From a virus (lineage: Duplodnaviria; Caudoviricetes), in the IMG/VR virus record IMGVR_UViG_3300043567_000458: a stretch of 64,000 nucleotides of DNA; one strand, written 5' to 3'. The notes beneath the pieces were generated by a model. It saw nothing but the letters and a program-made list of their open reading frames with translations, searched no databases and was not told the origin of the DNA. This document shows positions 1 through 64,000 of the stretch, one piece after another. The translations under genes were made by a program, and so were the position numbers. Every line of letters begins with the position of its first letter. Positions within the stretch are counted from its first letter, which is position 1.

Positions 1-211
1 CCCCAATACACAGGCATAGGGGGTAGCCCTGTGTGATCTATGTCGGCATGTTTGAGTATTTCATCTAGGGTGTGACCCAAGGGTCTATTCACACACAGGC
101 CATGAGCACCTCGTTCATCGCTGTGGGTCAACATCAGCACTGAATCCCTGAATCGGGGGTCAGGCATGTTTGGGGGTGCTATCAGCAGATCAGTGGGGTT
201 TAGGGCCAGTG

Positions 212-697
212 TCATGACCAATCAGGTAAGGGTCCGCCGTATTTCTTGCCTTTGATCTTCTTGCCACGGACTTTGACTCGCTCTGAGCCCACTTTGTGAC
301 TCTTGCCGCCATCTCTGCTGCGATAGCCTTGACTCTTGCAGCTGGCAAGATTTGAAGCACCCAAGGCTGAGTCTGGCTTGCCGCTTTGGCACAGATCACG
401 ACTAGCAGGCTCTTCGCTGACTGCTGAATCCCCAGTAGTGATGCCCAAGATGTCATCGTTCAAAGGAAAGTTCAGTTCTTGGAAACGTTCTGGTAGTTCT
501 TGTGTGTCTATGATAAACTCCAGCTCCTCGGAGCTGGGATGTTCCTTCATTAGAACCTGTGCAGCAGCATCGTGTGCTTCTGCGTTGCTCCAAATGTCCA
601 CATCATAGTGTTCTTTATACAAGCTGGCCACAGCATCCATGACCAATCTGTAGTCACAGGTGAATATGTTCTCAGTGACGATTTCACGTATTTTCAT
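212..697 (-). CDS. Hypothetical protein with capsid-targeting-like N-terminus (MKIREIVTE) and basic C-terminal tail
   Basis: 161-aa ORF coupled to the 694..930 ORF; N-terminus resembles the T4 internal-protein targeting sequence. Confidence 0.7.
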   Translation of the reverse strand: MKIREIVTENIFTCDYRLVMDAVASLYKEHYDVDIWSNAEAHDAAAQVLMKEHPSSEELEFIIDTQELPERFQELNFPLNDDILGITTGDSAVSEEPASRDLCQSGKPDSALGASNLASCKSQGYRSRDGGKSHKVGSERVKVRGKKIKGKKYGGPLPDWS

Positions 698-930
698 GCT
701 AGTCGTGCTCCAATCATCACGCAGGATACCAATAGGTTCTTGATGTCTTGATCATCTGCTTGTGCGTTGAGTTGATCTGATCTAACCAGATCCTGCATGA
801 GCTCTTGATATTCTTCAAGACTCAGACCCCCACCCTCGTATTGCTGCATTATGGCCAGAGCCATTTGAGCACGTTCACGAGCCCATGGTGGTCCCGATTG
901 TGCTAGTTCATGTAGTTGTTGCATTACCAT
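694..930 (-). CDS. Hypothetical protein
   Basis: 78-aa ORF overlapping both neighbours in operon style. Confidence 0.65.
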   Translation of the reverse strand: MVMQQLHELAQSGPPWARERAQMALAIMQQYEGGGLSLEEYQELMQDLVRSDQLNAQADDQDIKNLLVSCVMIGARLA

Positions 931-1313
931 CTCCCTAGTATGCCCGCAGCTGCTCGCTGGGCCTGTTGTTGCATGACGGTTCGTTTGAGTTCACAGTATG
1001 TGACACTGGCCTGGCCCTTGGATGTGCGTGTATACATGTCTTCCACTGTGGCCTGCATGGGTGCGATCAATCGGATCACATCCTTTTGTAAAGCACCTTT
1101 GCTAGCACTGTAGAGTTCAAACCAACGCAGGTCATCACGTATGCGAGTGATCTGAGCCAGTTGATCCCCAGCACAGTTGAGTCGATCTATGCCCAGTCTA
1201 ACGTCCACAATACGAGCACTTTGATTGTCGTCCCAGAAGCTGGGTATCCATGTCTGCATGCCAGCACAGCCTGTGAGCATGACAGTAATAATAAGTGTGG
1301 TAAAGAGTCGCAT
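924..1313 (-). CDS. Putative lipoprotein
   Basis: Signal peptide with lipobox LTG-C (MRLFTTLIITVMLTGC); TAAATA 5 nt upstream of the ATG. Confidence 0.75.
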   Translation of the reverse strand: MRLFTTLIITVMLTGCAGMQTWIPSFWDDNQSARIVDVRLGIDRLNCAGDQLAQITRIRDDLRWFELYSASKGALQKDVIRLIAPMQATVEDMYTRTSKGQASVTYCELKRTVMQQQAQRAAAGILGRW

Positions 1314-1372
1314 GTAGATATTTAGCGGAGTGTGCAGGCTTTTTGCTATTTCGGCATTGATTGTATCATGAC

Positions 1373-3100
1373 TTAAGAGTATTCGTAAACAACAATAATT
1401 CCGTCACCGCCAGCAGTAGCCGCAGCAACATACCCGGCGCCTCCGCCACCGCCACCATATATACCAGCAGTTCCTGCTGTAACGTAACCAGCTCCTACTC
1501 CAGCCACGCCAAAAAATGCTGGAATACCCCCAGTTCCACCTATGCTGTTAGCAATTGAAAGACCCGAAGCTTGCCCACCAGGTATGTTTAAGTCTCCGCC
1601 GGTTGCTGTTCCACCTGCACCGCCCACTGGATATCCGCCACTATTACTACCAGGACTGCCGCCACCAGCAGTTATTGTCCCAGCTGGATTAGAAAAAGTT
1701 GAACTTGCTCCAGACCCCCCTGCTGCTCCTCCTGCACCTACAACTCCACTAATTGAAGCTATAGATGTCACATCTATCATCTTAACTGCACAACCCCCGC
1801 CCCCGCCCCCGGGTGCTGATGAACCGTTGTAAACCACACCTCCACCTCCACCCCCGATAACATACACGTATATTTTATTAATTCCCACGGGTTTGGTCCA
1901 GGTGATTGCCCCAGCTGTGGTAAAATACTGCACAGAAACAAATCCTCCTACTGCGGCCCATGTGTTGTCGCCTCTCAAATAGGTGCTGGCACTGGCTGTG
2001 CCTGAGGATCCCAGTCGTGCCACGGGCACTGTTCCCGATGTTAATTGGGTGGCGTTGAGTGCAGTTAAATTCACCCCCGACACTGTGGGCAACGTGGCTG
2101 GAAAACGTGCATCAGCCAAAGTGCCCGTGGTTATCTGTGCAGCGTTGAGTGCAGTGATTAAGCTGCCGTCGCCACTGAAGTTGGTGGCTGTGAGTAGACC
2201 TGCATCTGATATTGTTACAGCACTGACCTGTATTAGAGTTCCACTGGTGCCATCATAACGAACCACGCTGTTGTCTACATAGCTGCCACCCTGGCTTATA
2301 ACATCGCCCGAACCTGGTCCTGACGGTCCAGTAGGACCCTGTGGACCTATCACAGAACCTAGATTTACTGTTGAACTATCCCCAAACATGACTATGAGAT
2401 TGCCAGAGCCATCCACTTCAAAAGAACTCACATTCAAGGGACTTGTCCCTGGGAGGCCTTGGGGTCCTGCCACACCCTGTGGTCCTTTGACATTGCCTAG
2501 ATTCACTGTTGAACTATCCCCAAACATGACTATGAGATCGCCAGAGCCATCTACTTCAAAAGAACTCACGTCCAGGGCATTTTGGCCAGCAGGACCCTGT
2601 GGCCCTACCACACCCTGCGGCCCTGTAGCACCAGTGGGACCTTGGGGCCCTACGGGACCTTGAGGGCCTACCACAGTCTGTGGCACAACAGCGGCAGCGG
2701 TCACAGTGGCTGCGCCAGCTGAGCCCATCACAGCAGTCAGCAGTTGACCCTGTCCGGTAGTCACATGTCTAGCTTTGTCCACGGGTTGTTGGCCTGACTG
2801 TATGGATCTACCCTGAGCCCTTAACACAGCCACTGCCTGTGTCCAAGCTGTAGTCCAAGCGGTGGTGTTGGTCAAGGTCGTGCTGCCTATGATTATCTGA
2901 CGAATCTGCTGCGGTGGAGTCAATTGGGGTGGCTGATCATGTGTGATCAAGTTTTTTCCGCTGAATTTGAGATTTACCAACCGGCCAGCTTCAGTGATGT
3001 TCTGTGCCTGAGGATTCAGTGCTATACTGCTGCTACCTGTAGTGAGATAGCTGGCTAGTATGGCCAGCTCTGTGCTGGTAAAAGCAATGGTCTGACTCAT
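1373..3100 (-). CDS. Collagen-like tail fibre / receptor-binding protein with glycine-rich C-terminal domain
   Basis: 575 aa; Gly-X-Y runs (GPQGPVGPQGPTGATGPQG); duplicated SSFEVDGSGxLIVMFGDSSTVNLG module; LNAAQITTGT/LNATQLTSGT repeats; GGGGG-rich C-terminus. Confidence 0.75.
   Translation of the reverse strand: MSQTIAFTSTELAILASYLTTGSSSIALNPQAQNITEAGRLVNLKFSGKNLITHDQPPQLTPPQQIRQIIIGSTTLTNTTAWTTAWTQAVAVLRAQGRSIQSGQQPVDKARHVTTGQGQLLTAVMGSAGAATVTAAAVVPQTVVGPQGPVGPQGPTGATGPQGVVGPQGPAGQNALDVSSFEVDGSGDLIVMFGDSSTVNLGNVKGPQGVAGPQGLPGTSPLNVSSFEVDGSGNLIVMFGDSSTVNLGSVIGPQGPTGPSGPGSGDVISQGGSYVDNSVVRYDGTSGTLIQVSAVTISDAGLLTATNFSGDGSLITALNAAQITTGTLADARFPATLPTVSGVNLTALNATQLTSGTVPVARLGSSGTASASTYLRGDNTWAAVGGFVSVQYFTTAGAITWTKPVGINKIYVYVIGGGGGGVVYNGSSAPGGGGGGCAVKMIDVTSIASISGVVGAGGAAGGSGASSTFSNPAGTITAGGGSPGSNSGGYPVGGAGGTATGGDLNIPGGQASGLSIANSIGGTGGIPAFFGVAGVGAGYVTAGTAGIYGGGGGGAGYVAAATAGGDGIIVVYEYS
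2358..2569. repeat. Two near-identical 74-bp direct repeats inside the fibre gene (2358-2431 and 2496-2569; period 138 bp)
   Basis: cctagatt(t/c)actgttgaactatccccaaacatgactatgagat...ttcaaaagaactcac occurs twice. Confidence 0.9.
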
Positions 3101-3322
3101 TTATTCAGGCCAATCGCAGGCCACTATCATTGCGCCCAAAGCTGCTTCTGCACGAGGGATACTGGGCTCATCATGAGGTTGATCATAGACTGCCAGCTGA
3201 TAACGAACATTGGGTGCAGAACCCACAGTTATCACCAAGCTGCGATTATCAGGCTCTGCTGCCCATGCTTGTATCGCAGCAAGATCTTCATGTCGGGGAA
3301 TATCATAGAGTTGACGGTTCAT
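3101..3322 (-). CDS. Hypothetical protein
   Basis: ORF track 3101..3340; start moved to ATG 3322 because TAAATA lies 4 nt upstream. Confidence 0.65.
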   Translation of the reverse strand: MNRQLYDIPRHEDLAAIQAWAAEPDNRSLVITVGSAPNVRYQLAVYDQPHDEPSIPRAEAALGAMIVACDWPE

Positions 3323-3394
3323 CTTGTATTTACACCACACAGGTTAATTTTGTAGCTGCGAAGCAGCAGCGCGAGATTGTTGTGCAGAGAATTT

Positions 3395-3640
3395 TTACAC
3401 ATAATCCTCGCCAGGAACACGATGTATGATATCCCAGTAGCGTAACACAAACTCTGATTCTAATGTGCTGTCAGTGGGTATCCAATATCTGCAACGATTC
3501 AAATGAACTTCCTGTGGCAGGTTATTAGCCTGTGCCCAAGACCAAGCAGAGTCACCGCCCGACGCCAAGTGTTCATTGAGTATGCCATAACAGCGCATGG
3601 GTTCTTGCACTGTGCGTTCTGATGGTGTTAGTTTGCGCAT
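3395..3640 (-). CDS. Hypothetical protein
   Basis: ORF track 3395..3814; start moved to ATG 3640 (MRKLTP) because TAAATA lies 5 nt upstream. Confidence 0.6.
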   Translation of the reverse strand: MRKLTPSERTVQEPMRCYGILNEHLASGGDSAWSWAQANNLPQEVHLNRCRYWIPTDSTLESEFVLRYWDIIHRVPGEDYV

Positions 3641-3704
3641 GAGAGTATTTAAGTTTTTACTGAGCGCAGAAGCCCATAAACAGGAAGGGCAATTAAATAT
3701 TAAC

Positions 3705-3875
3705 ATGAGCACAGAGTATAGCATACGCACAGATTGGGATGCATATGGTGAACGATACACTGTGCTGAAGAACAATCGTGTGGTGATCATCACTCGCTGT
3801 AGAAGCATCATCACTAAATGGTTTCCCCTAATGTGGATGGATACTAGTGGGATACCTGATGTGGTAGGGATCTAG
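3705..3875 (+). CDS. Small hypothetical protein
   Basis: ATG 3705 (MSTEYS) lies 5 nt after TAAATA at 3694-3699, divergent from the 3640 gene. Confidence 0.5.
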   Translation: MSTEYSIRTDWDAYGERYTVLKNNRVVIITRCRSIITKWFPLMWMDTSGIPDVVGI

Positions 3876-4071
3876 CATAATTACGAGACAACATAAAGGA
3901 CTGGCATATGACGACTTGGCTATTGGTATTTTGGTTGCAGTATCCGGAAAATCACACAGTGTATACAGAGTATAAGACTGAACGAGAGTGTAGAGATGCA
4001 GAGCACTTATGGCAGCGCAGACTGAACATAGTGGGTTCACAGCTGAGAGCGGAGTGCAGGGAGAAACGATT

Positions 4072-4230
4072 ATGAAATGGCTGATCTTCCTGATATACTG
4101 GATCAGTCTAGTATATACAATGCGACAGGGTGATCTATGGATGTGGTTGATACTGATGCCTTCATTCTTGTTGCTGTGGATGTGGGCTGAGGAACAAGAT
4201 CAGGACAATGGCCCCGCTGCAATGGATTAG
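4072..4230 (+). CDS. Small membrane protein
   Basis: MKWLIFLIYWISL... two hydrophobic stretches and an acidic tail. Confidence 0.45.
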   Translation: MKWLIFLIYWISLVYTMRQGDLWMWLILMPSFLLLWMWAEEQDQDNGPAAMD

Positions 4231-4810
4231 CGTATATGCGTTTACACGCATAATTGCACAGTAAATGCAGAAAAGTGTGATTTACTGTTGGCCTGAATGC
4301 GTATAGAGGCCGCTAAAGCAGCCGTGGGAGACAGAACTGGTGGGAAAAGTGTGACAAAGTGCAATAAAGTGTGGAATTGTGTGACCATTTGAGCAATGCC
4401 TCTCCAACCACCGGTCTTGACTCTGCAAACACTATAGATTCTACCCTAGGATCAGTCTCGTTTGAACCGTTTGAACCATTCTTCCACCATGAAATCAGCG
4501 TCGTCAACTGGATACCAGCTCGTATACAGTGGCCCCGCTGCAGGGGTTATGGTGTCATAGTGCTCTACACTAGCTTGTAGTATGTGTGTATGATGTCATA
4601 TACAGTAGCGTGATCAACTCTGAGTCTACGTGCTACCATATCTATACAGTGGTCTTGTTGCCAGCTTTCTCTTACACTGAGATAGAACAGTCTATTCATA
4701 CGCCGATAACGCTTGAGCTAGGTGATCTGTTAACATAGGCCCCGCTGCTGTATATACTAAAATAGCCAAAAACCATTGACACGCTGTCAAAAGTATCGTA
4801 TAATATACAC

Positions 4811-5128
4811 ATGCTTAAGAAAAGAGCACTAGCTAGGAGCAGAGAAATGACATTACCAGATGAAAGATACCGTGCAGTCAAGAATACCATGGAGTTTCTC
4901 ATTAGGTTAAGTGCCGGAGAATACCCACGTGTGCCCAAGGCAGTTCGTGAAGAAGCACGATCATTGCTGCGACACTATCCCAACACCTGGGACATGCAAC
5001 GTGCAGCAGAGGGGGCACCAGAGATATTCCAGGAACGCATGGAAGATCTACACAGATTCGTAGCTGCGGGATCACGTCAAGCAGCGGACAACGAAGCGGA
5101 ACTCTTGAGAGGATACCGAGAGTTGTAA
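4811..5128 (+). CDS. Conserved hypothetical protein (BPSL0761-like)
   Basis: TLPDERYRA...PRVPKAVREEARSLLRHYP resembles that family as recalled; ATG 6 nt after the -10 box. Confidence 0.7.
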   Translation: MLKKRALARSREMTLPDERYRAVKNTMEFLIRLSAGEYPRVPKAVREEARSLLRHYPNTWDMQRAAEGAPEIFQERMEDLHRFVAAGSRQAADNEAELLRGYREL

Positions 5129-5135
5129 CAGTTTC

Positions 5136-5213
5136 GGGCCCCTAGCTCATGTTGGTTAGAGCAGTGGACTCATAATCCATTGGTGCCGAGTTCGACTCTC
5201 GGGGGGCCCACCA
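5136..5213 (+). tRNA. tRNA with CAU anticodon (likely Ile2, lysidine-modified; elongator Met not excluded)
   Basis: Acceptor GGGCCCC/GGGGCCC + A + CCA; D stem GCTC/GAGC; anticodon arm GTGGA-CTCATAA-TCCAT; T arm CCGAG-TTCGACT-CTCGG; no initiator C1:A72 mismatch. Confidence 0.92.
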
Positions 5214-5218
5214 CACAG

Positions 5219-5295
5219 CAGCCCTTAGCTCAGTTGGATAGAGCAACAGCCTTCTAAGCTGTAGGCCACTGGTTCGAATCCAGTAGGGCTGGCCA
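5219..5295 (+). tRNA. tRNA-Arg(UCU)
   Basis: Acceptor CAGCCCT/AGGGCTG + G + CCA; anticodon arm ACAGC-CTTCTAA-GCTGT; T arm ACTGG-TTCGAAT-CCAGT. Confidence 0.95.
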
Positions 5296-5591
5296 GATCA
5301 ACAGCAGCACAGCAGCAGAGAGAGAACTAGCATGTATCAGCATCCAAACCCCATGGATCCCTTTGATGGCGTCAAACGTTGGTATCGCGGGTTATGGCCC
5401 GCGCAGCGTGTGGGAGTGTGGCTGTGCTGCGCTGTAGCTGTATACCTAGCATTCCAGTGGGTCACCATGAACCCTTAGACCGCAGCGAGATCCTGAGAAA
5501 CCCAGGAACCCTAAGGGTCATAGGGTCTTTTCCCGTTTGGTTGACAACATGCTCGAATGCTGCTATAATACATTTTTAACAGGAGCACACA

Positions 5592-5930
5592 ATGATCAAA
5601 GTCAACGCAACACTGCACACAAGCGGTGGGGGCTACTGGAGCAATACTAAAGCTGCTGTAGACATCACCCATCTGCAACTAAGCTACACAAACGATGAGC
5701 TGGACTTCGGCGAGCTGCGGGTGCGTTTTACAGCAGCAAGCTGGGATGTCAACAAGCTGGGTCTCATATACACAGATAAACAGTTTATGACAGAGCTTAA
5801 AGAGTTGTTAACTAGCATGGGCTTTGATGCTAGCGATGTCAGCTACAGCGAGCAGGGCATGCAGGGGGACACCTACGTAAGCTGCGATGTGGGGGAGCTG
5901 TTTATTAACACGTACATGCAACACGCATAA
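5592..5930 (+). CDS. Hypothetical early protein
   Basis: 112 aa; own promoter and AGGAG RBS. Confidence 0.85.
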   Translation: MIKVNATLHTSGGGYWSNTKAAVDITHLQLSYTNDELDFGELRVRFTAASWDVNKLGLIYTDKQFMTELKELLTSMGFDASDVSYSEQGMQGDTYVSCDVGELFINTYMQHA

Positions 5931-5997
5931 CCCTAGGGCCCGTAAGGGCTTTGACATTTTGGTTGACACTTTGGTGAAAAGGTGCTATAATTATAAC

Positions 5998-6336
5998 ATG
6001 AACTTAGAAAAGCCCACCCGCAAAAAACGAGTAGACCGCACTCATATCATCTATGAGCTACGTGTCAACGGAGACAACTACATAGGAGTCACTGCCAAAA
6101 CAGAGACTACTATTAATAAGTCAGTTCTTGCTCGTGCAGCCAAGCACTTCTATCGTGCCAAACGTGAGAACAAGGACTGGCTGTTGTGCAGAGCCCTTCG
6201 TGGTCTCAACGACAAGAGCGAGATCGAAGTGTTGGTTCATGAAACACTGCGCGGCAAGGCAGCTGCCCACAAGCGTGAGGTAGAACTACGTCGCGCAATT
6301 AACCCTACACTGAACACGGATGTTCGTGGGGACTGA
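5998..6336 (+). CDS. Small GIY-YIG-like nuclease
   Basis: IIYEL...NYIGVT motif with downstream R (LARAAKH) and E (AHKRE); ATG 5998 is 6 nt after TATAAT. Confidence 0.65.
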   Translation: MNLEKPTRKKRVDRTHIIYELRVNGDNYIGVTAKTETTINKSVLARAAKHFYRAKRENKDWLLCRALRGLNDKSEIEVLVHETLRGKAAAHKREVELRRAINPTLNTDVRGD

Positions 6337-6389
6337 TTGACAGCGTGGCAAAACACTGCTATAATACACACATGTTAACAAGGAGCGAT

Positions 6390-6560
6390 ATGATTACAGA
6401 AGACATTAACGTTATCGAAGGCATCAAAGCCCGTTTGAATACAGGCATGCTGGAGACCATGATCTACATTGATGCTAACTCAGAAGAGTTCACCCTAGCA
6501 GAGCTTAGGGCCTACTTTAGAGTCAAAGCAGAATTCCAAAAATTGTTTGAACCAGCCTAA
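6390..6560 (+). CDS. Hypothetical early protein
   Basis: Own promoter; AGGAGCGA RBS before ATG 6390. Confidence 0.75.
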   Translation: MITEDINVIEGIKARLNTGMLETMIYIDANSEEFTLAELRAYFRVKAEFQKLFEPA

Positions 6561-6571
6561 GGAGACCCAGC

Positions 6572-6781
6572 ATGGCACAGGTAGAAGGCAAGACCGTCAA
6601 GGTCGGTGATTGGGTAGGCTTCAAGGCTGATGTTGAACAATGTGGGCAGATCATAGAGATCAAGAGCAGCTACATGGGACATGCTCTGGTCCTAGAGAAC
6701 AAGGCAGGGTTCCACGGTGACTACATTGGTGGGCAAACAATAACCACAGAGCAGGCCAGGGATTGTTGGCTTGAAGGTTGA
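6572..6781 (+). CDS. Hypothetical early protein
   Basis: 69 aa; AAGGAG RBS; stop codon overlaps the next -35 box. Confidence 0.75.
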   Translation: MAQVEGKTVKVGDWVGFKADVEQCGQIIEIKSSYMGHALVLENKAGFHGDYIGGQTITTEQARDCWLEG

Positions 6782-6839
6782 CAGAACTGCCGTTTGGTGC
6801 TATAATAGACACTTACACTAACAAACATAGGAGCGAACT

Positions 6840-7109
6840 ATGAAAGCATTAGAGAAGTTTATAGAGCAGAAGAATCACTGGAACTCATTCTTCAAAGGCG
6901 AGCAATACGAGATCGCCACAGCCCAGGGTCGTCAACGAGTAGCGGACATGATTGACTCTGCACTAAGTCCAGAGAACCTTACATGTGATGGTGAGCTGAG
7001 CAGAACAGAAGTCCAGCGCCGTTACAGGGAATTGATGACAGCTGCCAAGCAGTTGAAGAAGTTGGATCCGTCAGTTACATTCTACGAATACTCAGAGGAG
7101 ATTGCATAA
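6840..7109 (+). CDS. Hypothetical early protein
   Basis: 89 aa; own promoter and AGGAGCGAA RBS. Confidence 0.85.
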   Translation: MKALEKFIEQKNHWNSFFKGEQYEIATAQGRQRVADMIDSALSPENLTCDGELSRTEVQRRYRELMTAAKQLKKLDPSVTFYEYSEEIA

Positions 7110-7543
7110 TGGGCACACGATCAAGAGTAGCAGTCATGCATGGCGATGTCTGTAAAAGCGTCTACTGCCACTACGACGGCTATCTGGACTACACAGGGCG
7201 CATTCTGTTGAGCCACTATGATTCCACAGCAGCAAATGCTCTGATTGCACGTGGGGACAATTCGGGCGTCAAAGAGACCCTAGAGGAAATGAACTTCTAC
7301 GAGGATCGGGAAGCTGAGGGTGAGGACGTTGAAGAGTTTGTTAACAGCACTCCCTGGGCTGTGGCACACTCATTCGAAGAGTTCCTCGATCAGGTCCAGG
7401 GTTGCTATGGTGAATACTACTATGTCATGCGGGACGGAGTATGGTATGCGGGTGCTGTATACGAAACTGAGGGCTTGATCAAGAACGGTTTGGTAGCACT
7501 CAAAGACGCAATTGCTGCGATAGAAGCAGCAGATGTGGCATAA
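7109..7543 (+). CDS. Conserved phage hypothetical protein (MGTRS...YCHYDGY type)
   Basis: 144 aa; translationally coupled; GGAG RBS. Confidence 0.8.
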   Translation: MGTRSRVAVMHGDVCKSVYCHYDGYLDYTGRILLSHYDSTAANALIARGDNSGVKETLEEMNFYEDREAEGEDVEEFVNSTPWAVAHSFEEFLDQVQGCYGEYYYVMRDGVWYAGAVYETEGLIKNGLVALKDAIAAIEAADVA

Positions 7544-7632
7544 AAACAACAGGCCACAAACAGGGGTTGACAACTCCCCTGTTTGAGTGCATAATAGAGA
7601 CTATGTTAACAACACACACAGGAGCGAAATCC

Positions 7633-8733
7633 ATGCGTATCACACTAAGCCAAGGCCAATACGGCGCCAAAAGCAATCAGATCTATCCCGGCATTGAGCT
7701 GGATATGGTTGGGGACTTTGTCACAGAAGCCAACAACGGTTGGGAAGGCTACATCAAGGCTCGTTCAGGCTACAACATCAAGGGTGGCGGTGAGACCTGT
7801 AAGGTCTGGTGCAACCAAAGTGACATTGCTACCATGGCGGCTCCTGCTGGTGTTACCATGTTGCAGGCTCTGGCTAAACCCGCTAAGGCTGGCAAGAACG
7901 ATGCTACTGTTACAGACTTTAGCCAGGTCAAAGTGCCAGACTCTGCTGTCGCAGACGAAACTGATGAGCAGATCATTGAGCGCACTAGACTGCGCTTTGA
8001 GATCCTCAAGGACATGACCAAAGCAGTCAAGACTGGTGACGTTCGTGCTATGATTGTCACAGGCCCTCCAGGTGTGGGCAAGAGCTTTGGTGTTGAAGAA
8101 GTTCTAGCCAAAGATGACCTGTTCGATCTCATGGGACAGCGCAAGCCCAAGTATGAGATCGTCAAGGGTGCTATGAGTGCCATTGGCCTGTATAGCAAGC
8201 TCTACAAATACAGTGATCCCAAGAACATCATTGTGTTCGATGACTGCGACAGCATTCTTTTGGACGACGTTGCACTTAACATTCTCAAGGCCGCTTTGGA
8301 CACTTCAAAGAAGCGTACCATTTCGTGGAACACTGACAGCCGTGTGCTACGCTCAGAAGGAGTGCCTGACAAGTTTGATTTCAAGGGCGGTGCTATCTTT
8401 ATCACCAACTTGAAGTTTGAGAATGTTCGCTCTAAGAAACTGCAGGAGCACTTGGCGGCATTGGAGTCACGCTGTCACTTCATCGATCTGCGCATGGACA
8501 CAGACCGTGAGAAGGTTCTGCGTATCAAGCAGATCGTCAAAGACGGCATGTTGGACTCCTATGAGCTTGAGGATGTTGCTAAGGACGAGATCGTGGACTT
8601 CATCCTTGAGAATCGTAGCCACATGCGAGAGCTGAGCCTGCGAACTGTTTTGAAGTGTGCAGACTTGAAGAAGAGCTTCCCTACTAACTGGCAGAACATG
8701 GCCAAGGTCACTGTTATGAAGGGCATGGCCTAA
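7633..8733 (+). CDS. AAA+ family ATPase
   Basis: Walker A GPPGVGKS, Walker B IIVFDDCD, SRC motif; AGGAGCGAA RBS before ATG 7633. Confidence 0.85.
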   Translation: MRITLSQGQYGAKSNQIYPGIELDMVGDFVTEANNGWEGYIKARSGYNIKGGGETCKVWCNQSDIATMAAPAGVTMLQALAKPAKAGKNDATVTDFSQVKVPDSAVADETDEQIIERTRLRFEILKDMTKAVKTGDVRAMIVTGPPGVGKSFGVEEVLAKDDLFDLMGQRKPKYEIVKGAMSAIGLYSKLYKYSDPKNIIVFDDCDSILLDDVALNILKAALDTSKKRTISWNTDSRVLRSEGVPDKFDFKGGAIFITNLKFENVRSKKLQEHLAALESRCHFIDLRMDTDREKVLRIKQIVKDGMLDSYELEDVAKDEIVDFILENRSHMRELSLRTVLKCADLKKSFPTNWQNMAKVTVMKGMA

Positions 8734-8734
8734 T

Positions 8735-8950
8735 ATGAGTGAGTGCCAATACATAGGGTCAGAGCAGACCAAGTGGCCCTACACTATGTGTGGACAAAAG
8801 AATCTTGAGGGCAAGAGCTATTGTGCAGATCACTATTGGGTGGTCTACAAGAAAGGAAGCTCTAACCTCAAGACCAACACCAAGGCCATTGATGCAGAGA
8901 TCGCAGAGCTGAAACGGCTACAAGAACTCGAGGAGATTGAAAATGTTTGA
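8735..8950 (+). CDS. Small Cys/His-containing protein (possible Zn-binding)
   Basis: C4, MCG and YCADH residues; coiled-coil tail. Confidence 0.6.
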   Translation: MSECQYIGSEQTKWPYTMCGQKNLEGKSYCADHYWVVYKKGSSNLKTNTKAIDAEIAELKRLQELEEIENV

Positions 8951-9143
8951 TAGTATCGTAAAGGTCACCGTGGCCATAGCACTGATCATCCTGCTATTGG
9001 CCATTGGACCCTGGTTGGTGATTTGGGCCCTGAATACTCTGTTCCCTGTGCTGGCTATCCAGTTCACATTTTGGACATGGTGTGCTGTGGTTATCTTGGG
9101 CACGTTCTTTCGAGCGAATGTGTCTGTAAAACGGAAGGATTGA
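8937..9143 (+). CDS. Small membrane protein
   Basis: Two to three hydrophobic helices. Confidence 0.7.
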   Translation: MKMFDSIVKVTVAIALIILLLAIGPWLVIWALNTLFPVLAIQFTFWTWCAVVILGTFFRANVSVKRKD

Positions 9144-9221
9144 GCTTGACCTTAGATCAGCGTTCTGTTATTATAATAAAACGCTGATGAAGTTCAGCTC
9201 AACAACAAAGGAAACTTAAAC

Positions 9222-9491
9222 ATGAAACGTTTCAATCCAGAAACAAAGACTTTCAAGGTCTTCAACGCACTCTACAATGGTGCAGCTCTTACAGCAGCTC
9301 AAGCTCGTAAAATGGGTGTAGGCAACCTGTCAGCAGAAGTCAGCCGCATCAAGCAGAATGGTTATGCTGTTTATGCTAACCAACGCACAGCAGGCAATGG
9401 CGTGACTGTCACAGAATACGTGATGGGCCAGCCAAGCCGTGAAATCGTTGCTCTAGGCTACAAGGCCAAGGCATTGGGCATCACTCTTTAA
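9222..9491 (+). CDS. Putative winged helix-turn-helix DNA-binding protein
   Basis: LTAAQARKMGVGNLSAEVSRIKQNGYAVY pattern; AAGGA RBS; followed by hairpins and a terminator. Confidence 0.6.
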   Translation: MKRFNPETKTFKVFNALYNGAALTAAQARKMGVGNLSAEVSRIKQNGYAVYANQRTAGNGVTVTEYVMGQPSREIVALGYKAKALGITL

Positions 9492-9536
9492 TTAGGGTTT
9501 CAAAGACAAGCCGATTCGCTCCCGGGGCGTCTTTGG

Positions 9537-9570
9537 AGGGTGTTGTGTAAAAGCAACACCCTTTTTCTTT
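9537..9570 (+). terminator. Intrinsic terminator
   Basis: AGGGTGTTG/CAACACCCT stem followed by a T-rich tract. Confidence 0.8.
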
Positions 9571-9650
9571 GGCCGGCACTCTCCAAAAGAGGTTGACAGA
9601 TTGGATAAATGATAGTATACTAGCATCATAGTAAGAACTTAGGAGCGAGT

Positions 9651-10280
9651 ATGCAATTCACAGCAGATCAAGTATGGGGTGCCGCGGTAGCTGCAGATCG
9701 TATCAACGGGGGCTATCTCAAAGAGCCTGTATACGCTCAAAACCTAGATGTGATCGAGAAGCAGGCCAACAAGCAGATGGTCAAAGATTGGCTCCGCAGC
9801 AACTCCTTCTCGCTGGTTACAGCTGCAGATATCGAGAGGGGTCGTGAGGTTCGCAACTACTTCAACGGCTTTCTACTCAAAGAGATCGCAGGCAAGATCA
9901 ACGACTTTGAACGTCAGGCCCTGAAGATCGCCCAAAAGGATGAGTTCACAGGTCGCGATATGTTTGATTTCGCTGTGGTCTCATGCTTGCCAGCTGCTAT
10001 GCTGCGCGATCAAGCCAAGAACCAACTCACAACTGAGATCAGGTTCAGCACCCAGCTTGTTGCTGCTGTTGGTGATCGCATCCAGGGAGACATCGAAGTG
10101 ATCAAATGCTACTGGAACCAGAACTATGGCAAGTGGCGTGTCACGGCCCGTATGGGTGAGAGCTTTGTGGACTTTTGGGCTTCTGAGGAGTTTAAGGGCA
10201 CAGTCAGCATCAAAGCCAAAGTCAAAGCCCAGCGTGGCGATAATACAACACAGTTGAATTATGTGAAAATCGTAGGTTGA
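9651..10280 (+). CDS. Hypothetical protein (possible C-terminal OB-fold)
   Basis: 209 aa; own promoter and AGGAGCGA RBS; beta-rich C-terminus ending TQLNYVKI. Confidence 0.8.
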   Translation: MQFTADQVWGAAVAADRINGGYLKEPVYAQNLDVIEKQANKQMVKDWLRSNSFSLVTAADIERGREVRNYFNGFLLKEIAGKINDFERQALKIAQKDEFTGRDMFDFAVVSCLPAAMLRDQAKNQLTTEIRFSTQLVAAVGDRIQGDIEVIKCYWNQNYGKWRVTARMGESFVDFWASEEFKGTVSIKAKVKAQRGDNTTQLNYVKIVG

Positions 10281-10356
10281 CAACTGAGCAGATTGGTGTT
10301 ATACTTATGATACTGAGAGATTAATTGTTTTAACCGTTTTTAACTAGCGAGGTCTT

Positions 10357-11442
10357 ATGTCAAAGCAAACTGATATTTCCGTCCGTCAAGTAGGCCCTAA
10401 GGGTGCTATGAAGGCGATCCGTAAGGCGATTCAAACTCGTCGTCCTACATTCCTGTGGGGCCCTCCCGGCATTGGCAAGAGTGATGTTGTCAAGCAGATC
10501 GGCGAGCAGGCAGGCCGTGAAGTGGTTGACGTTCGACTGGCCCTGTGGGAACCCACAGACATCAAGGGTATCCCCTACTACAATGCTGATCAGGGCAAGA
10601 TGGTCTGGGCTCCTCCCAGCGAACTGCCTACAGACCCAGAGAGCACCGCAATCATCTTCTTGGATGAGTTGAACTCCGCTCCCCCAGCCGTGCAAGCCGC
10701 GGCCTATCAGTTGATCCTGAACCGCCGTGTAGGCACATACAAATTGCCTGCAGGTGTTGACGTGGTTGCCGCCGGTAACCGTGAAGGTGACCGTGGTGTG
10801 ACATATCGTATGCCAGCTCCGTTGGCTAACCGTTTCGTCCACTTGGAGATGAAGGTAGACTTTGATGACTTCCAAGACTGGGCTACGCTCAACAAGGTGC
10901 ATCCAGAGGTCTTGGGTTATGTGGGTTTTGCCAAGCAAGACTTGTATGACTTTGATCCTAAGAGCCCTTCAAAGTCATTCGCAACTCCACGCTCTTGGGT
11001 GTTCGTCAGCGAACTCCTGCAGGACGATGACTGCGACAACGACACACTGGCCACCCTGATCGCTGGTGCGGTTGGTGATGGCTTGGCTACCAAGTTTATG
11101 GCTCACCGTAAGATTGCAGGACGCTTGCCTAAGGCAGAGGACATCCTCAGCGGTAAGGTCAAGGACCTGCAGATCAAAGAAGTGTCAGCCATGTATTCAT
11201 TGACCGTGTCTTTGTGCTATGAGTTGAAAGACCAAGCAGAGAAGAAGGCCAAGGGTTGGGATGGTATGGCAGACTGCTTCTTCCGCTACATGATGGACAA
11301 TTTCCCAACTGAGTTGGTTGTGATGGGTGCCAAGACTGCACTTACCAATTATGACTTGCCTTTGGATGCAACGAAGATGAAGAGCTTCGATGAGTTCCAC
11401 AAGCGTTTCGGTAAGTATGTTCTCAGTGCTATGGAGAATTAA
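10357..11442 (+). CDS. MoxR-like AAA+ ATPase
   Basis: WGPPGIGKS, IIFLDELN, AAGNR, PLANRF motifs; adjacent to a vWA protein. Confidence 0.88.
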   Translation: MSKQTDISVRQVGPKGAMKAIRKAIQTRRPTFLWGPPGIGKSDVVKQIGEQAGREVVDVRLALWEPTDIKGIPYYNADQGKMVWAPPSELPTDPESTAIIFLDELNSAPPAVQAAAYQLILNRRVGTYKLPAGVDVVAAGNREGDRGVTYRMPAPLANRFVHLEMKVDFDDFQDWATLNKVHPEVLGYVGFAKQDLYDFDPKSPSKSFATPRSWVFVSELLQDDDCDNDTLATLIAGAVGDGLATKFMAHRKIAGRLPKAEDILSGKVKDLQIKEVSAMYSLTVSLCYELKDQAEKKAKGWDGMADCFFRYMMDNFPTELVVMGAKTALTNYDLPLDATKMKSFDEFHKRFGKYVLSAMEN

Positions 11443-11459
11443 GACCTCGCCCATAGCAA

Positions 11460-11497
11460 GGGCGGGAGCTTCTCAGAGTTGCCCGCCCACCTTTTTT
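11460..11497 (+). terminator. Intrinsic terminator
   Basis: GGGCGGG...CCCGCCC stem followed by a T run. Confidence 0.65.
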
Positions 11498-11553
11498 GGT
11501 TGACAGGTGTGTAAATAGATGCTATAATATACACATACTAAGGAGAGCGACAC

Positions 11554-12759
11554 ATGGACCCAATCGTAGAGAAACTAACAACTGCACGAGTAGGACTGCT
11601 ACTCAAAGCGCCTTTCTTTGGCAACATGGCCACTCGTATGCGTTTGATCCAAAGCGACGACTGGTGCCCGACTGCGGCCACTAACGGTCGTGACTTTATG
11701 TATAACACAGAGTTCGTCAAGAAGCTCAGTGTTAAGAAACTAGAGTTCCTCTTTGCACATGAGATCTGTCATGCTATCTTTGATCACTTTGGTCGTTGCG
11801 GTAGCAGAGATCGTATGCTGGCGAACATCGCACAAGACTACGCTGTCAACCAGATCCTTGTAGACGAACGCATTGGTGAGAAGATCACTGAAGTTAAGAT
11901 CTGCTATGATCCAAAGTATCGCGGCATGGCTTGGGAAGAGATCTACGATCAATTGTATGAGCAGGCAGAGAAGATCCCTATGGATCAATTGCTCAAGCAA
12001 TTGGGCGATCTCTTAGACGAGCACATCAAAGAAGAAGAAGGTGCTGGTGCTGGCGGCGACAAGACCAAAGACGGCAAGGGCAAGCCTAGCCTTACCAAAG
12101 AAGAAGCAGAAAAGATCAAGCAAGAGGTCAAAGACGCAATGATCCAAAGTGCCGCGGCCGCAGGTGCAGGCAAGACTCCTGCAGGCATCATGCGTATGAT
12201 CAAGAACATGACTGAGCCTAAGATGGACTGGCGCCAGTTGGTGCAACAAGAGATCCAAAGCATCGTTCGCAACGACTACTCCTTTCAGCGTGTGAATCGC
12301 AAGAGTATGCACTCAGGTGCCATACTGCCGGGCATGAAAGAAGCAACTACTATCGACGTGGCAATCAGCATTGATATGTCAGGTTCAATTGGTGACGAAG
12401 ATGCAACTGCATTCCTCAGCGAGATCAAAGGCATCATGGATCAGTATGAGGACTTCCGCATTAACTTGTGGTGCTTTGACACAGACATCTACAACTGGAA
12501 GACCATCACACACGACGAAGGTCACGAGTTAGAAGAGTATGAACCACAGGGTGGCGGTGGCACAGACTTTGAAGTCAATTGGACATTCATGGAAGAGAAC
12601 GGTATCCAGCCCAAGAAGTTTATTATGTTCACAGACGGCTACCCATGCGGTGGTTGGGGTGACGAGGACTACTGCGATACAATCTTTATCGTCAAAGGCA
12701 ATACACAGGCCAACGCACCGTTTGGTCAGACTGTGATCTATGAGAAGGAGACTGCATGA
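11554..12759 (+). CDS. Metallopeptidase-like + vWA domain protein (DUF2201-type), MoxR partner
   Basis: HEICH (HExxH) in the N-terminal domain; MIDAS DMSGS, GGGGTDF and FTDG in the C-terminal vWA domain. Confidence 0.88.
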   Translation: MDPIVEKLTTARVGLLLKAPFFGNMATRMRLIQSDDWCPTAATNGRDFMYNTEFVKKLSVKKLEFLFAHEICHAIFDHFGRCGSRDRMLANIAQDYAVNQILVDERIGEKITEVKICYDPKYRGMAWEEIYDQLYEQAEKIPMDQLLKQLGDLLDEHIKEEEGAGAGGDKTKDGKGKPSLTKEEAEKIKQEVKDAMIQSAAAAGAGKTPAGIMRMIKNMTEPKMDWRQLVQQEIQSIVRNDYSFQRVNRKSMHSGAILPGMKEATTIDVAISIDMSGSIGDEDATAFLSEIKGIMDQYEDFRINLWCFDTDIYNWKTITHDEGHELEEYEPQGGGGTDFEVNWTFMEENGIQPKKFIMFTDGYPCGGWGDEDYCDTIFIVKGNTQANAPFGQTVIYEKETA

Positions 12760-12947
12760 GCCCTACCACACCTAGGTTCCCTAACGATCCTATGGACTAT
12801 GATCTACCACCACACTCAGACTGAAGTGCCAGGGGTTGTGGCACAAATGCCACAGGCCCCGCTGCTTACGTGTGCGTGTAATCTAGGTGTTGACATCTGG
12901 ATAGATTGGTGTTATAATATAGACATATTAACAAGGAAGGAGCGGTA

Positions 12948-13097
12948 ATGATAGAACTGATTTTAGCTTTCGTAGCAGGTATGATTGTAATGGACTTTAT
13001 GTATGCCTGGCGCATGGGCATTCCTCAGATGTTGTGGTATCGTTTCAAACATCGCAATGATCCTAAACCTAACTTTCGTGAATGGAGCGAAGACTAA
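12948..13097 (+). CDS. Small membrane peptide (49 aa; not in ORF track)
   Basis: Hand-translated MIELILAFVAGMIVMDFMYAW...; own promoter and AGGAGCGG RBS. Confidence 0.7.
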   Translation: MIELILAFVAGMIVMDFMYAWRMGIPQMLWYRFKHRNDPKPNFREWSED

Positions 13098-13222
13098 TGA
13101 AAATCATTTTGGCATTCATCGCTGGTATGTTCGTGGCCACAGTGGGAATCTCTGGTGTAGCATCTGCTGTAGATAAGGCCGTTGGTAAAACTCAAGAAGT
13201 AATGAAGGAGACTGTTAAATGA
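13097..13222 (+). CDS. Small membrane/secreted peptide (41 aa; not in ORF track)
   Basis: Hand-translated MKIILAFIAGMFVATVGISG...; GGAGCGAA RBS; TAATG coupling. Confidence 0.65.
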   Translation: MKIILAFIAGMFVATVGISGVASAVDKAVGKTQEVMKETVK

Positions 13223-13398
13223 GCGCAATGAGTAATCTGGATTACGATATCCAAGAACTATACATCGAAGGCCACAGTGCCAAGATGATCGCTGCTTTGT
13301 TAGAGTGCCCTGTAGAGCTAGTCTTAGGTGCACTTGAGACCATGGGGGTTAAGGATGTAGAGGACGAAGAGATCTATAGTCCCTACCAAGGAGCATGA
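13219..13398 (+). CDS. Small acidic protein (59 aa; not in ORF track)
   Basis: Hand-translated MSAMSNLDYDIQELYIEGHSAKMIAALLECPVELV...; ATGA overlaps at both ends. Confidence 0.6.
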   Translation: MSAMSNLDYDIQELYIEGHSAKMIAALLECPVELVLGALETMGVKDVEDEEIYSPYQGA

Positions 13399-13721
13399 GT
13401 AGATTAGAATACCTAGCAAGGCCCTTGGTGGCCTTTGATCCTTACAACAAAGATCACAGACGATACTACGCAGAGTTCCTAGAAAGTGGCGGTTGGGGTT
13501 CATGCCCTGTGCGTTTTATCTGCCCCGAGGACTCGGGCAGTGACCTTACTGTTATGATCAAGAACAGCTTGATCTACTTTTACATTGAACGTGAGTTTGG
13601 TGGTGGGAAGCTGGCTAAAGCACGATCAGCTGACCTCAAGGAGCAGGCAGACCGCAGGTACAAGGAAGCGGGACAACTGCGCAAAGAGGCACAGGCTCTG
13701 ATGAAACCCAGGCGCGGATAG
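13395..13721 (+). CDS. Hypothetical protein
   Basis: 108 aa; AAGGAG RBS. Confidence 0.75.
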   Translation: MSRLEYLARPLVAFDPYNKDHRRYYAEFLESGGWGSCPVRFICPEDSGSDLTVMIKNSLIYFYIEREFGGGKLAKARSADLKEQADRRYKEAGQLRKEAQALMKPRRG

Positions 13722-13772
13722 GGTCTTTCCCAAGTGGTTGACAATGTGGTGAAACCTTGCTATAATACAAGC

Positions 13773-14222
13773 ATGAACACACAATACAACACCACATACG
13801 AATTTGACTTCACAGGCAAAATCCAATTTGGAGATATGCCTGTGGAGCAACTGCACACTCTGTTTCAAGACGGTCGTGTGGCCAGCAAGTTCTTGGAGCA
13901 CACGATTCCTACGTGGTTCCCGGACTTGGAGTTCGTGGACGCCAAGGGCTATGATCACGTGAGTAAGACCACTGGACGCAAGTTTGATCTCAAAGGCTTT
14001 ACCAAAGGTGGAGCCAGCTATGCCCCTAGCACCATGTTAGGGGCGGGTCGTAAGATCGACACAGTGGTGTTACACGAGCACGCCGAGAGCATCGACTACA
14101 TCATCAGCGATGTTACAGAGTTCCCCAAGGTTCGAGTAGTGTTCAAACAGGGCACTGATCTAGTGCGTGATTATCCCAGCGGCAAGATTCCGCTCAAAGC
14201 CCGCAAAACACTTTTTGGTTGA
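13773..14222 (+). CDS. Putative PD-(D/E)xK restriction-endonuclease-fold protein
   Basis: E..., GYD-H-V...KFDLK pattern; ATG 6 nt after TATAAT. Confidence 0.5.
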   Translation: MNTQYNTTYEFDFTGKIQFGDMPVEQLHTLFQDGRVASKFLEHTIPTWFPDLEFVDAKGYDHVSKTTGRKFDLKGFTKGGASYAPSTMLGAGRKIDTVVLHEHAESIDYIISDVTEFPKVRVVFKQGTDLVRDYPSGKIPLKARKTLFG

Positions 14223-14276
14223 CAGATTGGATCATCGGTGTTATACTATAGGTATAGTGAATAACAAGGAGCGAAG

Positions 14277-14543
14277 ATGTATATTAAACTAGAATCTGAC
14301 ACAGAACAAGAGCGTATCATAAAGATCCTCAAGGGATGGCAGTTCGATCGCAAGCAACACGGTTGCCTGTTTGATCGTGGCAGTGCTGATTCCTACTACG
14401 GTCGATCACGTGATCCACACTACGGCGGTGTGGGAGGCGACTCAGGTCTGCGTGTTGATCAGTTGTCTGAGGAAGAAGTAGCAGAGTATCAAAGAGGCTA
14501 CACCCACAACGAACTCTACGGTGACAAGAAAGACTACCGATGA
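14277..14543 (+). CDS. Hypothetical early protein
   Basis: Own promoter and AGGAGCGAA RBS. Confidence 0.8.
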   Translation: MYIKLESDTEQERIIKILKGWQFDRKQHGCLFDRGSADSYYGRSRDPHYGGVGGDSGLRVDQLSEEEVAEYQRGYTHNELYGDKKDYR

Positions 14544-14770
14544 AGAAGTTCACATTTTGGCGCAATGCCATCATATCGGAAATCTACGTGGTCGACGCAG
14601 CAACTGAAGAAGAAGCTCGGGAGATGCTCCAGGCAGGGGAAGTGGAAGTGTTCTCAGAAGAGTGGATGGATTGGGCAACAGACGATTTCGAGCTTGAGCA
14701 CGTGGAGATCATAGACCCTTTGTACCGTATGGTTAAAGACTACGAATCGGTTGACAAATTGAGCAACTGA
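14540..14770 (+). CDS. Hypothetical acidic protein
   Basis: ATGA coupling. Confidence 0.7.
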   Translation: MKKFTFWRNAIISEIYVVDAATEEEAREMLQAGEVEVFSEEWMDWATDDFELEHVEIIDPLYRMVKDYESVDKLSN

Positions 14771-14804
14771 TAGTATAATATACACATACTAAGGAGAGCG
14801 AGTA

Positions 14805-15014
14805 ATGGGTTATAAGACATTTGAATTCGATACAATGCGTGACAAGTATGGTCCACGCCCAGGGTTAGAAGGCCCATTCAACTTCCTTGGTAGGGTTTTG
14901 TATTACGATCCCAAAGAGGGCAAGTATTGGGATCCACGCACAGACTTCTATGTTGAGCAGAGTGAGATGGACACACTCAACCGGAACCTGATGAATCTTT
15001 TAACAACATCTTAA
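14805..15014 (+). CDS. Hypothetical early protein
   Basis: Own promoter and AGGAGAGCGA RBS; LYYDPKEGKYWDP motif. Confidence 0.8.
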   Translation: MGYKTFEFDTMRDKYGPRPGLEGPFNFLGRVLYYDPKEGKYWDPRTDFYVEQSEMDTLNRNLMNLLTTS

Positions 15015-15023
15015 GGAGCGAAC

Positions 15024-15641
15024 ATGCCTAATTGGTGCAACAACAACCTAACACTGGAACACGAAGACCCAGCAATGATCAAGCGTGCCGCAGATGCACT
15101 GTTGCGTGGAGAGTTCTTGAATGAGTTCATTCCAGTGCCAACGGATCTGCAGATCGTTGCAGGACGATTGGGTGACGGTGACGAGCAGAGAGAACTAGAA
15201 CGCAAGACCGCTGAGAATCTAGAGAAATACGGTTATGGCAACTGGTATGACTTCTGTGTAGGCGAGTGGGGAACCAAATGGGATGTAGGCTGTGAAGGAA
15301 GCACTGATGTGCATCCAGATGGCAAGATGCTACACACCTACTTTGATTCAGCCTGGGCTCCTCCTGTGAATGCCTATGTGAAGTTAGAAGAGTTGGGCTT
15401 CAAGGTCAACGCTATGTATTACGAATCAGGTATGGCTTTTGCTGGTGCCTACGGTGATGGCAATGATGAAGAGATCAGCCTCGAAGGCATGAGTGCCGAT
15501 GATATCGAACAGCACTATCCAGAGATCAACGAAGCATTTGGCATTGCAGAAAGCATCCGGGAATACGAGGCTGAGAATGAAGAAGAGCTCACTGCTTGGA
15601 TCAAGGATGGTGCCGAGAAGAAGGCGCTGATCGCAGAATGA
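15024..15641 (+). CDS. DUF1281/YubB-like ferredoxin-fold protein
   Basis: MPNWC start, WGTKWD and FDSAWAPP motifs; AGGAGCGAA RBS. Confidence 0.7.
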   Translation: MPNWCNNNLTLEHEDPAMIKRAADALLRGEFLNEFIPVPTDLQIVAGRLGDGDEQRELERKTAENLEKYGYGNWYDFCVGEWGTKWDVGCEGSTDVHPDGKMLHTYFDSAWAPPVNAYVKLEELGFKVNAMYYESGMAFAGAYGDGNDEEISLEGMSADDIEQHYPEINEAFGIAESIREYEAENEEELTAWIKDGAEKKALIAE

Positions 15642-15931
15642 AAGTAATCAAACTTGATCGACGCTATAGTGGCTACGGTGTTTGGACACACAGAACCAAT
15701 AGCGGTCATTGGTACGGTGAAGAAGCTCGTGCCCAAGGACTCATGGCCTTCTACGAAATGCGATGCTACATGACGCAGATGAATGGCCCAGGCTGTTTCA
15801 TTCACGAAGCGTGGGCTATCAAGAAGGCGGGTCGGGCAGTGCCGGAATGGGCCTGGGACACAGACGGCAATGTGTTCTTTCGTGACTCGGCCCTGGTTAA
15901 CTTTACCTTGGCAAAGGATAGATGGTTATGA
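15638..15931 (+). CDS. Hypothetical protein
   Basis: ATGA-coupled start MKVIKLDRR. Confidence 0.7.
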   Translation: MKVIKLDRRYSGYGVWTHRTNSGHWYGEEARAQGLMAFYEMRCYMTQMNGPGCFIHEAWAIKKAGRAVPEWAWDTDGNVFFRDSALVNFTLAKDRWL

Positions 15932-16104
15932 GAGAATATCAATTTGTTTTCAACGTGGTTTGTGCTGGGAACGGCACACCCGATATGGCTAGAGTCGAAG
16001 AAATGATCGACCTTAGCATGCAGGATCTGGTCTTTGACGATGAGTTCATCACCGCCCTTGACGAGAAAGAGAGTGTCACTATTCAGGTTAATTTGGTAAA
16101 ATGA
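15922..16104 (+). CDS. Hypothetical protein
   Basis: 60 aa; overlaps the upstream gene end. Confidence 0.6.
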   Translation: MVMREYQFVFNVVCAGNGTPDMARVEEMIDLSMQDLVFDDEFITALDEKESVTIQVNLVK

Positions 16105-16192
16105 ATGGTTGACTGTTTGAATTTGGTATGCTATACTAATAACATGCTGAATGATTGGCATATTTTTAACACACACAGAAAGAGGTAACATC

Positions 16193-16504
16193 ATGGCAAC
16201 AGATAAAAAGTTTGCAGTAGCAGGCGTTTCAACATACGAAGGCAAGACCAAGGTTCGTTTCGCCAACGACACCATGCGTGTCAAGATCCTGGCCAAGAAC
16301 GGTCACACAGACGTGCAGCTCGTGGATCTTCCACATGAGATGACCAAAGCGGAGATCGGTGCGCACATGGTGAGCACAGGCTTTGGCAAGGGCAACGCAG
16401 CTATCGAAGCTGCTGTAGCCTACGTAGTCAAGAAGAACCCTTCGGCCACAGCTGCCAAGGTAACTACAACTACTGTCGCGAAGGCAGAAGCTGTTGCTGA
16501 ATAA
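16193..16504 (+). CDS. Hypothetical protein, probably highly expressed
   Basis: Own promoter, GAGG RBS, downstream hairpin and terminator. Confidence 0.8.
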   Translation: MATDKKFAVAGVSTYEGKTKVRFANDTMRVKILAKNGHTDVQLVDLPHEMTKAEIGAHMVSTGFGKGNAAIEAAVAYVVKKNPSATAAKVTTTTVAKAEAVAE

Positions 16505-16537
16505 CCCGATTCGCTCTCGGTAATCAGCAACCTTGAT

Positions 16538-16568
16538 AGACCCTAGTAACCCTAGGGTCTTTTTTTTT
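16538..16568 (+). terminator. Intrinsic terminator
   Basis: AGACCCTAG/CTAGGGTCT stem followed by a T run. Confidence 0.85.
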
Positions 16569-16623
16569 GGCTTGACATTTTGGACAACTTGTGCTATAAT
16601 ACATTTTTAACAGAAAGTAAAAG

Positions 16624-16770
16624 ATGACAAGCAAACAAGCTAAACAAAAAATCGACAGCTTAATGTTGCAACTGCAAGACATGCTAGAACAAGTAGGACT
16701 AGACGAACACGAGCGCATACAAAATGCTTTTAATGCACTTGCAATAGAACTAGACGACGTTGTCTATTAA
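16624..16770 (+). CDS. Small helical protein (48 aa; not in ORF track)
   Basis: Hand-translated MTSKQAKQKIDSLMLQLQDMLEQ...; own promoter at 16572. Confidence 0.6.
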   Translation: MTSKQAKQKIDSLMLQLQDMLEQVGLDEHERIQNAFNALAIELDDVVY

Positions 16771-16867
16771 ACGCAAAGACCCTACACCTTGTAGGGTTTC
16801 TTCTTGACCCCACAGGCCCCGTTGCTAGACGGTTGACTTTTGATCCAAAATCCAGTATAATATAAAT

Positions 16868-17257
16868 ATGGACATGACAGAACTAATCATCGCAGCAGCT
16901 GTGGGGATCTTCATAGGATGGAGAGCATCAAGACAGGTGCATCTCGATGGATTCCGGCAACTGTTGCGAGCCTTGAAGGTCTCTGAACAGGACCTACTCC
17001 GAGCCATGATCAAGATCCAATCACCAGGATGGCAGCCGGAAGATGTCGAGGAAGCCAAGGACTTGACCGTGGTAGAAATCACCCTAGAGCAACAGGGCAA
17101 TCAGATCTTCGCTTACCGCAAGGATGATTCCACGTTCCTTGGACAGGGAAATGACAAGGCCACGTTGATAGATGCCATTGCCCACAGGATGAAGGATGTG
17201 AGGTTGGTGATCTCCGAAGAGGACGGCGCTGATCTGTTGCAGAAAAACAACACCTAA
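16868..17257 (+). CDS. Membrane-anchored hypothetical protein
   Basis: N-terminal TM helix; both a sigma70 promoter and TATAAATA (16861-16868) upstream; true start may be 16874. Confidence 0.75.
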   Translation: MDMTELIIAAAVGIFIGWRASRQVHLDGFRQLLRALKVSEQDLLRAMIKIQSPGWQPEDVEEAKDLTVVEITLEQQGNQIFAYRKDDSTFLGQGNDKATLIDAIAHRMKDVRLVISEEDGADLLQKNNT

Positions 17258-17297
17258 TTTGGTTGACAATCTGGCTGTTCAGTGTTATAATACACAC

Positions 17298-17528
17298 ATG
17301 AACAGAACAAATGACATCTTACAGTGGACCGGAGCAGCGGCCATTATCGCCATGCATGTGCTCAACGCTATGGGTCCAGAAGCATATCCCTGGAACATCA
17401 TCGCAGCATTCATAGGCACAGTGGCATTCCTTGCATGGACCGTGCGTGTGCGTAACCTACCTCAGTTCACAGTCAACGTGGTAGCACTGCTGATAGGCTT
17501 TGTGGGACTATACAAGGCATTTGGATAA
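17298..17528 (+). CDS. Small multi-pass membrane protein
   Basis: Three hydrophobic helices; ATG 6 nt after TATAAT. Confidence 0.75.
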   Translation: MNRTNDILQWTGAAAIIAMHVLNAMGPEAYPWNIIAAFIGTVAFLAWTVRVRNLPQFTVNVVALLIGFVGLYKAFG

Positions 17529-17544
17529 CAACAAGGAGCAGATC

Positions 17545-17799
17545 ATGAACAAATTCTTGGCATTCACTGTGCTGACCGCAGACGAACAAGCAATGATACA
17601 ACAATATCGCAGTCCTGTCAACGAACTCAGCGTGGTCAAACAGGTTCCCATAGACCAAGCTGAATACTTCAGGGCCTTGGTCAAACGAGCCAGTCCCGGG
17701 CAGCGTGTTCGTGTGCGCTATCGTGGACCTAGATACGATCACATGCGCCAGACCACACTTCGCAGCAACGCGGTTCACGTTTCTATCTATGCGGACTAA
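17545..17799 (+). CDS. Hypothetical protein
   Basis: AAGGAG RBS; RVRVRYRGPR motif. Confidence 0.7.
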   Translation: MNKFLAFTVLTADEQAMIQQYRSPVNELSVVKQVPIDQAEYFRALVKRASPGQRVRVRYRGPRYDHMRQTTLRSNAVHVSIYAD

Positions 17800-17816
17800 C
17801 CCCACGTAAATATCAC

Positions 17817-18764
17817 ATGCAGACCAACATCATTCACCTACAAGACTGCGTGGCAGGCATGCTGTCCCTTCCCGCAGCCAGTGTGGACATGGTCACAACT
17901 TCCCCGCCCTACAACTTGGGAATCGACTACAGCACCTATCAGGACAACAAACCCAGACAGGAATATCTAGAATGGTTGGACGGGGTTTTTGTTGCCGTCA
18001 AGCACTGCCTCAAAGACACAGGCCACTTTTGGTTGAACATGGGCTACAGCAACATCGATCCCTGGGTGGGCATGGATGTGGGCATGATCGCTCGCAGACA
18101 TTTCGTCCTGCAGAACAATTTTACATGGGTCAAGAGCATCGCAGTCAATGACGTGACTTCTGGGCATTTCAAACCCATCAACAGCACACGATTCGCTAAT
18201 CCCACGTGGGAACATCTGTTTCACTTCACCAAAACCGGCGCTGTGGTCTGTGACAAGTTGGCGGTTGGAGTGCCTTACATGTGGGACTGCAACATTGACA
18301 ACTCCGGCCGCGTTCGTGGGCGTTTGGCCAAGAAGATGGGATTCACAGACATCAAAGACTTCAATCGTCGAGCCACTGCTGCTGAACAGGCCAAACTTGC
18401 AGCTGATCTAGCACAGAAGATGGCTAGTCAGAAACCACGTCCAGCAGTTCGATGCCGGGGCAACAGCTGGTATGTGCCCTATGATACCATAGCCAATCGA
18501 GAGCTGCACAGGGGCAGTCATCCCGCCACGTTCCCCGTGGCCCTAATCGAACAGTGCATACGGTTCAGCGGAGTCAAGTCGGGAGTGTTGGTGGATCCAT
18601 TCATGGGATCAGGAACCAGTGCTGTGGCCGCGCAGCGTCAGGGCTTGGACTACATTGGATTTGACATTGATGCAGACTACATCCAGTTTGCCCAAGATAG
18701 AATCCGTGATCAGGCCCAGGGATCTGCGCCATTGAATCCCCTGTTTTTCGAAGCTACGGAATAA
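17817..18764 (+). CDS. DNA methyltransferase, amino-MTase beta class (N4-C/N6-A)
   Basis: Motif IV TSPPY N-terminal, HPATFP, motif I DPFMGSGTS C-terminal; TAAATA 4 nt before the ATG. Confidence 0.9.
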   Translation: MQTNIIHLQDCVAGMLSLPAASVDMVTTSPPYNLGIDYSTYQDNKPRQEYLEWLDGVFVAVKHCLKDTGHFWLNMGYSNIDPWVGMDVGMIARRHFVLQNNFTWVKSIAVNDVTSGHFKPINSTRFANPTWEHLFHFTKTGAVVCDKLAVGVPYMWDCNIDNSGRVRGRLAKKMGFTDIKDFNRRATAAEQAKLAADLAQKMASQKPRPAVRCRGNSWYVPYDTIANRELHRGSHPATFPVALIEQCIRFSGVKSGVLVDPFMGSGTSAVAAQRQGLDYIGFDIDADYIQFAQDRIRDQAQGSAPLNPLFFEATE

Positions 18765-18862
18765 CCCTACTCGATCTAGGGTTATATTTGAATTTGGTTG
18801 ACAACCCAGCCAATCTGTCATATAATACACACATAGCAACAAACAAACAGTAGGAGCGATAT

Positions 18863-19069
18863 ATGACAATAACAGTAGCACACATGATCCAGGCATTGCA
18901 GGCATTGCCTCAGGACGCAGAGTTGGTAGTAACCGAGAGCGGTTACTACTGCTATGGCGAGTTGGCAACTATCATGTTGCCAGAAGCCTACACCATAGAA
19001 GGTGAAGACGAAGAGGTTGCCCGGGGCACACAAGTCTACCGCATTGGTCACAGTCACCAAAGCTACTAG
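18863..19069 (+). CDS. Hypothetical early protein
   Basis: Own promoter and AGGAGCGA RBS. Confidence 0.75.
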   Translation: MTITVAHMIQALQALPQDAELVVTESGYYCYGELATIMLPEAYTIEGEDEEVARGTQVYRIGHSHQSY

Positions 19070-19150
19070 TCCAATAACCCGGGTGGTTGACGGGTTATCC
19101 AAAAGGTGTTATAATACACACATAGTAACAAAGCAATAGGAGCGAACCAA

Positions 19151-19537
19151 ATGGCTAAAGTAAATTATGACAACTTTGCCTCGTTTGACATTAACGAGTG
19201 CTGTGACTACTTTGACAGCGAGAAGCAGAGCAACTGGAAGAAGATCGGCAAGTTCATCGTAGCAGACGGTCAGGACTACGTGAACATTATGGAGCAGGAG
19301 TTCGACTTTGAGGACACAGCAGACGGTGAGTATGCGGCCTTTGACGCAGGCGTCAAGTATGCACTTACAAAGATGAACATTGCCTTTGAGGCCGCAGGCT
19401 TGGACCTTCAGATCTGCTCTGTGGACCTGGTAGAAAGCATGGGATTCGTGTTAGTGCGCACTGACGATGAGCCCGAGGATTTCGTCAAGCGTGTGCTGAA
19501 AAAGCCCGTGATGATGGTAGAAAGCTGGGTGGACTAA
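19151..19537 (+). CDS. Hypothetical acidic early protein
   Basis: Own promoter and AGGAGCGAA RBS. Confidence 0.8.
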   Translation: MAKVNYDNFASFDINECCDYFDSEKQSNWKKIGKFIVADGQDYVNIMEQEFDFEDTADGEYAAFDAGVKYALTKMNIAFEAAGLDLQICSVDLVESMGFVLVRTDDEPEDFVKRVLKKPVMMVESWVD

Positions 19538-19650
19538 TTGCCAACGTGTCAACCCTACCACTAGACCCTGCAACTCGCCTGGGCACTTCGTGGGGTTGAC
19601 ATCGAGGCTTTTTGGTTGTATAATCAACACATAGCAACAAAGGAGCGGCA

Positions 19651-19761
19651 ATGGTTAAACTGATTGGATGGATCGCTGTTACATGGTTCTTGTTCCACTT
19701 TGGCATTGCCCAGGCTCTCCTGCTGTGGACTGCAGGCATAGGCACTATCATATTTGGTTGA
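19651..19761 (+). CDS. Small membrane peptide (36 aa; not in ORF track)
   Basis: Hand-translated MVKLIGWIAVTWFLFHFGIAQALLLWTAGIGTIIFG; own promoter and AGGAGCGG RBS. Confidence 0.65.
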   Translation: MVKLIGWIAVTWFLFHFGIAQALLLWTAGIGTIIFG

Positions 19762-19811
19762 CAGTTTGGTAAAACGGTAGTATAATTAACACATACACAC
19801 AAAGGACACAT

Positions 19812-20159
19812 ATGACTATCACAGCAACTCCAGAGCAGATCCCCATGATCGTAGCCGAAGCTGAATTCGCTGCCCACGCCGCAGCTGATCAATACTTTCG
19901 CCAAGAGCTGGGCGGCAGGGATCAATTCGCATGCGGCTTTGCCTGGGTGAAGATCTACGGTGTCAAGGGCAACACCAAGTTGGGCCGGGCCTTGAAGGCC
20001 GCCGGGATCCGTCCTTCATACTCAGGCGGCTTAGAGATGTGGAATCCATCCAAGTTTGGATGCCAGAACGTGGACACGCTGGAAGCAGGTGCTAGAGCAG
20101 CAGCCGGTGTGTTTGAGAAGTATGGCTTTGAGGCCTATGCGGGAAGTAGGTTGGATTAA
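19812..20159 (+). CDS. Conserved phage hypothetical protein (CGFAWV motif)
   Basis: Own promoter; AAGGA RBS. Confidence 0.8.
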   Translation: MTITATPEQIPMIVAEAEFAAHAAADQYFRQELGGRDQFACGFAWVKIYGVKGNTKLGRALKAAGIRPSYSGGLEMWNPSKFGCQNVDTLEAGARAAAGVFEKYGFEAYAGSRLD

Positions 20160-20228
20160 CCCTAGTGGTTGACAGGTTATCCAAAAGACGCTATAATTAA
20201 CACATACACAAACACACAAGGAAACACA

Positions 20229-20414
20229 ATGACAACTAATCAAGCAATGTTCGTATTCATCGCAGGACTCTTGCTCACCCTGGGTGCAGTAGGTGGTGTA
20301 GAGGCCAGCGTAGATGCAGAGCAACTCACAGGTTCATTGTTGTTGGCAGTGTTGGGCCTCCTAGGCATGTATGCGGGCACATTGGGTTTCCGTAACGCAC
20401 ACTACTTCGACTAA
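20229..20414 (+). CDS. Small membrane protein
   Basis: Two TM helices; own promoter; AAGGA RBS. Confidence 0.7.
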   Translation: MTTNQAMFVFIAGLLLTLGAVGGVEASVDAEQLTGSLLLAVLGLLGMYAGTLGFRNAHYFD

Positions 20415-20415
20415 C

Positions 20416-20730
20416 ATGGAAGCACTGAGAGAGATCACAGGGGGCCAGTTCCCCGCCCACATATACCTTGTAGATGGCACGAATCTAGTATCGTATATCA
20501 AACAGGGCGAAACCGAAGCCTTCTACTTCAAGAATCCCATCAAAGGATTTGACAAGAGAGGCCGTAAGTTTGAACCAGTAAAACCCAATCCATTCACAAC
20601 GAAGAAAGCATCAAATGCAAAAACAGTCATTGGTAGTAGTGGGCAAGTATACACAGTCACTGAAGACTCGTGTAGCTGTCCCGGCTTCACGTATAGAGGT
20701 TCCTGCAAACACTTGGGCCAACATGATTGA
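20416..20730 (+). CDS. SWIM zinc-finger protein
   Basis: C-terminal YTVT...CSCPGF...CKH SWIM motif. Confidence 0.75.
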   Translation: MEALREITGGQFPAHIYLVDGTNLVSYIKQGETEAFYFKNPIKGFDKRGRKFEPVKPNPFTTKKASNAKTVIGSSGQVYTVTEDSCSCPGFTYRGSCKHLGQHD

Positions 20731-20748
20731 ATACCTGCGAGGTGTAGC

Positions 20749-20973
20749 ATGATCCGGCTAGAAGGCTTATCCAAACAAGACGTGCAGATCTGCACACTGT
20801 TGTGGAACTGTGACACAGTAGAAGCAGTAGAGGTATTGGTCAACGCCATGCCCGCCGCATATAAACAACGTGCTGTGACCATGCGTGAGCTAATGACAGC
20901 AGCACAACTAGATACCATAGAGGACATTGATGAAGATATCACTGCTTATCTGCAGCATATTAGTAGCCGCTAG
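20749..20973 (+). CDS. Hypothetical protein
   Basis: GAGG RBS. Confidence 0.65.
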   Translation: MIRLEGLSKQDVQICTLLWNCDTVEAVEVLVNAMPAAYKQRAVTMRELMTAAQLDTIEDIDEDITAYLQHISSR

Positions 20974-21142
20974 CACAGTAACGGGCTGCGCTACACACGA
21001 TCGCAGGGATGCGCCTTGGGATCCCAATCTGAGGAGGGGTCAGAGCCTGTTCGATCAGATCCCCAATTGGGAAGGTTCAGCTCAGAAGATATGTTGCGGA
21101 CATCTTCGAAGCTGCGGTCCGGGACAATCGCCGAGGTGTTGA
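20930..21142 (+). CDS. Putative small lipoprotein
   Basis: Signal peptide with lipobox VTG-C; Cys-rich C-terminus. Confidence 0.6.
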   Translation: MKISLLICSILVAASTVTGCATHDRRDAPWDPNLRRGQSLFDQIPNWEGSAQKICCGHLRSCGPGQSPRC

Positions 21143-21299
21143 GAGGTCAGGTGGTGGTCATGGTGGGGTGGCCGGTTATGCATGTAGTGTTGTATAATAG
21201 CAACAGTAGTGGTAGCAAATCACCACCCTGAAATGATAAGTAACTCACCCAAATTTTTTACGCAGCTGGTTTTTTTCAACTTCAAACTCTTTTTCTACT

Positions 21300-21569
21300 A
21301 TGAATCATTCCTTACAACACAGAGACCTTGCAGGCCATCATCTCTCACCCGGAGATCATTGCCTAGTCACTGAACACAATAGAATCATCCTAGCCCGTGT
21401 CTTAAAACTCTATGATGCCAGCAATCAACTACAGTTACAGCCATTATCCAGTGATGCAGGTGGCCGTAGAAGCCGACCCAGTCAAAAACCCATTAGGCGA
21501 GAGTGCTACAATGTGTATAAGATTGCTGATACAGAGATCACCATGAGCATACTACGAGGGGCCATTTAA
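21300..21569 (+). CDS. Hypothetical protein
   Basis: 89-aa ORF. Confidence 0.55.
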   Translation: MNHSLQHRDLAGHHLSPGDHCLVTEHNRIILARVLKLYDASNQLQLQPLSSDAGGRRSRPSQKPIRRECYNVYKIADTEITMSILRGAI

Positions 21570-21624
21570 AAAACTGCGCAGGATTTTTTTAGGTGCATAG
21601 ACCCATTTCAGCTGTAAATACAAG

Positions 21625-21819
21625 ATGCCTAACATCTATCACTTTCTATCACTGTCACCCGCTCCCTTGTTCTTTCTAGGGTTTATATACAGCATCTTCA
21701 ATCCCATGCACATATGCAGTTCTTGGCCCTATGAAATGGCAGTGATGTGGTTTGTGATGTTTCTAGCACACCTAACACCGTGGCTCATATGGTTCAAGCA
21801 GCGCAACTTTACCAGGTAA
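21625..21819 (+). CDS. Small membrane protein
   Basis: Two TM helices; TAAATA 4 nt before the ATG. Confidence 0.6.
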   Translation: MPNIYHFLSLSPAPLFFLGFIYSIFNPMHICSSWPYEMAVMWFVMFLAHLTPWLIWFKQRNFTR

Positions 21820-22032
21820 ACTAAAGCAGCAGTGATATGCACCTTGTATGACTGCCCATGATTCCCAGTAGTATATTGACAGTATGTCCGGTCTATCTTG
21901 GGGACACCATACTAGATCGTGTATGCGTATCACACCCATGGGACCTTGTATTTCCACTGTGGTGTTGTATTCACCTGTGCTGGCAATCAGAGTTAGCATA
22001 TGTGTATATAGCTGGTCACGTAAATAACTCAT
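21772..22032 (-). CDS. Hypothetical protein
   Basis: 86-aa ORF convergent with the 21625 gene. Confidence 0.4.
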   Translation of the reverse strand: MSYLRDQLYTHMLTLIASTGEYNTTVEIQGPMGVIRIHDLVWCPQDRPDILSIYYWESWAVIQGAYHCCFSLPGKVALLEPYEPRC

Positions 22033-22265
22033 GCGCTATAATTTGATATTGCCCAGTGGTGCGATTATTTCATTTAATCTGCTGAGCTGTGCTGAAATAT
22101 ATCGTCGTGCTTTGGGCGGGCACATAGAGCAGGTAGAGCCCAAAACATAGACTGTAAAAAATCTTGCGCTGTGTGCTTTGCACAAAAAAAATTTTGCGCT
22201 GCGCTTCGCAAGGAATAATCTCCACCTTGATCCCTATGGATAATTAAGCGTAGCAAGGATCGTTA

Positions 22266-22874
22266 ATGGAAATTTTAAATTTATTCCCCACAGCAGTTTT
22301 ACAAGATAATCTAGGCAAAGATTTCACTGATGCTGAGCAGGCATCGTTTTCTAAACTTCAGTCCCAAACAAGAGGCAATGCTGAAAACACCACCAGCATT
22401 AGTTCTGAAATTTTAGAACGTCCTGAATTTGCAGCGTTAAAACAGTTTTGTTTAGACAAGACCAAGTTCTACATGAAAAACATCCTTGCTGTGCCGGATA
22501 CTGTGGAACCTTACATCACACTGAGCTGGTTGAATTTTACCAACAAAGGTCAACAGCACCATAGGCATGCTCACAGCAACAGCATTTTGAGCGGAGTGTT
22601 TTATATCCATGCCAAAAAAGACATGGACAAGATTCATTTTTTCAAAGATCGATACGTGGCCATTGACCTAGGATCAACTAGTTATAATCCGTTTAATTCA
22701 GAAACTTGGTGGGTTCCTGTGGGCACAGGAGACATTGTTATATTCCCGTCGTCGTTGTGTCACGGTGTTATACCAACAAACAACGATCACACTCGCGTCA
22801 GTCTAGCATTTAATGTGTTTGTTCGAGGGGAGATTGGCAGTAGAAGCGATCTAAAATGGTTGAATATCAAATGA
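22266..22874 (+). CDS. 2OG-Fe(II) oxygenase (TIGR02466-like)
   Basis: WLN, HAHSNSILSGVFY, IFPSSLCHGV and RVSLAFN motifs. Confidence 0.85.
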   Translation: MEILNLFPTAVLQDNLGKDFTDAEQASFSKLQSQTRGNAENTTSISSEILERPEFAALKQFCLDKTKFYMKNILAVPDTVEPYITLSWLNFTNKGQQHHRHAHSNSILSGVFYIHAKKDMDKIHFFKDRYVAIDLGSTSYNPFNSETWWVPVGTGDIVIFPSSLCHGVIPTNNDHTRVSLAFNVFVRGEIGSRSDLKWLNIK

Positions 22875-22908
22875 CCTGTATAGTTGATTCTAGAAGATAA
22901 ATATCTGT

Positions 22909-23118
22909 ATGAGCGAACAATTCCTATTACCCATGGCCCGCAACATGATTACCGGGCAAACTGTGAAAAATCAAGATCTCACTGGCGACAGATTCACGCA
23001 GCGTCAACGTGTGTTAGCCGAAGACATGGCTGCGCAGTTGGCGCAACGAATGACAGCTAGAACCGGTGAAACGTGGCAGGGCTTTGTAAAACTGTATACC
23101 CCATCAGTTCGCAGTTGA
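22909..23118 (+). CDS. Hypothetical protein
   Basis: TAAATA 5 nt before the ATG. Confidence 0.7.
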   Translation: MSEQFLLPMARNMITGQTVKNQDLTGDRFTQRQRVLAEDMAAQLAQRMTARTGETWQGFVKLYTPSVRS

Positions 23119-23556
23119 TTATCTGTAGAGATAGTTCACTGTATCAGCGTTTTCTCTAAAAACTTCTGCACCGTTTTTCAAGTGGAATCTACGAGCCATT
23201 TCAGTCTTGGGACTCAGAGTCACATAGGTATTGATCTCAGGCTGCTCACGTTGGATTTCCCGCTGTGCTTCTTGAATCAATCTACGCCCTGCACCTGCAG
23301 CATATGACCATATGGTATAGAACACAGCAGTATTGGTGTTTACTGCAAGATCTGCTAGATCATCGACATCCTGCGGAATCTCACTGAGAAACTTCACACA
23401 GGTCACTGCTAGGGGTTGTTGTGTTTGATCATCCCTCAGCACAAAAATTCGAGAATTGTTGTTGACTCGAAACTCTGCAGGCAGTTCGGGTCTTACTGGA
23501 TCGTCTTTGATTAGATCAAGCAGGTTATCTCTAAGGTCTGTGATGATGTGTAGCAT
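23119..23556 (-). CDS. GNAT-like acetyltransferase-fold protein
   Basis: FYTIWSYAAGAGRRLI (GxG-type loop) and TLSPKTEMARRFHLKNG (motif B-like). Confidence 0.55.
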   Translation of the reverse strand: MLHIITDLRDNLLDLIKDDPVRPELPAEFRVNNNSRIFVLRDDQTQQPLAVTCVKFLSEIPQDVDDLADLAVNTNTAVFYTIWSYAAGAGRRLIQEAQREIQREQPEINTYVTLSPKTEMARRFHLKNGAEVFRENADTVNYLYR

Positions 23557-23628
23557 GATGGGTGGTTCCTATTATATGCGTATTTATTGATATCGGTGTG
23601 ATTTGGCGGTTTTTGTCAAAATCACATG

Positions 23629-23657
23629 TTGACTGTTAGTATATTATACAGTATAAT
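23629..23657 (+). promoter_or_regulatory. sigma70-type promoter for the BI-1/YccA gene
   Basis: TTGACT-N17-TATAAT. Confidence 0.75.
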
Positions 23658-23688
23658 TAAATATACAGCAACCACAAAGGAGTTCAAA

Positions 23689-24387
23689 ATGTTCGGAACA
23701 AATTACACAGGCGGGGACGTATTAAGTTACCGCTCAGCAGAACAAGTCAACGCAGCCATGGGCCGTGTCTACGGACACATGAGTCTAGCAGTCATAGTAT
23801 CAATGTTGGTGAGTTTTTGGGTGGGCACCACACCTGAGCTGCTGCAATTCTTCTTCACAGGTGTGCTAAAATGGATCGTGATCTTTGCACCCCTGGCCGC
23901 CATATTTGGCGTCAGCTATGTGCTAGGTAACAATCCCAGCAAAGGTGTAGCGCAGTTATGCCTACATGGTTTTGCGGCCTTGATGGGCTTGAGCTTTGCA
24001 ATGATTTTTGCAGTGTTTACCATGGGCAGCATTGTTAGTGCATTCATGGGAGCAGCCGTCTTGTTTGCCGTGATGAGCGGATATGGATACTTTACCAAAC
24101 AGAATCTAGACAGCATGGGCAAGTTCATGTTTGTGGGTTTGATAGCCATCATCATTGCCAGCATTGTTAATATCTTTATTGGTAGCACAGTCATGCAGAT
24201 GGTGATCTCAGCATTGGCAATTGTCATCTTCCTTGGACTAACTGCCTACGACACACAAAAGATACGTGAAATGGTTTCAGTGGATACCAGTGATGCGGTA
24301 GAAGTATCGGGTGCATTGACCCTTTACATGGACTTTATCAACCTGTTCCTAAATCTCTTGCAGTTGTTCGGCGATAGAAAAGACTAG
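23689..24387 (+). CDS. Bax inhibitor-1/YccA family membrane protein
   Basis: Seven TM helices; MGRVYGHM, YDTQKI and ALTLYMDFINLFLNLL motifs; AAGGAG RBS. Confidence 0.9.
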   Translation: MFGTNYTGGDVLSYRSAEQVNAAMGRVYGHMSLAVIVSMLVSFWVGTTPELLQFFFTGVLKWIVIFAPLAAIFGVSYVLGNNPSKGVAQLCLHGFAALMGLSFAMIFAVFTMGSIVSAFMGAAVLFAVMSGYGYFTKQNLDSMGKFMFVGLIAIIIASIVNIFIGSTVMQMVISALAIVIFLGLTAYDTQKIREMVSVDTSDAVEVSGALTLYMDFINLFLNLLQLFGDRKD

Positions 24388-24641
24388 TCCAGCCTGTGCC
24401 AATCGGGCCACGTTGAACGCCATATCAGAGCAAACTGGGTCAACATCGACCCAGTTTCAAAAACCACAGTAATGATATTATGTTGTCTGGTTTCTGTAAA
24501 TCTAATCCAAGGATAACAGCGCCGTATAGATCTCAATCCTGACCTGATTCTCTTGATCCTACTCCACCGTCGATGAGGCAAGATCAAGTCCGTGGTTCTA
24601 GGATTGAAAACTATTGATACTGAGTCCAAAATTGTATCCAA
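24384..24641 (-). CDS. Hypothetical protein
   Basis: 85-aa ORF. Confidence 0.5.
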   Translation of the reverse strand: MDTILDSVSIVFNPRTTDLILPHRRWSRIKRIRSGLRSIRRCYPWIRFTETRQHNIITVVFETGSMLTQFALIWRSTWPDWHRLD

Positions 24642-24808
24642 AAATACATGCCGATGACTATCACAGCAAACTCTATACGCTCACGCCAATATCCTCTAGG
24701 ACGCTGTGATTTTTCTACTGTCGCAGGTTGAGGTTCTGGACGTTGCTGCGCCAGCTTTAAGGGCTGGCTCTTAGTCCAAGGCGGTCTAGGTTTATCTGGA
24801 AAAATCAT
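24611..24808 (-). CDS. Small protein with C-terminal TM helix
   Basis: Coupled to the upstream gene. Confidence 0.5.
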   Translation of the reverse strand: MIFPDKPRPPWTKSQPLKLAQQRPEPQPATVEKSQRPRGYWRERIEFAVIVIGMYFWIQFWTQYQ

Positions 24809-25668
24809 TTCCCGGGAGCGATACGATTAGCAATGCGCTTCTGTGTACCGTCTACTTTTTCTCTGAGATTAATAACTTCGTCTCGGAGTTCATTGCCGTG
24901 ATCCTGGCATTCTTGTAGATGATCACCTAGGCTGTCTGCTAGTCCTGCTAGAGCACGGATTTCTAACTTGTTGATTTCTGCTGCTTTGAGTAGAATATCG
25001 GTTTCAGTTTCCGATGCGGTTACACGCTCTGCATTACCGTCTGCGGTAGATGCCTTCATCGTGCGATCTAGTTCGCCATCAAACCAGACTGCATTCTCGT
25101 TGCTGATGTCATCACAGTGTTCTACCATCAGCTCGTTGACAGCATAGAAACGCTCTGACACATCTCCAATAGCACGGATAGCTGCTGCCATTTCTTTGAT
25201 GATCTCTACCATTTCTTGATTGACATGATTACGATGATGTAGATAATCCAGTTTAGTTTTGGTAATCATCGAATCCTGGAACAATGCCTGTTGTGGATTC
25301 TGTGGTTGTAGCTGTGTCAACATCATCATGCGATTACGATAGACATCGTCTGTGGTACGCATAATCAGCTCACGATTGCCGCCAGCATTGATGGTATAGC
25401 TCTGCATAGCATCAGTAACATTTTCTTCGACAATCGATCGTGCTACTTGTACCTGGGCTACATTGAACTGTACCAGAGCTTCTGAATCCCAGGCACGTCG
25501 AGTATTACGAGCAACCAGTTCTTGCTGTCTGCGGATCTGATCAGGATCCTGAGAACGGCTTTCGCGCTCTATACGTAGGAATTTTAGTTCTTCTTGCAGC
25601 TCACGAATCGTGTCGTGATCCGTTTTGTTTTCTACAGGGGCTGCTTCCTGCTTTTTGATTCTGGCCAT
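24805..25668 (-). CDS. Helical/coiled-coil hypothetical protein
   Basis: 287 aa; AGGAGA RBS. Confidence 0.75.
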   Translation of the reverse strand: MARIKKQEAAPVENKTDHDTIRELQEELKFLRIERESRSQDPDQIRRQQELVARNTRRAWDSEALVQFNVAQVQVARSIVEENVTDAMQSYTINAGGNRELIMRTTDDVYRNRMMMLTQLQPQNPQQALFQDSMITKTKLDYLHHRNHVNQEMVEIIKEMAAAIRAIGDVSERFYAVNELMVEHCDDISNENAVWFDGELDRTMKASTADGNAERVTASETETDILLKAAEINKLEIRALAGLADSLGDHLQECQDHGNELRDEVINLREKVDGTQKRIANRIAPGK

Positions 25669-25726
25669 CTAAATCTCCTTTGGGTTGATTTAGGCCTAGC
25701 TCAGATCGCCTCACACGCAGGGATAT

Positions 25727-26437
25727 TTAGTCGAGTATATTAGTCTGCTGTTCTAAACTGAGTTCTTGATCTTCCAATTCACGGATCTTGTCTGTGATTT
25801 GATCTATCAGTCCTAGATTGCGCAGGATCTTAAACACCACATTTTCCACCGAGTATTCCCCAGCACGATCAAGCCCAGCTCGGCGCATGGTAGTAATCTT
25901 GTCTTTGACGGTTCTCAGCTTGTCGAGATCTTTTGACAGCAGAGCCTGTTCTATCTGCGAGAGCATGCTGTCTTTTTTAGCTTCCACTGCTTGATCGTCT
26001 AGATCAGGTTCTGTCTTCTGAGGCTTGAGAATCCATGTGTTATTGACCACGCTGTAGACACCTGTGCTGTGATGTGTTTCTGATTCACCTTGCACATAAC
26101 ATTCCACAGGCAGGCCTTTGACAGTGATATCATGGTATTCTGCCCACAGTGCCTTTTTTGCTGAAAACAGCTCTCTTTGTGCATCTGAGACTTCACCTTC
26201 AATGATCACATGTAGATCAAGGTCGCTGTATTTGCTCCAGGTATAATTGGCATTTGATCCAGTTATGGTGTAGTCTTTGACATCTAGATCTACACCCACA
26301 AAATCCACAAATGCACGAGCAATCTGCAAGAGTTTAAGACGAACTTCACCGTCCAGTCTCCCGCCTTGCCATAGCTTGGGATTCAGCTCTGAGTTTACCG
26401 TGACAAAATCTGTTTGGGAAAATTCTCGCAGTCGCAT
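25727..26437 (-). CDS. Pol-beta superfamily nucleotidyltransferase
   Basis: ITGS-NANY...SDLDLH (hGS...DxD) motif plus a third acid in VECY. Confidence 0.8.
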   Translation of the reverse strand: MRLREFSQTDFVTVNSELNPKLWQGGRLDGEVRLKLLQIARAFVDFVGVDLDVKDYTITGSNANYTWSKYSDLDLHVIIEGEVSDAQRELFSAKKALWAEYHDITVKGLPVECYVQGESETHHSTGVYSVVNNTWILKPQKTEPDLDDQAVEAKKDSMLSQIEQALLSKDLDKLRTVKDKITTMRRAGLDRAGEYSVENVVFKILRNLGLIDQITDKIRELEDQELSLEQQTNILD

Positions 26438-26438
26438 A

Positions 26439-26798
26439 TCAAACTCCGTAGCGATTACGTTTAACCACAGCTACTGTGCTCTGTGTATTAACATTGTTTG
26501 TTTCTTCTGAGCCTTTACCAGTGACTTCTTGACTAGGTGCACCCATTAGTTTTTCGGCGCTGCGTCGAATTGCTGCGTCGCCTTCTGAATAGTCCACCGT
26601 GATAAAGTTACTGCCTAGAGGACCTTCCTGATCCATCGTGGATCCTGGACTGCCAGCCATAGCCACACCCATTCTATAGGCTAGATAGGGATTATTATTG
26701 TTGTCTAGATATGTGTTTTTACGGAGACTGCTGATACTAGCCTTAGCACTTTTACGTAAGGGTTTTGTAGTCTCATTGATAAACTCTTTTGCTCGCAT
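26439..26798 (-). CDS. Hypothetical (possible virion internal) protein
   Basis: MRAKEFINE N-terminus; TAAATA 4 nt before the ATG. Confidence 0.75.
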   Translation of the reverse strand: MRAKEFINETTKPLRKSAKASISSLRKNTYLDNNNNPYLAYRMGVAMAGSPGSTMDQEGPLGSNFITVDYSEGDAAIRRSAEKLMGAPSQEVTGKGSEETNNVNTQSTVAVVKRNRYGV

Positions 26799-26801
26799 CC
26801 A

Positions 26802-27041
26802 TTATTTAGCCCACATTAAGTGATAAGCTAATAGTGTTTGCTGATCGTAGAATTCTGCTACGAGCTTGAAATCGTCGTTGAGTTTATCTACAACTAACTG
26901 ACATTTTTCTTTGGGCTGTTTATTGATCCAATTTATTAGATCTACTCCTACAGTTTTATGTACTTTGGGCCAGTCTACTTCTATTATATCTTTACCGTTG
27001 CGTGTGTGCCAATGATAAAGTTCAAACCTACTACTCTTCAT
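26802..27041 (-). CDS. Hypothetical protein
   Basis: Overlaps the helicase end. Confidence 0.6.
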   Translation of the reverse strand: MKSSRFELYHWHTRNGKDIIEVDWPKVHKTVGVDLINWINKQPKEKCQLVVDKLNDDFKLVAEFYDQQTLLAYHLMWAK

Positions 27042-28488
27042 CTGTGTTCATGCTGTTTAATATTTCACGTAGTTTGGTGCTTTCTACCTGTGCTCGCACC
27101 TTGGGTTTATCTAGGCTGAATCCGTCTTTGGGTTCAGCACGTTCCCAACTAGGTTTGCTGTCACCGGGCTCTTCACGTGAAGTAAGTTCGGTCTTGCGTT
27201 TGATCTGTTCAATAATGCTGGATCCACCGCGTCCTGCGCCGTTGTGACTTTCTTGTTCATCTTCTGGAAGATCACTGATTCGCAGACTTTCAAGATTAAA
27301 CTCTAGATCAATCTTCATGCCCACGCCACTCGATGAGCGTGTCTTCATTAACTGTATTTGATAACGACCACGCTCACGCATGGCACGGCTTGTAAAGATA
27401 CCAAACACGTTATCCGCAGTTTGAATCTTTGACAAACCGCCTGAAATGTGACTGTGATCAAATTCAACTTCTTCAACAGCGCCTCGATTCAACTGTGCCG
27501 CGGTGACAAATACACAGTTCTTTTCTACTGCTAGGTTACGAAGTTCTTCTGACACATACTTGTCTTTGATAAACAAGTCTGCTGGACTAATTTTCTTGCT
27601 CACTGGCATCAACAAGTCCAAATAATCAACCAACAGCACATCGACTTTCTTGCCTACTTTGATTTCATATTCTTTCAAATATGCACGAATGTCGTTGGCA
27701 GTCTTGCCGCTAGGCATGTATTTGATCTGCAACATACCTGACTTCTTGCCAATCATTTTAACTTTCATTTCAACATCATCTAGCTCTTTGAAAATATCCT
27801 TGGTTGACGTTCCGGTGATCATTGCATCAATACGCATACTAACTAGTGCTTCTGAAAGTTCAAGAGTTAGGTATACCACATTTAATCCTGCCAATGCCCA
27901 GTTCACGCCTAGATTAGCCAAGAATAAGGATTTACCTGCACCTGACCCGCCTGCAAAGATGTTCAACTCTCCTCGATTCATTCCGCCAAACAGTTTACGA
28001 TCCATACAGGGCCATCCTGTGCTCACTTGACCGTTTTTGTCTTTGATGCCCATCAATCTTCCACGGGGATCAGCAAAATAGTCTGTGCCCATGTCTCGAG
28101 CAAGACCAATCTGCACAGCTTCTTTGATCAATACTTCTACTGCTCCGTAGTCATGTTTTTCTAATAAATCAGCACTTTCAATAATAGCACGTTCTAATGC
28201 CTTGTGTTGAGTGAACTTTTCGAATTCGTCCATGAACCAATCCATATGACCATCTTTGAGATCGTCGGGTCGTTTAAGTTCAGTTCTACAGGTGGCATTG
28301 ACCATTTCATAGTCTGGCAATACATTATAGCCCTTGGCATATTCATTTATGAATTCTGCTGCATCTTGTAGTTTGCGATCAAACAGGCTGTGATCAAAAA
28401 TACCTTGACATCGAACAAATACTTCTGCATCTGCCAGCATGAGTTCAAGATATAATTTTTGCACTTCGTAATCGTATGTTTTTATCAT
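27031..28488 (-). CDS. Replicative DnaB/gp41-like helicase
   Basis: GGSGAGKS Walker A, LELSE, LLVDYLDLL, TAAQLNR and KTR motifs. Confidence 0.93.
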   Translation of the reverse strand: MIKTYDYEVQKLYLELMLADAEVFVRCQGIFDHSLFDRKLQDAAEFINEYAKGYNVLPDYEMVNATCRTELKRPDDLKDGHMDWFMDEFEKFTQHKALERAIIESADLLEKHDYGAVEVLIKEAVQIGLARDMGTDYFADPRGRLMGIKDKNGQVSTGWPCMDRKLFGGMNRGELNIFAGGSGAGKSLFLANLGVNWALAGLNVVYLTLELSEALVSMRIDAMITGTSTKDIFKELDDVEMKVKMIGKKSGMLQIKYMPSGKTANDIRAYLKEYEIKVGKKVDVLLVDYLDLLMPVSKKISPADLFIKDKYVSEELRNLAVEKNCVFVTAAQLNRGAVEEVEFDHSHISGGLSKIQTADNVFGIFTSRAMRERGRYQIQLMKTRSSSGVGMKIDLEFNLESLRISDLPEDEQESHNGAGRGGSSIIEQIKRKTELTSREEPGDSKPSWERAEPKDGFSLDKPKVRAQVESTKLREILNSMNTDEE

Positions 28489-28505
28489 ATATTATATTAT
28501 ACACT

Positions 28506-29975
28506 CTAGTTGAACACAGGTAAACCATGCAGTTGGGTCCAGCTTTCTGCATCAGCAGCATCATTAACCATAGGCTTGCCTTTGATGTTTAGGCTGGTAT
28601 TCAACAACATAGGACAACCAGTCTTTGCATACCAAAGCTCTAACAAGGCGCGGAACTGAGGATTATCAGTCTTATTAACCGTCTGCACACGGCTGGTATT
28701 GTCTAGATGCACTATGGCCGGAAAAGACTCAGATTTCAAACAAGGCGAAATATATTGCATGTAAGTCGTTGATTCTGTTGGCATTTTAAAGTACTGATTT
28801 GCGAATTCTTCTAATATTGCAGGAGCGAAGGGTCTGAACTGCTCACGATGCTTTATCTGGTTAATTGCGACCTTGATTTCCGAACCACGTGGATCGGCTA
28901 TCAAACTGCGGTTACCCAACGCTCTGGGCCCAAACTCTGCAGGGCCTCGAGCAAGACCACACATCTTGTATTCGAGTAAATGTGTCACGATATCTTCGTT
29001 GCTGGAGATATACCCCATGTCATATCCCAAATACGGACCAGTCCATTCTATGTGTTTTTTCTTATGTGCCAATACTGCACCAATACTGCTGCCACTGTCG
29101 CCGGGTGCAGGCATGATCCAAACTCGATCAAAATATTTGTAGGCTATGGGATTAGCTGCACAGTTTAGAGCGCAACCGCCCATCAACACTAGATTTCTAC
29201 TTGAACTAGATCTTACGGCCTGCTGCAACGCTCTCTCAAATGCCATTTCATACACAGCTTGTGTGGCTGCTGCTATATCGTAAAAATCTTGCTGTGTTGT
29301 TAATTCAGGTCGCCACCATGTGCATCCACGATGTAGATTTTGTTTGATCCTGTAAACATGCTCATAATCGTCATTGGGTAAACTAACAAAATCATCTAGT
29401 AGATCTCTGAGAAATCTTTTTGGATTTCCCAATGCTGCCATGCCCATTAAGATATATTCTTCTTCGTTGGGTTTTAGTCCGCAGCGTTGTGTCATTGCGG
29501 AATAAAACAATCCTAGACTATTTGGATATTCTAGACTATACCGTTTATGTAAGTTATTACCAACAGCATCCCATTGTGTTAGGCATTCAAATTCACCAAT
29601 GGCATCGATTACTAGCACACAGGCATTGTCAAATTCGCTGGTATAATATCCTGCGGCGGCATGTGTTTGATGATGTCCAAAAGTTTTGATTGGTGCTCGA
29701 ATGTTAAACTTTCTAAGATAATCTTTTACATTATTATTCTGCCATCCTTGCCCGGCAGTGAGCTGTCTTAGGGTTTTTAACCAAGGACGTTCATACCAAC
29801 ACACAAGATCAGGCTCGCCAAACGTTCGTGCATGATCTACTAGTTTTTGATCTAGATCGGCATCGTTTTTTATTCCGCTGAATCTTTCGCTTTCACTAGC
29901 GAAAATCAATTTGTCGTCTTCAAACACTGCTAATGCAGCGTTGTGACTAGCGGCAGAAATTCCCCAGGTAATCAT
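28506..29975 (-). CDS. Carbamoyltransferase (NodU/CmcH family)
   Basis: SERFSGIKND, HHQTHAAAG, DAIGE, GGCALN, PAPGDSG, EFGPRALGNRS, FRPFAP and LNTSLN motifs. Confidence 0.93.
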   Translation of the reverse strand: MITWGISAASHNAALAVFEDDKLIFASESERFSGIKNDADLDQKLVDHARTFGEPDLVCWYERPWLKTLRQLTAGQGWQNNNVKDYLRKFNIRAPIKTFGHHQTHAAAGYYTSEFDNACVLVIDAIGEFECLTQWDAVGNNLHKRYSLEYPNSLGLFYSAMTQRCGLKPNEEEYILMGMAALGNPKRFLRDLLDDFVSLPNDDYEHVYRIKQNLHRGCTWWRPELTTQQDFYDIAAATQAVYEMAFERALQQAVRSSSSRNLVLMGGCALNCAANPIAYKYFDRVWIMPAPGDSGSSIGAVLAHKKKHIEWTGPYLGYDMGYISSNEDIVTHLLEYKMCGLARGPAEFGPRALGNRSLIADPRGSEIKVAINQIKHREQFRPFAPAILEEFANQYFKMPTESTTYMQYISPCLKSESFPAIVHLDNTSRVQTVNKTDNPQFRALLELWYAKTGCPMLLNTSLNIKGKPMVNDAADAESWTQLHGLPVFN

Positions 29976-30088
29976 TTGTAGATAAAAGGATCACGTTTAC
30001 GTAGCTCTTTTAATCTACGTTTGAATCTTCGGTGTTCTTGATATCTGTTCCAAGGGTAGAGCAGAAAATCTATAATTTTTTTAAACAT
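29972..30088 (-). CDS. Small basic protein (38 aa; not in ORF track)
   Basis: Hand-translated MFKKIIDFLLYPWNRYQEHRRFKRRLKELRKRDPFIYK; overlaps both neighbours. Confidence 0.6.
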   Translation of the reverse strand: MFKKIIDFLLYPWNRYQEHRRFKRRLKELRKRDPFIYK

Positions 30089-31100
30089 TTTCTAACCTTT
30101 CTAATTTATGTTCTTGTTGTTTCTTGGCCATGTTAATTTTAATCTGTCCTTGTTGTGCTGTTTTTATTGCATCTACAAGCACAAATAACTTCCCATAACG
30201 ATATACTGCATCTGCTACATCTTTGACATCGGCATCCCAATTTGGTATAGCCACTGACCAACCAAGTTCTGCTGCACGATCATACAACACCAATCCTGCT
30301 CGATCTTGGTCTGGGATCACAATAACTTCTGCACCTAGACTGTTAATTATTCTACTTTGTTGTTCGGCAATCTCGTTGGTAAGAAGGGCTACACCGTCAA
30401 TGGCCAAGGCATCAAACGGGCCTTCACACACAAATATATACTTCTGATTTTCTTTTTGTTGATCAAAATTGAAAACAAAATGAGGATGCTGATCTGATAG
30501 ATATTTAGGTTTTCCGGCAGTTACTTTTCTTGCAGTATTACCTACAATACGTCCTTGCCACCTAAAGGGAATAATTACTCTATCAACATATCCTGGTGCG
30601 GGACTCCAGTAGAAGTTTTCGCTAGTGGGATCGTATCCTCTACTAACTACATATTCAACAACTTCTACTAACTTTTGCTCTTCTTCAGTAGTTAATTTAG
30701 CATCTAGCCATTCTAACAAAGGCATTGCACCCTCTGGTAATTGTTTGTCTGTGAATTCTAGCTTGATTTCCTGGTGTTCTGGGCGGTAATCATCGCCTTC
30801 TGTTCTCATGGCTTCGAACACTAGTTCTTTAATAGTGTCTTCGCTGGCGCCTAACCATCTGCACAGCGTTTTCATCTTTTCGCCTATGGTGCTACCAGGT
30901 TGCCACCCTGTGGTAAATTTGCAATTGAAACAGTTATAGATTACACCATCACCGTCAAATCTTATGCCGGCACGTTTGCGAGTATCAGGACTATGCCCTC
31001 GATGTTGACAGCAGGGTGCATTGAATGATGTCCATCCTGATGGGCTCGATTTAGCACGAGGTGGGAGCAGTGTTCGAAATTTATCAACGACAAGAGTCAT
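30081..31100 (-). CDS. DNA primase (DnaG/gp61-like)
   Basis: N-terminal Zn ribbon (APCC...CFNC); TOPRIM VCEGPFDAL and PDQD. Confidence 0.88.
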   Translation of the reverse strand: MTLVVDKFRTLLPPRAKSSPSGWTSFNAPCCQHRGHSPDTRKRAGIRFDGDGVIYNCFNCKFTTGWQPGSTIGEKMKTLCRWLGASEDTIKELVFEAMRTEGDDYRPEHQEIKLEFTDKQLPEGAMPLLEWLDAKLTTEEEQKLVEVVEYVVSRGYDPTSENFYWSPAPGYVDRVIIPFRWQGRIVGNTARKVTAGKPKYLSDQHPHFVFNFDQQKENQKYIFVCEGPFDALAIDGVALLTNEIAEQQSRIINSLGAEVIVIPDQDRAGLVLYDRAAELGWSVAIPNWDADVKDVADAVYRYGKLFVLVDAIKTAQQGQIKINMAKKQQEHKLERLENV

Positions 31101-31106
31101 ACTACA

Positions 31107-31135
31107 AGTATACTATCTATACAGTATCTTGTCAA
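31107..31135 (-). promoter_or_regulatory. sigma70-type promoter of the primase operon
   Basis: Minus strand TTGACA-N17-TATACT, 6 nt before the ATG. Confidence 0.8.
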
Positions 31136-32195
31136 TGGTTCCAACAGGAATATTAGAGTCATTTAACACAAATGTTTTGACTCCATTATATGAAAGGCCG
31201 GTATATGTAAATCCAGTAATGCCGCCGTCTGCATTAACAGCAGAAACCGTGATAGTGAGATCATTGGTTCCCAATTCTCCACCCAATTTATTACCTGTGA
31301 TGACAATAATATCACCTACATCATAACCTTTGCCAATCTCACCAATAGTAACATTATATGTTAGTAGAAGAGTTTGAGCTATGGTAAATCTTGCGACGCT
31401 GGAAATTTCGCCTGGAGTGTGTTTGATTCTAAACCAATTATACTTGCCTGTGACGTTTTTATACTGTTCGGTATCAAGATCCACGGTAGACACTGTGATC
31501 CATTTAGTCTCTCTTGGTGTGGCTCCTTGATCGTCTAAACTGGCCTGTATCTCTACTGTGCCTTTGTAATTAGTAGAGTAAAATTGAAATGTGTGAATAG
31601 GATAGGCTGGCGATGTTTTAGGACGAGCATCTATAATAGCACTGGTGTAAAATGGTTGAGGATCAGTGGCACCTTGAGTGAAAGGATTGGTATAATTAAA
31701 TGTGTCTACTATTACACTGTCTGCTACCCCGCCGTATACATCGCCAGTGATTTCTAAGGTGCCTATAGTATCATATTGGCTGTCCATATATAAAGGCATT
31801 TTAGAATTTACTATATAGTCTGTGCTGTCTACTGTAGATCGAACTTCTTTGACTATGCTGTAGTTATAGAATCCTGTATTAAGATCCAGCAGTTCGTCGG
31901 CAGTAACAATCACAGTGACCTTGCCGGTAGCAAGATCCATAGCAGTGAAGTCTTTTTGTAGCACTAAATCTTTAGTGTCTTGACTGACGAGATTAAATAC
32001 CAAAGTGCTGCCCGCAATGTTGCTGGCCTTTTGATCACTATTACGAACTTGGATGTCAATGCGATTATCAACACCTCGAAATATTTTTAGATTTCTGTTA
32101 TACACTCTGCGATACCTCTCAGTTGACCAAGTGTCCGCCGGGGTGGTAAATACATCGAGTTTGTTGACATATAAATAAACAGGATTAAATTGCAT
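31113..32195 (-). CDS. Hypothetical protein, beta-rich, possibly structural
   Basis: 360 aa, T/V/G-rich; TAAATA at 32217-32222 upstream. Confidence 0.75.
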   Translation of the reverse strand: MQFNPVYLYVNKLDVFTTPADTWSTERYRRVYNRNLKIFRGVDNRIDIQVRNSDQKASNIAGSTLVFNLVSQDTKDLVLQKDFTAMDLATGKVTVIVTADELLDLNTGFYNYSIVKEVRSTVDSTDYIVNSKMPLYMDSQYDTIGTLEITGDVYGGVADSVIVDTFNYTNPFTQGATDPQPFYTSAIIDARPKTSPAYPIHTFQFYSTNYKGTVEIQASLDDQGATPRETKWITVSTVDLDTEQYKNVTGKYNWFRIKHTPGEISSVARFTIAQTLLLTYNVTIGEIGKGYDVGDIIVITGNKLGGELGTNDLTITVSAVNADGGITGFTYTGLSYNGVKTFVLNDSNIPVGTIDKILYR

Positions 32196-32226
32196 ACACT
32201 AACGGACCTTTAGCAGTATTTATCGA

Positions 32227-32598
32227 ATGAGAATAACAACTAACCTACAAGAAAATTTTCCCTTTATCAGTGTTATAGTGCATGTTAACCATGAATATGT
32301 GGGCATCATTATTAACCAAGATGCTCAAGTCACTAGTATGTATGACTATTCTATGATAAAAACAGACGAGGAAAAACAGCGATTTCTAGAACTAGGCGAA
32401 GCCTGGTGGTGGGAGTCGAACAGGCAAATTCCTATCAACATTTTCTTGGCCAGAGAAATCATTGAATTTCGATACGTAATTAGAAATTTTTCAACTAAAG
32501 ATGTCAAACTCATGCACGGTCCCTGCACTAGTTTAAATGACATTATTGTCAAACGAATCAAGCGTAAGTCGATTACTCTAGTTAGAAAGATCGGTTAA
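32227..32598 (+). CDS. Conserved hypothetical protein
   Basis: 123 aa (WWWESNR.IPINIFL); TATAAATA at 32170-32177. Confidence 0.75.
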   Translation: MRITTNLQENFPFISVIVHVNHEYVGIIINQDAQVTSMYDYSMIKTDEEKQRFLELGEAWWWESNRQIPINIFLAREIIEFRYVIRNFSTKDVKLMHGPCTSLNDIIVKRIKRKSITLVRKIG

Positions 32599-33343
32599 CT
32601 TGTTTTTCTAATAATTTTTTTATATCGGGATTCTTTTTCCAAGGACCTGTTAGAGACCAAATCTTAGAATCTTGCTTTTTAGTTACAAAATTTTCTAAAT
32701 TGCACAAATTAAAAAAATCGTGTTCTTGAGTTATTAGTTCCGACATGCAGACCTGATCTAATCCATACATATTCGCTCTTTGCAGTTTTTCCATATTTTC
32801 GGTAATAGTTTCAAACGGAATATGTTGAATTTTTTCGTTGTATAAATTTACAATATTTTTTATAAAGTTTTTTCTTTTGTCAGTAACATAAAGAAAATTA
32901 GCTCCGGTTTTCTTCCACAAAGTATCATACTGTGGATAATATAGAATACCCAACTCTACGCTATTGTCAAAATTTATTCTTTCATTAAAAATAATATCTG
33001 CGTCTACTATGTATGCTTTAGAAATTAAATTTTGTTCGAACAATAGATTAGAAATAAAATATCTCGAACAAAAATAATAACTTTTTAGTTTATAAAAATT
33101 AATATTTGTAGTTGTTAACTTCTCTTTACTAATTGAAAGATCGATTGATAATTTTAAATTTTTAATTTGCTCAAGTAGTAAATCGGAAGGATTTATTAAA
33201 TGTAAATGAACGTCGTGACCGTGATTGTCGCAAGAAAATAAATTATAAATTCCATAATTTATAAAATAATTCTCATCACATTGAAAAATTACTTTTTCTC
33301 TACCGTTTGGTCTAGAAATTAATTCTACATCTTGAAAAAACAT
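32582..33343 (-). CDS. Putative GT-A fold glycosyltransferase
   Basis: DVHLHLINP, CSRY, IVDADII (DxD) and GLDQ motifs; paralogue of 35767..36450; very AT-rich. Confidence 0.6.
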   Translation of the reverse strand: MFFQDVELISRPNGREKVIFQCDENYFINYGIYNLFSCDNHGHDVHLHLINPSDLLLEQIKNLKLSIDLSISKEKLTTTNINFYKLKSYYFCSRYFISNLLFEQNLISKAYIVDADIIFNERINFDNSVELGILYYPQYDTLWKKTGANFLYVTDKRKNFIKNIVNLYNEKIQHIPFETITENMEKLQRANMYGLDQVCMSELITQEHDFFNLCNLENFVTKKQDSKIWSLTGPWKKNPDIKKLLEKQVNRSF

Positions 33344-33921
33344 TAACTATACCCGTAACTGATCTGCTCACAGATCAAATTCATCTGCACCACAATAGCT
33401 ACAGCATAGGCAGTGGCATGCGATTGTTTGAAGAAATATTCTTCATTGTCGGGTTTCGTCCAAACTTCCGTCATCACCGTGGTCCATTCTTTCCCAATCA
33501 GATAACGTTTCGCTGGTCGGATCATCGCTAAAACGGCTGCTAGTTGTTCGATAGATTTTGGTTCCATCTTTCTTAGTATAGATCCATGACCGTTCACATG
33601 AAACAGATTCTGGATAAACTCTTCGTCTTGTAGTAGATCCCATAATGGCTCAGTCTCCATGAGTTGAATAAGGTGCGCCTCATCTCGAACACCTTTGTAA
33701 ATGCCAACATTTAAAAAATCAATCTTGAAATATTCTTCGGCTGCTGCATGATCGTATGGTATACTGCACACAGCTTTCTCAGCATTCATTGGAACACTAT
33801 GTAAATACACACCGGTGTTGTGTTTGGTCAGAGTTTCGTTGTCAACACGGCTGGCTGGCACATGCTTGAATAACTTTAGAGCATGGGCTCTGTCTACAAA
33901 GTCTATGTCGATATCAGGCAT
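33343..33921 (-). CDS. Miniature DNA polymerase III alpha (DnaE)-like protein
   Basis: PDIDIDF, FKIDFL, LAAVLAMIRP and FKQSHATAYA match C-family polymerase motifs in only 192 aa. Confidence 0.75.
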   Translation of the reverse strand: MPDIDIDFVDRAHALKLFKHVPASRVDNETLTKHNTGVYLHSVPMNAEKAVCSIPYDHAAAEEYFKIDFLNVGIYKGVRDEAHLIQLMETEPLWDLLQDEEFIQNLFHVNGHGSILRKMEPKSIEQLAAVLAMIRPAKRYLIGKEWTTVMTEVWTKPDNEEYFFKQSHATAYAVAIVVQMNLICEQISYGYS

Positions 33922-34126
33922 TGTTTTTGATCTCTGCGGGTGGAGTCCATGTAGCATAGTCTATCTTCTTCCACTGTCTAGGCCCGGGTGTGGTGTAAGG
34001 AGTATATATCTCGCCAGTCTCTCTATCAACCAACAACCATTTCTCTGGGCATTTAGTTGTAATTGTTAATTCTACTGCCGTATTGTATTCTTGAACTGTG
34101 GTTCCGTCTATGAGTTGTCTTGACAT
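33914..34126 (-). CDS. Hypothetical protein
   Basis: 70 aa (TKCPEKWLLVDRETGE). Confidence 0.7.
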   Translation of the reverse strand: MSRQLIDGTTVQEYNTAVELTITTKCPEKWLLVDRETGEIYTPYTTPGPRQWKKIDYATWTPPAEIKNNA

Positions 34127-34323
34127 TACTGCATCCTTGTTGTTTCGAATAGCAACAACGGAAGTGTCTCTGCTAAAAATGCTGCATATTCTTCTGCAGA
34201 TTCTTCATCTGCAAAGTTTGAAAATTTAACATATACACAGTGTTCACTATCTTCTTCTGTAGTCATTACTTCTATATCTATGTCATCACTAGAAATTAAT
34301 TCTTGTTTGTTTTCTTCAGTCAC
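34126..34323 (-). CDS. Small acidic protein
   Basis: Coupled at both ends. Confidence 0.65.
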   Translation of the reverse strand: MTEENKQELISSDDIDIEVMTTEEDSEHCVYVKFSNFADEESAEEYAAFLAETLPLLLFETTRMQ

Positions 34324-35003
34324 AGTATTTTGGCCTCCTTGATGACATCTTTTACTAATTCATGATCTGCTGGCAGAGCTTTAAATCTACGCAACCAAAA
34401 CTGAGGATCTATCATAGGCCCGATGATTTCTAATTGTTCATCGTTCATGCGGGTCAACATTTCTTTGCCTGATCGAGTATTCAATATCATCCAAGGACTT
34501 ACTAATCCTTCTTTGATATCATGAGTGGCTCTGTTTAGATTTACATAGGCAAAATAATGTTCCCATGCTGCAGAGTTTGATTCCGCCCATGACATCATGG
34601 TCATGATACTGCGTTGTATGGCACCATCAGCAGGCTCTACTTTGATTAAATCTGCGATATAGCTTTGATACAATTCATCTCTGCACCAATGATCTAGTTT
34701 AACTCCGCTCTTGACCACGTAGTCTACAAATCGCTCAGGATATATAGGCGCTGTATTAACCAAGAAACTGCCAAATTTCACAAAGGCTGTATAGAAACTA
34801 GAAGTGGCAAACTCTTCAAAGGTCTTGGGCTGTTGTGCTTTTTGTGTGAGCTGATAGAATCTTTGGAATGTCAACAATCCCATTAGCACATGTTTTTCAT
34901 TGCGGCTAAGATGGCGACGCTTTTGTTCACAAATATGCACTACCAAAGTTTTTTCTTTGGCAAATAATTTATTGCAATGTTCGCACTTAAAATTTAATTG
35001 CAT
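34320..35003 (-). CDS. C2H2 zinc-finger-containing protein
   Basis: FKCEHCNKLF...LVVHIC motif; start 35003 chosen (track 35084). Confidence 0.7.
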   Translation of the reverse strand: MQLNFKCEHCNKLFAKEKTLVVHICEQKRRHLSRNEKHVLMGLLTFQRFYQLTQKAQQPKTFEEFATSSFYTAFVKFGSFLVNTAPIYPERFVDYVVKSGVKLDHWCRDELYQSYIADLIKVEPADGAIQRSIMTMMSWAESNSAAWEHYFAYVNLNRATHDIKEGLVSPWMILNTRSGKEMLTRMNDEQLEIIGPMIDPQFWLRRFKALPADHELVKDVIKEAKIL

Positions 35004-35466
35004 TGACTTCTTTTTTGTCCCATCCAAGGGTTTGACAATAGTCTTTGATTTCTCGATCTGTAGTGATGGCTGCAAGTGTAGCAATGTCTGCCCTTTTCAT
35101 AGTTGGAAATATCGTGGCAAGAAATTCTTCTTTCCTGTTCTTTTCTTTTTTCAGAGGAATCCATTCATGAAACTGTTTGGCTTTAGATTCGTGACTGCAA
35201 GCCACTAATGTCAGCCATTGCAGTTTAGGGTGTTGGCTAATGTTGGCCCAGTTTTTGTTGTAGTATTGATTTACAGTGAGCAGATAGTGTTCTTGTATTT
35301 CTCTATCAGAGCCCGATACACTGCTGATATATCTGTTGAGATTCCACAGATCTCCTTTGATTTCTTTTCGGCCTTCTTCTGTGGCAGCGTCCCAGAGTTC
35401 TTTGATTCCCTGATCAACACAGGGTATGATATCTTTGAATAGATCTACGTGTTTATTTTTGGCCAT
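34987..35466 (-). CDS. Possible clamp-loader small subunit (gp62-like)
   Basis: Size and LNRYIS...VN..YN...HPKLQWL pattern recalled from gp62-like proteins. Confidence 0.45.
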   Translation of the reverse strand: MAKNKHVDLFKDIIPCVDQGIKELWDAATEEGRKEIKGDLWNLNRYISSVSGSDREIQEHYLLTVNQYYNKNWANISQHPKLQWLTLVACSHESKAKQFHEWIPLKKEKNRKEEFLATIFPTMKRADIATLAAITTDREIKDYCQTLGWDKKEVNAIKF

Positions 35467-35713
35467 GGTCTTTGCTCAAGTGATACAATATTTTAACACG
35501 TTCTAGGGCTTCTTGTAAAGTGGGATTCGTCCGAGATTCTCTTAAAATATCTTTCCAAGTATTTTCTAACTCATAATTGATGGTTATATTTTCGTTAAAT
35601 GGGTCGATATATTTTCCAATCATCGTTCGTTCTAATTTACCAACTTCTCTGGCATAGATTTCTTCGCCGTTGCGTTCGTAGATATATGTAGCACTTGGTG
35701 TTAATTTTCCCAT
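35453..35713 (-). CDS. Hypothetical protein
   Basis: 86-aa ORF in operon. Confidence 0.7.
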   Translation of the reverse strand: MGKLTPSATYIYERNGEEIYAREVGKLERTMIGKYIDPFNENITINYELENTWKDILRESRTNPTLQEALERVKILYHLSKDHGQK

Positions 35714-35766
35714 TTTATTTCCTAATCTATAAATTTTAACACAAATTTCGAACCCTGCTAACCTTT

Positions 35767-36450
35767 TTATACCTGCGAATTATAAAAATTTAATAAGTTT
35801 ACATACTGTTCGTTTTCATGTTTTCTAGATCCTTTAGCAGTCCATATCATTCGTTCGGGGGTCATTTTTGTACCGGTCCATTCAGAACTTAATCGAGGTA
35901 TTGATTTTTCTATCATCATAGCATCTAATATATCTTGATCTAAAAACCAATAAATGTTTCCTTGTTTGAAACTTTCTTGTAATCTAGTGCTATAAGTATT
36001 TCTAAAATCATCATCTCCAAACGATATTGCACTGGCTAACGATTTGCCACCTTTTCTAATAGTAATTTTACTAATGTTAGTTGCCTCTAAAAATTTAATT
36101 AATGGAATTGTTTTATTGGCAATCACATCACAATCAAAACTTATAATTTTTGCAGCTGGATCAAATATTTCCGGAATTCGTATAAATCGAATGCAGGCAC
36201 ATAGGGTATTAAATTCTTTATCATCAACATCTAGTAATTCGTTGGTGTAACTTATATTTTTTTGAGAACACCATTCTAGTTGTTTGTCTGTTGGATTATA
36301 CAAGTGAACATGAACTTTTGCCCACGGCGCATGTTGTAGTAAACTTAAGGCCAGTGCTTTACCATATAGATCAAAATATTTTGAATCTGCCGCAAAATAA
36401 AAAAAGTTACCCGTTAATCGAGCCGGTATATTCAAAGAAGGAAGAATCAT
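35767..36450 (-). CDS. Putative GT-A fold glycosyltransferase
   Basis: HVHLYNP, CIRF, SFDCDV (DxD) and WFLDQ motifs. Confidence 0.6.
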   Translation of the reverse strand: MILPSLNIPARLTGNFFYFAADSKYFDLYGKALALSLLQHAPWAKVHVHLYNPTDKQLEWCSQKNISYTNELLDVDDKEFNTLCACIRFIRIPEIFDPAAKIISFDCDVIANKTIPLIKFLEATNISKITIRKGGKSLASAISFGDDDFRNTYSTRLQESFKQGNIYWFLDQDILDAMMIEKSIPRLSSEWTGTKMTPERMIWTAKGSRKHENEQYVNLLNFYNSQV

Positions 36451-37262
36451 AGATTTTTTAATTCAATAAGCATTTGATCGTAATCGGAAATATTAAACTC
36501 TAATAATTTACGTGTGTCAATTAAGATTTTGTTTACGGGCTTTGGACCTTGTGTTTGTATAATGGTTTTGTTAAGAGCAAATATATCGTTTATTTTACAC
36601 AACAAGTCATATTTGTTAATCTTATTATCATTGTTAACAAGATGATACACTCCCGTAATTACCGGAGTTTGCATGTATTGATCAATGCATTTTGCCAACT
36701 GTAAGGTAGTGATGCCGTTCCACCAAGCATTGTTCCATCCTTGCAATTCACTTGCAGAATTATTGACAATCCAATTAAAGAGTCCTGTGCCATTTGATTT
36801 TATTTCAGGTCCGATGATACTCATTCTAAAAGTAACGTCTTTATCGTTGTTAATTTCACCTAGAGATTTCGACTTGCCATACAAGTTAGTTTCGGTGTGT
36901 GTATCTAATTCAACATAGTTTCCTTTCTTGCCATCAAACACACAATCAGTTGATAAGTGAACCACTCGTGTTTTGCTTTTTAAAAAGGTATGTTCTAAAA
37001 AGTGTGGAAACCAACCATTGATCAATGCAGCACGATCCGGACGATCGTTACTATCTTTAACTAACAATCCCACACAATTGATCACAAAGTCAAAAATATT
37101 TGTAACTTCACCGAGGCGTTGTATTTCTGCAAAATTCTCAACATCTATAATAAGATCTGCATTAGATCTTGCCAGTGTGCTTACATCGTGGCCTTGTTGT
37201 TTGAGATATCGAGTGATAACATGACCGGCCATACCGTTACTGCCAACTACTAAGATTTTCAT
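36447..37262 (-). CDS. RmlD-like SDR nucleotide-sugar 4-reductase (WbvR-type)
   Basis: GSNGMAG, VINCVG, HLSTDCVFDG and YGKSK motifs. Confidence 0.88.
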   Translation of the reverse strand: MKILVVGSNGMAGHVITRYLKQQGHDVSTLARSNADLIIDVENFAEIQRLGEVTNIFDFVINCVGLLVKDSNDRPDRAALINGWFPHFLEHTFLKSKTRVVHLSTDCVFDGKKGNYVELDTHTETNLYGKSKSLGEINNDKDVTFRMSIIGPEIKSNGTGLFNWIVNNSASELQGWNNAWWNGITTLQLAKCIDQYMQTPVITGVYHLVNNDNKINKYDLLCKINDIFALNKTIIQTQGPKPVNKILIDTRKLLEFNISDYDQMLIELKNL

Positions 37263-38251
37263 ATAAAATTGCCTTTCTTAAGCATTTCTTTAATGGCATT
37301 GCGTTGCATAATAAATGTTTTAGAACTAAACTCTTCTTCTGAAAACTTCTCTAAGCTGCTATACTTGTCTATTAATGTTTGTTTAGGATTAAATGGTAGT
37401 ATCACAAAATATGCATCGTCATATTTGTATGACATTACTGCTTCGTGTTTTGATATCAGCATCTCATCTAATTTTTCACCGGGTTTACTCCCCATCTCTG
37501 TAATTTCTGCATCGCCGTAGACATCTATCAAAATGTCTGCGATATCTTTGATGTATGCCGCTGGCATATTCATTACAAATGTTTCACCACCTATACTTTC
37601 TTCGGCAGCTTTAAATAGTAAACCAATAGCTTCTTCGAGTGTTAAGAAGAATCGAGTCATTCTTAGATCAGTGATAGTAACCGGTCCACCGTTACGGATC
37701 TGTTCTATAAAGTATGGAATAACACTGCCATTAGATCCCATAACATTGCCTCCACGTACACAGACAAATCTAGTATGATCGGTTAGATCGTTGGCTTGAA
37801 TAATCAACTTTTCACCCACAGCTTTAGTCATTCCGTATAAGTTCAATGGCTCAACTGCCTTGTCGGTGGATACATCGATGACTTTTTTAACACGATTTTC
37901 AATCGCAGCATTAACAACATTTGTTGTACCTATTACATTTGTTTTAATAGCTTCCTGAGGTTGATCTTCGCAGATAGGTACGTGTTTAAGAGCAGCCATG
38001 TGAAAAATATAATCAACATTCTTAGTAGCAAACTTAACTGCTTCGTAGTCTCTAACATCTCCTATGATGTATTTGATATTGAGATTTTTAAACTTACGTT
38101 GCATTAATACCTGCTGAAGTTCACCTCTTGAAAAAATAATAATTTCTTTAGGGTTGTGTTTTTCAAGCATTAATCGAGTCAGTGTTTGCCCCCACGAGCC
38201 AGTGCCGCCTGTAATTAAAATTCGTGCGTTGTCAAAAATACTATCATTCAT
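37259..38251 (-). CDS. UDP-GlcNAc 4,6-dehydratase/epimerase (FnlA/PseB/CapD-type)
   Basis: ITGGTGSWG, GDVRD, HMAALKHVP, STDKA, YGMTK and RGGNVMGSNGSV motifs. Confidence 0.9.
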   Translation of the reverse strand: MNDSIFDNARILITGGTGSWGQTLTRLMLEKHNPKEIIIFSRGELQQVLMQRKFKNLNIKYIIGDVRDYEAVKFATKNVDYIFHMAALKHVPICEDQPQEAIKTNVIGTTNVVNAAIENRVKKVIDVSTDKAVEPLNLYGMTKAVGEKLIIQANDLTDHTRFVCVRGGNVMGSNGSVIPYFIEQIRNGGPVTITDLRMTRFFLTLEEAIGLLFKAAEESIGGETFVMNMPAAYIKDIADILIDVYGDAEITEMGSKPGEKLDEMLISKHEAVMSYKYDDAYFVILPFNPKQTLIDKYSSLEKFSEEEFSSKTFIMQRNAIKEMLKKGNFI

Positions 38252-39002
38252 ATTTTACTCCGATGTCATCTGGGTTGTGGAATAATGCTCTATGTTTGTT
38301 ATCCAAAGATTCCACTTCCTCTGCAGGTCTTGTATTTGTATAGTAATACAAAATTAATGATCTACGACTTCTATCTTCGGGGCATTTTAACGGAGTAGGA
38401 TGACCGTGAAAACTAAAATCGTCAGTTCTAAATACAACCAGTCTGTTAAGTAATGGACTAATTTTATCAACGCATACTCCTGGTTTGTTGTCGGGGGTTC
38501 TAGACCACATTTCTAAATGGCCTCCCCATTCTTCTTGCCAATTATCGTTTAAGTATAGGATAACATTTAATCTTCTGTGTACTCCCATTAGATCGTGCCA
38601 GTTGCCGTCTGCGTGTACTGCTAGTGTGCCGCCTGTATTGATCTGGTTAAATCCGCCGCCTGTTAGATAGGGATCAGGAATAAGCCCATTAATTCCAGTT
38701 AGCTTAGATAAGAATCTTAAAAATGTTCCACCATTTAAAAAATTAATTAAATCCAATGTGTTAGCAGGAACATCACTATCGTCTTTCCAATCACTACGCC
38801 ATTTAATTTGAATCTTATCGTGATTACGCTTGTCCCAACTTTCAAAATTTTCATTGTTGAAGTCAGTTAGTGTTTCATTAATAACTTTTTCTGTAAAAAA
38901 ATCATCTATAGCAATATAGTTAAACGGTTGCTTAGATTGAAATTCGTTAGAAAGATCTTCTAGATCAAATTTGTCAAATTCTACATATTTCTTTTTCATC
39001 AA
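38244..39002 (-). CDS. 2OG-Fe(II) oxygenase (prolyl-hydroxylase-like)
   Basis: HAD (HxD), RRLNVILYLN, GGHLEMW, distal HGH and RRS motifs. Confidence 0.85.
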   Translation of the reverse strand: MMKKKYVEFDKFDLEDLSNEFQSKQPFNYIAIDDFFTEKVINETLTDFNNENFESWDKRNHDKIQIKWRSDWKDDSDVPANTLDLINFLNGGTFLRFLSKLTGINGLIPDPYLTGGGFNQINTGGTLAVHADGNWHDLMGVHRRLNVILYLNDNWQEEWGGHLEMWSRTPDNKPGVCVDKISPLLNRLVVFRTDDFSFHGHPTPLKCPEDRSRRSLILYYYTNTRPAEEVESLDNKHRALFHNPDDIGVKYE

Positions 39003-39008
39003 TTGTCC

Positions 39009-40082
39009 TTAGTTCGACAGTAGTATGTTAACAACTACGTCTGATACATTATTTTGATTGTACTCTTCAGGTATTTTCCAGTTCCTGTCAGCTGACTTCA
39101 TTCTGTTAAAGCAGGCAACAATATTTTCTTTATCCAAGCCGCTAATTACGTTAGAGCCGCACCAAACTGTTTCTGGTCTTTCTGTTGTATCTCTAATGGT
39201 AATTGTTGGTATACCGAATAAACACATTTCTTCTTGAACCGTTCCTGAATCGCTAATTGCCATATGTGCATTTTTTTCTAAGTTGACAAAATCAAAAAAC
39301 CCCAAAGGTTCCGTTATTATAATGTTTGGATTATCAACTAAAATATTAAACTTTGCTAATTTTTGTTTGGTTCTAGGATGACAACTAAACACTATCTTAT
39401 ATTCTTTAGATATTTCTTCAAAACTTTCAAAAATATTAATCAACCGATCGTTAACATCAACATTTTCTGCTCGATGCGCTGTGGCTATAATGTAGTTATT
39501 TTTTTCAAGATTAAGTGCTGATAATATAGGAGAACTGTCTATTTCATTTGCATAAAAATCTATTACTTCTTTAATTGGATTCCCCGTGACAAATACTTTG
39601 TTGTTTGCAGCACCTTCACGCAATAAATTTTGACGGCTTAACTCAGTATAAGGTAAATTTATACTAGACACGGCATCAATAATTTTTCTATTCTTTTCTT
39701 CAGGAACTTTAAGATCATAACAACGATTGCCAGCTTCCATATGATAGACCGGAATGCCTAATCTTTCACATATAATTGCTGCTAGGCCTGAATTGGTGTC
39801 GCCCAATATCAAAACTTTATCAGGCTTAAATTCGTTTACAAATTTTTCAACACCTACAAATGTATTACCAATTTGTTCTGCAAAGGATACAGATTTATTG
39901 TCAATTACATAATCTGGGTTTCTTAAACTCAATTCTTTGAAGAATACATCATTTAAATTTTTATCATAATTTTGACCGGTATGCAATATTTTATGATCAA
40001 CAATGTTATCAAGTTTAGGAATAATTCTAGATAGTCTTATAATCTCAGGTCTTGTTCCTAAAATTGTTAGAACCTTAGTCAT
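39009..40082 (-). CDS. Non-hydrolysing UDP-HexNAc 2-epimerase (FnlC/Cap5G/WbvD-type)
   Basis: GTRPEIIRL, HTGQNYD, LGDTNS, HMEAGNR, HRAENVD and SDSGTVQEE motifs. Confidence 0.92.
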   Translation of the reverse strand: MTKVLTILGTRPEIIRLSRIIPKLDNIVDHKILHTGQNYDKNLNDVFFKELSLRNPDYVIDNKSVSFAEQIGNTFVGVEKFVNEFKPDKVLILGDTNSGLAAIICERLGIPVYHMEAGNRCYDLKVPEEKNRKIIDAVSSINLPYTELSRQNLLREGAANNKVFVTGNPIKEVIDFYANEIDSSPILSALNLEKNNYIIATAHRAENVDVNDRLINIFESFEEISKEYKIVFSCHPRTKQKLAKFNILVDNPNIIITEPLGFFDFVNLEKNAHMAISDSGTVQEEMCLFGIPTITIRDTTERPETVWCGSNVISGLDKENIVACFNRMKSADRNWKIPEEYNQNNVSDVVVNILLSN

Positions 40083-40608
40083 TTGGAAATACCCCAACAA
40101 AATAATGGCAAAGACTAGGTAAGTCTAATGGTGTCCAGTCTGTAAAATCTTCTTTATGCCAAAGACTTTTATGTATGTCAAAAGTATTACCATAGCACCA
40201 TAATCTTGGATCATTTACATTTTTATGATTATCATCCCAAATTTCTTCTAACGGAGTCAATAATACAATTTTTTTAGTGGTAAGAGTTTTCACAGAATCT
40301 AAAAGACGAATGCCTGCATCTTTATCAAGGTGTTCGATAAAATCTATCATTAAAACATAATCAAATTTCTCACCGCCTAATAAGGTGTTTAGATCAACAG
40401 TTTCTAGGTCTGCTACAAAATCTGGATTCACTGACTCCCATGCATCAATTGTGATAATTTTGCTACATCTGTCTTTAAATGGATCTGAATATAATTTCGG
40501 ACCGCATCCGAGATCTAAAATAGAATCTCCTTCTTTAACAACGGAGTGTAGATATCTCATTAGCTCGTCGTTCGATGAAGCTCGTTTTCCGTTTATATTG
40601 TGTTTCAT
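40075..40608 (-). CDS. Class I SAM-dependent methyltransferase
   Basis: ILDLGCG and DFIEHL motifs. Confidence 0.85.
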   Translation of the reverse strand: MKHNINGKRASSNDELMRYLHSVVKEGDSILDLGCGPKLYSDPFKDRCSKIITIDAWESVNPDFVADLETVDLNTLLGGEKFDYVLMIDFIEHLDKDAGIRLLDSVKTLTTKKIVLLTPLEEIWDDNHKNVNDPRLWCYGNTFDIHKSLWHKEDFTDWTPLDLPSLCHYFVGVFPND

Positions 40609-41375
40609 TTAATATTGTCCTTATTATTAGCTCTAATAGTGGGGGGAACAGATGCTTGCAATTTGGCAAGTAATTGTTGATTATTAACAGTTGCTGGCGG
40701 CGCCAGCGGGTTATTATACATTTTAGGGTGCCATTGATGTATAACATACGGTGCTTCAACAAACGTTACATTTAATTTTTTATTTTTAATTCTTTGTAAA
40801 AATTCGTCGTCATCATAACTATGACCGAAAGCAAATTCTTCGTCAAAACCATTTAATTCACACAAGTTCTTCCTAGTAATTGCCGAGGTATAGTGATATC
40901 CCACTGGATGGTGAACACTATGATTAACCCATTTTGTTTTACTAGATTTTGTTCCGCCTACATCTATTGTACCGCCTTGATGTAGAATTCTTACATCGCC
41001 TTTGTTACATGCCCAGCAATGAAAGGTTAGATAATTGTCATCAGTTAATGTTTGATTCACATATGAGATTACATCGCCTTGATGACAGCACTCTGGATTT
41101 TGAATAATAATTTTGTCACCAGAACTTTCACGGAATCCAACATTATACGGCACACAGGGATTAAACCAAGTCTTAGATCCTCGATCTGACATTTTAATTA
41201 TTTTAATATTCAGCGACGGAAATTCACTAGGAACAGTATCTAAACTGTTTTCTAAATTGCTAAAATCATCTACAATTATTACTTCAAAGTCTTTTTCCCG
41301 ACTTTGAATAAATGTTTTTAGAGTATGTCTTAATAATTCTAATCGATTATAATATGCCATTACTATTGATATCAT
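40605..41375 (-). CDS. Glycosyltransferase family 2-like
   Basis: ISIVMAYYNR, IIVDD, NVG and GFDE...YDDDEF motifs. Confidence 0.88.
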   Translation of the reverse strand: MISIVMAYYNRLELLRHTLKTFIQSREKDFEVIIVDDFSNLENSLDTVPSEFPSLNIKIIKMSDRGSKTWFNPCVPYNVGFRESSGDKIIIQNPECCHQGDVISYVNQTLTDDNYLTFHCWACNKGDVRILHQGGTIDVGGTKSSKTKWVNHSVHHPVGYHYTSAITRKNLCELNGFDEEFAFGHSYDDDEFLQRIKNKKLNVTFVEAPYVIHQWHPKMYNNPLAPPATVNNQQLLAKLQASVPPTIRANNKDNIK

Positions 41376-41971
41376 GATAGTTTTACCTCAGCCATTATAT
41401 ATTTGTTTCGTTGATTAATCACATTAACAATTTCTACGCCGTCTTCTTGCTCGGGCATATTAGTCTTTTTGTATATCACTCGCAAATCCATTATAATTCT
41501 CGTATTTGCATGTGAATGTTTTAATATCAAATCTTTATAAGTGTTTACAGGATAGTGAAAACCACAAGACACCCACGACGTAATCAAATCAAATTTAACA
41601 TCTTCTGGAATATTAATATTATTGCAATCAATTAAATGATATTTTTTAGTGCCTAATTTTTTTAATTCTGCGTCTACCTCTGACAATGGATGATAGAATA
41701 AGAAATCGTTAGCTGTCTTATTATATTTTCCAGTTGATGCTTCGGGAGATTTAGAGTCGTTATCTTTAGTATCGCCGTCTAACAACCACAGCTCGGAATT
41801 ATATTTTTCATTGAACATTCTCGATTCCCAAGCAAGCCCGCAGCCAATATCTAAAATCTTCATTGGTGCGCTGCCTAAGAATTTATCTAGAATTTCAAAA
41901 TTTTCTTTCTTGTGGCTTTGATATAATTCTGTTTCCCAGAGCCCGCCACTGCCTAACCACTGTTTTGTCAT
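41372..41971 (-). CDS. Class I SAM-dependent methyltransferase
   Basis: ILDIGCG and FDLITSW motifs. Confidence 0.8.
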   Translation of the reverse strand: MTKQWLGSGGLWETELYQSHKKENFEILDKFLGSAPMKILDIGCGLAWESRMFNEKYNSELWLLDGDTKDNDSKSPEASTGKYNKTANDFLFYHPLSEVDAELKKLGTKKYHLIDCNNINIPEDVKFDLITSWVSCGFHYPVNTYKDLILKHSHANTRIIMDLRVIYKKTNMPEQEDGVEIVNVINQRNKYIMAEVKLS

Positions 41972-42312
41972 TTTGAATACCCCACAGTTTCACGCTCAAT
42001 GTCATCGTGATCAAATTCTGCCCAATATAATTCAAATGCTACACAGTCTGTGACTGCTTCAAATTGATGATATTCGCCCGGAGCAACCTTTGTATATTCG
42101 CCTGCCTTTAACAAAGTTTCGTCTACGAGATCATAATTGCCTTTCCATACACGAATAATCATTTCACCGGACTCGACAAAGAATCCATTCCACTTGTATT
42201 TGTGTTTATGCTTAGAACATACTCCACCGGCGTTGGCTTCAATACGATGAAATTCTAATACACCGTTGGCTTCTAACAATTCTGTCTGTCCCCATACTTT
42301 TCCTGCTTTCAT
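41968..42312 (-). CDS. Cupin (sugar isomerase-like) protein
   Basis: KVWG, HKH...F.V.SG and PGEYHQF motifs; AAGGAG RBS; TAAATA upstream. Confidence 0.8.
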   Translation of the reverse strand: MKAGKVWGQTELLEANGVLEFHRIEANAGGVCSKHKHKYKWNGFFVESGEMIIRVWKGNYDLVDETLLKAGEYTKVAPGEYHQFEAVTDCVAFELYWAEFDHDDIERETVGYSK

Positions 42313-42338
42313 GCTATCTCCTTAATGTGTGTATTTAA

Positions 42339-42845
42339 TCAGATCAATTTATGTAATTGCAAAACTTCGCTTTGTCTTGAAACTTCTTTGACAAAGAACA
42401 CGCAAGGTGGATTGACCTCCTCGCTGAGCGGCACAGTTAATAATTGTCCGTTTTTCATCTTAGGAAAATACCAACGCACATCCTGATAGATATTAACAAT
42501 TTCTATAGGCATATATTCTGCTCTAAAGCCTTTGATCGGATTAAACACTAGTGCGTCAAATCCACGCTCATTGATACTAGTCAACGGTAACACTTCGGGA
42601 TCAAGCCCACAATCTTTGTCACCTACTACCATGCACCAATCCAAAGGCATTTGCACTTCATAGCCTCCTATGTTCAGCACTATAGCCGGTGAATTAAACG
42701 ATTCTAAAAATATCAAAGGCATGAAATAAAAATCTGGATCCTGTGGATTTGAATTATCCAGCACCGAAAATCTTGTATCTTCGTCTACTTGATCCGGCAA
42801 TTCGTTTAGATCAAATGCTTCATTGTTTAGTGTGAGTATTCTCAT
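42339..42845 (-). CDS. Conserved hypothetical protein, possible degenerate Hint fold
   Basis: 168-aa beta-rich protein near UvsW. Confidence 0.6.
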   Translation of the reverse strand: MRILTLNNEAFDLNELPDQVDEDTRFSVLDNSNPQDPDFYFMPLIFLESFNSPAIVLNIGGYEVQMPLDWCMVVGDKDCGLDPEVLPLTSINERGFDALVFNPIKGFRAEYMPIEIVNIYQDVRWYFPKMKNGQLLTVPLSEEVNPPCVFFVKEVSRQSEVLQLHKLI

Positions 42846-43483
42846 TTTAATTTTCCTAGTATTACGTTTCGGTGATCAGCATCCCATGCTAAAATGTCAT
42901 AGTTAAAATTGATCTTACAGAAATCAATTGCTCTAGTATCACTGTTTTCTTGTTCTACAACCAACAGAGGATTGTATTTTTTAATGGTGTTAACTGCACC
43001 TTGTAAAACATTTAATTCGTATCCGTCTACATCAATTTTAATATAATCAATATCTGAAAAATTAAATTCATCTATAGTGTATAGCTGTTCATCATACCAC
43101 TTTTCTTGCGGTACTTTTCCAGCAGTTATACTTCCACCACCGCTTACCTTTATAATTTTATGTTCTTCACCCAACGCACATTTAAAATGTGTAATTTTAG
43201 ATAGGTCAACATTTTTATGAAATAATTTTCTTCTTCGATAATCAAAACAAAAAACATGATTAAAATCTTTGTGAAGATATCTTGTATATTCGCCGTCTCT
43301 ACAACCAACATCTATAGCATTTCTTTTTTCTGTAATAAAAGGAAGACTAGCTACCCACGTTTTTTTACAATGGTGATTAGGGAATTCTTGTGTGCCATCT
43401 GGGCTAAAGAAAAAATCAGTATCGTAAAAATCCCAGTTAAATGTGTTTTCAGAAAACTGAGTAGGTTCAAGAGGATGTATCAT
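42842..43483 (-). CDS. FkbM-family methyltransferase
   Basis: AIDVGCRDG and IDYIKIDVDGYE..VLQGA motifs. Confidence 0.85.
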   Translation of the reverse strand: MIHPLEPTQFSENTFNWDFYDTDFFFSPDGTQEFPNHHCKKTWVASLPFITEKRNAIDVGCRDGEYTRYLHKDFNHVFCFDYRRRKLFHKNVDLSKITHFKCALGEEHKIIKVSGGGSITAGKVPQEKWYDEQLYTIDEFNFSDIDYIKIDVDGYELNVLQGAVNTIKKYNPLLVVEQENSDTRAIDFCKINFNYDILAWDADHRNVILGKLK

Positions 43484-44973
43484 ATATTAACCTTGGTAAT
43501 GGTAAAGGGGTATTTGGCCTCTTTATAAAACTTTTTTCTTTCTGTTAGGTGCCGCTTGGCATATTTGCAGGTGCTGGTAATATCCCAGATCTCTACGTGA
43601 TCTTTGTCTTCTGCTTTTCTAATGCCTCGCCCAATGCTTTGTATAACACGGACAAAGCTCTTTCCGGGTTCAAGAAGAACCAAATTAAAAATACGTGGAA
43701 TATTAATACCCACAGCGGCCACACCATAAGTCGCCAAAATAATCTTGCCATCACTTGTTTTAATTTCATCATATTCTTCCTTGCGATCATCGAGTTTCAT
43801 ACCGCCGCTGACAAACACTGCCTCTGGTATTAAGTCAATTAATTTTTTTCCTGTATCGATTCTGTTAATTAACACCAGAGTATTACCGGTAGCAGATAAC
43901 GCAGTGATCTTACCGGCGATCCATTGTAGCCGATTATCGTCTGTGACAAGAAATGAGTATTCGTCCTGGAATGAATTAAACACCTGCACATCTGTGGTCT
44001 GTAACACATTGATATTCAATTGTGCTAACACACCTTTTTCCTGTAAATCATACGCAGATACTTGATTTATCACAGGACCTATACTGGCCAATATACCTTG
44101 AAACTCCCACTGTTCTTTAGGCACAGTTCCGGTGAGTCCCCAGCGTATGGCACAGTTACGAAAGTTTTGTGTCAGTAGTTTGGTCAATACTTCTGCCTTG
44201 GCTTGATGCACTTCGTCAACAATGATCGCGCAGACTCCTTCACAGAATTCTGCCAATGTCATGGTGTCGTTGTCATAGCTTTTCTTGTCTAACACATTCA
44301 AACTTTGCCAGGTGCATATGGTATGTGTCTTACCTAATTCTTTTCTATCTCCGAAGTAAACACCAACATCCAGGCCTAGGTTCTTGTAATCTTCTTCAGT
44401 TTGAACCACCAACGATTTATTAGGAACAACTACCATTGTGCGACCATAAGGTTCGCATAGATGGCTTAAAGTTGCTGTGGTAATTGTTTTTCCAGCACCA
44501 GTGGCTACTTCTTGCAAGGCCTGAGGATTCTCTAAAAACTTGTTGATTACCTCATACTGATAGTCTCTTAGAACAATAGGTTCTCCTGCCTGTTGATGTC
44601 CTTTGGGCCAGACTTTGCCTTTGTCGGCCCAGTAATTTTCATCGATAGCAGCAAATTTTAATTCCTGATGCGGTCTAAGATCTTCGACTTCGATGTCATA
44701 ACCTTCATCATCAATTACTGCTAGAATCACATCAAGGTGTGCAAGATATCCACTGCCGCCAATGTTAAAATAAGTTTTAGTTCCGTCCCAACGTCCTAGT
44801 TTATAGGCCGGCATGTGTCGGGCATAAGGTAAATCGAACTTTAATTTATTGACAATTTTCCGTCGTGTTTCAACTCGTAGCCCTTCTACCTTGATGTTTA
44901 CTTCGTCTTTGATTGTTAACTTACAGTTCAACAATTTTTTGTCCTTTGGTTTCTGTTGGTCTAGTATCACCAA
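43480..44973 (-). CDS. uvsW: SF2 DNA helicase, UvsW-like
   Basis: LRDYQ, ATGAGKT, DEVH, GLTGT and QSIGRGIR motifs; true start may be TTG near 44931. Confidence 0.9.
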   Translation of the reverse strand: MVILDQQKPKDKKLLNCKLTIKDEVNIKVEGLRVETRRKIVNKLKFDLPYARHMPAYKLGRWDGTKTYFNIGGSGYLAHLDVILAVIDDEGYDIEVEDLRPHQELKFAAIDENYWADKGKVWPKGHQQAGEPIVLRDYQYEVINKFLENPQALQEVATGAGKTITTATLSHLCEPYGRTMVVVPNKSLVVQTEEDYKNLGLDVGVYFGDRKELGKTHTICTWQSLNVLDKKSYDNDTMTLAEFCEGVCAIIVDEVHQAKAEVLTKLLTQNFRNCAIRWGLTGTVPKEQWEFQGILASIGPVINQVSAYDLQEKGVLAQLNINVLQTTDVQVFNSFQDEYSFLVTDDNRLQWIAGKITALSATGNTLVLINRIDTGKKLIDLIPEAVFVSGGMKLDDRKEEYDEIKTSDGKIILATYGVAAVGINIPRIFNLVLLEPGKSFVRVIQSIGRGIRKAEDKDHVEIWDITSTCKYAKRHLTERKKFYKEAKYPFTITKVNI

Positions 44974-46105
44974 GATATATCACACAGGGATGACACATAA
45001 ACCAATCCCGTGCCATGGTATTTGTTGGTGGGAAAATGTTATTTGTTACTACTAGTGTAACATCATTGCTTGTCTTAAACAACCACTTAGCCGGCTTTGA
45101 TTCAAAAATTAATATCCTACCAGTTTCGACTTTGCCGCCAACTCCTGCAACCTTGATCCAGTCATTCAGCCCAGTAGTGGATTCTTTGTTTTCTCTAAAA
45201 CACACCTTGATTTCTTCACGATCAACTCCACTTTTTTCAGCATCGGCTACAAAACTTTGCAGCCACGGCAATGTGGCGCTGCTTCGATCTAGCAATATAC
45301 ATATTTGTCCGGAAAAAGATTTAGATAACTCAAAAAAATCTTGATTGGTTTTCAACCAGAAGCTGTTTTCTTGGCTGGCTGCGATTTTTTCCACTAAAGT
45401 ATGTGGTTTTTCTTGGTATAAAAACCCCATACTTTTAGCTAATAACAAATCTTTGCTGATGTTACTAGTTTTATTACTTTGCCACCACTCCGCTGTTTCG
45501 TCACTGGCGTTTTTCAATTGAACGCCATTTATATCAACTTCGCTGTAAGGTGTAGCATCCTCAGAATTTTGCCAAATTTCTTCTACATCCGACAACACGT
45601 TCATAAAAGTATCGTCAATTTCAAAATTATGCTTACAGACAAATTCATATAATGTGATTAAGTTATACTGATACAAATCTAAGCGTCTTACCTTATCATC
45701 GGGATCCCAAAAGCTGTAAGCGTAAAGAGTTTCTCGACGTTCAATCTCATCTTCAAATTCTTTTTTCAGCTGATACGGAAATTTTAGACAAATTTCCAGT
45801 TTGTTTTCACGCAGTTCTACATATATTTTTTTACTGAGATCCAACACTCTAAACGGCTTGCGCCATTTGAGATCTTGTAGTTGCGACCTATAATCAAAAC
45901 CTGCCTGAGCAGATACAATCTTGTATTTTTCCAATAATTTTATGAGAAAATTCGCCTGATTTTTGGTCAGCTCACCGCTGTTGATAATTTTTTCATGAAA
46001 ACTTGAGATGGGTGAAAAATCTTGACCTTGTATGGAGATTTTTTGTTGAGCAACAAGTTTATAAAACTCAACAAATATGTCTTCGGCAAATTCTGATGGT
46101 AACAT
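44921..46105 (-). CDS. Conserved hypothetical protein
   Basis: 394 aa; sigma70 promoter ends 6 nt before the ATG. Confidence 0.8.
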   Translation of the reverse strand: MLPSEFAEDIFVEFYKLVAQQKISIQGQDFSPISSFHEKIINSGELTKNQANFLIKLLEKYKIVSAQAGFDYRSQLQDLKWRKPFRVLDLSKKIYVELRENKLEICLKFPYQLKKEFEDEIERRETLYAYSFWDPDDKVRRLDLYQYNLITLYEFVCKHNFEIDDTFMNVLSDVEEIWQNSEDATPYSEVDINGVQLKNASDETAEWWQSNKTSNISKDLLLAKSMGFLYQEKPHTLVEKIAASQENSFWLKTNQDFFELSKSFSGQICILLDRSSATLPWLQSFVADAEKSGVDREEIKVCFRENKESTTGLNDWIKVAGVGGKVETGRILIFESKPAKWLFKTSNDVTLVVTNNIFPPTNTMARDWFMCHPCVIYLGDTRPTETKGQKIVEL

Positions 46106-46111
46106 TATTCA

Positions 46112-46140
46112 AGTATACAGCCTTGATTTCTGGTTGTCAA
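46112..46140 (-). promoter_or_regulatory. sigma70-type promoter of the UvsW operon
   Basis: Minus strand TTGACA-N17-TATACT; the -35 box overlaps the TGA stop of the upstream gene. Confidence 0.8.
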
Positions 46141-46961
46141 CTGAATAATCTAGAAATTGGTATGCCTTGACGTATTTCGTCCACGGTCCACTCGGTGTGA
46201 CATAGTTTTAAAAACCATTCAGTTCTGTCTGGCACATAGGGACTGTCTAATTCTGACCATTTGATGCTGAGATCTGCAGCTAGACTAGACGAATCACACA
46301 TTATAGGAACACCATTTATGGCTGCTTGAATAGCTGGTCCGCTGTTATGGTTGATCACGCAATGATAATTGTAAAAAATATCAAAACTGTCATAGGTATC
46401 GGGTATAAGCACGGGTCTTTCTACCTCCACCCCAGATTGCTTGAACGGAAATGCTGACCGAGGATGATATCTCACACGGATTCTTCTATGAGTATGTTGT
46501 TTTATTTTTCCAATGGTGTCTGCTACCCAGTCTTTCATGGCAGGCATTCCTTGCCATTGTAGACTTTCTTGATGTTGGCAGGCTATTAATATTTCGCCAC
46601 GACGTGTGGTGGCAATTGGCTGCAATTTAACACCTAATTTTTCAGGTCTAGTTGGATCGAGATTGATATCGTTGCCGAATCTGCCAAGATTGTTGATATG
46701 GTCGAGACTGATGCGCCAAGTTTCGCCTCTTTTCAGATTTCCTACTTCTATGATCATCACAGATTTGCCTGATTGTCGACACTGTTCGTAGATTGTTTTA
46801 TTTGAACGCATTCTACCGGCCCATAGCACAGACCAAATCACAGACACGTCTTCGTTGTCATGCACAATGGTATGCCCTAGTTGTTTTAAACCTTGTTCTA
46901 GAGCGTCAAACACAGGAGGACTGTTTAACGCACCGTATTCTCGATATAATTTGAAGCGCAT
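46137..46961 (-). CDS. GT-B / KpsS-like (capsule synthesis) glycosyltransferase paralogue 1
   Basis: ILIACQ, VRYHP and VINHNSGPAIQAAINGVP motifs. Confidence 0.6.
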   Translation of the reverse strand: MRFKLYREYGALNSPPVFDALEQGLKQLGHTIVHDNEDVSVIWSVLWAGRMRSNKTIYEQCRQSGKSVMIIEVGNLKRGETWRISLDHINNLGRFGNDINLDPTRPEKLGVKLQPIATTRRGEILIACQHQESLQWQGMPAMKDWVADTIGKIKQHTHRRIRVRYHPRSAFPFKQSGVEVERPVLIPDTYDSFDIFYNYHCVINHNSGPAIQAAINGVPIMCDSSSLAADLSIKWSELDSPYVPDRTEWFLKLCHTEWTVDEIRQGIPISRLFS

Positions 46962-46969
46962 AATGTTGA

Positions 46970-47007
46970 TAAATAATCTACGTAGTTAATACTGCCATAT
47001 ATTTATA
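46970..47007. promoter_or_regulatory. Divergent late-type promoters
   Basis: TAAATA on plus at 46970-46975; TATAAATA on minus at 47000-47007. Confidence 0.6.
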
Positions 47008-47011
47008 GATC

Positions 47012-47410
47012 ATGAATAAGATTAAAAAAAGACTGAGTAAATTGTCAAAAAACGCAGACAATGCGTTGGTAATTGGTGCCGCATTTGGTCAATTAGAACA
47101 ACTGTTAGACTTATATTCAACAATTTTTGTTGTGAACGAAGACAACACAGAACTAAAAGCAAAAAATCTCATTTATAGACAAAGCATTGACAGATTAGAT
47201 AGCATTGTAAATGTCAGGGCAGTATTTTTTGACATCAAACACATCTCTAAATTAGAAAGTCTGCAAACATTTTGGAAGAAAAATAATTCGTTGATATTCA
47301 TTGAAGGCGGCGACGCTTTGCCTAGGGATCTATCAACGCCGTTATACGATTCAGGGTGGCGATGCACCAGTCTCCAAGGAGCATTTCACGTATGGGAAAA
47401 ACAACAATGA
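47012..47410 (+). CDS. Hypothetical protein (possible degenerate Rossmann/MTase fold)
   Basis: ALVIGAAFG; coupled to the next gene. Confidence 0.6.
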   Translation: MNKIKKRLSKLSKNADNALVIGAAFGQLEQLLDLYSTIFVVNEDNTELKAKNLIYRQSIDRLDSIVNVRAVFFDIKHISKLESLQTFWKKNNSLIFIEGGDALPRDLSTPLYDSGWRCTSLQGAFHVWEKQQ

Positions 47411-48240
47411 AAATAGCAGTAGTAACAACCTTTCACGAAGACGGACTTAACAAATATGCACAGCGTATGATCAACACCTTCTGCGAGAACTGGCCTACTG
47501 AGGTCATACTTCATTTATATCCCGAAAAGTGCAACCCTGCGATCCGTGATCACAGTCGTGTCACACTGAAACGTCTAGAAGAAGTTGCAGAACTAATGAC
47601 TTTTAAAAACACATGGAAAGATGTGCCTAAGGCCAACGGCGATGTGTCGGCGGATCCTGTGAGATCTCTAAGAAAAGATTCAGGCAAAGGATTCAAATGG
47701 CATGCTGTGAGATTTGCACATAAAGTTTATGCCATATTTGATTGTGTCAAAGAAACAGATGCGGATATTTTAATATGGATGGATGCAGATACTATTTGCC
47801 ACAGTCCTATCACCATGACCGATCTATACAAGATGATTCCCACTGATAGTGAGCTGTGCTATCTGGGTCGAAGGGGCAAATATTCAGAGTGTGGTTTGTA
47901 TGCAATGAATCTACGATCGCCTAACATTCAACTTTTTCTCAAAGAATTTCAAAGAGTCTATGATCAAGCCGAACAAGGAATTTTTCAGTTAGCTGAGTGG
48001 CATGACAGTTTTGTGTTTGATGCGGTACGAGTAAAATTTCCGCAGATGCGACAACTAGATTGGGCAGCACACTTGCATGACCTACGTCCAGCACCAGGAA
48101 TGACGTCGGGCGAAGGACACCCATTAATTAATAGCCAATGGGGCGCATGGCTGGATCACCTCAAGGGTGGTAGAAAGAAATTAGGTCGTAGTAAACCTGA
48201 AGATCTAAAAGTTCAAAGAACAGAAGCGTATTGGCGTTAG
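47407..48240 (+). CDS. Putative GT-A fold glycosyltransferase
   Basis: AVRFAHKV, IWMDADT (DxD), WHDSFVFD and DHLKG motifs. Confidence 0.7.
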   Translation: MKIAVVTTFHEDGLNKYAQRMINTFCENWPTEVILHLYPEKCNPAIRDHSRVTLKRLEEVAELMTFKNTWKDVPKANGDVSADPVRSLRKDSGKGFKWHAVRFAHKVYAIFDCVKETDADILIWMDADTICHSPITMTDLYKMIPTDSELCYLGRRGKYSECGLYAMNLRSPNIQLFLKEFQRVYDQAEQGIFQLAEWHDSFVFDAVRVKFPQMRQLDWAAHLHDLRPAPGMTSGEGHPLINSQWGAWLDHLKGGRKKLGRSKPEDLKVQRTEAYWR

Positions 48241-49163
48241 AGATACTGTTTGAAAAATTGCCAAGCTTCTCCGGATCGAAGTTCATTAAAATTCCAATGG
48301 CACATAGATATCTGTTCAATCCATGATTTTCTCTCGGGCATCTCGGGATTTTCTAATCGACTTAAATCTGTATTCGCTACTTGGTAACTTTGACTACGCT
48401 GTGGATTATGATCTGTAAGAAATGCCGGAACTCCTTCAATAATACTAGCCACGCTTGGACTACTGTTGTATACTACTGTGGCCCATGCACCTCTTAAATC
48501 GTCGACTAATCTTTCATTAACACTTAATCGTACACCTTTGCCGTAAATTTTTAAAATTGATTTAATTTTTTTATCTCCGGGGTGTGTTCGAACAACAATC
48601 TGACGTTTTCTACTATGCTGTCTAATTTGTGCAATAGTTTGATCTAACCATGTCTGAACATCTAGCCCACCCATGCTCCACCCACCGTGTCGCTGTAGGC
48701 AAATCAATATGTGCTCTCCCTGTGTTCTCCAAGGCTGCAAACTTATGCGTAAATCGTGACTAATTTTTTGCCAACGTCCAGGATCGATATCTCGATCAAA
48801 GTAAAATCCAGTAGTAGGAAAAACTCCATCAAAACTGTATCTCAGATAGGTTTTGGTATTATTCGGATCAGCATATAAAAACAAATTGCTGTCTACGATT
48901 AAACTTCTCCGATTGTTTTCTTTCTGCAATGCAACGGCATCTTGTCTCAATTGAAGATGAGGAGCCGATTTACCATGTTCGTGAACAAACCCCTGTATCA
49001 ATGCTACATCACAAGGCACAGCATTCATCCCAGTGTGTGCAATGGCATGATCCCCGGACGATTTCACTCCCTGCAAAAAATTATCCAAGATCAAAGGTTT
49101 TTCTGGATTCTTGTTTGTAGGCGGGATTCCACCATAATAGGCCACAGCGGTGATGTTAGACAC
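48237..49163 (-). CDS. GT-B / KpsS-like paralogue 2
   Basis: ILICLQ, VRTHP and VVYNSSPSVASIIEGVP motifs. Confidence 0.6.
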   Translation of the reverse strand: MSNITAVAYYGGIPPTNKNPEKPLILDNFLQGVKSSGDHAIAHTGMNAVPCDVALIQGFVHEHGKSAPHLQLRQDAVALQKENNRRSLIVDSNLFLYADPNNTKTYLRYSFDGVFPTTGFYFDRDIDPGRWQKISHDLRISLQPWRTQGEHILICLQRHGGWSMGGLDVQTWLDQTIAQIRQHSRKRQIVVRTHPGDKKIKSILKIYGKGVRLSVNERLVDDLRGAWATVVYNSSPSVASIIEGVPAFLTDHNPQRSQSYQVANTDLSRLENPEMPERKSWIEQISMCHWNFNELRSGEAWQFFKQYL

Positions 49164-50250
49164 TGTGATATTCCTTTACTATATTGTATGCAGTTCCGTC
49201 CATGAGTTCATTGTAGGTAAACTGACAATAACTAAGCCATGCTAGCCAATCGCCAAGCGGGCCATAATATAAATCATTGATCTGTGCTAGATTATTTCTA
49301 GTAACAGAGTTACTAACATGTTTGTCAAGAGTGATAGCAGGAATGCCTGCCCAGATAGATTCCACAGCACTGTTTGAATTGATACTAACCGTGCAATAGT
49401 AGTCTCCATCTAGCAGTGTTTGATAAAGACTAGTGCGTGTTTTCTTATTAGTTTTAGATCTAATTTCTATAGGTCTATCTGTGTGTTTTTTCAGTTCATC
49501 GACGATTTGTTTGGTCCAAGATTCCACATCTACATGCATGATGCTGGCTGCAAACTCGCCGGGCTCTACCACTAATATTTTTTTGCCAGTGTTACGCCAA
49601 GGTCTAGGAAATTCTGTGAAATTTTTCAATCTATCTGCAGGTGCAACAAATTGATTATTAAAATGCAGGTGATTTCTTGTAAGCCTATGCCATTTTTTAT
49701 TAGATTCAACAAAATTAGTATACCCGCTATCTATGAACCAGAACGGAAGATGATTATCAATTTTATCTACAATGATATTTTCATTGCCTACTGTGTTTCG
49801 TAATAGACAGTCTTCTGCGCTGTTCAAGAAATCTCTGCGACGAATCATAGTTGCTGTGGGATCAATTTGTAGTCCAACGGTTTTGATAAAATATTGTTGA
49901 TCACTATTCATATAGGCGTCAATGATATTTTCAGCACCTAATTTTTCTATCACGTATTCAGCCTTTTTGTGTATTTGGCCGAAATAATTTTTTCTGTAAT
50001 TTTCTAAAACTGTGTTGACTTTACTGCGCCATTCTATAGCATCCGCAGAGACTCCCCGCCATAGTTTTTCTTTAAACTTATCACGGAATTTTTCAATATC
50101 AAATTTATGATGATCTCTTTTTTCGATGATAAAGTGTATAGCTTCTGCAGTTTTACGCTCATCTAACTCAATGTGTGCGCAATGATCTTTTAAATCTATC
50201 AGACTGATAAGATAGTGTGCAAGTTCTTTGTCGTTTACTAGTAATTTCAT
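49156..50250 (-). CDS. GT-B / KpsS-like paralogue 3 with N-terminal extension
   Basis: FIDSGY, RPIEIRSK and VSINSNSAVESIWAGIP motifs. Confidence 0.6.
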   Translation of the reverse strand: MKLLVNDKELAHYLISLIDLKDHCAHIELDERKTAEAIHFIIEKRDHHKFDIEKFRDKFKEKLWRGVSADAIEWRSKVNTVLENYRKNYFGQIHKKAEYVIEKLGAENIIDAYMNSDQQYFIKTVGLQIDPTATMIRRRDFLNSAEDCLLRNTVGNENIIVDKIDNHLPFWFIDSGYTNFVESNKKWHRLTRNHLHFNNQFVAPADRLKNFTEFPRPWRNTGKKILVVEPGEFAASIMHVDVESWTKQIVDELKKHTDRPIEIRSKTNKKTRTSLYQTLLDGDYYCTVSINSNSAVESIWAGIPAITLDKHVSNSVTRNNLAQINDLYYGPLGDWLAWLSYCQFTYNELMDGTAYNIVKEYHSV

Positions 50251-51017
50251 TGATTTAATATTTTCCAGGCTGTACCGTTGGTAATTTCTTCTTGGGTGAA
50301 CTGGCCATACGCCAAGGTCTTACACATTTCGGTTATATTTTCTGTCGAAGGTTTGAATGGATTTCCGAGTGTGGATAGATCGGTAGATGCCAGAGTGCTG
50401 GCTGCGCAAGGCACCGAAACAAATGCCGGGATGCCGTATAGCACACTTTCCAATGATGCTATGCTGTTGAATGACACCGTGGCGTAAACTCCAGAATTAA
50501 ATGCGTCGTAAATTGAATATCCATGTCCCCTTTCACTTCTTGATCCTTTCGCCCTGATTTCAATCGGCAAATTAGAATATGTTTTTATTTTTTCAGTAGT
50601 TTCTTTAATCCATGTATCACAATCAATATCAAAATATCTACAGGCTTTGGGATTCGGCAATACCAATAATATCTTTTTATTAAAAGGTTTCCAGCCTTTC
50701 CAACTCAATCTAGGATCTTGGTTAAGAAGATTGATCCATCGATCGGCGGGAACTGATTGAGGGGTAATATGTTGTAGATCATTTTTTACAATTCGGTGCC
50801 ACCATTTTTTACCTGACTTGTTTCCTACACTTGGAAAATTACCTACATAACCAGTATCTATGTAATAAAAATCTCTGTTCGTCTTTTTGCACTCTACTAT
50901 TTCGCTTTTGCTTGTTACCCCACGAACAACCATAGGGTTATCAATGTTGGACATATCCGTAGTACAAAAATGATTCGACCCTACGACCAGAGATTCTTCT
51001 AAAGATAGTTCTTTCAT
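50247..51017 (-). CDS. GT-B / KpsS-like paralogue 4
   Basis: YIDTGY, RIVKNDLQH and VSFNSIASLESVLYGIP motifs. Confidence 0.6.
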   Translation of the reverse strand: MKELSLEESLVVGSNHFCTTDMSNIDNPMVVRGVTSKSEIVECKKTNRDFYYIDTGYVGNFPSVGNKSGKKWWHRIVKNDLQHITPQSVPADRWINLLNQDPRLSWKGWKPFNKKILLVLPNPKACRYFDIDCDTWIKETTEKIKTYSNLPIEIRAKGSRSERGHGYSIYDAFNSGVYATVSFNSIASLESVLYGIPAFVSVPCAASTLASTDLSTLGNPFKPSTENITEMCKTLAYGQFTQEEITNGTAWKILNQ

Positions 51018-51826
51018 AATGTTAATAACATCTCCATGGCTTTGCCGTTTCTCAATTCTGAATTATGAAACTGCCCGTATGACAAATGACAGGCCCACGC
51101 ATATAATTTATCTTGGTCGGGATAGTAAGGTTCGTTTATTTTAGATAGATCCTGCAAACTAACAGGACTAGCTGCATTAGCCGGTGCTAGAGTAAATGCA
51201 GGTATTCCAAGGAATACAGCTTCTGTAGCTGCTACACTGTTGAATGTAACTAATGCAAATACATCATCATTGAGGGCCTGTTCTAGTGTATCGTTAACTG
51301 TTCTATCTAATCTTTTAGGTGCCCGCTCTCTAACTACCACAGGTCTATCTGTGTATTTTTTTATTTCATTTACTGTATGTTCTAACCAAATATCTAGATT
51401 GTAGTCATAGAATCGCATGGGTTTTTCATCTGGTTTCGCTACTAGTATCTTTCTTCCATCTTTCTTCCAGGGCTGAAACTTTTTATTAAAATGTTTAAAT
51501 CTATCATCTTTTCTTGGCACGATCTCGCCATGTTGTAGATTGTTCTTTACTATACGATGCCAATTTTTCCAACCATTGGGATTTGAATCAGTTCTCTCAT
51601 TGCCAAAATATCCCGTGTCTATATAATAGAAATCACGACTATCTTCCCAACATTGGTGTATCCACTTTTTCTTAAGTATACCTCTTAATACAATAGGATC
51701 AATACTGTCGTTGTAATTAAAATCTTCAGTTGAAGTTGTTCTAGTGTTGCACCCCTGTGCAAACATGTTAATATATGGATCTTTGCCGTCTTTGCTTAAA
51801 AAGATCATAGACCGTGCTGTAGACAA
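51014..51826 (-). CDS. GT-B / KpsS-like paralogue 5
   Basis: YIDTGY, RIVKNNLQH and VTFNSVAATEAVFLGIP motifs. Confidence 0.6.
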   Translation of the reverse strand: MSTARSMIFLSKDGKDPYINMFAQGCNTRTTSTEDFNYNDSIDPIVLRGILKKKWIHQCWEDSRDFYYIDTGYFGNERTDSNPNGWKNWHRIVKNNLQHGEIVPRKDDRFKHFNKKFQPWKKDGRKILVAKPDEKPMRFYDYNLDIWLEHTVNEIKKYTDRPVVVRERAPKRLDRTVNDTLEQALNDDVFALVTFNSVAATEAVFLGIPAFTLAPANAASPVSLQDLSKINEPYYPDQDKLYAWACHLSYGQFHNSELRNGKAMEMLLTL

Positions 51827-52485
51827 TAATCTACGTAAATTTTTTCTCTATGCCATTCGTTGGAGAAATCACCCTGGTCTGAAAATTCATGGAAGCAAGG
51901 TGTTCCTAGGGTATAGTGAACTAATTTTGCTTGAGGGTTCCACTCGTATTCAATATCCAGCCAGTTCCATTCTACTGGAAGTTCGCCGACTAAGTCGTCA
52001 GTAAGCCATGTAAATCTATGTACCTGTGCTCCAGTGGCATTTTGTATAAACTCCGGAGTAACCACAGCATTGGCAGGGTGCCCACAGTTCCAAAGTATCA
52101 CACTAGACCAATTTTTACAAGGATAGTCTTCGTTCTTGGCACCAAGATACTTTTCAGACATTTTAGTTTTGTAGTCGTGTTTAACAACCATAACTGCTTT
52201 TGAATTATCTCTTAATGCCCATAGTTTTTCAATGTCGTCACGCAATAACATATCGCCGTCCATGAATATTGCCCAACCTTTATATTGCATTAAGTGTGGA
52301 ACAAGGAAGCGACTGTAGATAAAATGATTACTACCGTCGGTGTGTTTTTCTTCGTAGTCTTTTAATATGTTCAATGCCAACGGGTTAATACTCACTGGAT
52401 GACTAGAATGTCTAATAATACTGTTTGAACACACATGGTATGCTATGGCTTCTCGGGGATCATACCCAATAAAAATTGGAATCAT
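51805..52485 (-). CDS. Glycosyltransferase (GT8-like GT-A fold)
   Basis: IFIGYDPRE, FIYSRFLVP, FMDGDM, NWSSV, EWNWL and HYTLGTP motifs. Confidence 0.82.
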   Translation of the reverse strand: MIPIFIGYDPREAIAYHVCSNSIIRHSSHPVSINPLALNILKDYEEKHTDGSNHFIYSRFLVPHLMQYKGWAIFMDGDMLLRDDIEKLWALRDNSKAVMVVKHDYKTKMSEKYLGAKNEDYPCKNWSSVILWNCGHPANAVVTPEFIQNATGAQVHRFTWLTDDLVGELPVEWNWLDIEYEWNPQAKLVHYTLGTPCFHEFSDQGDFSNEWHREKIYVDYCLQHGL

Positions 52486-53243
52486 TTTCTTTCTATATCC
52501 TCTTCTATGCACTGATCTCCGTATTGTATTTCTACAACTTTCAGAGGCTGATCGGTTTCGTTGCATAACTTATGCCATTGATGCTTGTTGATGTGTATAT
52601 GTTGAAATCGAGTAAATTCACCTAGCAGATCCATGTCTGTAGATTGGTCAACAGTATAGACTGTAGCGATGCCTTCAGACACGAACCAATGTTCTGCTCG
52701 ATTTTGATGGCGTTGCATGCTGAGACAGGTTTTAGGTAATACCGTAAGTTCTTTGACTTTGACTTCTTGACCTTGTTCATGCAAGACACGATAGTATCCC
52801 CAGGCCCTACCGGTCTTAGGAGCCTTCCATTCTTGAAGAATCCACGAACTAGAATTCATTTTATTTTCGCCGCCCACACCAAATACAAATGACAAATTGG
52901 AATCTACAACATCCATCTCTGGAATGTTATCTTTGGTCCTATCGCCGCCATTGGCAAATATCAGTTTGGCATCGGGATAATGTGCTCGCACTTGTTGAAT
53001 AAAATGTTTTGCTGATCCGTCATCGTCATTAAAGGTATAAACTTCGTCAACCATCGATAGATTATTGATGATGCACAGTCGTTCGTTCCACGGCATAAAG
53101 GCCGCGCCTTTTTTACGGACAAGCCAATCGTCAGAATTTAATCCAACAATTAACATGTCTCCTAGAGTTTTTGCAGCTTTGAAGTAGGCAATGTGCCCGG
53201 AATGTAGGGGATCAAATCCACCAGTAATTAAAACGATTTTCAT
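52482..53243 (-). CDS. Cytidylyltransferase-family (RfaE/TagD-like) nucleotidyltransferase fused to a mannose-6-phosphate-isomerase-like cupin
   Basis: GGFDPLHSGH, GLNSD and FANGGDR in the N-domain; WGYY, LSMQRH..RAEHW and VEIQYG in the C-domain. Confidence 0.88.
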   Translation of the reverse strand: MKIVLITGGFDPLHSGHIAYFKAAKTLGDMLIVGLNSDDWLVRKKGAAFMPWNERLCIINNLSMVDEVYTFNDDDGSAKHFIQQVRAHYPDAKLIFANGGDRTKDNIPEMDVVDSNLSFVFGVGGENKMNSSSWILQEWKAPKTGRAWGYYRVLHEQGQEVKVKELTVLPKTCLSMQRHQNRAEHWFVSEGIATVYTVDQSTDMDLLGEFTRFQHIHINKHQWHKLCNETDQPLKVVEIQYGDQCIEEDIERK

Positions 53244-53275
53244 GCAGATATTTATCTGCGTATATTATCTAGTAT

Positions 53276-53731
53276 TTAAAGACTGGCGTCTTCTAGTCCA
53301 GATACTCGTAGTTTAACAATGTTGCTGAGATGCCATTGTTTTTGGTCAAGTGCTTTGATAATGCCCAGCCATTTGTTGCGTAGAAGAGCGAAATCGTTGA
53401 TAATTTTTTCAAAGTCTACAACGTCAGCTTCACCTTCAACGAACTTTTCACAGTCCCTTGAAGATAAAGCTCGTTGATAATTTTCGAGATACTTGCGAAA
53501 ATGTTGACTGCGAAGTCTACGAAGTTCAATATTTAAGTATTCAAGGATACCTTCAATTTCTTGAAGTTGATTAAAGCGTTCTTCCACAATGCCGGGCATC
53601 TGCGAACTTGCCTTCTCGATGTTACCCGCTATGCGGACATCTTGTTTTGCTTCGATTAACTCAGCTTCATAATAGGCCGCAGCATCTGGAATGTTGCTTA
53701 TATCTTTACTAACCTTGTCGTACCAATTCAT
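53276..53731 (-). CDS. uvsY: UvsY-like recombination mediator
   Basis: Helical 151-aa protein (YLENYQRALSSRDCEKFVEG...KQW) downstream of uvsX. Confidence 0.75.
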   Translation of the reverse strand: MNWYDKVSKDISNIPDAAAYYEAELIEAKQDVRIAGNIEKASSQMPGIVEERFNQLQEIEGILEYLNIELRRLRSQHFRKYLENYQRALSSRDCEKFVEGEADVVDFEKIINDFALLRNKWLGIIKALDQKQWHLSNIVKLRVSGLEDASL

Positions 53732-53965
53732 TTATTCCTCTTCGTCGTAGCTGTCTACATCTTCTTCGATCTCTTCACCGTCGATGGCGTATGTGATAGC
53801 TTCGTCAAGAAAAGGATCTACTCCTTGCAAACTGTCTAACACACTTTCTTTGATACCGTAGTCAAGCAATGTGTTTACAAAATCAGTGGCCACATCCGGT
53901 CTTTGTTTTTCAGGAATATGTCCAATTACCACGTGCCACAGGTCAGCGATTAAATCTTCTTTCAT
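53732..53965 (-). CDS. Small acidic protein
   Basis: Between uvsX and uvsY. Confidence 0.75.
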   Translation of the reverse strand: MKEDLIADLWHVVIGHIPEKQRPDVATDFVNTLLDYGIKESVLDSLQGVDPFLDEAITYAIDGEEIEEDVDSYDEEE

Positions 53966-55041
53966 TGTGCTTCCTCCAAGTCTGGTTCAACTGTAGTAGT
54001 TATCTCAGATGTGGAAATTTCACCATGTTTGGAAATATCTTCCATGGCAATGTCTAGGCCGTCTTTCTCATTACGTTCCCAAGCCTTGCGGAACTGCTTG
54101 ATGATCTCGCCGTCTTTGGTAGTGTAGACAAGGCTGTTACCTTCTTTCTTGAGCATGCCTTTGGCTTCGAACAGGTCGACTAATCCACTATATGGACTCA
54201 TACCTGTTTCATAAGGAATCTCGACCTGCACACTTTCAAACGGCTTTGCATAACGAGTTTTCATGATCTTACAAGCAGCACGAATACCTTGCACAGTTGT
54301 GGTCTTGTTGCCATCAGCATCGAGTTTCAGTTTCAATTTACGCATGGCAACCACGATTGAACTGGCGTAGATAAAGCCTTGACCGCCACTGATCTTGTCG
54401 TCTGGATCAAACATGTCTTGGCTTGCGTATGTGTGATTGGTTGCGACTAGACCAATACCTAGACTACCAAACATGTTTACACAATTACGAACCAGTGCTG
54501 TGAGTGCTTTAGGTTTACGGCCCATGTCACCTTTGAGATCCCCGGCTTGAAACTGGTTAACATCAGTGGGAGTCAGTAACATTCCAAGACTGTCAATGAT
54601 GAACAATACTTTAGGACGCTCGTCTTCTGGCATTGTCTTGTATTCTGCAACAAATTCTGTAATAGTTTTTGCCACATCGTCAATCATGGCCATGTTAAGT
54701 TTCAACAACTTATCTGGACTTGTATCAACTTCAAGTGCGTGTAACCATTTCTCGTCAAGCGCATTTTCTGTATCAATCAAGATCGGAAAGATACCTTGTG
54801 CTTGTGCATTCTTAACTAGATTGCCTGAACAGATAAAACTCTTACCTGCGCCACTTTCGCCTGCAAATACTGTAACTTTACCTAGCGGAATACCACGTTT
54901 AAAGTCTCCGCTAATAAGATAATTTAATGCATAGTTGTTTGTACTGACCCAATCAGTTGGGTCGTTAAAGCCAATACTTAAACCGTCAATAGATTTAGTA
55001 ATTGACTTTCTAAATTTAGAAATATCAAATGCTTTTGCCAT
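53962..55041 (-). CDS. uvsX: RecA/UvsX recombinase
   Basis: AGESGAGKS, IDTENA, IIDSLG, NHTY and SGG motifs. Confidence 0.95.
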   Translation of the reverse strand: MAKAFDISKFRKSITKSIDGLSIGFNDPTDWVSTNNYALNYLISGDFKRGIPLGKVTVFAGESGAGKSFICSGNLVKNAQAQGIFPILIDTENALDEKWLHALEVDTSPDKLLKLNMAMIDDVAKTITEFVAEYKTMPEDERPKVLFIIDSLGMLLTPTDVNQFQAGDLKGDMGRKPKALTALVRNCVNMFGSLGIGLVATNHTYASQDMFDPDDKISGGQGFIYASSIVVAMRKLKLKLDADGNKTTTVQGIRAACKIMKTRYAKPFESVQVEIPYETGMSPYSGLVDLFEAKGMLKKEGNSLVYTTKDGEIIKQFRKAWERNEKDGLDIAMEDISKHGEISTSEITTTVEPDLEEAQ

Positions 55042-55042
55042 A

Positions 55043-55234
55043 TTAATTGTCCAGGTCCATTGCGTTGTATTCTTTGATTAACGCAATTAATTCTTCTTCT
55101 GTGTTGCAGACTGTTTTAGAATTCTTCCATTCTTCTTTTTTATCACGCCCGCTAATTTCAACCATCCAAGCATTATCATAACGATTGATCGTGATTGATT
55201 CGCTCACTTTTGTTAATTTAGTTAGTTTTGCCAT
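55043..55234 (-). CDS. Small conserved hypothetical protein
   Basis: MAKLTKLTKVSESITINRYDNAWMVEISGRD. Confidence 0.7.
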   Translation of the reverse strand: MAKLTKLTKVSESITINRYDNAWMVEISGRDKKEEWKNSKTVCNTEEELIALIKEYNAMDLDN

Positions 55235-55249
55235 TATTATTTTCCTAGA

Positions 55250-55282
55250 AATGAAAGAGAGTGCGAGATTGCCTCGCACTCT
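55250..55282 (-). terminator. Hairpin terminator after the SSB gene
   Basis: AGAGTGCGAG/CTCGCACTCT stem; T-rich tail on the minus strand. Confidence 0.65.
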
Positions 55283-55295
55283 ATGTTTAGTCTAA

Positions 55296-56264
55296 TTACT
55301 TCTGACGATTGCGAATCATGGCAAGAATGTCTTGCGCACGACTAGCAGATTCTGTTGAAGCTGCCGGAGCGGCTGCTGGAGCGGCCTTAACTACAGGAGC
55401 TGGTTCGTCATCTGCATCTGCAATAGGAGCAGCAACAGCCGTTGGTCTATTAGGATCACCAGTGGCTTGGCTCATGCCTGCTGGTTTAAAATATTGTCCC
55501 CAACGTTCCATGTCATAGGCTTCACCATCTACAGAAGCTTCAAACATTTCTTTCATGACTTTAAGTTCAACATCAGTGGGTTTCTTTGGCAAGAAGCCGC
55601 TGAGATCAAAAAGACCATGTGACTCTACTGCCGCTGATTCAACATCTGTCAGTGAACGCTCACGTCGGCTCCACTTTGATGTAGAGTAGTCAGCAAAGCC
55701 ACCTTTTGATGTCTTGGCAATACGGAAGTCGAGACCTTTCAGATAGTCTGTTGGCAACTCATCCAATTCCGGATCCATCAACGCTGAACGGATGATAGCA
55801 TAGATCTGAGGTCCGATAATAAATCTACGGATAGGGTTGTCTGGAAGTTTATCTTCCTTGAGTGGATCTTCAACCACAAAGCCTTGGAAAATGTATGAAC
55901 GCTTTTTCCAATATTTACGACCCATTTCTTCCAATGATTTATCTTTAAACCAACCACGCACTTCTGATAGGATTGGACATGCTGTGCCGTCGTTATACAT
56001 TTCCACACAGGGAACTTGTACCTGCACTGCTCTGCTGTCTGTTTCACCTTTGATGCCAGCGAATGGCAATTTGATCATCGCACGTTCTACCCAGAAGAAT
56101 GTGTTGTTAGGATTGCCATCAGGTAAGAAACGTACAACGGCTTCTTTGCCTTCTTGCATATTCCAGTGTGGGTAAATTGCGTTGTCTCCACCGCCAGTGG
56201 ATTGTCCTGTGGACTTTGATTGTGCTTCTTGAAGTTTAGCACGGATTTCTGATAATGTTGCCAT
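55296..56264 (-). CDS. Single-stranded DNA-binding protein (gp32-like)
   Basis: VRFLPD, CPIL, YWKKRSY, GLDFRIAK and ADYSTSKW motifs; AP-rich linker; AGGAGG RBS. Confidence 0.88.
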   Translation of the reverse strand: MATLSEIRAKLQEAQSKSTGQSTGGGDNAIYPHWNMQEGKEAVVRFLPDGNPNNTFFWVERAMIKLPFAGIKGETDSRAVQVQVPCVEMYNDGTACPILSEVRGWFKDKSLEEMGRKYWKKRSYIFQGFVVEDPLKEDKLPDNPIRRFIIGPQIYAIIRSALMDPELDELPTDYLKGLDFRIAKTSKGGFADYSTSKWSRRERSLTDVESAAVESHGLFDLSGFLPKKPTDVELKVMKEMFEASVDGEAYDMERWGQYFKPAGMSQATGDPNRPTAVAAPIADADDEPAPVVKAAPAAAPAASTESASRAQDILAMIRNRQK

Positions 56265-56573
56265 TTTAAATGCCTCCTTGTGTTATGCCTAAAATGTTTA
56301 TATGCCTTATGCACATGTTTTATTATGCGCTTTTTATTTATCAAGGTCAACGATTATCTACGTATTTTTTGATTTATCTTACCAAAAGAAAAAGCGGGTC
56401 AGGCCCACTTTTTCTTATATGCTGCCATGGCTCGTTGCCTAGCTAGCCATAATCTAAATTTTACATACTCTGATAAGTCATCATCAACTACCTTACCAAA
56501 GTCTCGAGCCTTTAGATTACGACCAAATGTGACTTCATCATCAACAACGAAGTCACTATCGTCTAACCCGAAA

Positions 56574-56771
56574 TTACTTCGCTGGAGTAGCGGCTTTTGC
56601 GTCTGCTTTAGCTGGCTCTTTCTTAGCAGGTTCACTTTTTGCAGGCGTTGCTGCCTTTGCAGGAGCAGATGCAGCTGGTTTAGCTTCTTCTTTCTTAGCA
56701 GGTGCAGCAGGTGCTTGTGCAAATGCTGATACTGCAAATGCTGATACAATGATTGCGATTACTGATTTCAT
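56574..56771 (-). CDS. Small secreted Ala/Lys/Pro-rich protein
   Basis: Signal peptide ending AFA-Q; APAK repeats; AAGGA RBS. Confidence 0.75.
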   Translation of the reverse strand: MKSVIAIIVSAFAVSAFAQAPAAPAKKEEAKPAASAPAKAATPAKSEPAKKEPAKADAKAATPAK

Positions 56772-56877
56772 TTTAAAGTTTCCTTTAGGTTGTTTTACGC
56801 AAAGAATATTCCCTACGTATATATATAACGCTTTAATAAGACTAAACGTTTACATAAAAGTTTGATTTCATTTCGCC

Positions 56878-56902
56878 AAAAAGAAAGGGCACCTAAGTGC
56901 CC
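56878..56902 (-). terminator. Intrinsic terminator
   Basis: GGGCAC/GTGCCC stem followed by TTTCTTTTT on the minus strand. Confidence 0.7.
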
Positions 56903-56923
56903 AATCTAACTGCGACGAAACTT

Positions 56924-58816
56924 TTAATAGCCTGCTAATTCTCTAATGCGTGATAGTTCTTGAAGTTCTGGATTTTGATCGGTACTCTGCTGTGGTGCCA
57001 TACGTTCTACAAATTTACGAGCAACTTGTTCTGCCTGTTCGCCAAACTTCTTGCCTACCATAATAGCAACACCTTCTGGGCCTTTGGGAAATGTGCCTGT
57101 GTCACGATCATAAAATGATGTGATAAACTCTGCTAACTCTTCGGTGTTTAATCTTTCTTTTCTCTTTTCAAAATCACGTTTGGGTTTGTCGTCTTTGTAT
57201 TCTACATCTTTCATAGTTAACGGTGACTGGCCTGCTTTTTTTCTATCTACTGCTGGTCTTTCGTAGTCTCTTGGATTGTCGGGATCCACAGCTTCTCGCG
57301 GCAATGGCTCTTGTGCAGGCGCAACCGCTGCCGCTGGATCAACTGGTGCTGGTTCCGCTTCCGGAGCAGTTTGATCAACTCCCTGGGTCGCTTCCGGGTC
57401 ATCTACCATATCGCCAAAATCCAACTGTTCTAGTGTTTCAGGTGCATTGAATTCCAACCAATCTTTGACCAATGGTCTTACACATGCATCTGGATCTTGT
57501 GCTGCCTGTTCTTTGATTCTTTTATACAATTCTGGATCTTCGATTAATCCTTTAAGACTTTCAATGGCGTTGGTTCCATCGACACCTGCTGGGAAGTGTT
57601 GTCCTACAAGTTCTTGTAGTCCCTGTAATGCTGCTGCCTGCTCTTCAGGATCTTCACTGGTTACCGCACTTTCTTCGCCTAGTGCCATTACCCAATTTTC
57701 AAATTGAGCAAATGGGTCATTGTCTTCTGTTTCAACTGTAAGGTCTTCGTTGTTGATTTCTTCTTGTGTCATAGCGACTATGTCGTCATAGCCTATAGTG
57801 CTTCCTTCTTTCATTAGTCTGTATAAGACCGGAAACACAGTTGCAATATCTTCTTTAAACGATCTGACTGTGAATTTTTGTTTAAAATCTTCTACCACGT
57901 CTTGAGGTATTTCCTCGTTGGGGTTTGCCTGGAATGATTCTCTGTAAGCCTCGTAGTGACTTTGTTTGCTCAATGCCTTGATCTGTTCTCTAAGATGATT
58001 TAGATATTCTGTGCTTCTTTCGACCACTGAGTTGGTTTCGGAATTCATTAGATCGTTACGGACCACATAGTTACCAAAACTTTTCAACTGTGCAATTTCT
58101 TCGCTCATTTGCGTAATACTTTTGCCTAGATCATCGTAAGGCAGGCCGCCATTGGCCACATGGCGCTGCATGGCTCTAGCACCAGCTAGATGAATAAATG
58201 GATATTTGAATCTTTCACCGTCTTGATTTTCTACAAACAAGGCACCGATATTTCTGGTTCTAGAACCTGGTTGTGTGTCATCCATCACTGCTTGATTATG
58301 TTTAATGATCAAACGTGTGTCCATTAATTTTTGATAGCTCATTGTTTTGCTACCATACATTGAGCTTTCGCTCATTATGTTTTCACTCATTGTGCTTTCT
58401 CCAACTGGTTTTTGTATCGTATTTGTCTGTGGTTTAGGTTGTGCGTTCTGACTAAGGAATTGATAATCTCGTTTGTCAAGATTGTCTTTGGCAATGTCTC
58501 TGGTGTCAAAACTCAATAATCTGCGTTTGGCAAATTGACGCAGTTCTTTTAAGAATCCGTACCAATTTGTTTTTTGTCCATCATCCATGCCTTCGGTAAT
58601 TCCATTGGAAAAATACACTTTCATGGAGTTGGGTTCAGCAAGACTGATGCTGACATGCCCTATGGGATTCTGGCCTTCTGTGTAGTCAAAATCAAAGAAT
58701 CTTGCCTGTTCCGGATTGATGGTTATCTCACCGGTTTCGGCACCTAATTTCAGCCCAGAGAAGCGGCTGCGTACTTTGTAGAATAAATCGGTGGCTATGT
58801 TGTTTGTTGCGTCCAT
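56924..58816 (-). CDS. Large conserved late protein of unknown function
   Basis: About 630 aa, acidic; TAAATA 5 nt before ATG 58816. Confidence 0.8.
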   Translation of the reverse strand: MDATNNIATDLFYKVRSRFSGLKLGAETGEITINPEQARFFDFDYTEGQNPIGHVSISLAEPNSMKVYFSNGITEGMDDGQKTNWYGFLKELRQFAKRRLLSFDTRDIAKDNLDKRDYQFLSQNAQPKPQTNTIQKPVGESTMSENIMSESSMYGSKTMSYQKLMDTRLIIKHNQAVMDDTQPGSRTRNIGALFVENQDGERFKYPFIHLAGARAMQRHVANGGLPYDDLGKSITQMSEEIAQLKSFGNYVVRNDLMNSETNSVVERSTEYLNHLREQIKALSKQSHYEAYRESFQANPNEEIPQDVVEDFKQKFTVRSFKEDIATVFPVLYRLMKEGSTIGYDDIVAMTQEEINNEDLTVETEDNDPFAQFENWVMALGEESAVTSEDPEEQAAALQGLQELVGQHFPAGVDGTNAIESLKGLIEDPELYKRIKEQAAQDPDACVRPLVKDWLEFNAPETLEQLDFGDMVDDPEATQGVDQTAPEAEPAPVDPAAAVAPAQEPLPREAVDPDNPRDYERPAVDRKKAGQSPLTMKDVEYKDDKPKRDFEKRKERLNTEELAEFITSFYDRDTGTFPKGPEGVAIMVGKKFGEQAEQVARKFVERMAPQQSTDQNPELQELSRIRELAGY

Positions 58817-58827
58817 AAGTATATTTA

Positions 58828-60414
58828 TCAAAGACCCATACTGACAAAGATCGGCATAGGCATGGATTCATCGGTGATTTTTTCTGTCATTTTATCGTAG
58901 ATCTGCGGATCCCAGTCCGCTAACACATCTGCCATGCGCATGATTAACAGTGTTGAACTGACTAAATCGTCATGTTCTCCACTCTTGGCTTTAAAACCCA
59001 GCCCTGAAGCAATATATGTTTTTAGCTCAGATATCAACGGTTTGCTGTTGATAGTCATCTTGTGATTTTCGATCATGTTTTTTAGTTGACTGCAAGCAGA
59101 TATTTTACTTCTGTGCGTGGTATTAAATCCTTTACGGAACTTGCGTATGTGTCCTTTGCGGATGGGCTCACTAAGAAACAGTCCATGAAAGTTTTCTTCG
59201 CCTATATCGTTGATAACTATCAGAGCAGATTCACCTATTGTATTATTTTCAACACTGTAATACATGATAGGTGCACCGCCTCGTTCTTCGCCTCTGTCAT
59301 GTATGTATTTTAGTATTTCTCTCAAGACTCTGACCTGTTGCTGCACAGGCGTGGTATTGTGATGCCACTCTGCTACTTGTATCATTTCAGGCATTTCGTA
59401 GACTTGGATGGCTCCGTAGTCACCACCTGTGCCTAGGCTGGGATCTAAAGCTATTAGATATGTGGCTTTGGGATTTATATCTTTATACCAACGAGTCTGC
59501 CCCATGTTCATCATAGGGTCTGAACCTGCAAGTTCAACCAACTTCACAGAGTTGATTAAAGTTTCGTCATAGATCAAGAACTCGCATTCAAACTCTCTAC
59601 GGAACCGTTCTTCGCCAATCTTGGCACGTTCTAATCTAGCCCACTCGTCATCCCTGTCTGGATGTTCCTTCCAGTGTGCGAAGAAGGGGAAGAAACCGTT
59701 GACTCCTAGTTTAGTTTCATTGCCGAAGTCGTCAAACCGTTTGTTGGCTTCTAACCAAATCATAGCAAATTGATCTTCGTCACTGTTAGGAGTTGATGTG
59801 ATAATAGCTTTACCGCCTGTGGCCAGCGTAGGTGATAATGCTGTCCAGAATTCTTTGGCTTTTTCCGGCGGCTGCACGAATGCAAACTCATCGCAATAGA
59901 TTAGAGAAAGAGATTTACCACGACCTGTGTTTTCTGTGGTAGTAGTTGCTTGTATACGTGATCCGTTGTCGTATTCAATGGTGTTTCTGTTGTATGAATA
60001 CACTCCAGCTCGAATAAAGTCGGGTAAATTTTCATAGGCGTATCTATAACGATCCATGATGTCTCGAGCACCTTCATACTTGTGTGCCGCTATCAATACC
60101 TGCACATCTGGCATAAACTGTGTATACCACAACAGGTATGCCACTGCACATGTAGTCTTACCCATCTGGCGCGGCAACATGGCTATGCATTCTTTGTTTG
60201 TGTGATATGCGTCAATCAACAATTCTTGAAACCCGTAGGGCTCAAATGGTATTGATCCTCTAGTAGGGTGTTGTATCTTGATAAAGTTTTTAGCAAAGTA
60301 TAGCGGACCGGTTACTGGATCCATACAAGCTTCTAGATGCTTGACTTCGTCGAGATTATAGCGTATCTGTGCATGGGCTTTCTTAATTAGATTGCCGTCT
60401 AAGGATTTTGACAT
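58828..60414 (-). CDS. terL: Terminase large subunit (gp17-like)
   Basis: PRQMGKT Walker A, YCDEFAF Walker B, TSTPN, ALDPS and HDDLV nuclease motifs. Confidence 0.95.
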   Translation of the reverse strand: MSKSLDGNLIKKAHAQIRYNLDEVKHLEACMDPVTGPLYFAKNFIKIQHPTRGSIPFEPYGFQELLIDAYHTNKECIAMLPRQMGKTTCAVAYLLWYTQFMPDVQVLIAAHKYEGARDIMDRYRYAYENLPDFIRAGVYSYNRNTIEYDNGSRIQATTTTENTGRGKSLSLIYCDEFAFVQPPEKAKEFWTALSPTLATGGKAIITSTPNSDEDQFAMIWLEANKRFDDFGNETKLGVNGFFPFFAHWKEHPDRDDEWARLERAKIGEERFRREFECEFLIYDETLINSVKLVELAGSDPMMNMGQTRWYKDINPKATYLIALDPSLGTGGDYGAIQVYEMPEMIQVAEWHHNTTPVQQQVRVLREILKYIHDRGEERGGAPIMYYSVENNTIGESALIVINDIGEENFHGLFLSEPIRKGHIRKFRKGFNTTHRSKISACSQLKNMIENHKMTINSKPLISELKTYIASGLGFKAKSGEHDDLVSSTLLIMRMADVLADWDPQIYDKMTEKITDESMPMPIFVSMGL

Positions 60415-60428
60415 ATGTTTATTTAATG

Positions 60429-60456
60429 AAAAAAATAGGCTCCGAAGAGCCTATTT
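60429..60456 (-). terminator. Intrinsic terminator with C(UUCG)G loop
   Basis: Minus strand AAATAGGCTC-TTCG-GAGCCTATTT-TTTT. Confidence 0.9.
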
Positions 60457-60472
60457 GATTTATTAGTTTATA

Positions 60473-61117
60473 TTAACTGTCTATGGTTTCTGCTGCATCA
60501 ACAAGGGTTACGGCCACGTCTTTGTAAATGTCCGCAAGTGAGTCGGGCAACGTAACAGTCAAAGATTCTTGTATTTCAGCACCTTGACTGCCATCAAACA
60601 CTCTCATGCTTTTAACGTGATTGGTTCTGCCAATGGCCTGACCAATTTGATAGCGTAGAGCTTTGGCTGTTGTATCAACTGTAATTGTACCGTCTGTGGT
60701 AGCTGTAAATTGGAATGGTGTTCCAATTTCTGCTCTTGTGCCGCCCAATACGCCGTCTGCTGTGCCTGCACCTGCTGCACCTGCACGATCATATCTCACT
60801 GTAAAAGTCACTGCTGTTGCCTGGTTGTCTGCCACCGTTGCACCAGCACTGGTAAACTGCACGTCTTGAATCTGTGCATCAGCATATTTTTGTAGATTTT
60901 CGATAATGGCTAAGAAACGTTGATGAGCTCTGGCTACACGACGACCAATGGCTAATGTAGTTGGTTTGGTTGTAAATGCACTGTGATCTTGTGGGCATAC
61001 CGCTCCGTTATCGTTGCCATCTGCTGTAGGATATGTTCCTGCACCACCAGACAATGTGATTACCACTTGATAAAATTCTGGTCTTAGCGACTCAGTTGAA
61101 ATTTTAAATCCTGACAT
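60473..61117 (-). CDS. Hypothetical (probable virion) protein
   Basis: 214 aa, A/T/G-rich, in the head-gene operon. Confidence 0.75.
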   Translation of the reverse strand: MSGFKISTESLRPEFYQVVITLSGGAGTYPTADGNDNGAVCPQDHSAFTTKPTTLAIGRRVARAHQRFLAIIENLQKYADAQIQDVQFTSAGATVADNQATAVTFTVRYDRAGAAGAGTADGVLGGTRAEIGTPFQFTATTDGTITVDTTAKALRYQIGQAIGRTNHVKSMRVFDGSQGAEIQESLTVTLPDSLADIYKDVAVTLVDAAETIDS

Positions 61118-61794
61118 TATTTTGCTCCTTTAGCTTCTGACAATCTTTGAAGCAGTTCTTCTCGTATACTAGCACGTAGTTGTTCTTTGCTTTCGTAAGC
61201 GCCAGCTGCCATAGGGTTGTCACCGCGATATGGTTTGCCACTGAAGCTTTTCTTAGGCTTGTTTAGATCATTCCCGTCCGGGATAGCAGCGTCAATACCT
61301 GCATATTCTGTCTCTGATCCGTTTAGTGAATTACCAAATGCTTCTTCTTTGTCTTTTTTCTTTTCCATGTCATGATCATCCATGTCATGGTCACCGTCGT
61401 CGTCTTGATCTAGAGTTTTGATCAAGGGTTTTTCATCTGCGTGATCTTTTTCGTGTGCATCAAGATCTCCGCTGTTATCATAATCGCTGTCCATGTCTGG
61501 CAGCATTTTCAATGGAGGTAGTCCGCCCATAGGCTTGTCCATAGGTTCGATGCTGATAGAATTCATCGGTGCTGGCTGATTAATCATGTCTGGATTAACT
61601 TTGGTCATCAGCTTCATTAGTTCTTCGATGTTGTCCATGCCTTGTGCATTGAGATTTAAACTCATGCTTGGTGGCGGTGTGTCTGGTTTCTCTGGCATCG
61701 ATGGCATGCTCATTGGCATAGGTGAGTCACCACAGGCTTCTGTGGCGGGCCTGTCTAATTCCTGCATCTTTGCCATTAGTTCTTGAAAGTTCAT
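61117..61794 (-). CDS. Acidic low-complexity protein, possible prohead scaffold/core
   Basis: M/P/D-rich with a C-terminal helix; position near the terminase genes. Confidence 0.6.
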   Translation of the reverse strand: MNFQELMAKMQELDRPATEACGDSPMPMSMPSMPEKPDTPPPSMSLNLNAQGMDNIEELMKLMTKVNPDMINQPAPMNSISIEPMDKPMGGLPPLKMLPDMDSDYDNSGDLDAHEKDHADEKPLIKTLDQDDDGDHDMDDHDMEKKKDKEEAFGNSLNGSETEYAGIDAAIPDGNDLNKPKKSFSGKPYRGDNPMAAGAYESKEQLRASIREELLQRLSEAKGAK

Positions 61795-61796
61795 AG

Positions 61797-62393
61797 TTAA
61801 TTTCCTTTGCGTGGATCTTGTTTGCCAGCAGTTGACATTGGACTCATAGATCCAGCTTTGTCTGTTTTTTGCTTGGGTATTTTATATTCAGCAGCAAATC
61901 CATCTTTGGTTCTCTGCTTGGCTGTTTTGCTTAAATCTTTAAGAAACCCTTTGTTAAAATCATCACCAAAATAATCTTTGTGTTTGATTTTTCCTGTGCC
62001 TTTGTCTAAATCTTGTTCATCCAACATGGCTTCACCGCTGGGTTCATCGTCCAGTAATACCTGATCTGCTTCTGTAGGCTCGCCACTGTTTCTAACACGG
62101 AAACAATCTTCATCAATGCCCATGGCTTTGACATGAGTAGCAATTTCAGGCGGTGTTGTAGGATATTCGCAGATCACTTCATATATAGTAACCTGCATGT
62201 TTTCTTTGCCTGGAAAATCTAAGGGCAATTTTTGTATAGGTGTTGTTGACAGCTTTTCAAAGGTCATAACCTTGCAGCTGTCCAGGCGTGACTTTAGTGC
62301 TTCTTGGAATTTTTCAGGAACATCGCCCGCAACTTTGATCTTAAAGCTGTAAATTTTTTTGTTTTCGACGAGATATTCTTTAAAAGTTTTCAT
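61797..62393 (-). CDS. Putative head internal/core protein
   Basis: MKTFKEYLVE N-terminus like the T4 capsid-targeting sequence; TAAATA 5 nt upstream. Confidence 0.7.
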   Translation of the reverse strand: MKTFKEYLVENKKIYSFKIKVAGDVPEKFQEALKSRLDSCKVMTFEKLSTTPIQKLPLDFPGKENMQVTIYEVICEYPTTPPEIATHVKAMGIDEDCFRVRNSGEPTEADQVLLDDEPSGEAMLDEQDLDKGTGKIKHKDYFGDDFNKGFLKDLSKTAKQRTKDGFAAEYKIPKQKTDKAGSMSPMSTAGKQDPRKGN

Positions 62394-62401
62394 ATGAGTA
62401 T

Positions 62402-62872
62402 TTATGCTTTTCCGCTTAATTTTTTCAGCAGTTCGTTGCGATCGGTGATCACATAGCCCTGTCCATTTATCACGTTGTTGGGATCTACCCCAGCATCGTT
62501 GTCTATTTTTAGTTTTTTCAGCTGTAGATCTACAGCTTTGAGTTTCTTTTCTATCTTGTTGCTTTTGGCAGTGATAGCATTGCCCATCATTGAGCTAGCT
62601 ACTTCAAATATCCTACCCGAATATCTCACTTCCACGTTCATACCAAGGTCCATGAGATCGTCGTAGGCTTGTTCTGCTTTTTTGGCAAGATTGTCTAGTT
62701 CTTGCTCATCAAGATTTTCTAGTTCTTGTATATGTGGCAGTGTTTGCACGATCTTTTGCACTGCTTGATACTGATCATCGAGACTGTTAATTTCTTCATG
62801 CACAGGCGGTGGTGGTGCTGTAGGCTCGGCTTGAGATTCTAAATCAAATAGTTCTTCTAATTTTTTCGTCAT
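62402..62872 (-). CDS. Putative terminase small subunit
   Basis: 156-aa helical protein (YDDLMDLGMNVE..., AITAK...KLQLKK); packaging context. Confidence 0.55.
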   Translation of the reverse strand: MTKKLEELFDLESQAEPTAPPPPVHEEINSLDDQYQAVQKIVQTLPHIQELENLDEQELDNLAKKAEQAYDDLMDLGMNVEVRYSGRIFEVASSMMGNAITAKSNKIEKKLKAVDLQLKKLKIDNDAGVDPNNVINGQGYVITDRNELLKKLSGKA

Positions 62873-63447
62873 ATCATACTTATCTGTGTTTTAACCCAGT
62901 CTCTATATTCTACAGTTTTAAATTCTATATCTTTATTCACATACCAGGTTTCAAAATGACATTCACCTGTCCAAGATTTTCTTCTTCTAATAGCAAACAC
63001 ATTATTTACTGCAACTTTGTATCCTTTGCTATCTAGATATTCTTTTGCAGAATTACATGTTTCCAAAAATCCTTTTTCTTCTCGCCAATAATCGTCATGT
63101 TCAAAAGTTATACAGTCAAAAACAATACCCTGATTGATTACATTTTTAAGTGCCTGCAATGTTAATTCTGGAGGATTAATGTCACAACTCAAATATCCTA
63201 TTCGATCTTTTAAATTATACTTGTAATTAACTGCGTCTGTATAATAGCAAGAATTACCCCTGATGTTAGACCAGTCTGCTTTAAAATCTGCATTAAGTTC
63301 TAAACTAATACCCGACCAGCCCTGTTTTTCTAACAAAAACGTATTACTCAGTTTTATAGGATCTGCTGCACCAATTTCTACATATGATTTGTGATTGCAA
63401 ATTTGAAGCGCAAAGATATCTTGACCAACCTGTGAATAATGCATCAT
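62869..63447 (-). CDS. FkbM-like methyltransferase
   Basis: YSQVGQD, YVEIGA..P...SNT..LE..GWSG and YLSCDI motifs. Confidence 0.75.
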   Translation of the reverse strand: MMHYSQVGQDIFALQICNHKSYVEIGAADPIKLSNTFLLEKQGWSGISLELNADFKADWSNIRGNSCYYTDAVNYKYNLKDRIGYLSCDINPPELTLQALKNVINQGIVFDCITFEHDDYWREEKGFLETCNSAKEYLDSKGYKVAVNNVFAIRRRKSWTGECHFETWYVNKDIEFKTVEYRDWVKTQISMI

Positions 63448-63884
63448 TTTCTTTTTGATCCTTGATGGAAAATATCACCTTCATTGACCACCCTGAATCT
63501 AAGGCCCTGCTGTTTGCACCAAGCTGTGGCAGCTTCCCATTTGGCCATGTTTTTAATATATTGCTCTTGGTTGTATCGGCTTTTGCCCACCGACTCTCTT
63601 AGTGTTTGACTCTGCGGTTTTACTTCAACAACTTCTGCATGTTTCTTACCAGTTTTGTCCTTGTAGACCACAAAGAAATCAGGCACATATATTGTGTATT
63701 TGCCCGTCAAGGGATCTCTATACGGTATCTGTATGCTTTCGCTGGCCCAATTTTCTACACCTTGATGCTCATCCAACATGCGCATGAACACAAATTCCCA
63801 TGAACTACGAGCCAATGGTATTTTCTTGCCGACATACTTGTCGGGATTTTTCATTTCAAATCGTCCCTGTGCAAATTTAGACAT
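63444..63884 (-). CDS. Head-completion nuclease (T4 gp4-like; TnsA N-terminal fold)
   Basis: RSSWE, WASE.IQIPY, YVPDF and VEVKP motifs. Confidence 0.82.
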   Translation of the reverse strand: MSKFAQGRFEMKNPDKYVGKKIPLARSSWEFVFMRMLDEHQGVENWASESIQIPYRDPLTGKYTIYVPDFFVVYKDKTGKKHAEVVEVKPQSQTLRESVGKSRYNQEQYIKNMAKWEAATAWCKQQGLRFRVVNEGDIFHQGSKRK

Positions 63885-64000
63885 TAGGCAGCGATATTTC
63901 TAGTCTTATTGTTATCGACGTTTTGAGTTCTATATCCCAATATAGATGTAGGCACGCGATTGTTGTTAAGTATTTCTGCAACTATCTGGCTCAATGAAAC
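63884..64000 (-). CDS. 3' end of a gene entering from outside the window
   Basis: Open frame ...VSLSQIVAEILNNNRVPTSILGYRTQNVDNNKTRNIAA* with TAATG coupling to the gp4-like gene. Confidence 0.6.
   Translation of the reverse strand, partial: VSLSQIVAEILNNNRVPTSILGYRTQNVDNNKTRNIAA

Follow-up and report, generated by a model that had tools for sequence, protein, structure and literature searches.

The described systems closest to the locus analysed here come from a virus of amoebae and from bacterial O-antigen clusters. In Megavirus chilensis, the genes Mg534, Mg535 and Mg536 are linked to the fibril glycans; Mg534 is an inverting enzyme with the catalytic pair Tyr140xxxLys144, Mg535 is a 270-aa RmlD-like C3-epimerase/4-reductase with a conserved Cys, and the two together yield UDP-L-RhaNAc, from which Mg536 is predicted to make UDP-L-QuiNAc (PMC9614988, PMC10117803). 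Among bacteria, WbvB, WbvR and WbvD of V. cholerae O37 make UDP-L-QuiNAc (PMC6765297), and the equivalent FnlA/QnlA/QnlB arrangement of E. coli represents the L-QuiNAc route (PMC7685785). We compared these systems with a four-gene module (epimerase, oxygenase, dehydratase and reductase, joined by tight junctions) on the minus strand at 36447-40082 of the window, the whole 64,000-nucleotide stretch of DNA that was analysed.

The window belongs to an uncultured giant lake phage and was recovered over its full length from at least 24 metagenome runs of lake water, ruling out an assembly accident. The original prediction of an operonic trio of sugar nucleotide genes interrupted by a 2-oxoglutarate (2OG) oxygenase is borne out, as the frames overlap or nearly abut, match the expected families and keep their motifs intact, and the oxygenase lies between the epimerase and the dehydratase (Table 1). 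A 9-nt gap containing AAGGA separates the epimerase stop from the oxygenase ATG, the oxygenase and the dehydratase overlap by 8 nt, and the dehydratase and the reductase overlap by 4 nt (ATGA). The longest open reading frame of the epimerase begins upstream, with a TTG at 40100, and the ATG at 40082 fits the end originally assigned to the module. The operon is part of a phage glycan gene region of ~20 kb and continues on both sides of the module. The 227-aa ORF that follows the reductase had no match at E 1e-3 in Pfam or PHROG, with a faint GT8-like hint (Glyco_transf_8) at E 0.01 only.

Table 1 Genes of the module and its co-operonic neighbours in the window
Feature	Position	Strand	Details
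GT2 glycosyltransferase, co-operonic	40605-41375	-	PF00535; overlaps its neighbour
Class I methyltransferase, co-operonic	40075-40608	-	PF13489; overlaps neighbours
2-epimerase, non-hydrolysing, CapG/FnlC/QnlB type	39009..40082	-	357 aa from ATG at 40082; PF02350, TIGR00236
2OG-Fe(II) oxygenase	38244..38999	-	251 aa; PF13640, PF13661; Tpa1/OGFOD1-like double-stranded beta-helix
UDP-GlcNAc 4,6-dehydratase, third Tyr-type clade, short Polysacc_synt_2	37259..38251	-	330 aa; PF02719
QnlA/WbvR/Mg535-like RmlD-fold 4-reductase	36447..37262	-	271 aa; PF04321
227-aa ORF, co-operonic	35767..36450	-	4-nt overlap with reductase stop

The dehydratase matches PF02719 at 323 bits and retains the motifs TGGTGSWG, STDK and Y139xxxK143. 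The original prediction had credited it with the motif set of the UDP-GlcNAc 4,6-dehydratase/epimerase, of which the form typical of FnlA and WbvB is absent here: the phage protein keeps the catalytic Tyr (NLYGMTK vs NAMGISK in FnlA, the Met-type pattern being NAMGxSK), a residue replaced by Met in FnlA, in CapE and in the Qnl-cluster enzyme of E. coli. With the FnlA model TIGR04130 it reaches 258 bits (cut-off 730), where E. coli FnlA reaches 767, the enzyme of E. coli A25 619 and CapE 559. In a careful tree, the phage enzyme falls in a Tyr-type clade (support 100/99) of phages, some Bacillota and archaeal MAGs, apart from both the Met-type clade (100/100) and the PseB clade (100/99). A grouping with PseB or PglF, which the original prediction had named as telling against it, was not found, nor was one with CapD. 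Like PseB (FlaA1) of pseudaminic acid synthesis, the window dehydratase is a short Polysacc_synt_2 protein with STDK and YxxxK, 38-46% identical to it; however, its score with the PseB model TIGR03589 (327 bits) lies below the cut-off of 407.75, and scores with this model are bimodal across 101 genomes, with true PseBs at 520-560 and the rest at 305-332. We therefore rejected an identity with PseB. When the ORFs flanking ten PseB genes (1.5-kb flanks) were searched by tblastn, only PseB itself matched, to the window dehydratase, and a domain scan of ORFs from 27 to 56 kb showed no aminotransferase or NeuB-type domain. A profile of the Tyr-type clade, for which we found no characterised member and no solved structure, is equidistant from FnlA, PseB, Pen and CapE (320-337 bits) and farther from Mg534 (235 bits) and PglF (221 bits). 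The dehydratase is presumably C5-inverting, solely because its clade is equally close to these four enzymes. The product of Pen is a 5,6-ene and not an inverted keto-sugar, which counts against this argument.

The reductase agrees better with what had been predicted, an RmlD-type enzyme distinct from the WbjC/Cap5F type of L-FucNAc synthesis. It is a single domain without a cupin domain, matches PF04321 (79 bits) with intact motifs (GSNGMAG, S104-T-D-C107 and Y128xxxK132), and its predicted model (pLDDT 96.5) superposes on RmlD structures at TM 0.83 with ~20% identity, the best viral fold match being a Fadolivirus reductase (32% identity). We rejected RmlD proper, since the rmlD model TIGR01214 gives 76 bits against a cut-off of 224 (E. 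coli RmlD, 328; the E. coli QnlA-position protein, 95) and in the tree E. coli RmlD stands at the end of a very long branch, far from the cassette reductase family in which the phage protein is nested. Consistent with this, the phage protein is 34% identical to the reductase of E. coli A25 (E 7e-41), whose gene is flanked by an FnlA-like dehydratase and wecB in an O-antigen trio, and matches true RmlDs at E 1e-5 to 1e-12. This places it in the QnlA/WbvR-position subfamily, whose members have dehydratase and 2-epimerase genes as neighbours in the majority of ~80 bacterial loci. No CapF/WbjC-type reductase was detected in the window by tblastn at E 1e-3 with S. aureus CapF and E. coli WbjC as queries. 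In the tree, reductases from cassettes of the Tyr type and of the Met type are intermingled, from which we argue that both dehydratase types may supply the same keto-sugar. The motif STDCVF, with its Cys, occurs in all 56 cassette reductases compared, the corresponding motif of E. coli RmlD being STDYVF; by analogy, Cys107 of the phage protein may be the Cys implicated in C3 epimerisation in Mg535, and the reductase is possibly also a C3-epimerase.

The epimerase matches PF02350 at 311 bits and, as had been proposed, is a non-hydrolysing enzyme of the FnlC/Cap5G type. Among solved structures it comes closest to S. aureus CapG (7ya2; 299 bits, compared with 145 for E. coli WecB), and it shares 43% identity with the QnlB-position enzyme of E. 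coli and 42% with FnlC. The tree places it with the epimerases of Tyr-type cassettes as the sister of the CapG/FnlC/QnlB group, with E. coli WecB as a distant outgroup; FnlC-type and QnlB-type enzymes interleave, so the epimerase is uninformative on the substrate. The oxygenase matches PF13640 at 61 bits (cut-off 27), and its iron triad (H130xD132 and H199) and 2OG-binding Arg (R213) do not vary among 32 relatives. Its model (pLDDT 93.9) resembles Tpa1 and OGFOD1 best (TM ~0.7), with PolD, prolyl hydroxylases, PasI and HygX next. Judged by its sequence, it is a genuine Fe(II)/2OG enzyme co-translated with the dehydratase. Close relatives (≥58% identity) lie directly upstream of the dehydratase in 10 of 10 viral loci, and relatives below that closeness showed no linkage to a dehydratase. 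The further tailoring originally suggested for it is plausible, if unproven, with a sugar nucleotide, a glycan or an acceptor protein as candidate substrates.

Across 80 related viral loci, the core of the module is the dehydratase with the reductase (73 loci), and the epimerase is optional (33 loci). The arrangements are dehydratase-reductase (40), epimerase-dehydratase-reductase (27), epimerase-oxygenase-dehydratase-reductase (5), epimerase-dehydratase (1) and reductase alone (7); in this group of phages, the epimerase and the oxygenase are optional additions to the core. The closest cellular relatives are epimerase-dehydratase-reductase cassettes from genomes of Bacillaceae and Paenibacillus and from an Asgard MAG (L015, L045, L059, L065, L073, L078, L082), for which we found no published study. 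They share with the phage the gene order, a Tyr-type dehydratase (52-58% identity) and the epimerase (52-58% identity), but they lack the oxygenase and lie in cellular polysaccharide or glycoprotein loci. In L059, the cassette is flanked by DUF1796 paralogues, a GT4 and a GT2.

The best reading of the trio, which we consider probable from the sequences, is the synthesis of UDP-L-RhaNAc and then of UDP-L-QuiNAc. Going by its family, the dehydratase would convert UDP-D-GlcNAc to UDP-2-acetamido-2,6-dideoxy-beta-L-arabino-hex-4-ulose by 4,6-dehydration and C5 inversion. C3 would be epimerised by the dehydratase itself or by the reductase, as shown for Mg535, the Cys found throughout the reductase family probably occupying the matching place. 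The QnlA/WbvR/Mg535-like reductase would then reduce C4 to give UDP-L-RhaNAc, which the CapG/FnlC/QnlB-type 2-epimerase would interconvert with UDP-L-QuiNAc, and these sugars would be used by the operon's own glycosyltransferases and methyltransferases. A rhamnosyl-O-methyltransferase-like gene in the same slot of one relative counts for this reading; the identity of no more than 34% between the phage reductase and the E. coli QnlA-position protein, itself a long branch in the tree, counts against it.

If the hydride were delivered to the opposite face, the product would be UDP-6-deoxy-L-TalNAc (L-PneNAc), which the 2-epimerase would convert to UDP-L-FucNAc; L-FucNAc would then be made with no CapF-type enzyme involved. 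RmlD-fold reductases can yield either C4 configuration, as the Tll talose enzymes illustrate, and the epimerase is as near to FnlC/CapG as to the QnlB-position enzyme, the two types being interleaved. The reductase, however, belongs to the QnlA/WbvR-position family and not to CapF/WbjC, the window holds no CapF homologue, and to our knowledge every described L-FucNAc route uses the CapF/WbjC family; we regard this alternative as improbable. There is likewise little chance that the epimerase works independently as a UDP-GlcNAc 2-epimerase making UDP-ManNAc, leaving the dehydratase-reductase pair to produce UDP-L-RhaNAc only. Its score above the wecB cut-off (TIGR00236; 292 vs 210 bits) and the many related phages with the pair and no epimerase fit such a division, whereas its far greater closeness to CapG than to E. 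coli WecB, the co-variation of its clade with the Tyr-type dehydratase, and the conserved epimerase-dehydratase-reductase order across bacteria and phages argue against it.

A different stereochemical course is unlikely. Inversion of C5, as by PseB, without C3 epimerisation would lead to UDP-6-deoxy-L-AltNAc/L-IdoNAc and their C2 epimers, and a retaining dehydratase would lead to UDP-D-QuiNAc/D-FucNAc. Such outcomes gain some support from the PseB-like Tyr, from the higher score with the PseB than with the FnlA model (327 vs 258 bits) and from the uncharacterised state of the Tyr clade. Against them stand the reductase family, which is common to, and interleaved with, the Met-type cassettes, and its Cys, which by analogy would correspond to the C3-epimerase residue reported for Mg535. 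By profile, the dehydratase also stands closer to the inverting types (320-337 bits) than to PglF, which is retaining (221 bits), and the enzyme is not a PseB orthologue, the genes in the 1.5-kb flanks of PseB having no relatives in the window.

The proposed synthesis of UDP-L-RhaNAc and UDP-L-QuiNAc would bring the locus close to the described systems, its relation to the assayed Mg535, WbvR and WbvB being drawn through intermediate sequences. The parallel with Megavirus noted in the original prediction is upheld: in both viruses the genes are virus-encoded and clustered with glycosyltransferases, and they comprise a short Tyr-xxx-Lys dehydratase (inverting in Mg534 and presumably so in the phage), a 2-epimerase (WbvD/WbjD-like), and an RmlD-like reductase of ~270 aa in which a Cys is conserved, possibly at the equivalent place. 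The reductase is likened to Mg535 by published description (271 vs ~270 aa and the conserved Cys). Methylated RhaNAc has been found in Megavirus chilensis. The two viruses differ in their hosts, bacterial vs amoebal, and in the oxygenase within the phage operon, and the phage dehydratase probably lies outside the Mg534 branch, as gauged by scores (4TQG, 160 bits with a single sequence to 235 with a profile, vs 255-337 for FnlA/PseB). With WbvB/WbvR/WbvD and FnlA/QnlA/QnlB of the O antigens, the phage has in common the reductase subfamily and the epimerase family; the three wbv genes are contiguous and co-oriented, as in the phage, where only the oxygenase intervenes. The phage operon differs in its Tyr-type dehydratase, which belongs to another clade than the Met type (258 vs 559-767 bits), in its epimerase-first order and in the inserted oxygenase. 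Most likely, the module is the phage's form of a pathway by which bacteria and Megavirus also make 2-acetamido-2,6-dideoxy-L-hexoses, with a dehydratase drawn from an unstudied branch and an oxygenase inserted in the operon.

The window is part of a large uncultured phage; its terminase is ~54% identical to that of the Pseudomonas jumbo phage PA5oct, and CheckV estimates for related records imply a genome size of ~275-360 kb. Adjacent tRNA-Met (CAT) and tRNA-Arg (TCT) genes are also present. The original prediction placed the trio and an inserted 2OG oxygenase at 36447-40082; ORF calls together with domain and family models confirm this, with all four genes on the minus strand. The region of this cassette is flanked by gp32-like, RecA/UvsX-like, DnaB-like and helicase genes, and its genes overlap at two junctions, by 8 nt and by 4 nt, and are 9 nt apart at the third, where the spacer contains AAGGA. 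Since an upstream methyltransferase and GT2 and a downstream 227-aa ORF overlap their neighbours as well, the four genes lie inside a longer operon, for which a promoter and terminator scan gave no decisive signal. Three genes upstream of the epimerase, the same operon encodes a free Cupin_2 protein for which a keto-sugar could be a substrate; no relative of WbuC, the cupin of the E. coli fnl/qnl clusters, was found in the window, this protein included. At least 24 metagenome runs from lake water, dated 2020-2025, contain the complete stretch 35700-43500, and there were no RNA runs among the sequencing runs listed.

Coordinates of the cassette genes, of other features of the window and of compared loci
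Feature	Sequence	Coordinates	Strand	Length
2-epimerase	window	39009-40082	-	357 aa
2OG-Fe(II) oxygenase	window	38244-38999	-	251 aa
Polysacc_synt_2 dehydratase	window	37259-38251	-	330 aa
RmlD-fold reductase	window	36447-37262	-	271 aa
Cupin_2 protein	window	41968-42312	-	114 aa
Collagen-like protein	window	1373-3100	-	575 aa
tRNA-Met and tRNA-Arg	window	5136-5295	+	
Terminase	window	58828-60414		
Slot insert	L100	5017-6024		
Slot insert	L119	1653-2675		
Slot insert	L120	5414-6031		
Slot insert	L118	6276-7004		
Slot insert	L142	3781-6025		
Dehydratase relative	L322	9001-9861		
Reductase relative	L322	14861-15652		
Tyr-type cassette with its neighbours	L059	550-12658		

The pathway had been predicted from motif sets, and while the assignment of the reductase and the epimerase stands, the FnlA/WbvB-type motif set read in the dehydratase does not: FnlA, CapE and the E. 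coli Qnl-cluster enzyme carry NAMGxSK (Met-type), and the window dehydratase carries NLYGMTK, with the Tyr-xxx-Lys of PseB and FlaA1 (Tyr-type). With the FnlA model (cut-off 730 bits), E. coli FnlA scored 767 bits, the enzyme of E. coli strain A25 619, CapE 559, bacterial Tyr-type enzymes 265-282 and the window dehydratase 258. With the PseB model (cut-off 408 bits) it scored 327, and the scores of 101 genomes were bimodal, with true PseBs at 520-560 and all others at 305-332. A phylogeny had been proposed as a check, with grouping with PseB or PglF as the outcome that would count against the pathway; in a careful maximum likelihood tree of 70 sequences, rooted with CapD-like long dehydratases, the window enzyme grouped with neither. 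Three clades were recovered, PseB (100/99), the Met-type enzymes FnlA, CapE and Qnl (100/100), and the Tyr-type enzymes (100/99), the branching order among them being without resolution. PseB identity was therefore rejected on the low model score, the separate clade and the lack of relatives, in the window, of the ORFs in the 1.5-kb flanks of ten PseB genes. Nor is the enzyme an orthologue of WbvB/FnlA. The Tyr-type clade comprises a monophyletic phage group (100/98) and cellular sequences from Bacillaceae, Paenibacillus, other Bacillota MAGs and one Promethearchaeum MAG. Its profile scores equally against FnlA, PseB, Pen and CapE (320-337 bits) and lower against the Megavirus chilensis dehydratase Mg534 (235 bits) and PglF (221 bits), and a search of this profile against solved structures found none within the clade. 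The phage dehydratase belongs to an uncharacterised clade. The closest cellular Tyr-type cassette, in Bacillus infantis (L059), neighbours three DUF1796 paralogues, a subtilase, a GT4, a GT2 and two further SDR sugar enzymes, an arrangement that suggests an unstudied locus for surface glycans in this spore former.

The modeled reductase has an RmlD fold (pLDDT 96.5; TM 0.83 and ~20% identity to RmlD structures). It is no RmlD orthologue, however, because it scores only 76 bits with the rmlD model (cut-off 224 bits), compared with 95 for the QnlA-position reductase of E. coli A25 and 328 for E. coli RmlD. The A25 O-antigen locus has three consecutive genes (FnlA-like dehydratase, 'dTDP-4-dehydrorhamnose reductase family protein', wecB) ahead of a GT4 and WbuC; this FnlA/QnlA/QnlB arrangement corresponds to L-QuiNAc (PMC7685785), and the homologous WbvB, WbvR and WbvD of V. 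cholerae made UDP-L-QuiNAc in vitro (PMC6765297). The window reductase is 34% identical to that of A25 (E 7e-41) and matches true RmlDs in the PDB with E values of 1e-5 to 1e-12 at best; its best match in BFVD is a Fadolivirus reductase. A profile built from 51 reductase relatives, run against one genome for each prokaryotic species, found 80 loci, most of which have the reductase next to both a dehydratase and a 2-epimerase. The outgroup of the reductase tree, E. coli RmlD, is very remote; the phage reductases are monophyletic (SH-aLRT 96), and the reductases of Met-type and Tyr-type cassettes interleave. The motif STDC[VI]F is shared by all 56 cassette reductases, compared with STDYVF in E. 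coli RmlD. According to a review, the Megavirus reductase Mg535 shares with GDP-fucose synthase the Cys of C3 epimerisation (PMC9614988), and Cys107 of the window enzyme may be the same residue.

The closest solved relative of the epimerase is S. aureus CapG (299 bits, against 145 for E. coli WecB), and the enzyme shares 42-43% identity with E. coli FnlC and with the QnlB-position enzyme. The phage epimerases cluster in the tree with their counterparts from bacterial Tyr-type cassettes (52-58% identity), and therefore the epimerase co-varies with the dehydratase type. The sister group mixes CapG, FnlC and QnlB-type enzymes, with WecB far outside; because these types interleave, the epimerase alone cannot separate the L-FucNAc route from the L-QuiNAc route.

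To our knowledge, L-arabino-4-hexulose is the common product of all characterised short inverting dehydratases. Megavirus supplies a viral precedent of the same logic that has been tested: its Mg534 is an inverting Tyr-xxx-Lys dehydratase, the RmlD-like Mg535 (270 aa) is a C3-epimerase and 4-reductase that yields UDP-L-RhaNAc, and Mg536 is the predicted 2-epimerase leading to UDP-L-QuiNAc (PMC9614988, PMC10117803). The L-FucNAc route via CapF was rejected, as the window has no CapF/WbjC homologue. Given this absence, the Megavirus precedent, the common hexulose and a reductase family shared by both cassette types, the most economical reading, which we favor with moderate confidence, is that the dehydratase would convert UDP-GlcNAc to a 4-keto-6-deoxy-L sugar, which would then be turned into UDP-L-RhaNAc and finally UDP-L-QuiNAc. 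Three rivals are less likely. Reduction from the opposite C4 face would give L-PneNAc/L-FucNAc; C3 epimerisation could be absent, or the dehydratase could be retaining; and the epimerase could act independently on UDP-GlcNAc, although it co-varies with the dehydratase. We regard the cassette as a phage variant of a known three-step pathway, with an accessory oxygenase.

A search of IMG/VR with the reductase profile found relatives on at least 296 viral contigs. Among the best 80 of these 296 loci, the gene order was dehydratase-reductase in 40, epimerase-dehydratase-reductase in 27, epimerase-oxygenase-dehydratase-reductase in five and epimerase-dehydratase in one, and the reductase stood alone, mostly at contig ends, in seven. 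Two metagenome contigs (165 kb and 354 kb) have the dehydratase-reductase pair in the same region, between the gp32/UvsX genes and a helicase. The cassette was found in no GenBank phage record except one 635-kb metagenomic megaphage (L322, LR745206.1), in which 5 kb separate a dehydratase of the Tyr type (NVYGMCK, 37% identical) from a reductase relative (36%), and which has no epimerase or oxygenase within 9 kb of them. The cassette region gave no blastn match in 50,697 phage records and is absent from the nearest record, G001. An apparently complete record of 106 kb (L201, IMGVR_UViG_3300032288_005212; CheckV 100%) carries all four genes in the order of the window, with a very divergent epimerase (38% identical, long branch); as this phage is far smaller, jumbo phages are not the only carriers of the module. 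Related phages have other genes in the slot that separates epimerase from dehydratase, or in the one that separates dehydratase from reductase: GT2s, GT-D-like proteins, a class I methyltransferase of 205 aa or a rhamnosyl-O-methyltransferase/CmcI-like protein. The slot is a hot spot for the exchange of glycan-tailoring genes. The window cassette itself is a mosaic: compared with three related loci, its oxygenase and dehydratase share 95-97% identity with L088, its epimerase 84% with L096 and 75% with L088, and its reductase 83% with both L088 and L001, pointing to recombination breakpoints within the module.

The iron triad and the 2OG-binding Arg of the oxygenase are invariant in 32 relatives, and the window model is confident (pLDDT 93.9), marking the protein as a bona fide Fe(II)/2OG enzyme. 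Its best fold matches are Tpa1 and OGFOD1 (TM ~0.7, 20-24% identity), followed by PolD, prolyl hydroxylases, PasI and HygX. Tpa1 and OGFOD1 are ribosomal prolyl hydroxylases, and PolD, PasI and HygX are Fe/2OG enzymes acting on nucleoside sugars; the matches are mixed, and therefore the fold does not decide between a protein and a sugar/nucleoside substrate. Relatives at least 58% identical lie directly upstream of the dehydratase in 10/10 viral loci, with spacings that range between an overlap of 8 nt and a gap of 11 nt; the genes upstream of them differ (epimerase, or methyltransferases on either strand). For relatives at most 46% identical, cassette linkage was seen in 0/73 viral loci. Only two cellular links were seen, epimerase-reductase-oxygenase in a Chitinophaga MAG (L010) and dehydratase (Met-type)-reductase-epimerase-oxygenase-GT4-GT1 on a 29-kb contig with protein P0363. 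A general bacterial linkage was rejected: oxygenase relatives occur in 18 of 401 sampled Bacteroidota genomes, and none of the 20 loci fetched (30-45% identity) is near a cassette. Other glycan genes were present in three of four Bacteroidota neighborhoods examined (L302, L305, L306 and L309; 43-45% identity), with GT1 and UbiA, an acetyltransferase and a Wzy_C protein, and a 1037-aa TMEM260-like protein O-mannosyltransferase and a methyltransferase among the neighbors; the remaining one has a methyltransferase and MoxR. The oxygenase family thus looks glycan-associated in general, and one phage subfamily is locked to the Tyr-type dehydratase.

The oxygenase is the most novel element of the module, followed by the Tyr-type dehydratase clade. 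A rather doubtful reading makes it a fourth enzyme dedicated to the module, with a product not yet described, and gives it two candidate roles. It may oxidise the UDP-6-deoxy-L-HexNAc, or the sugar after transfer, its fold being shared with PolD, PasI and HygX. Alternatively, it may be a prolyl/lysyl hydroxylase that primes a virion protein before its glycosylation, in the manner of Mimivirus, which modifies collagen-like proteins by hydroxylation and glycosylation. The window encodes a collagen-like protein, probably a fibre, with three blocks of G-P-Q / G-P-T triplets and a C-terminal part rich in Gly, and this protein could be the acceptor; compared as a correlate of the oxygenase, a homologue was found in the nearest relative record only, and we treat this protein and the cupin as leads, counting neither as evidence. 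As a separate and likewise doubtful matter, the Tyr-type clade may be a fourth functional class of short UDP-GlcNAc dehydratases. The tight oxygenase-dehydratase linkage makes the function of the oxygenase directly testable, and phages with and without the 2-epimerase offer a natural comparison. An uncharacterised dehydratase clade here pairs with known reductase and epimerase families, and the conservation of the core module across a widespread group of large phages from lakes suggests that unusual glycans are made by tailed phages themselves, as they are by giant viruses.
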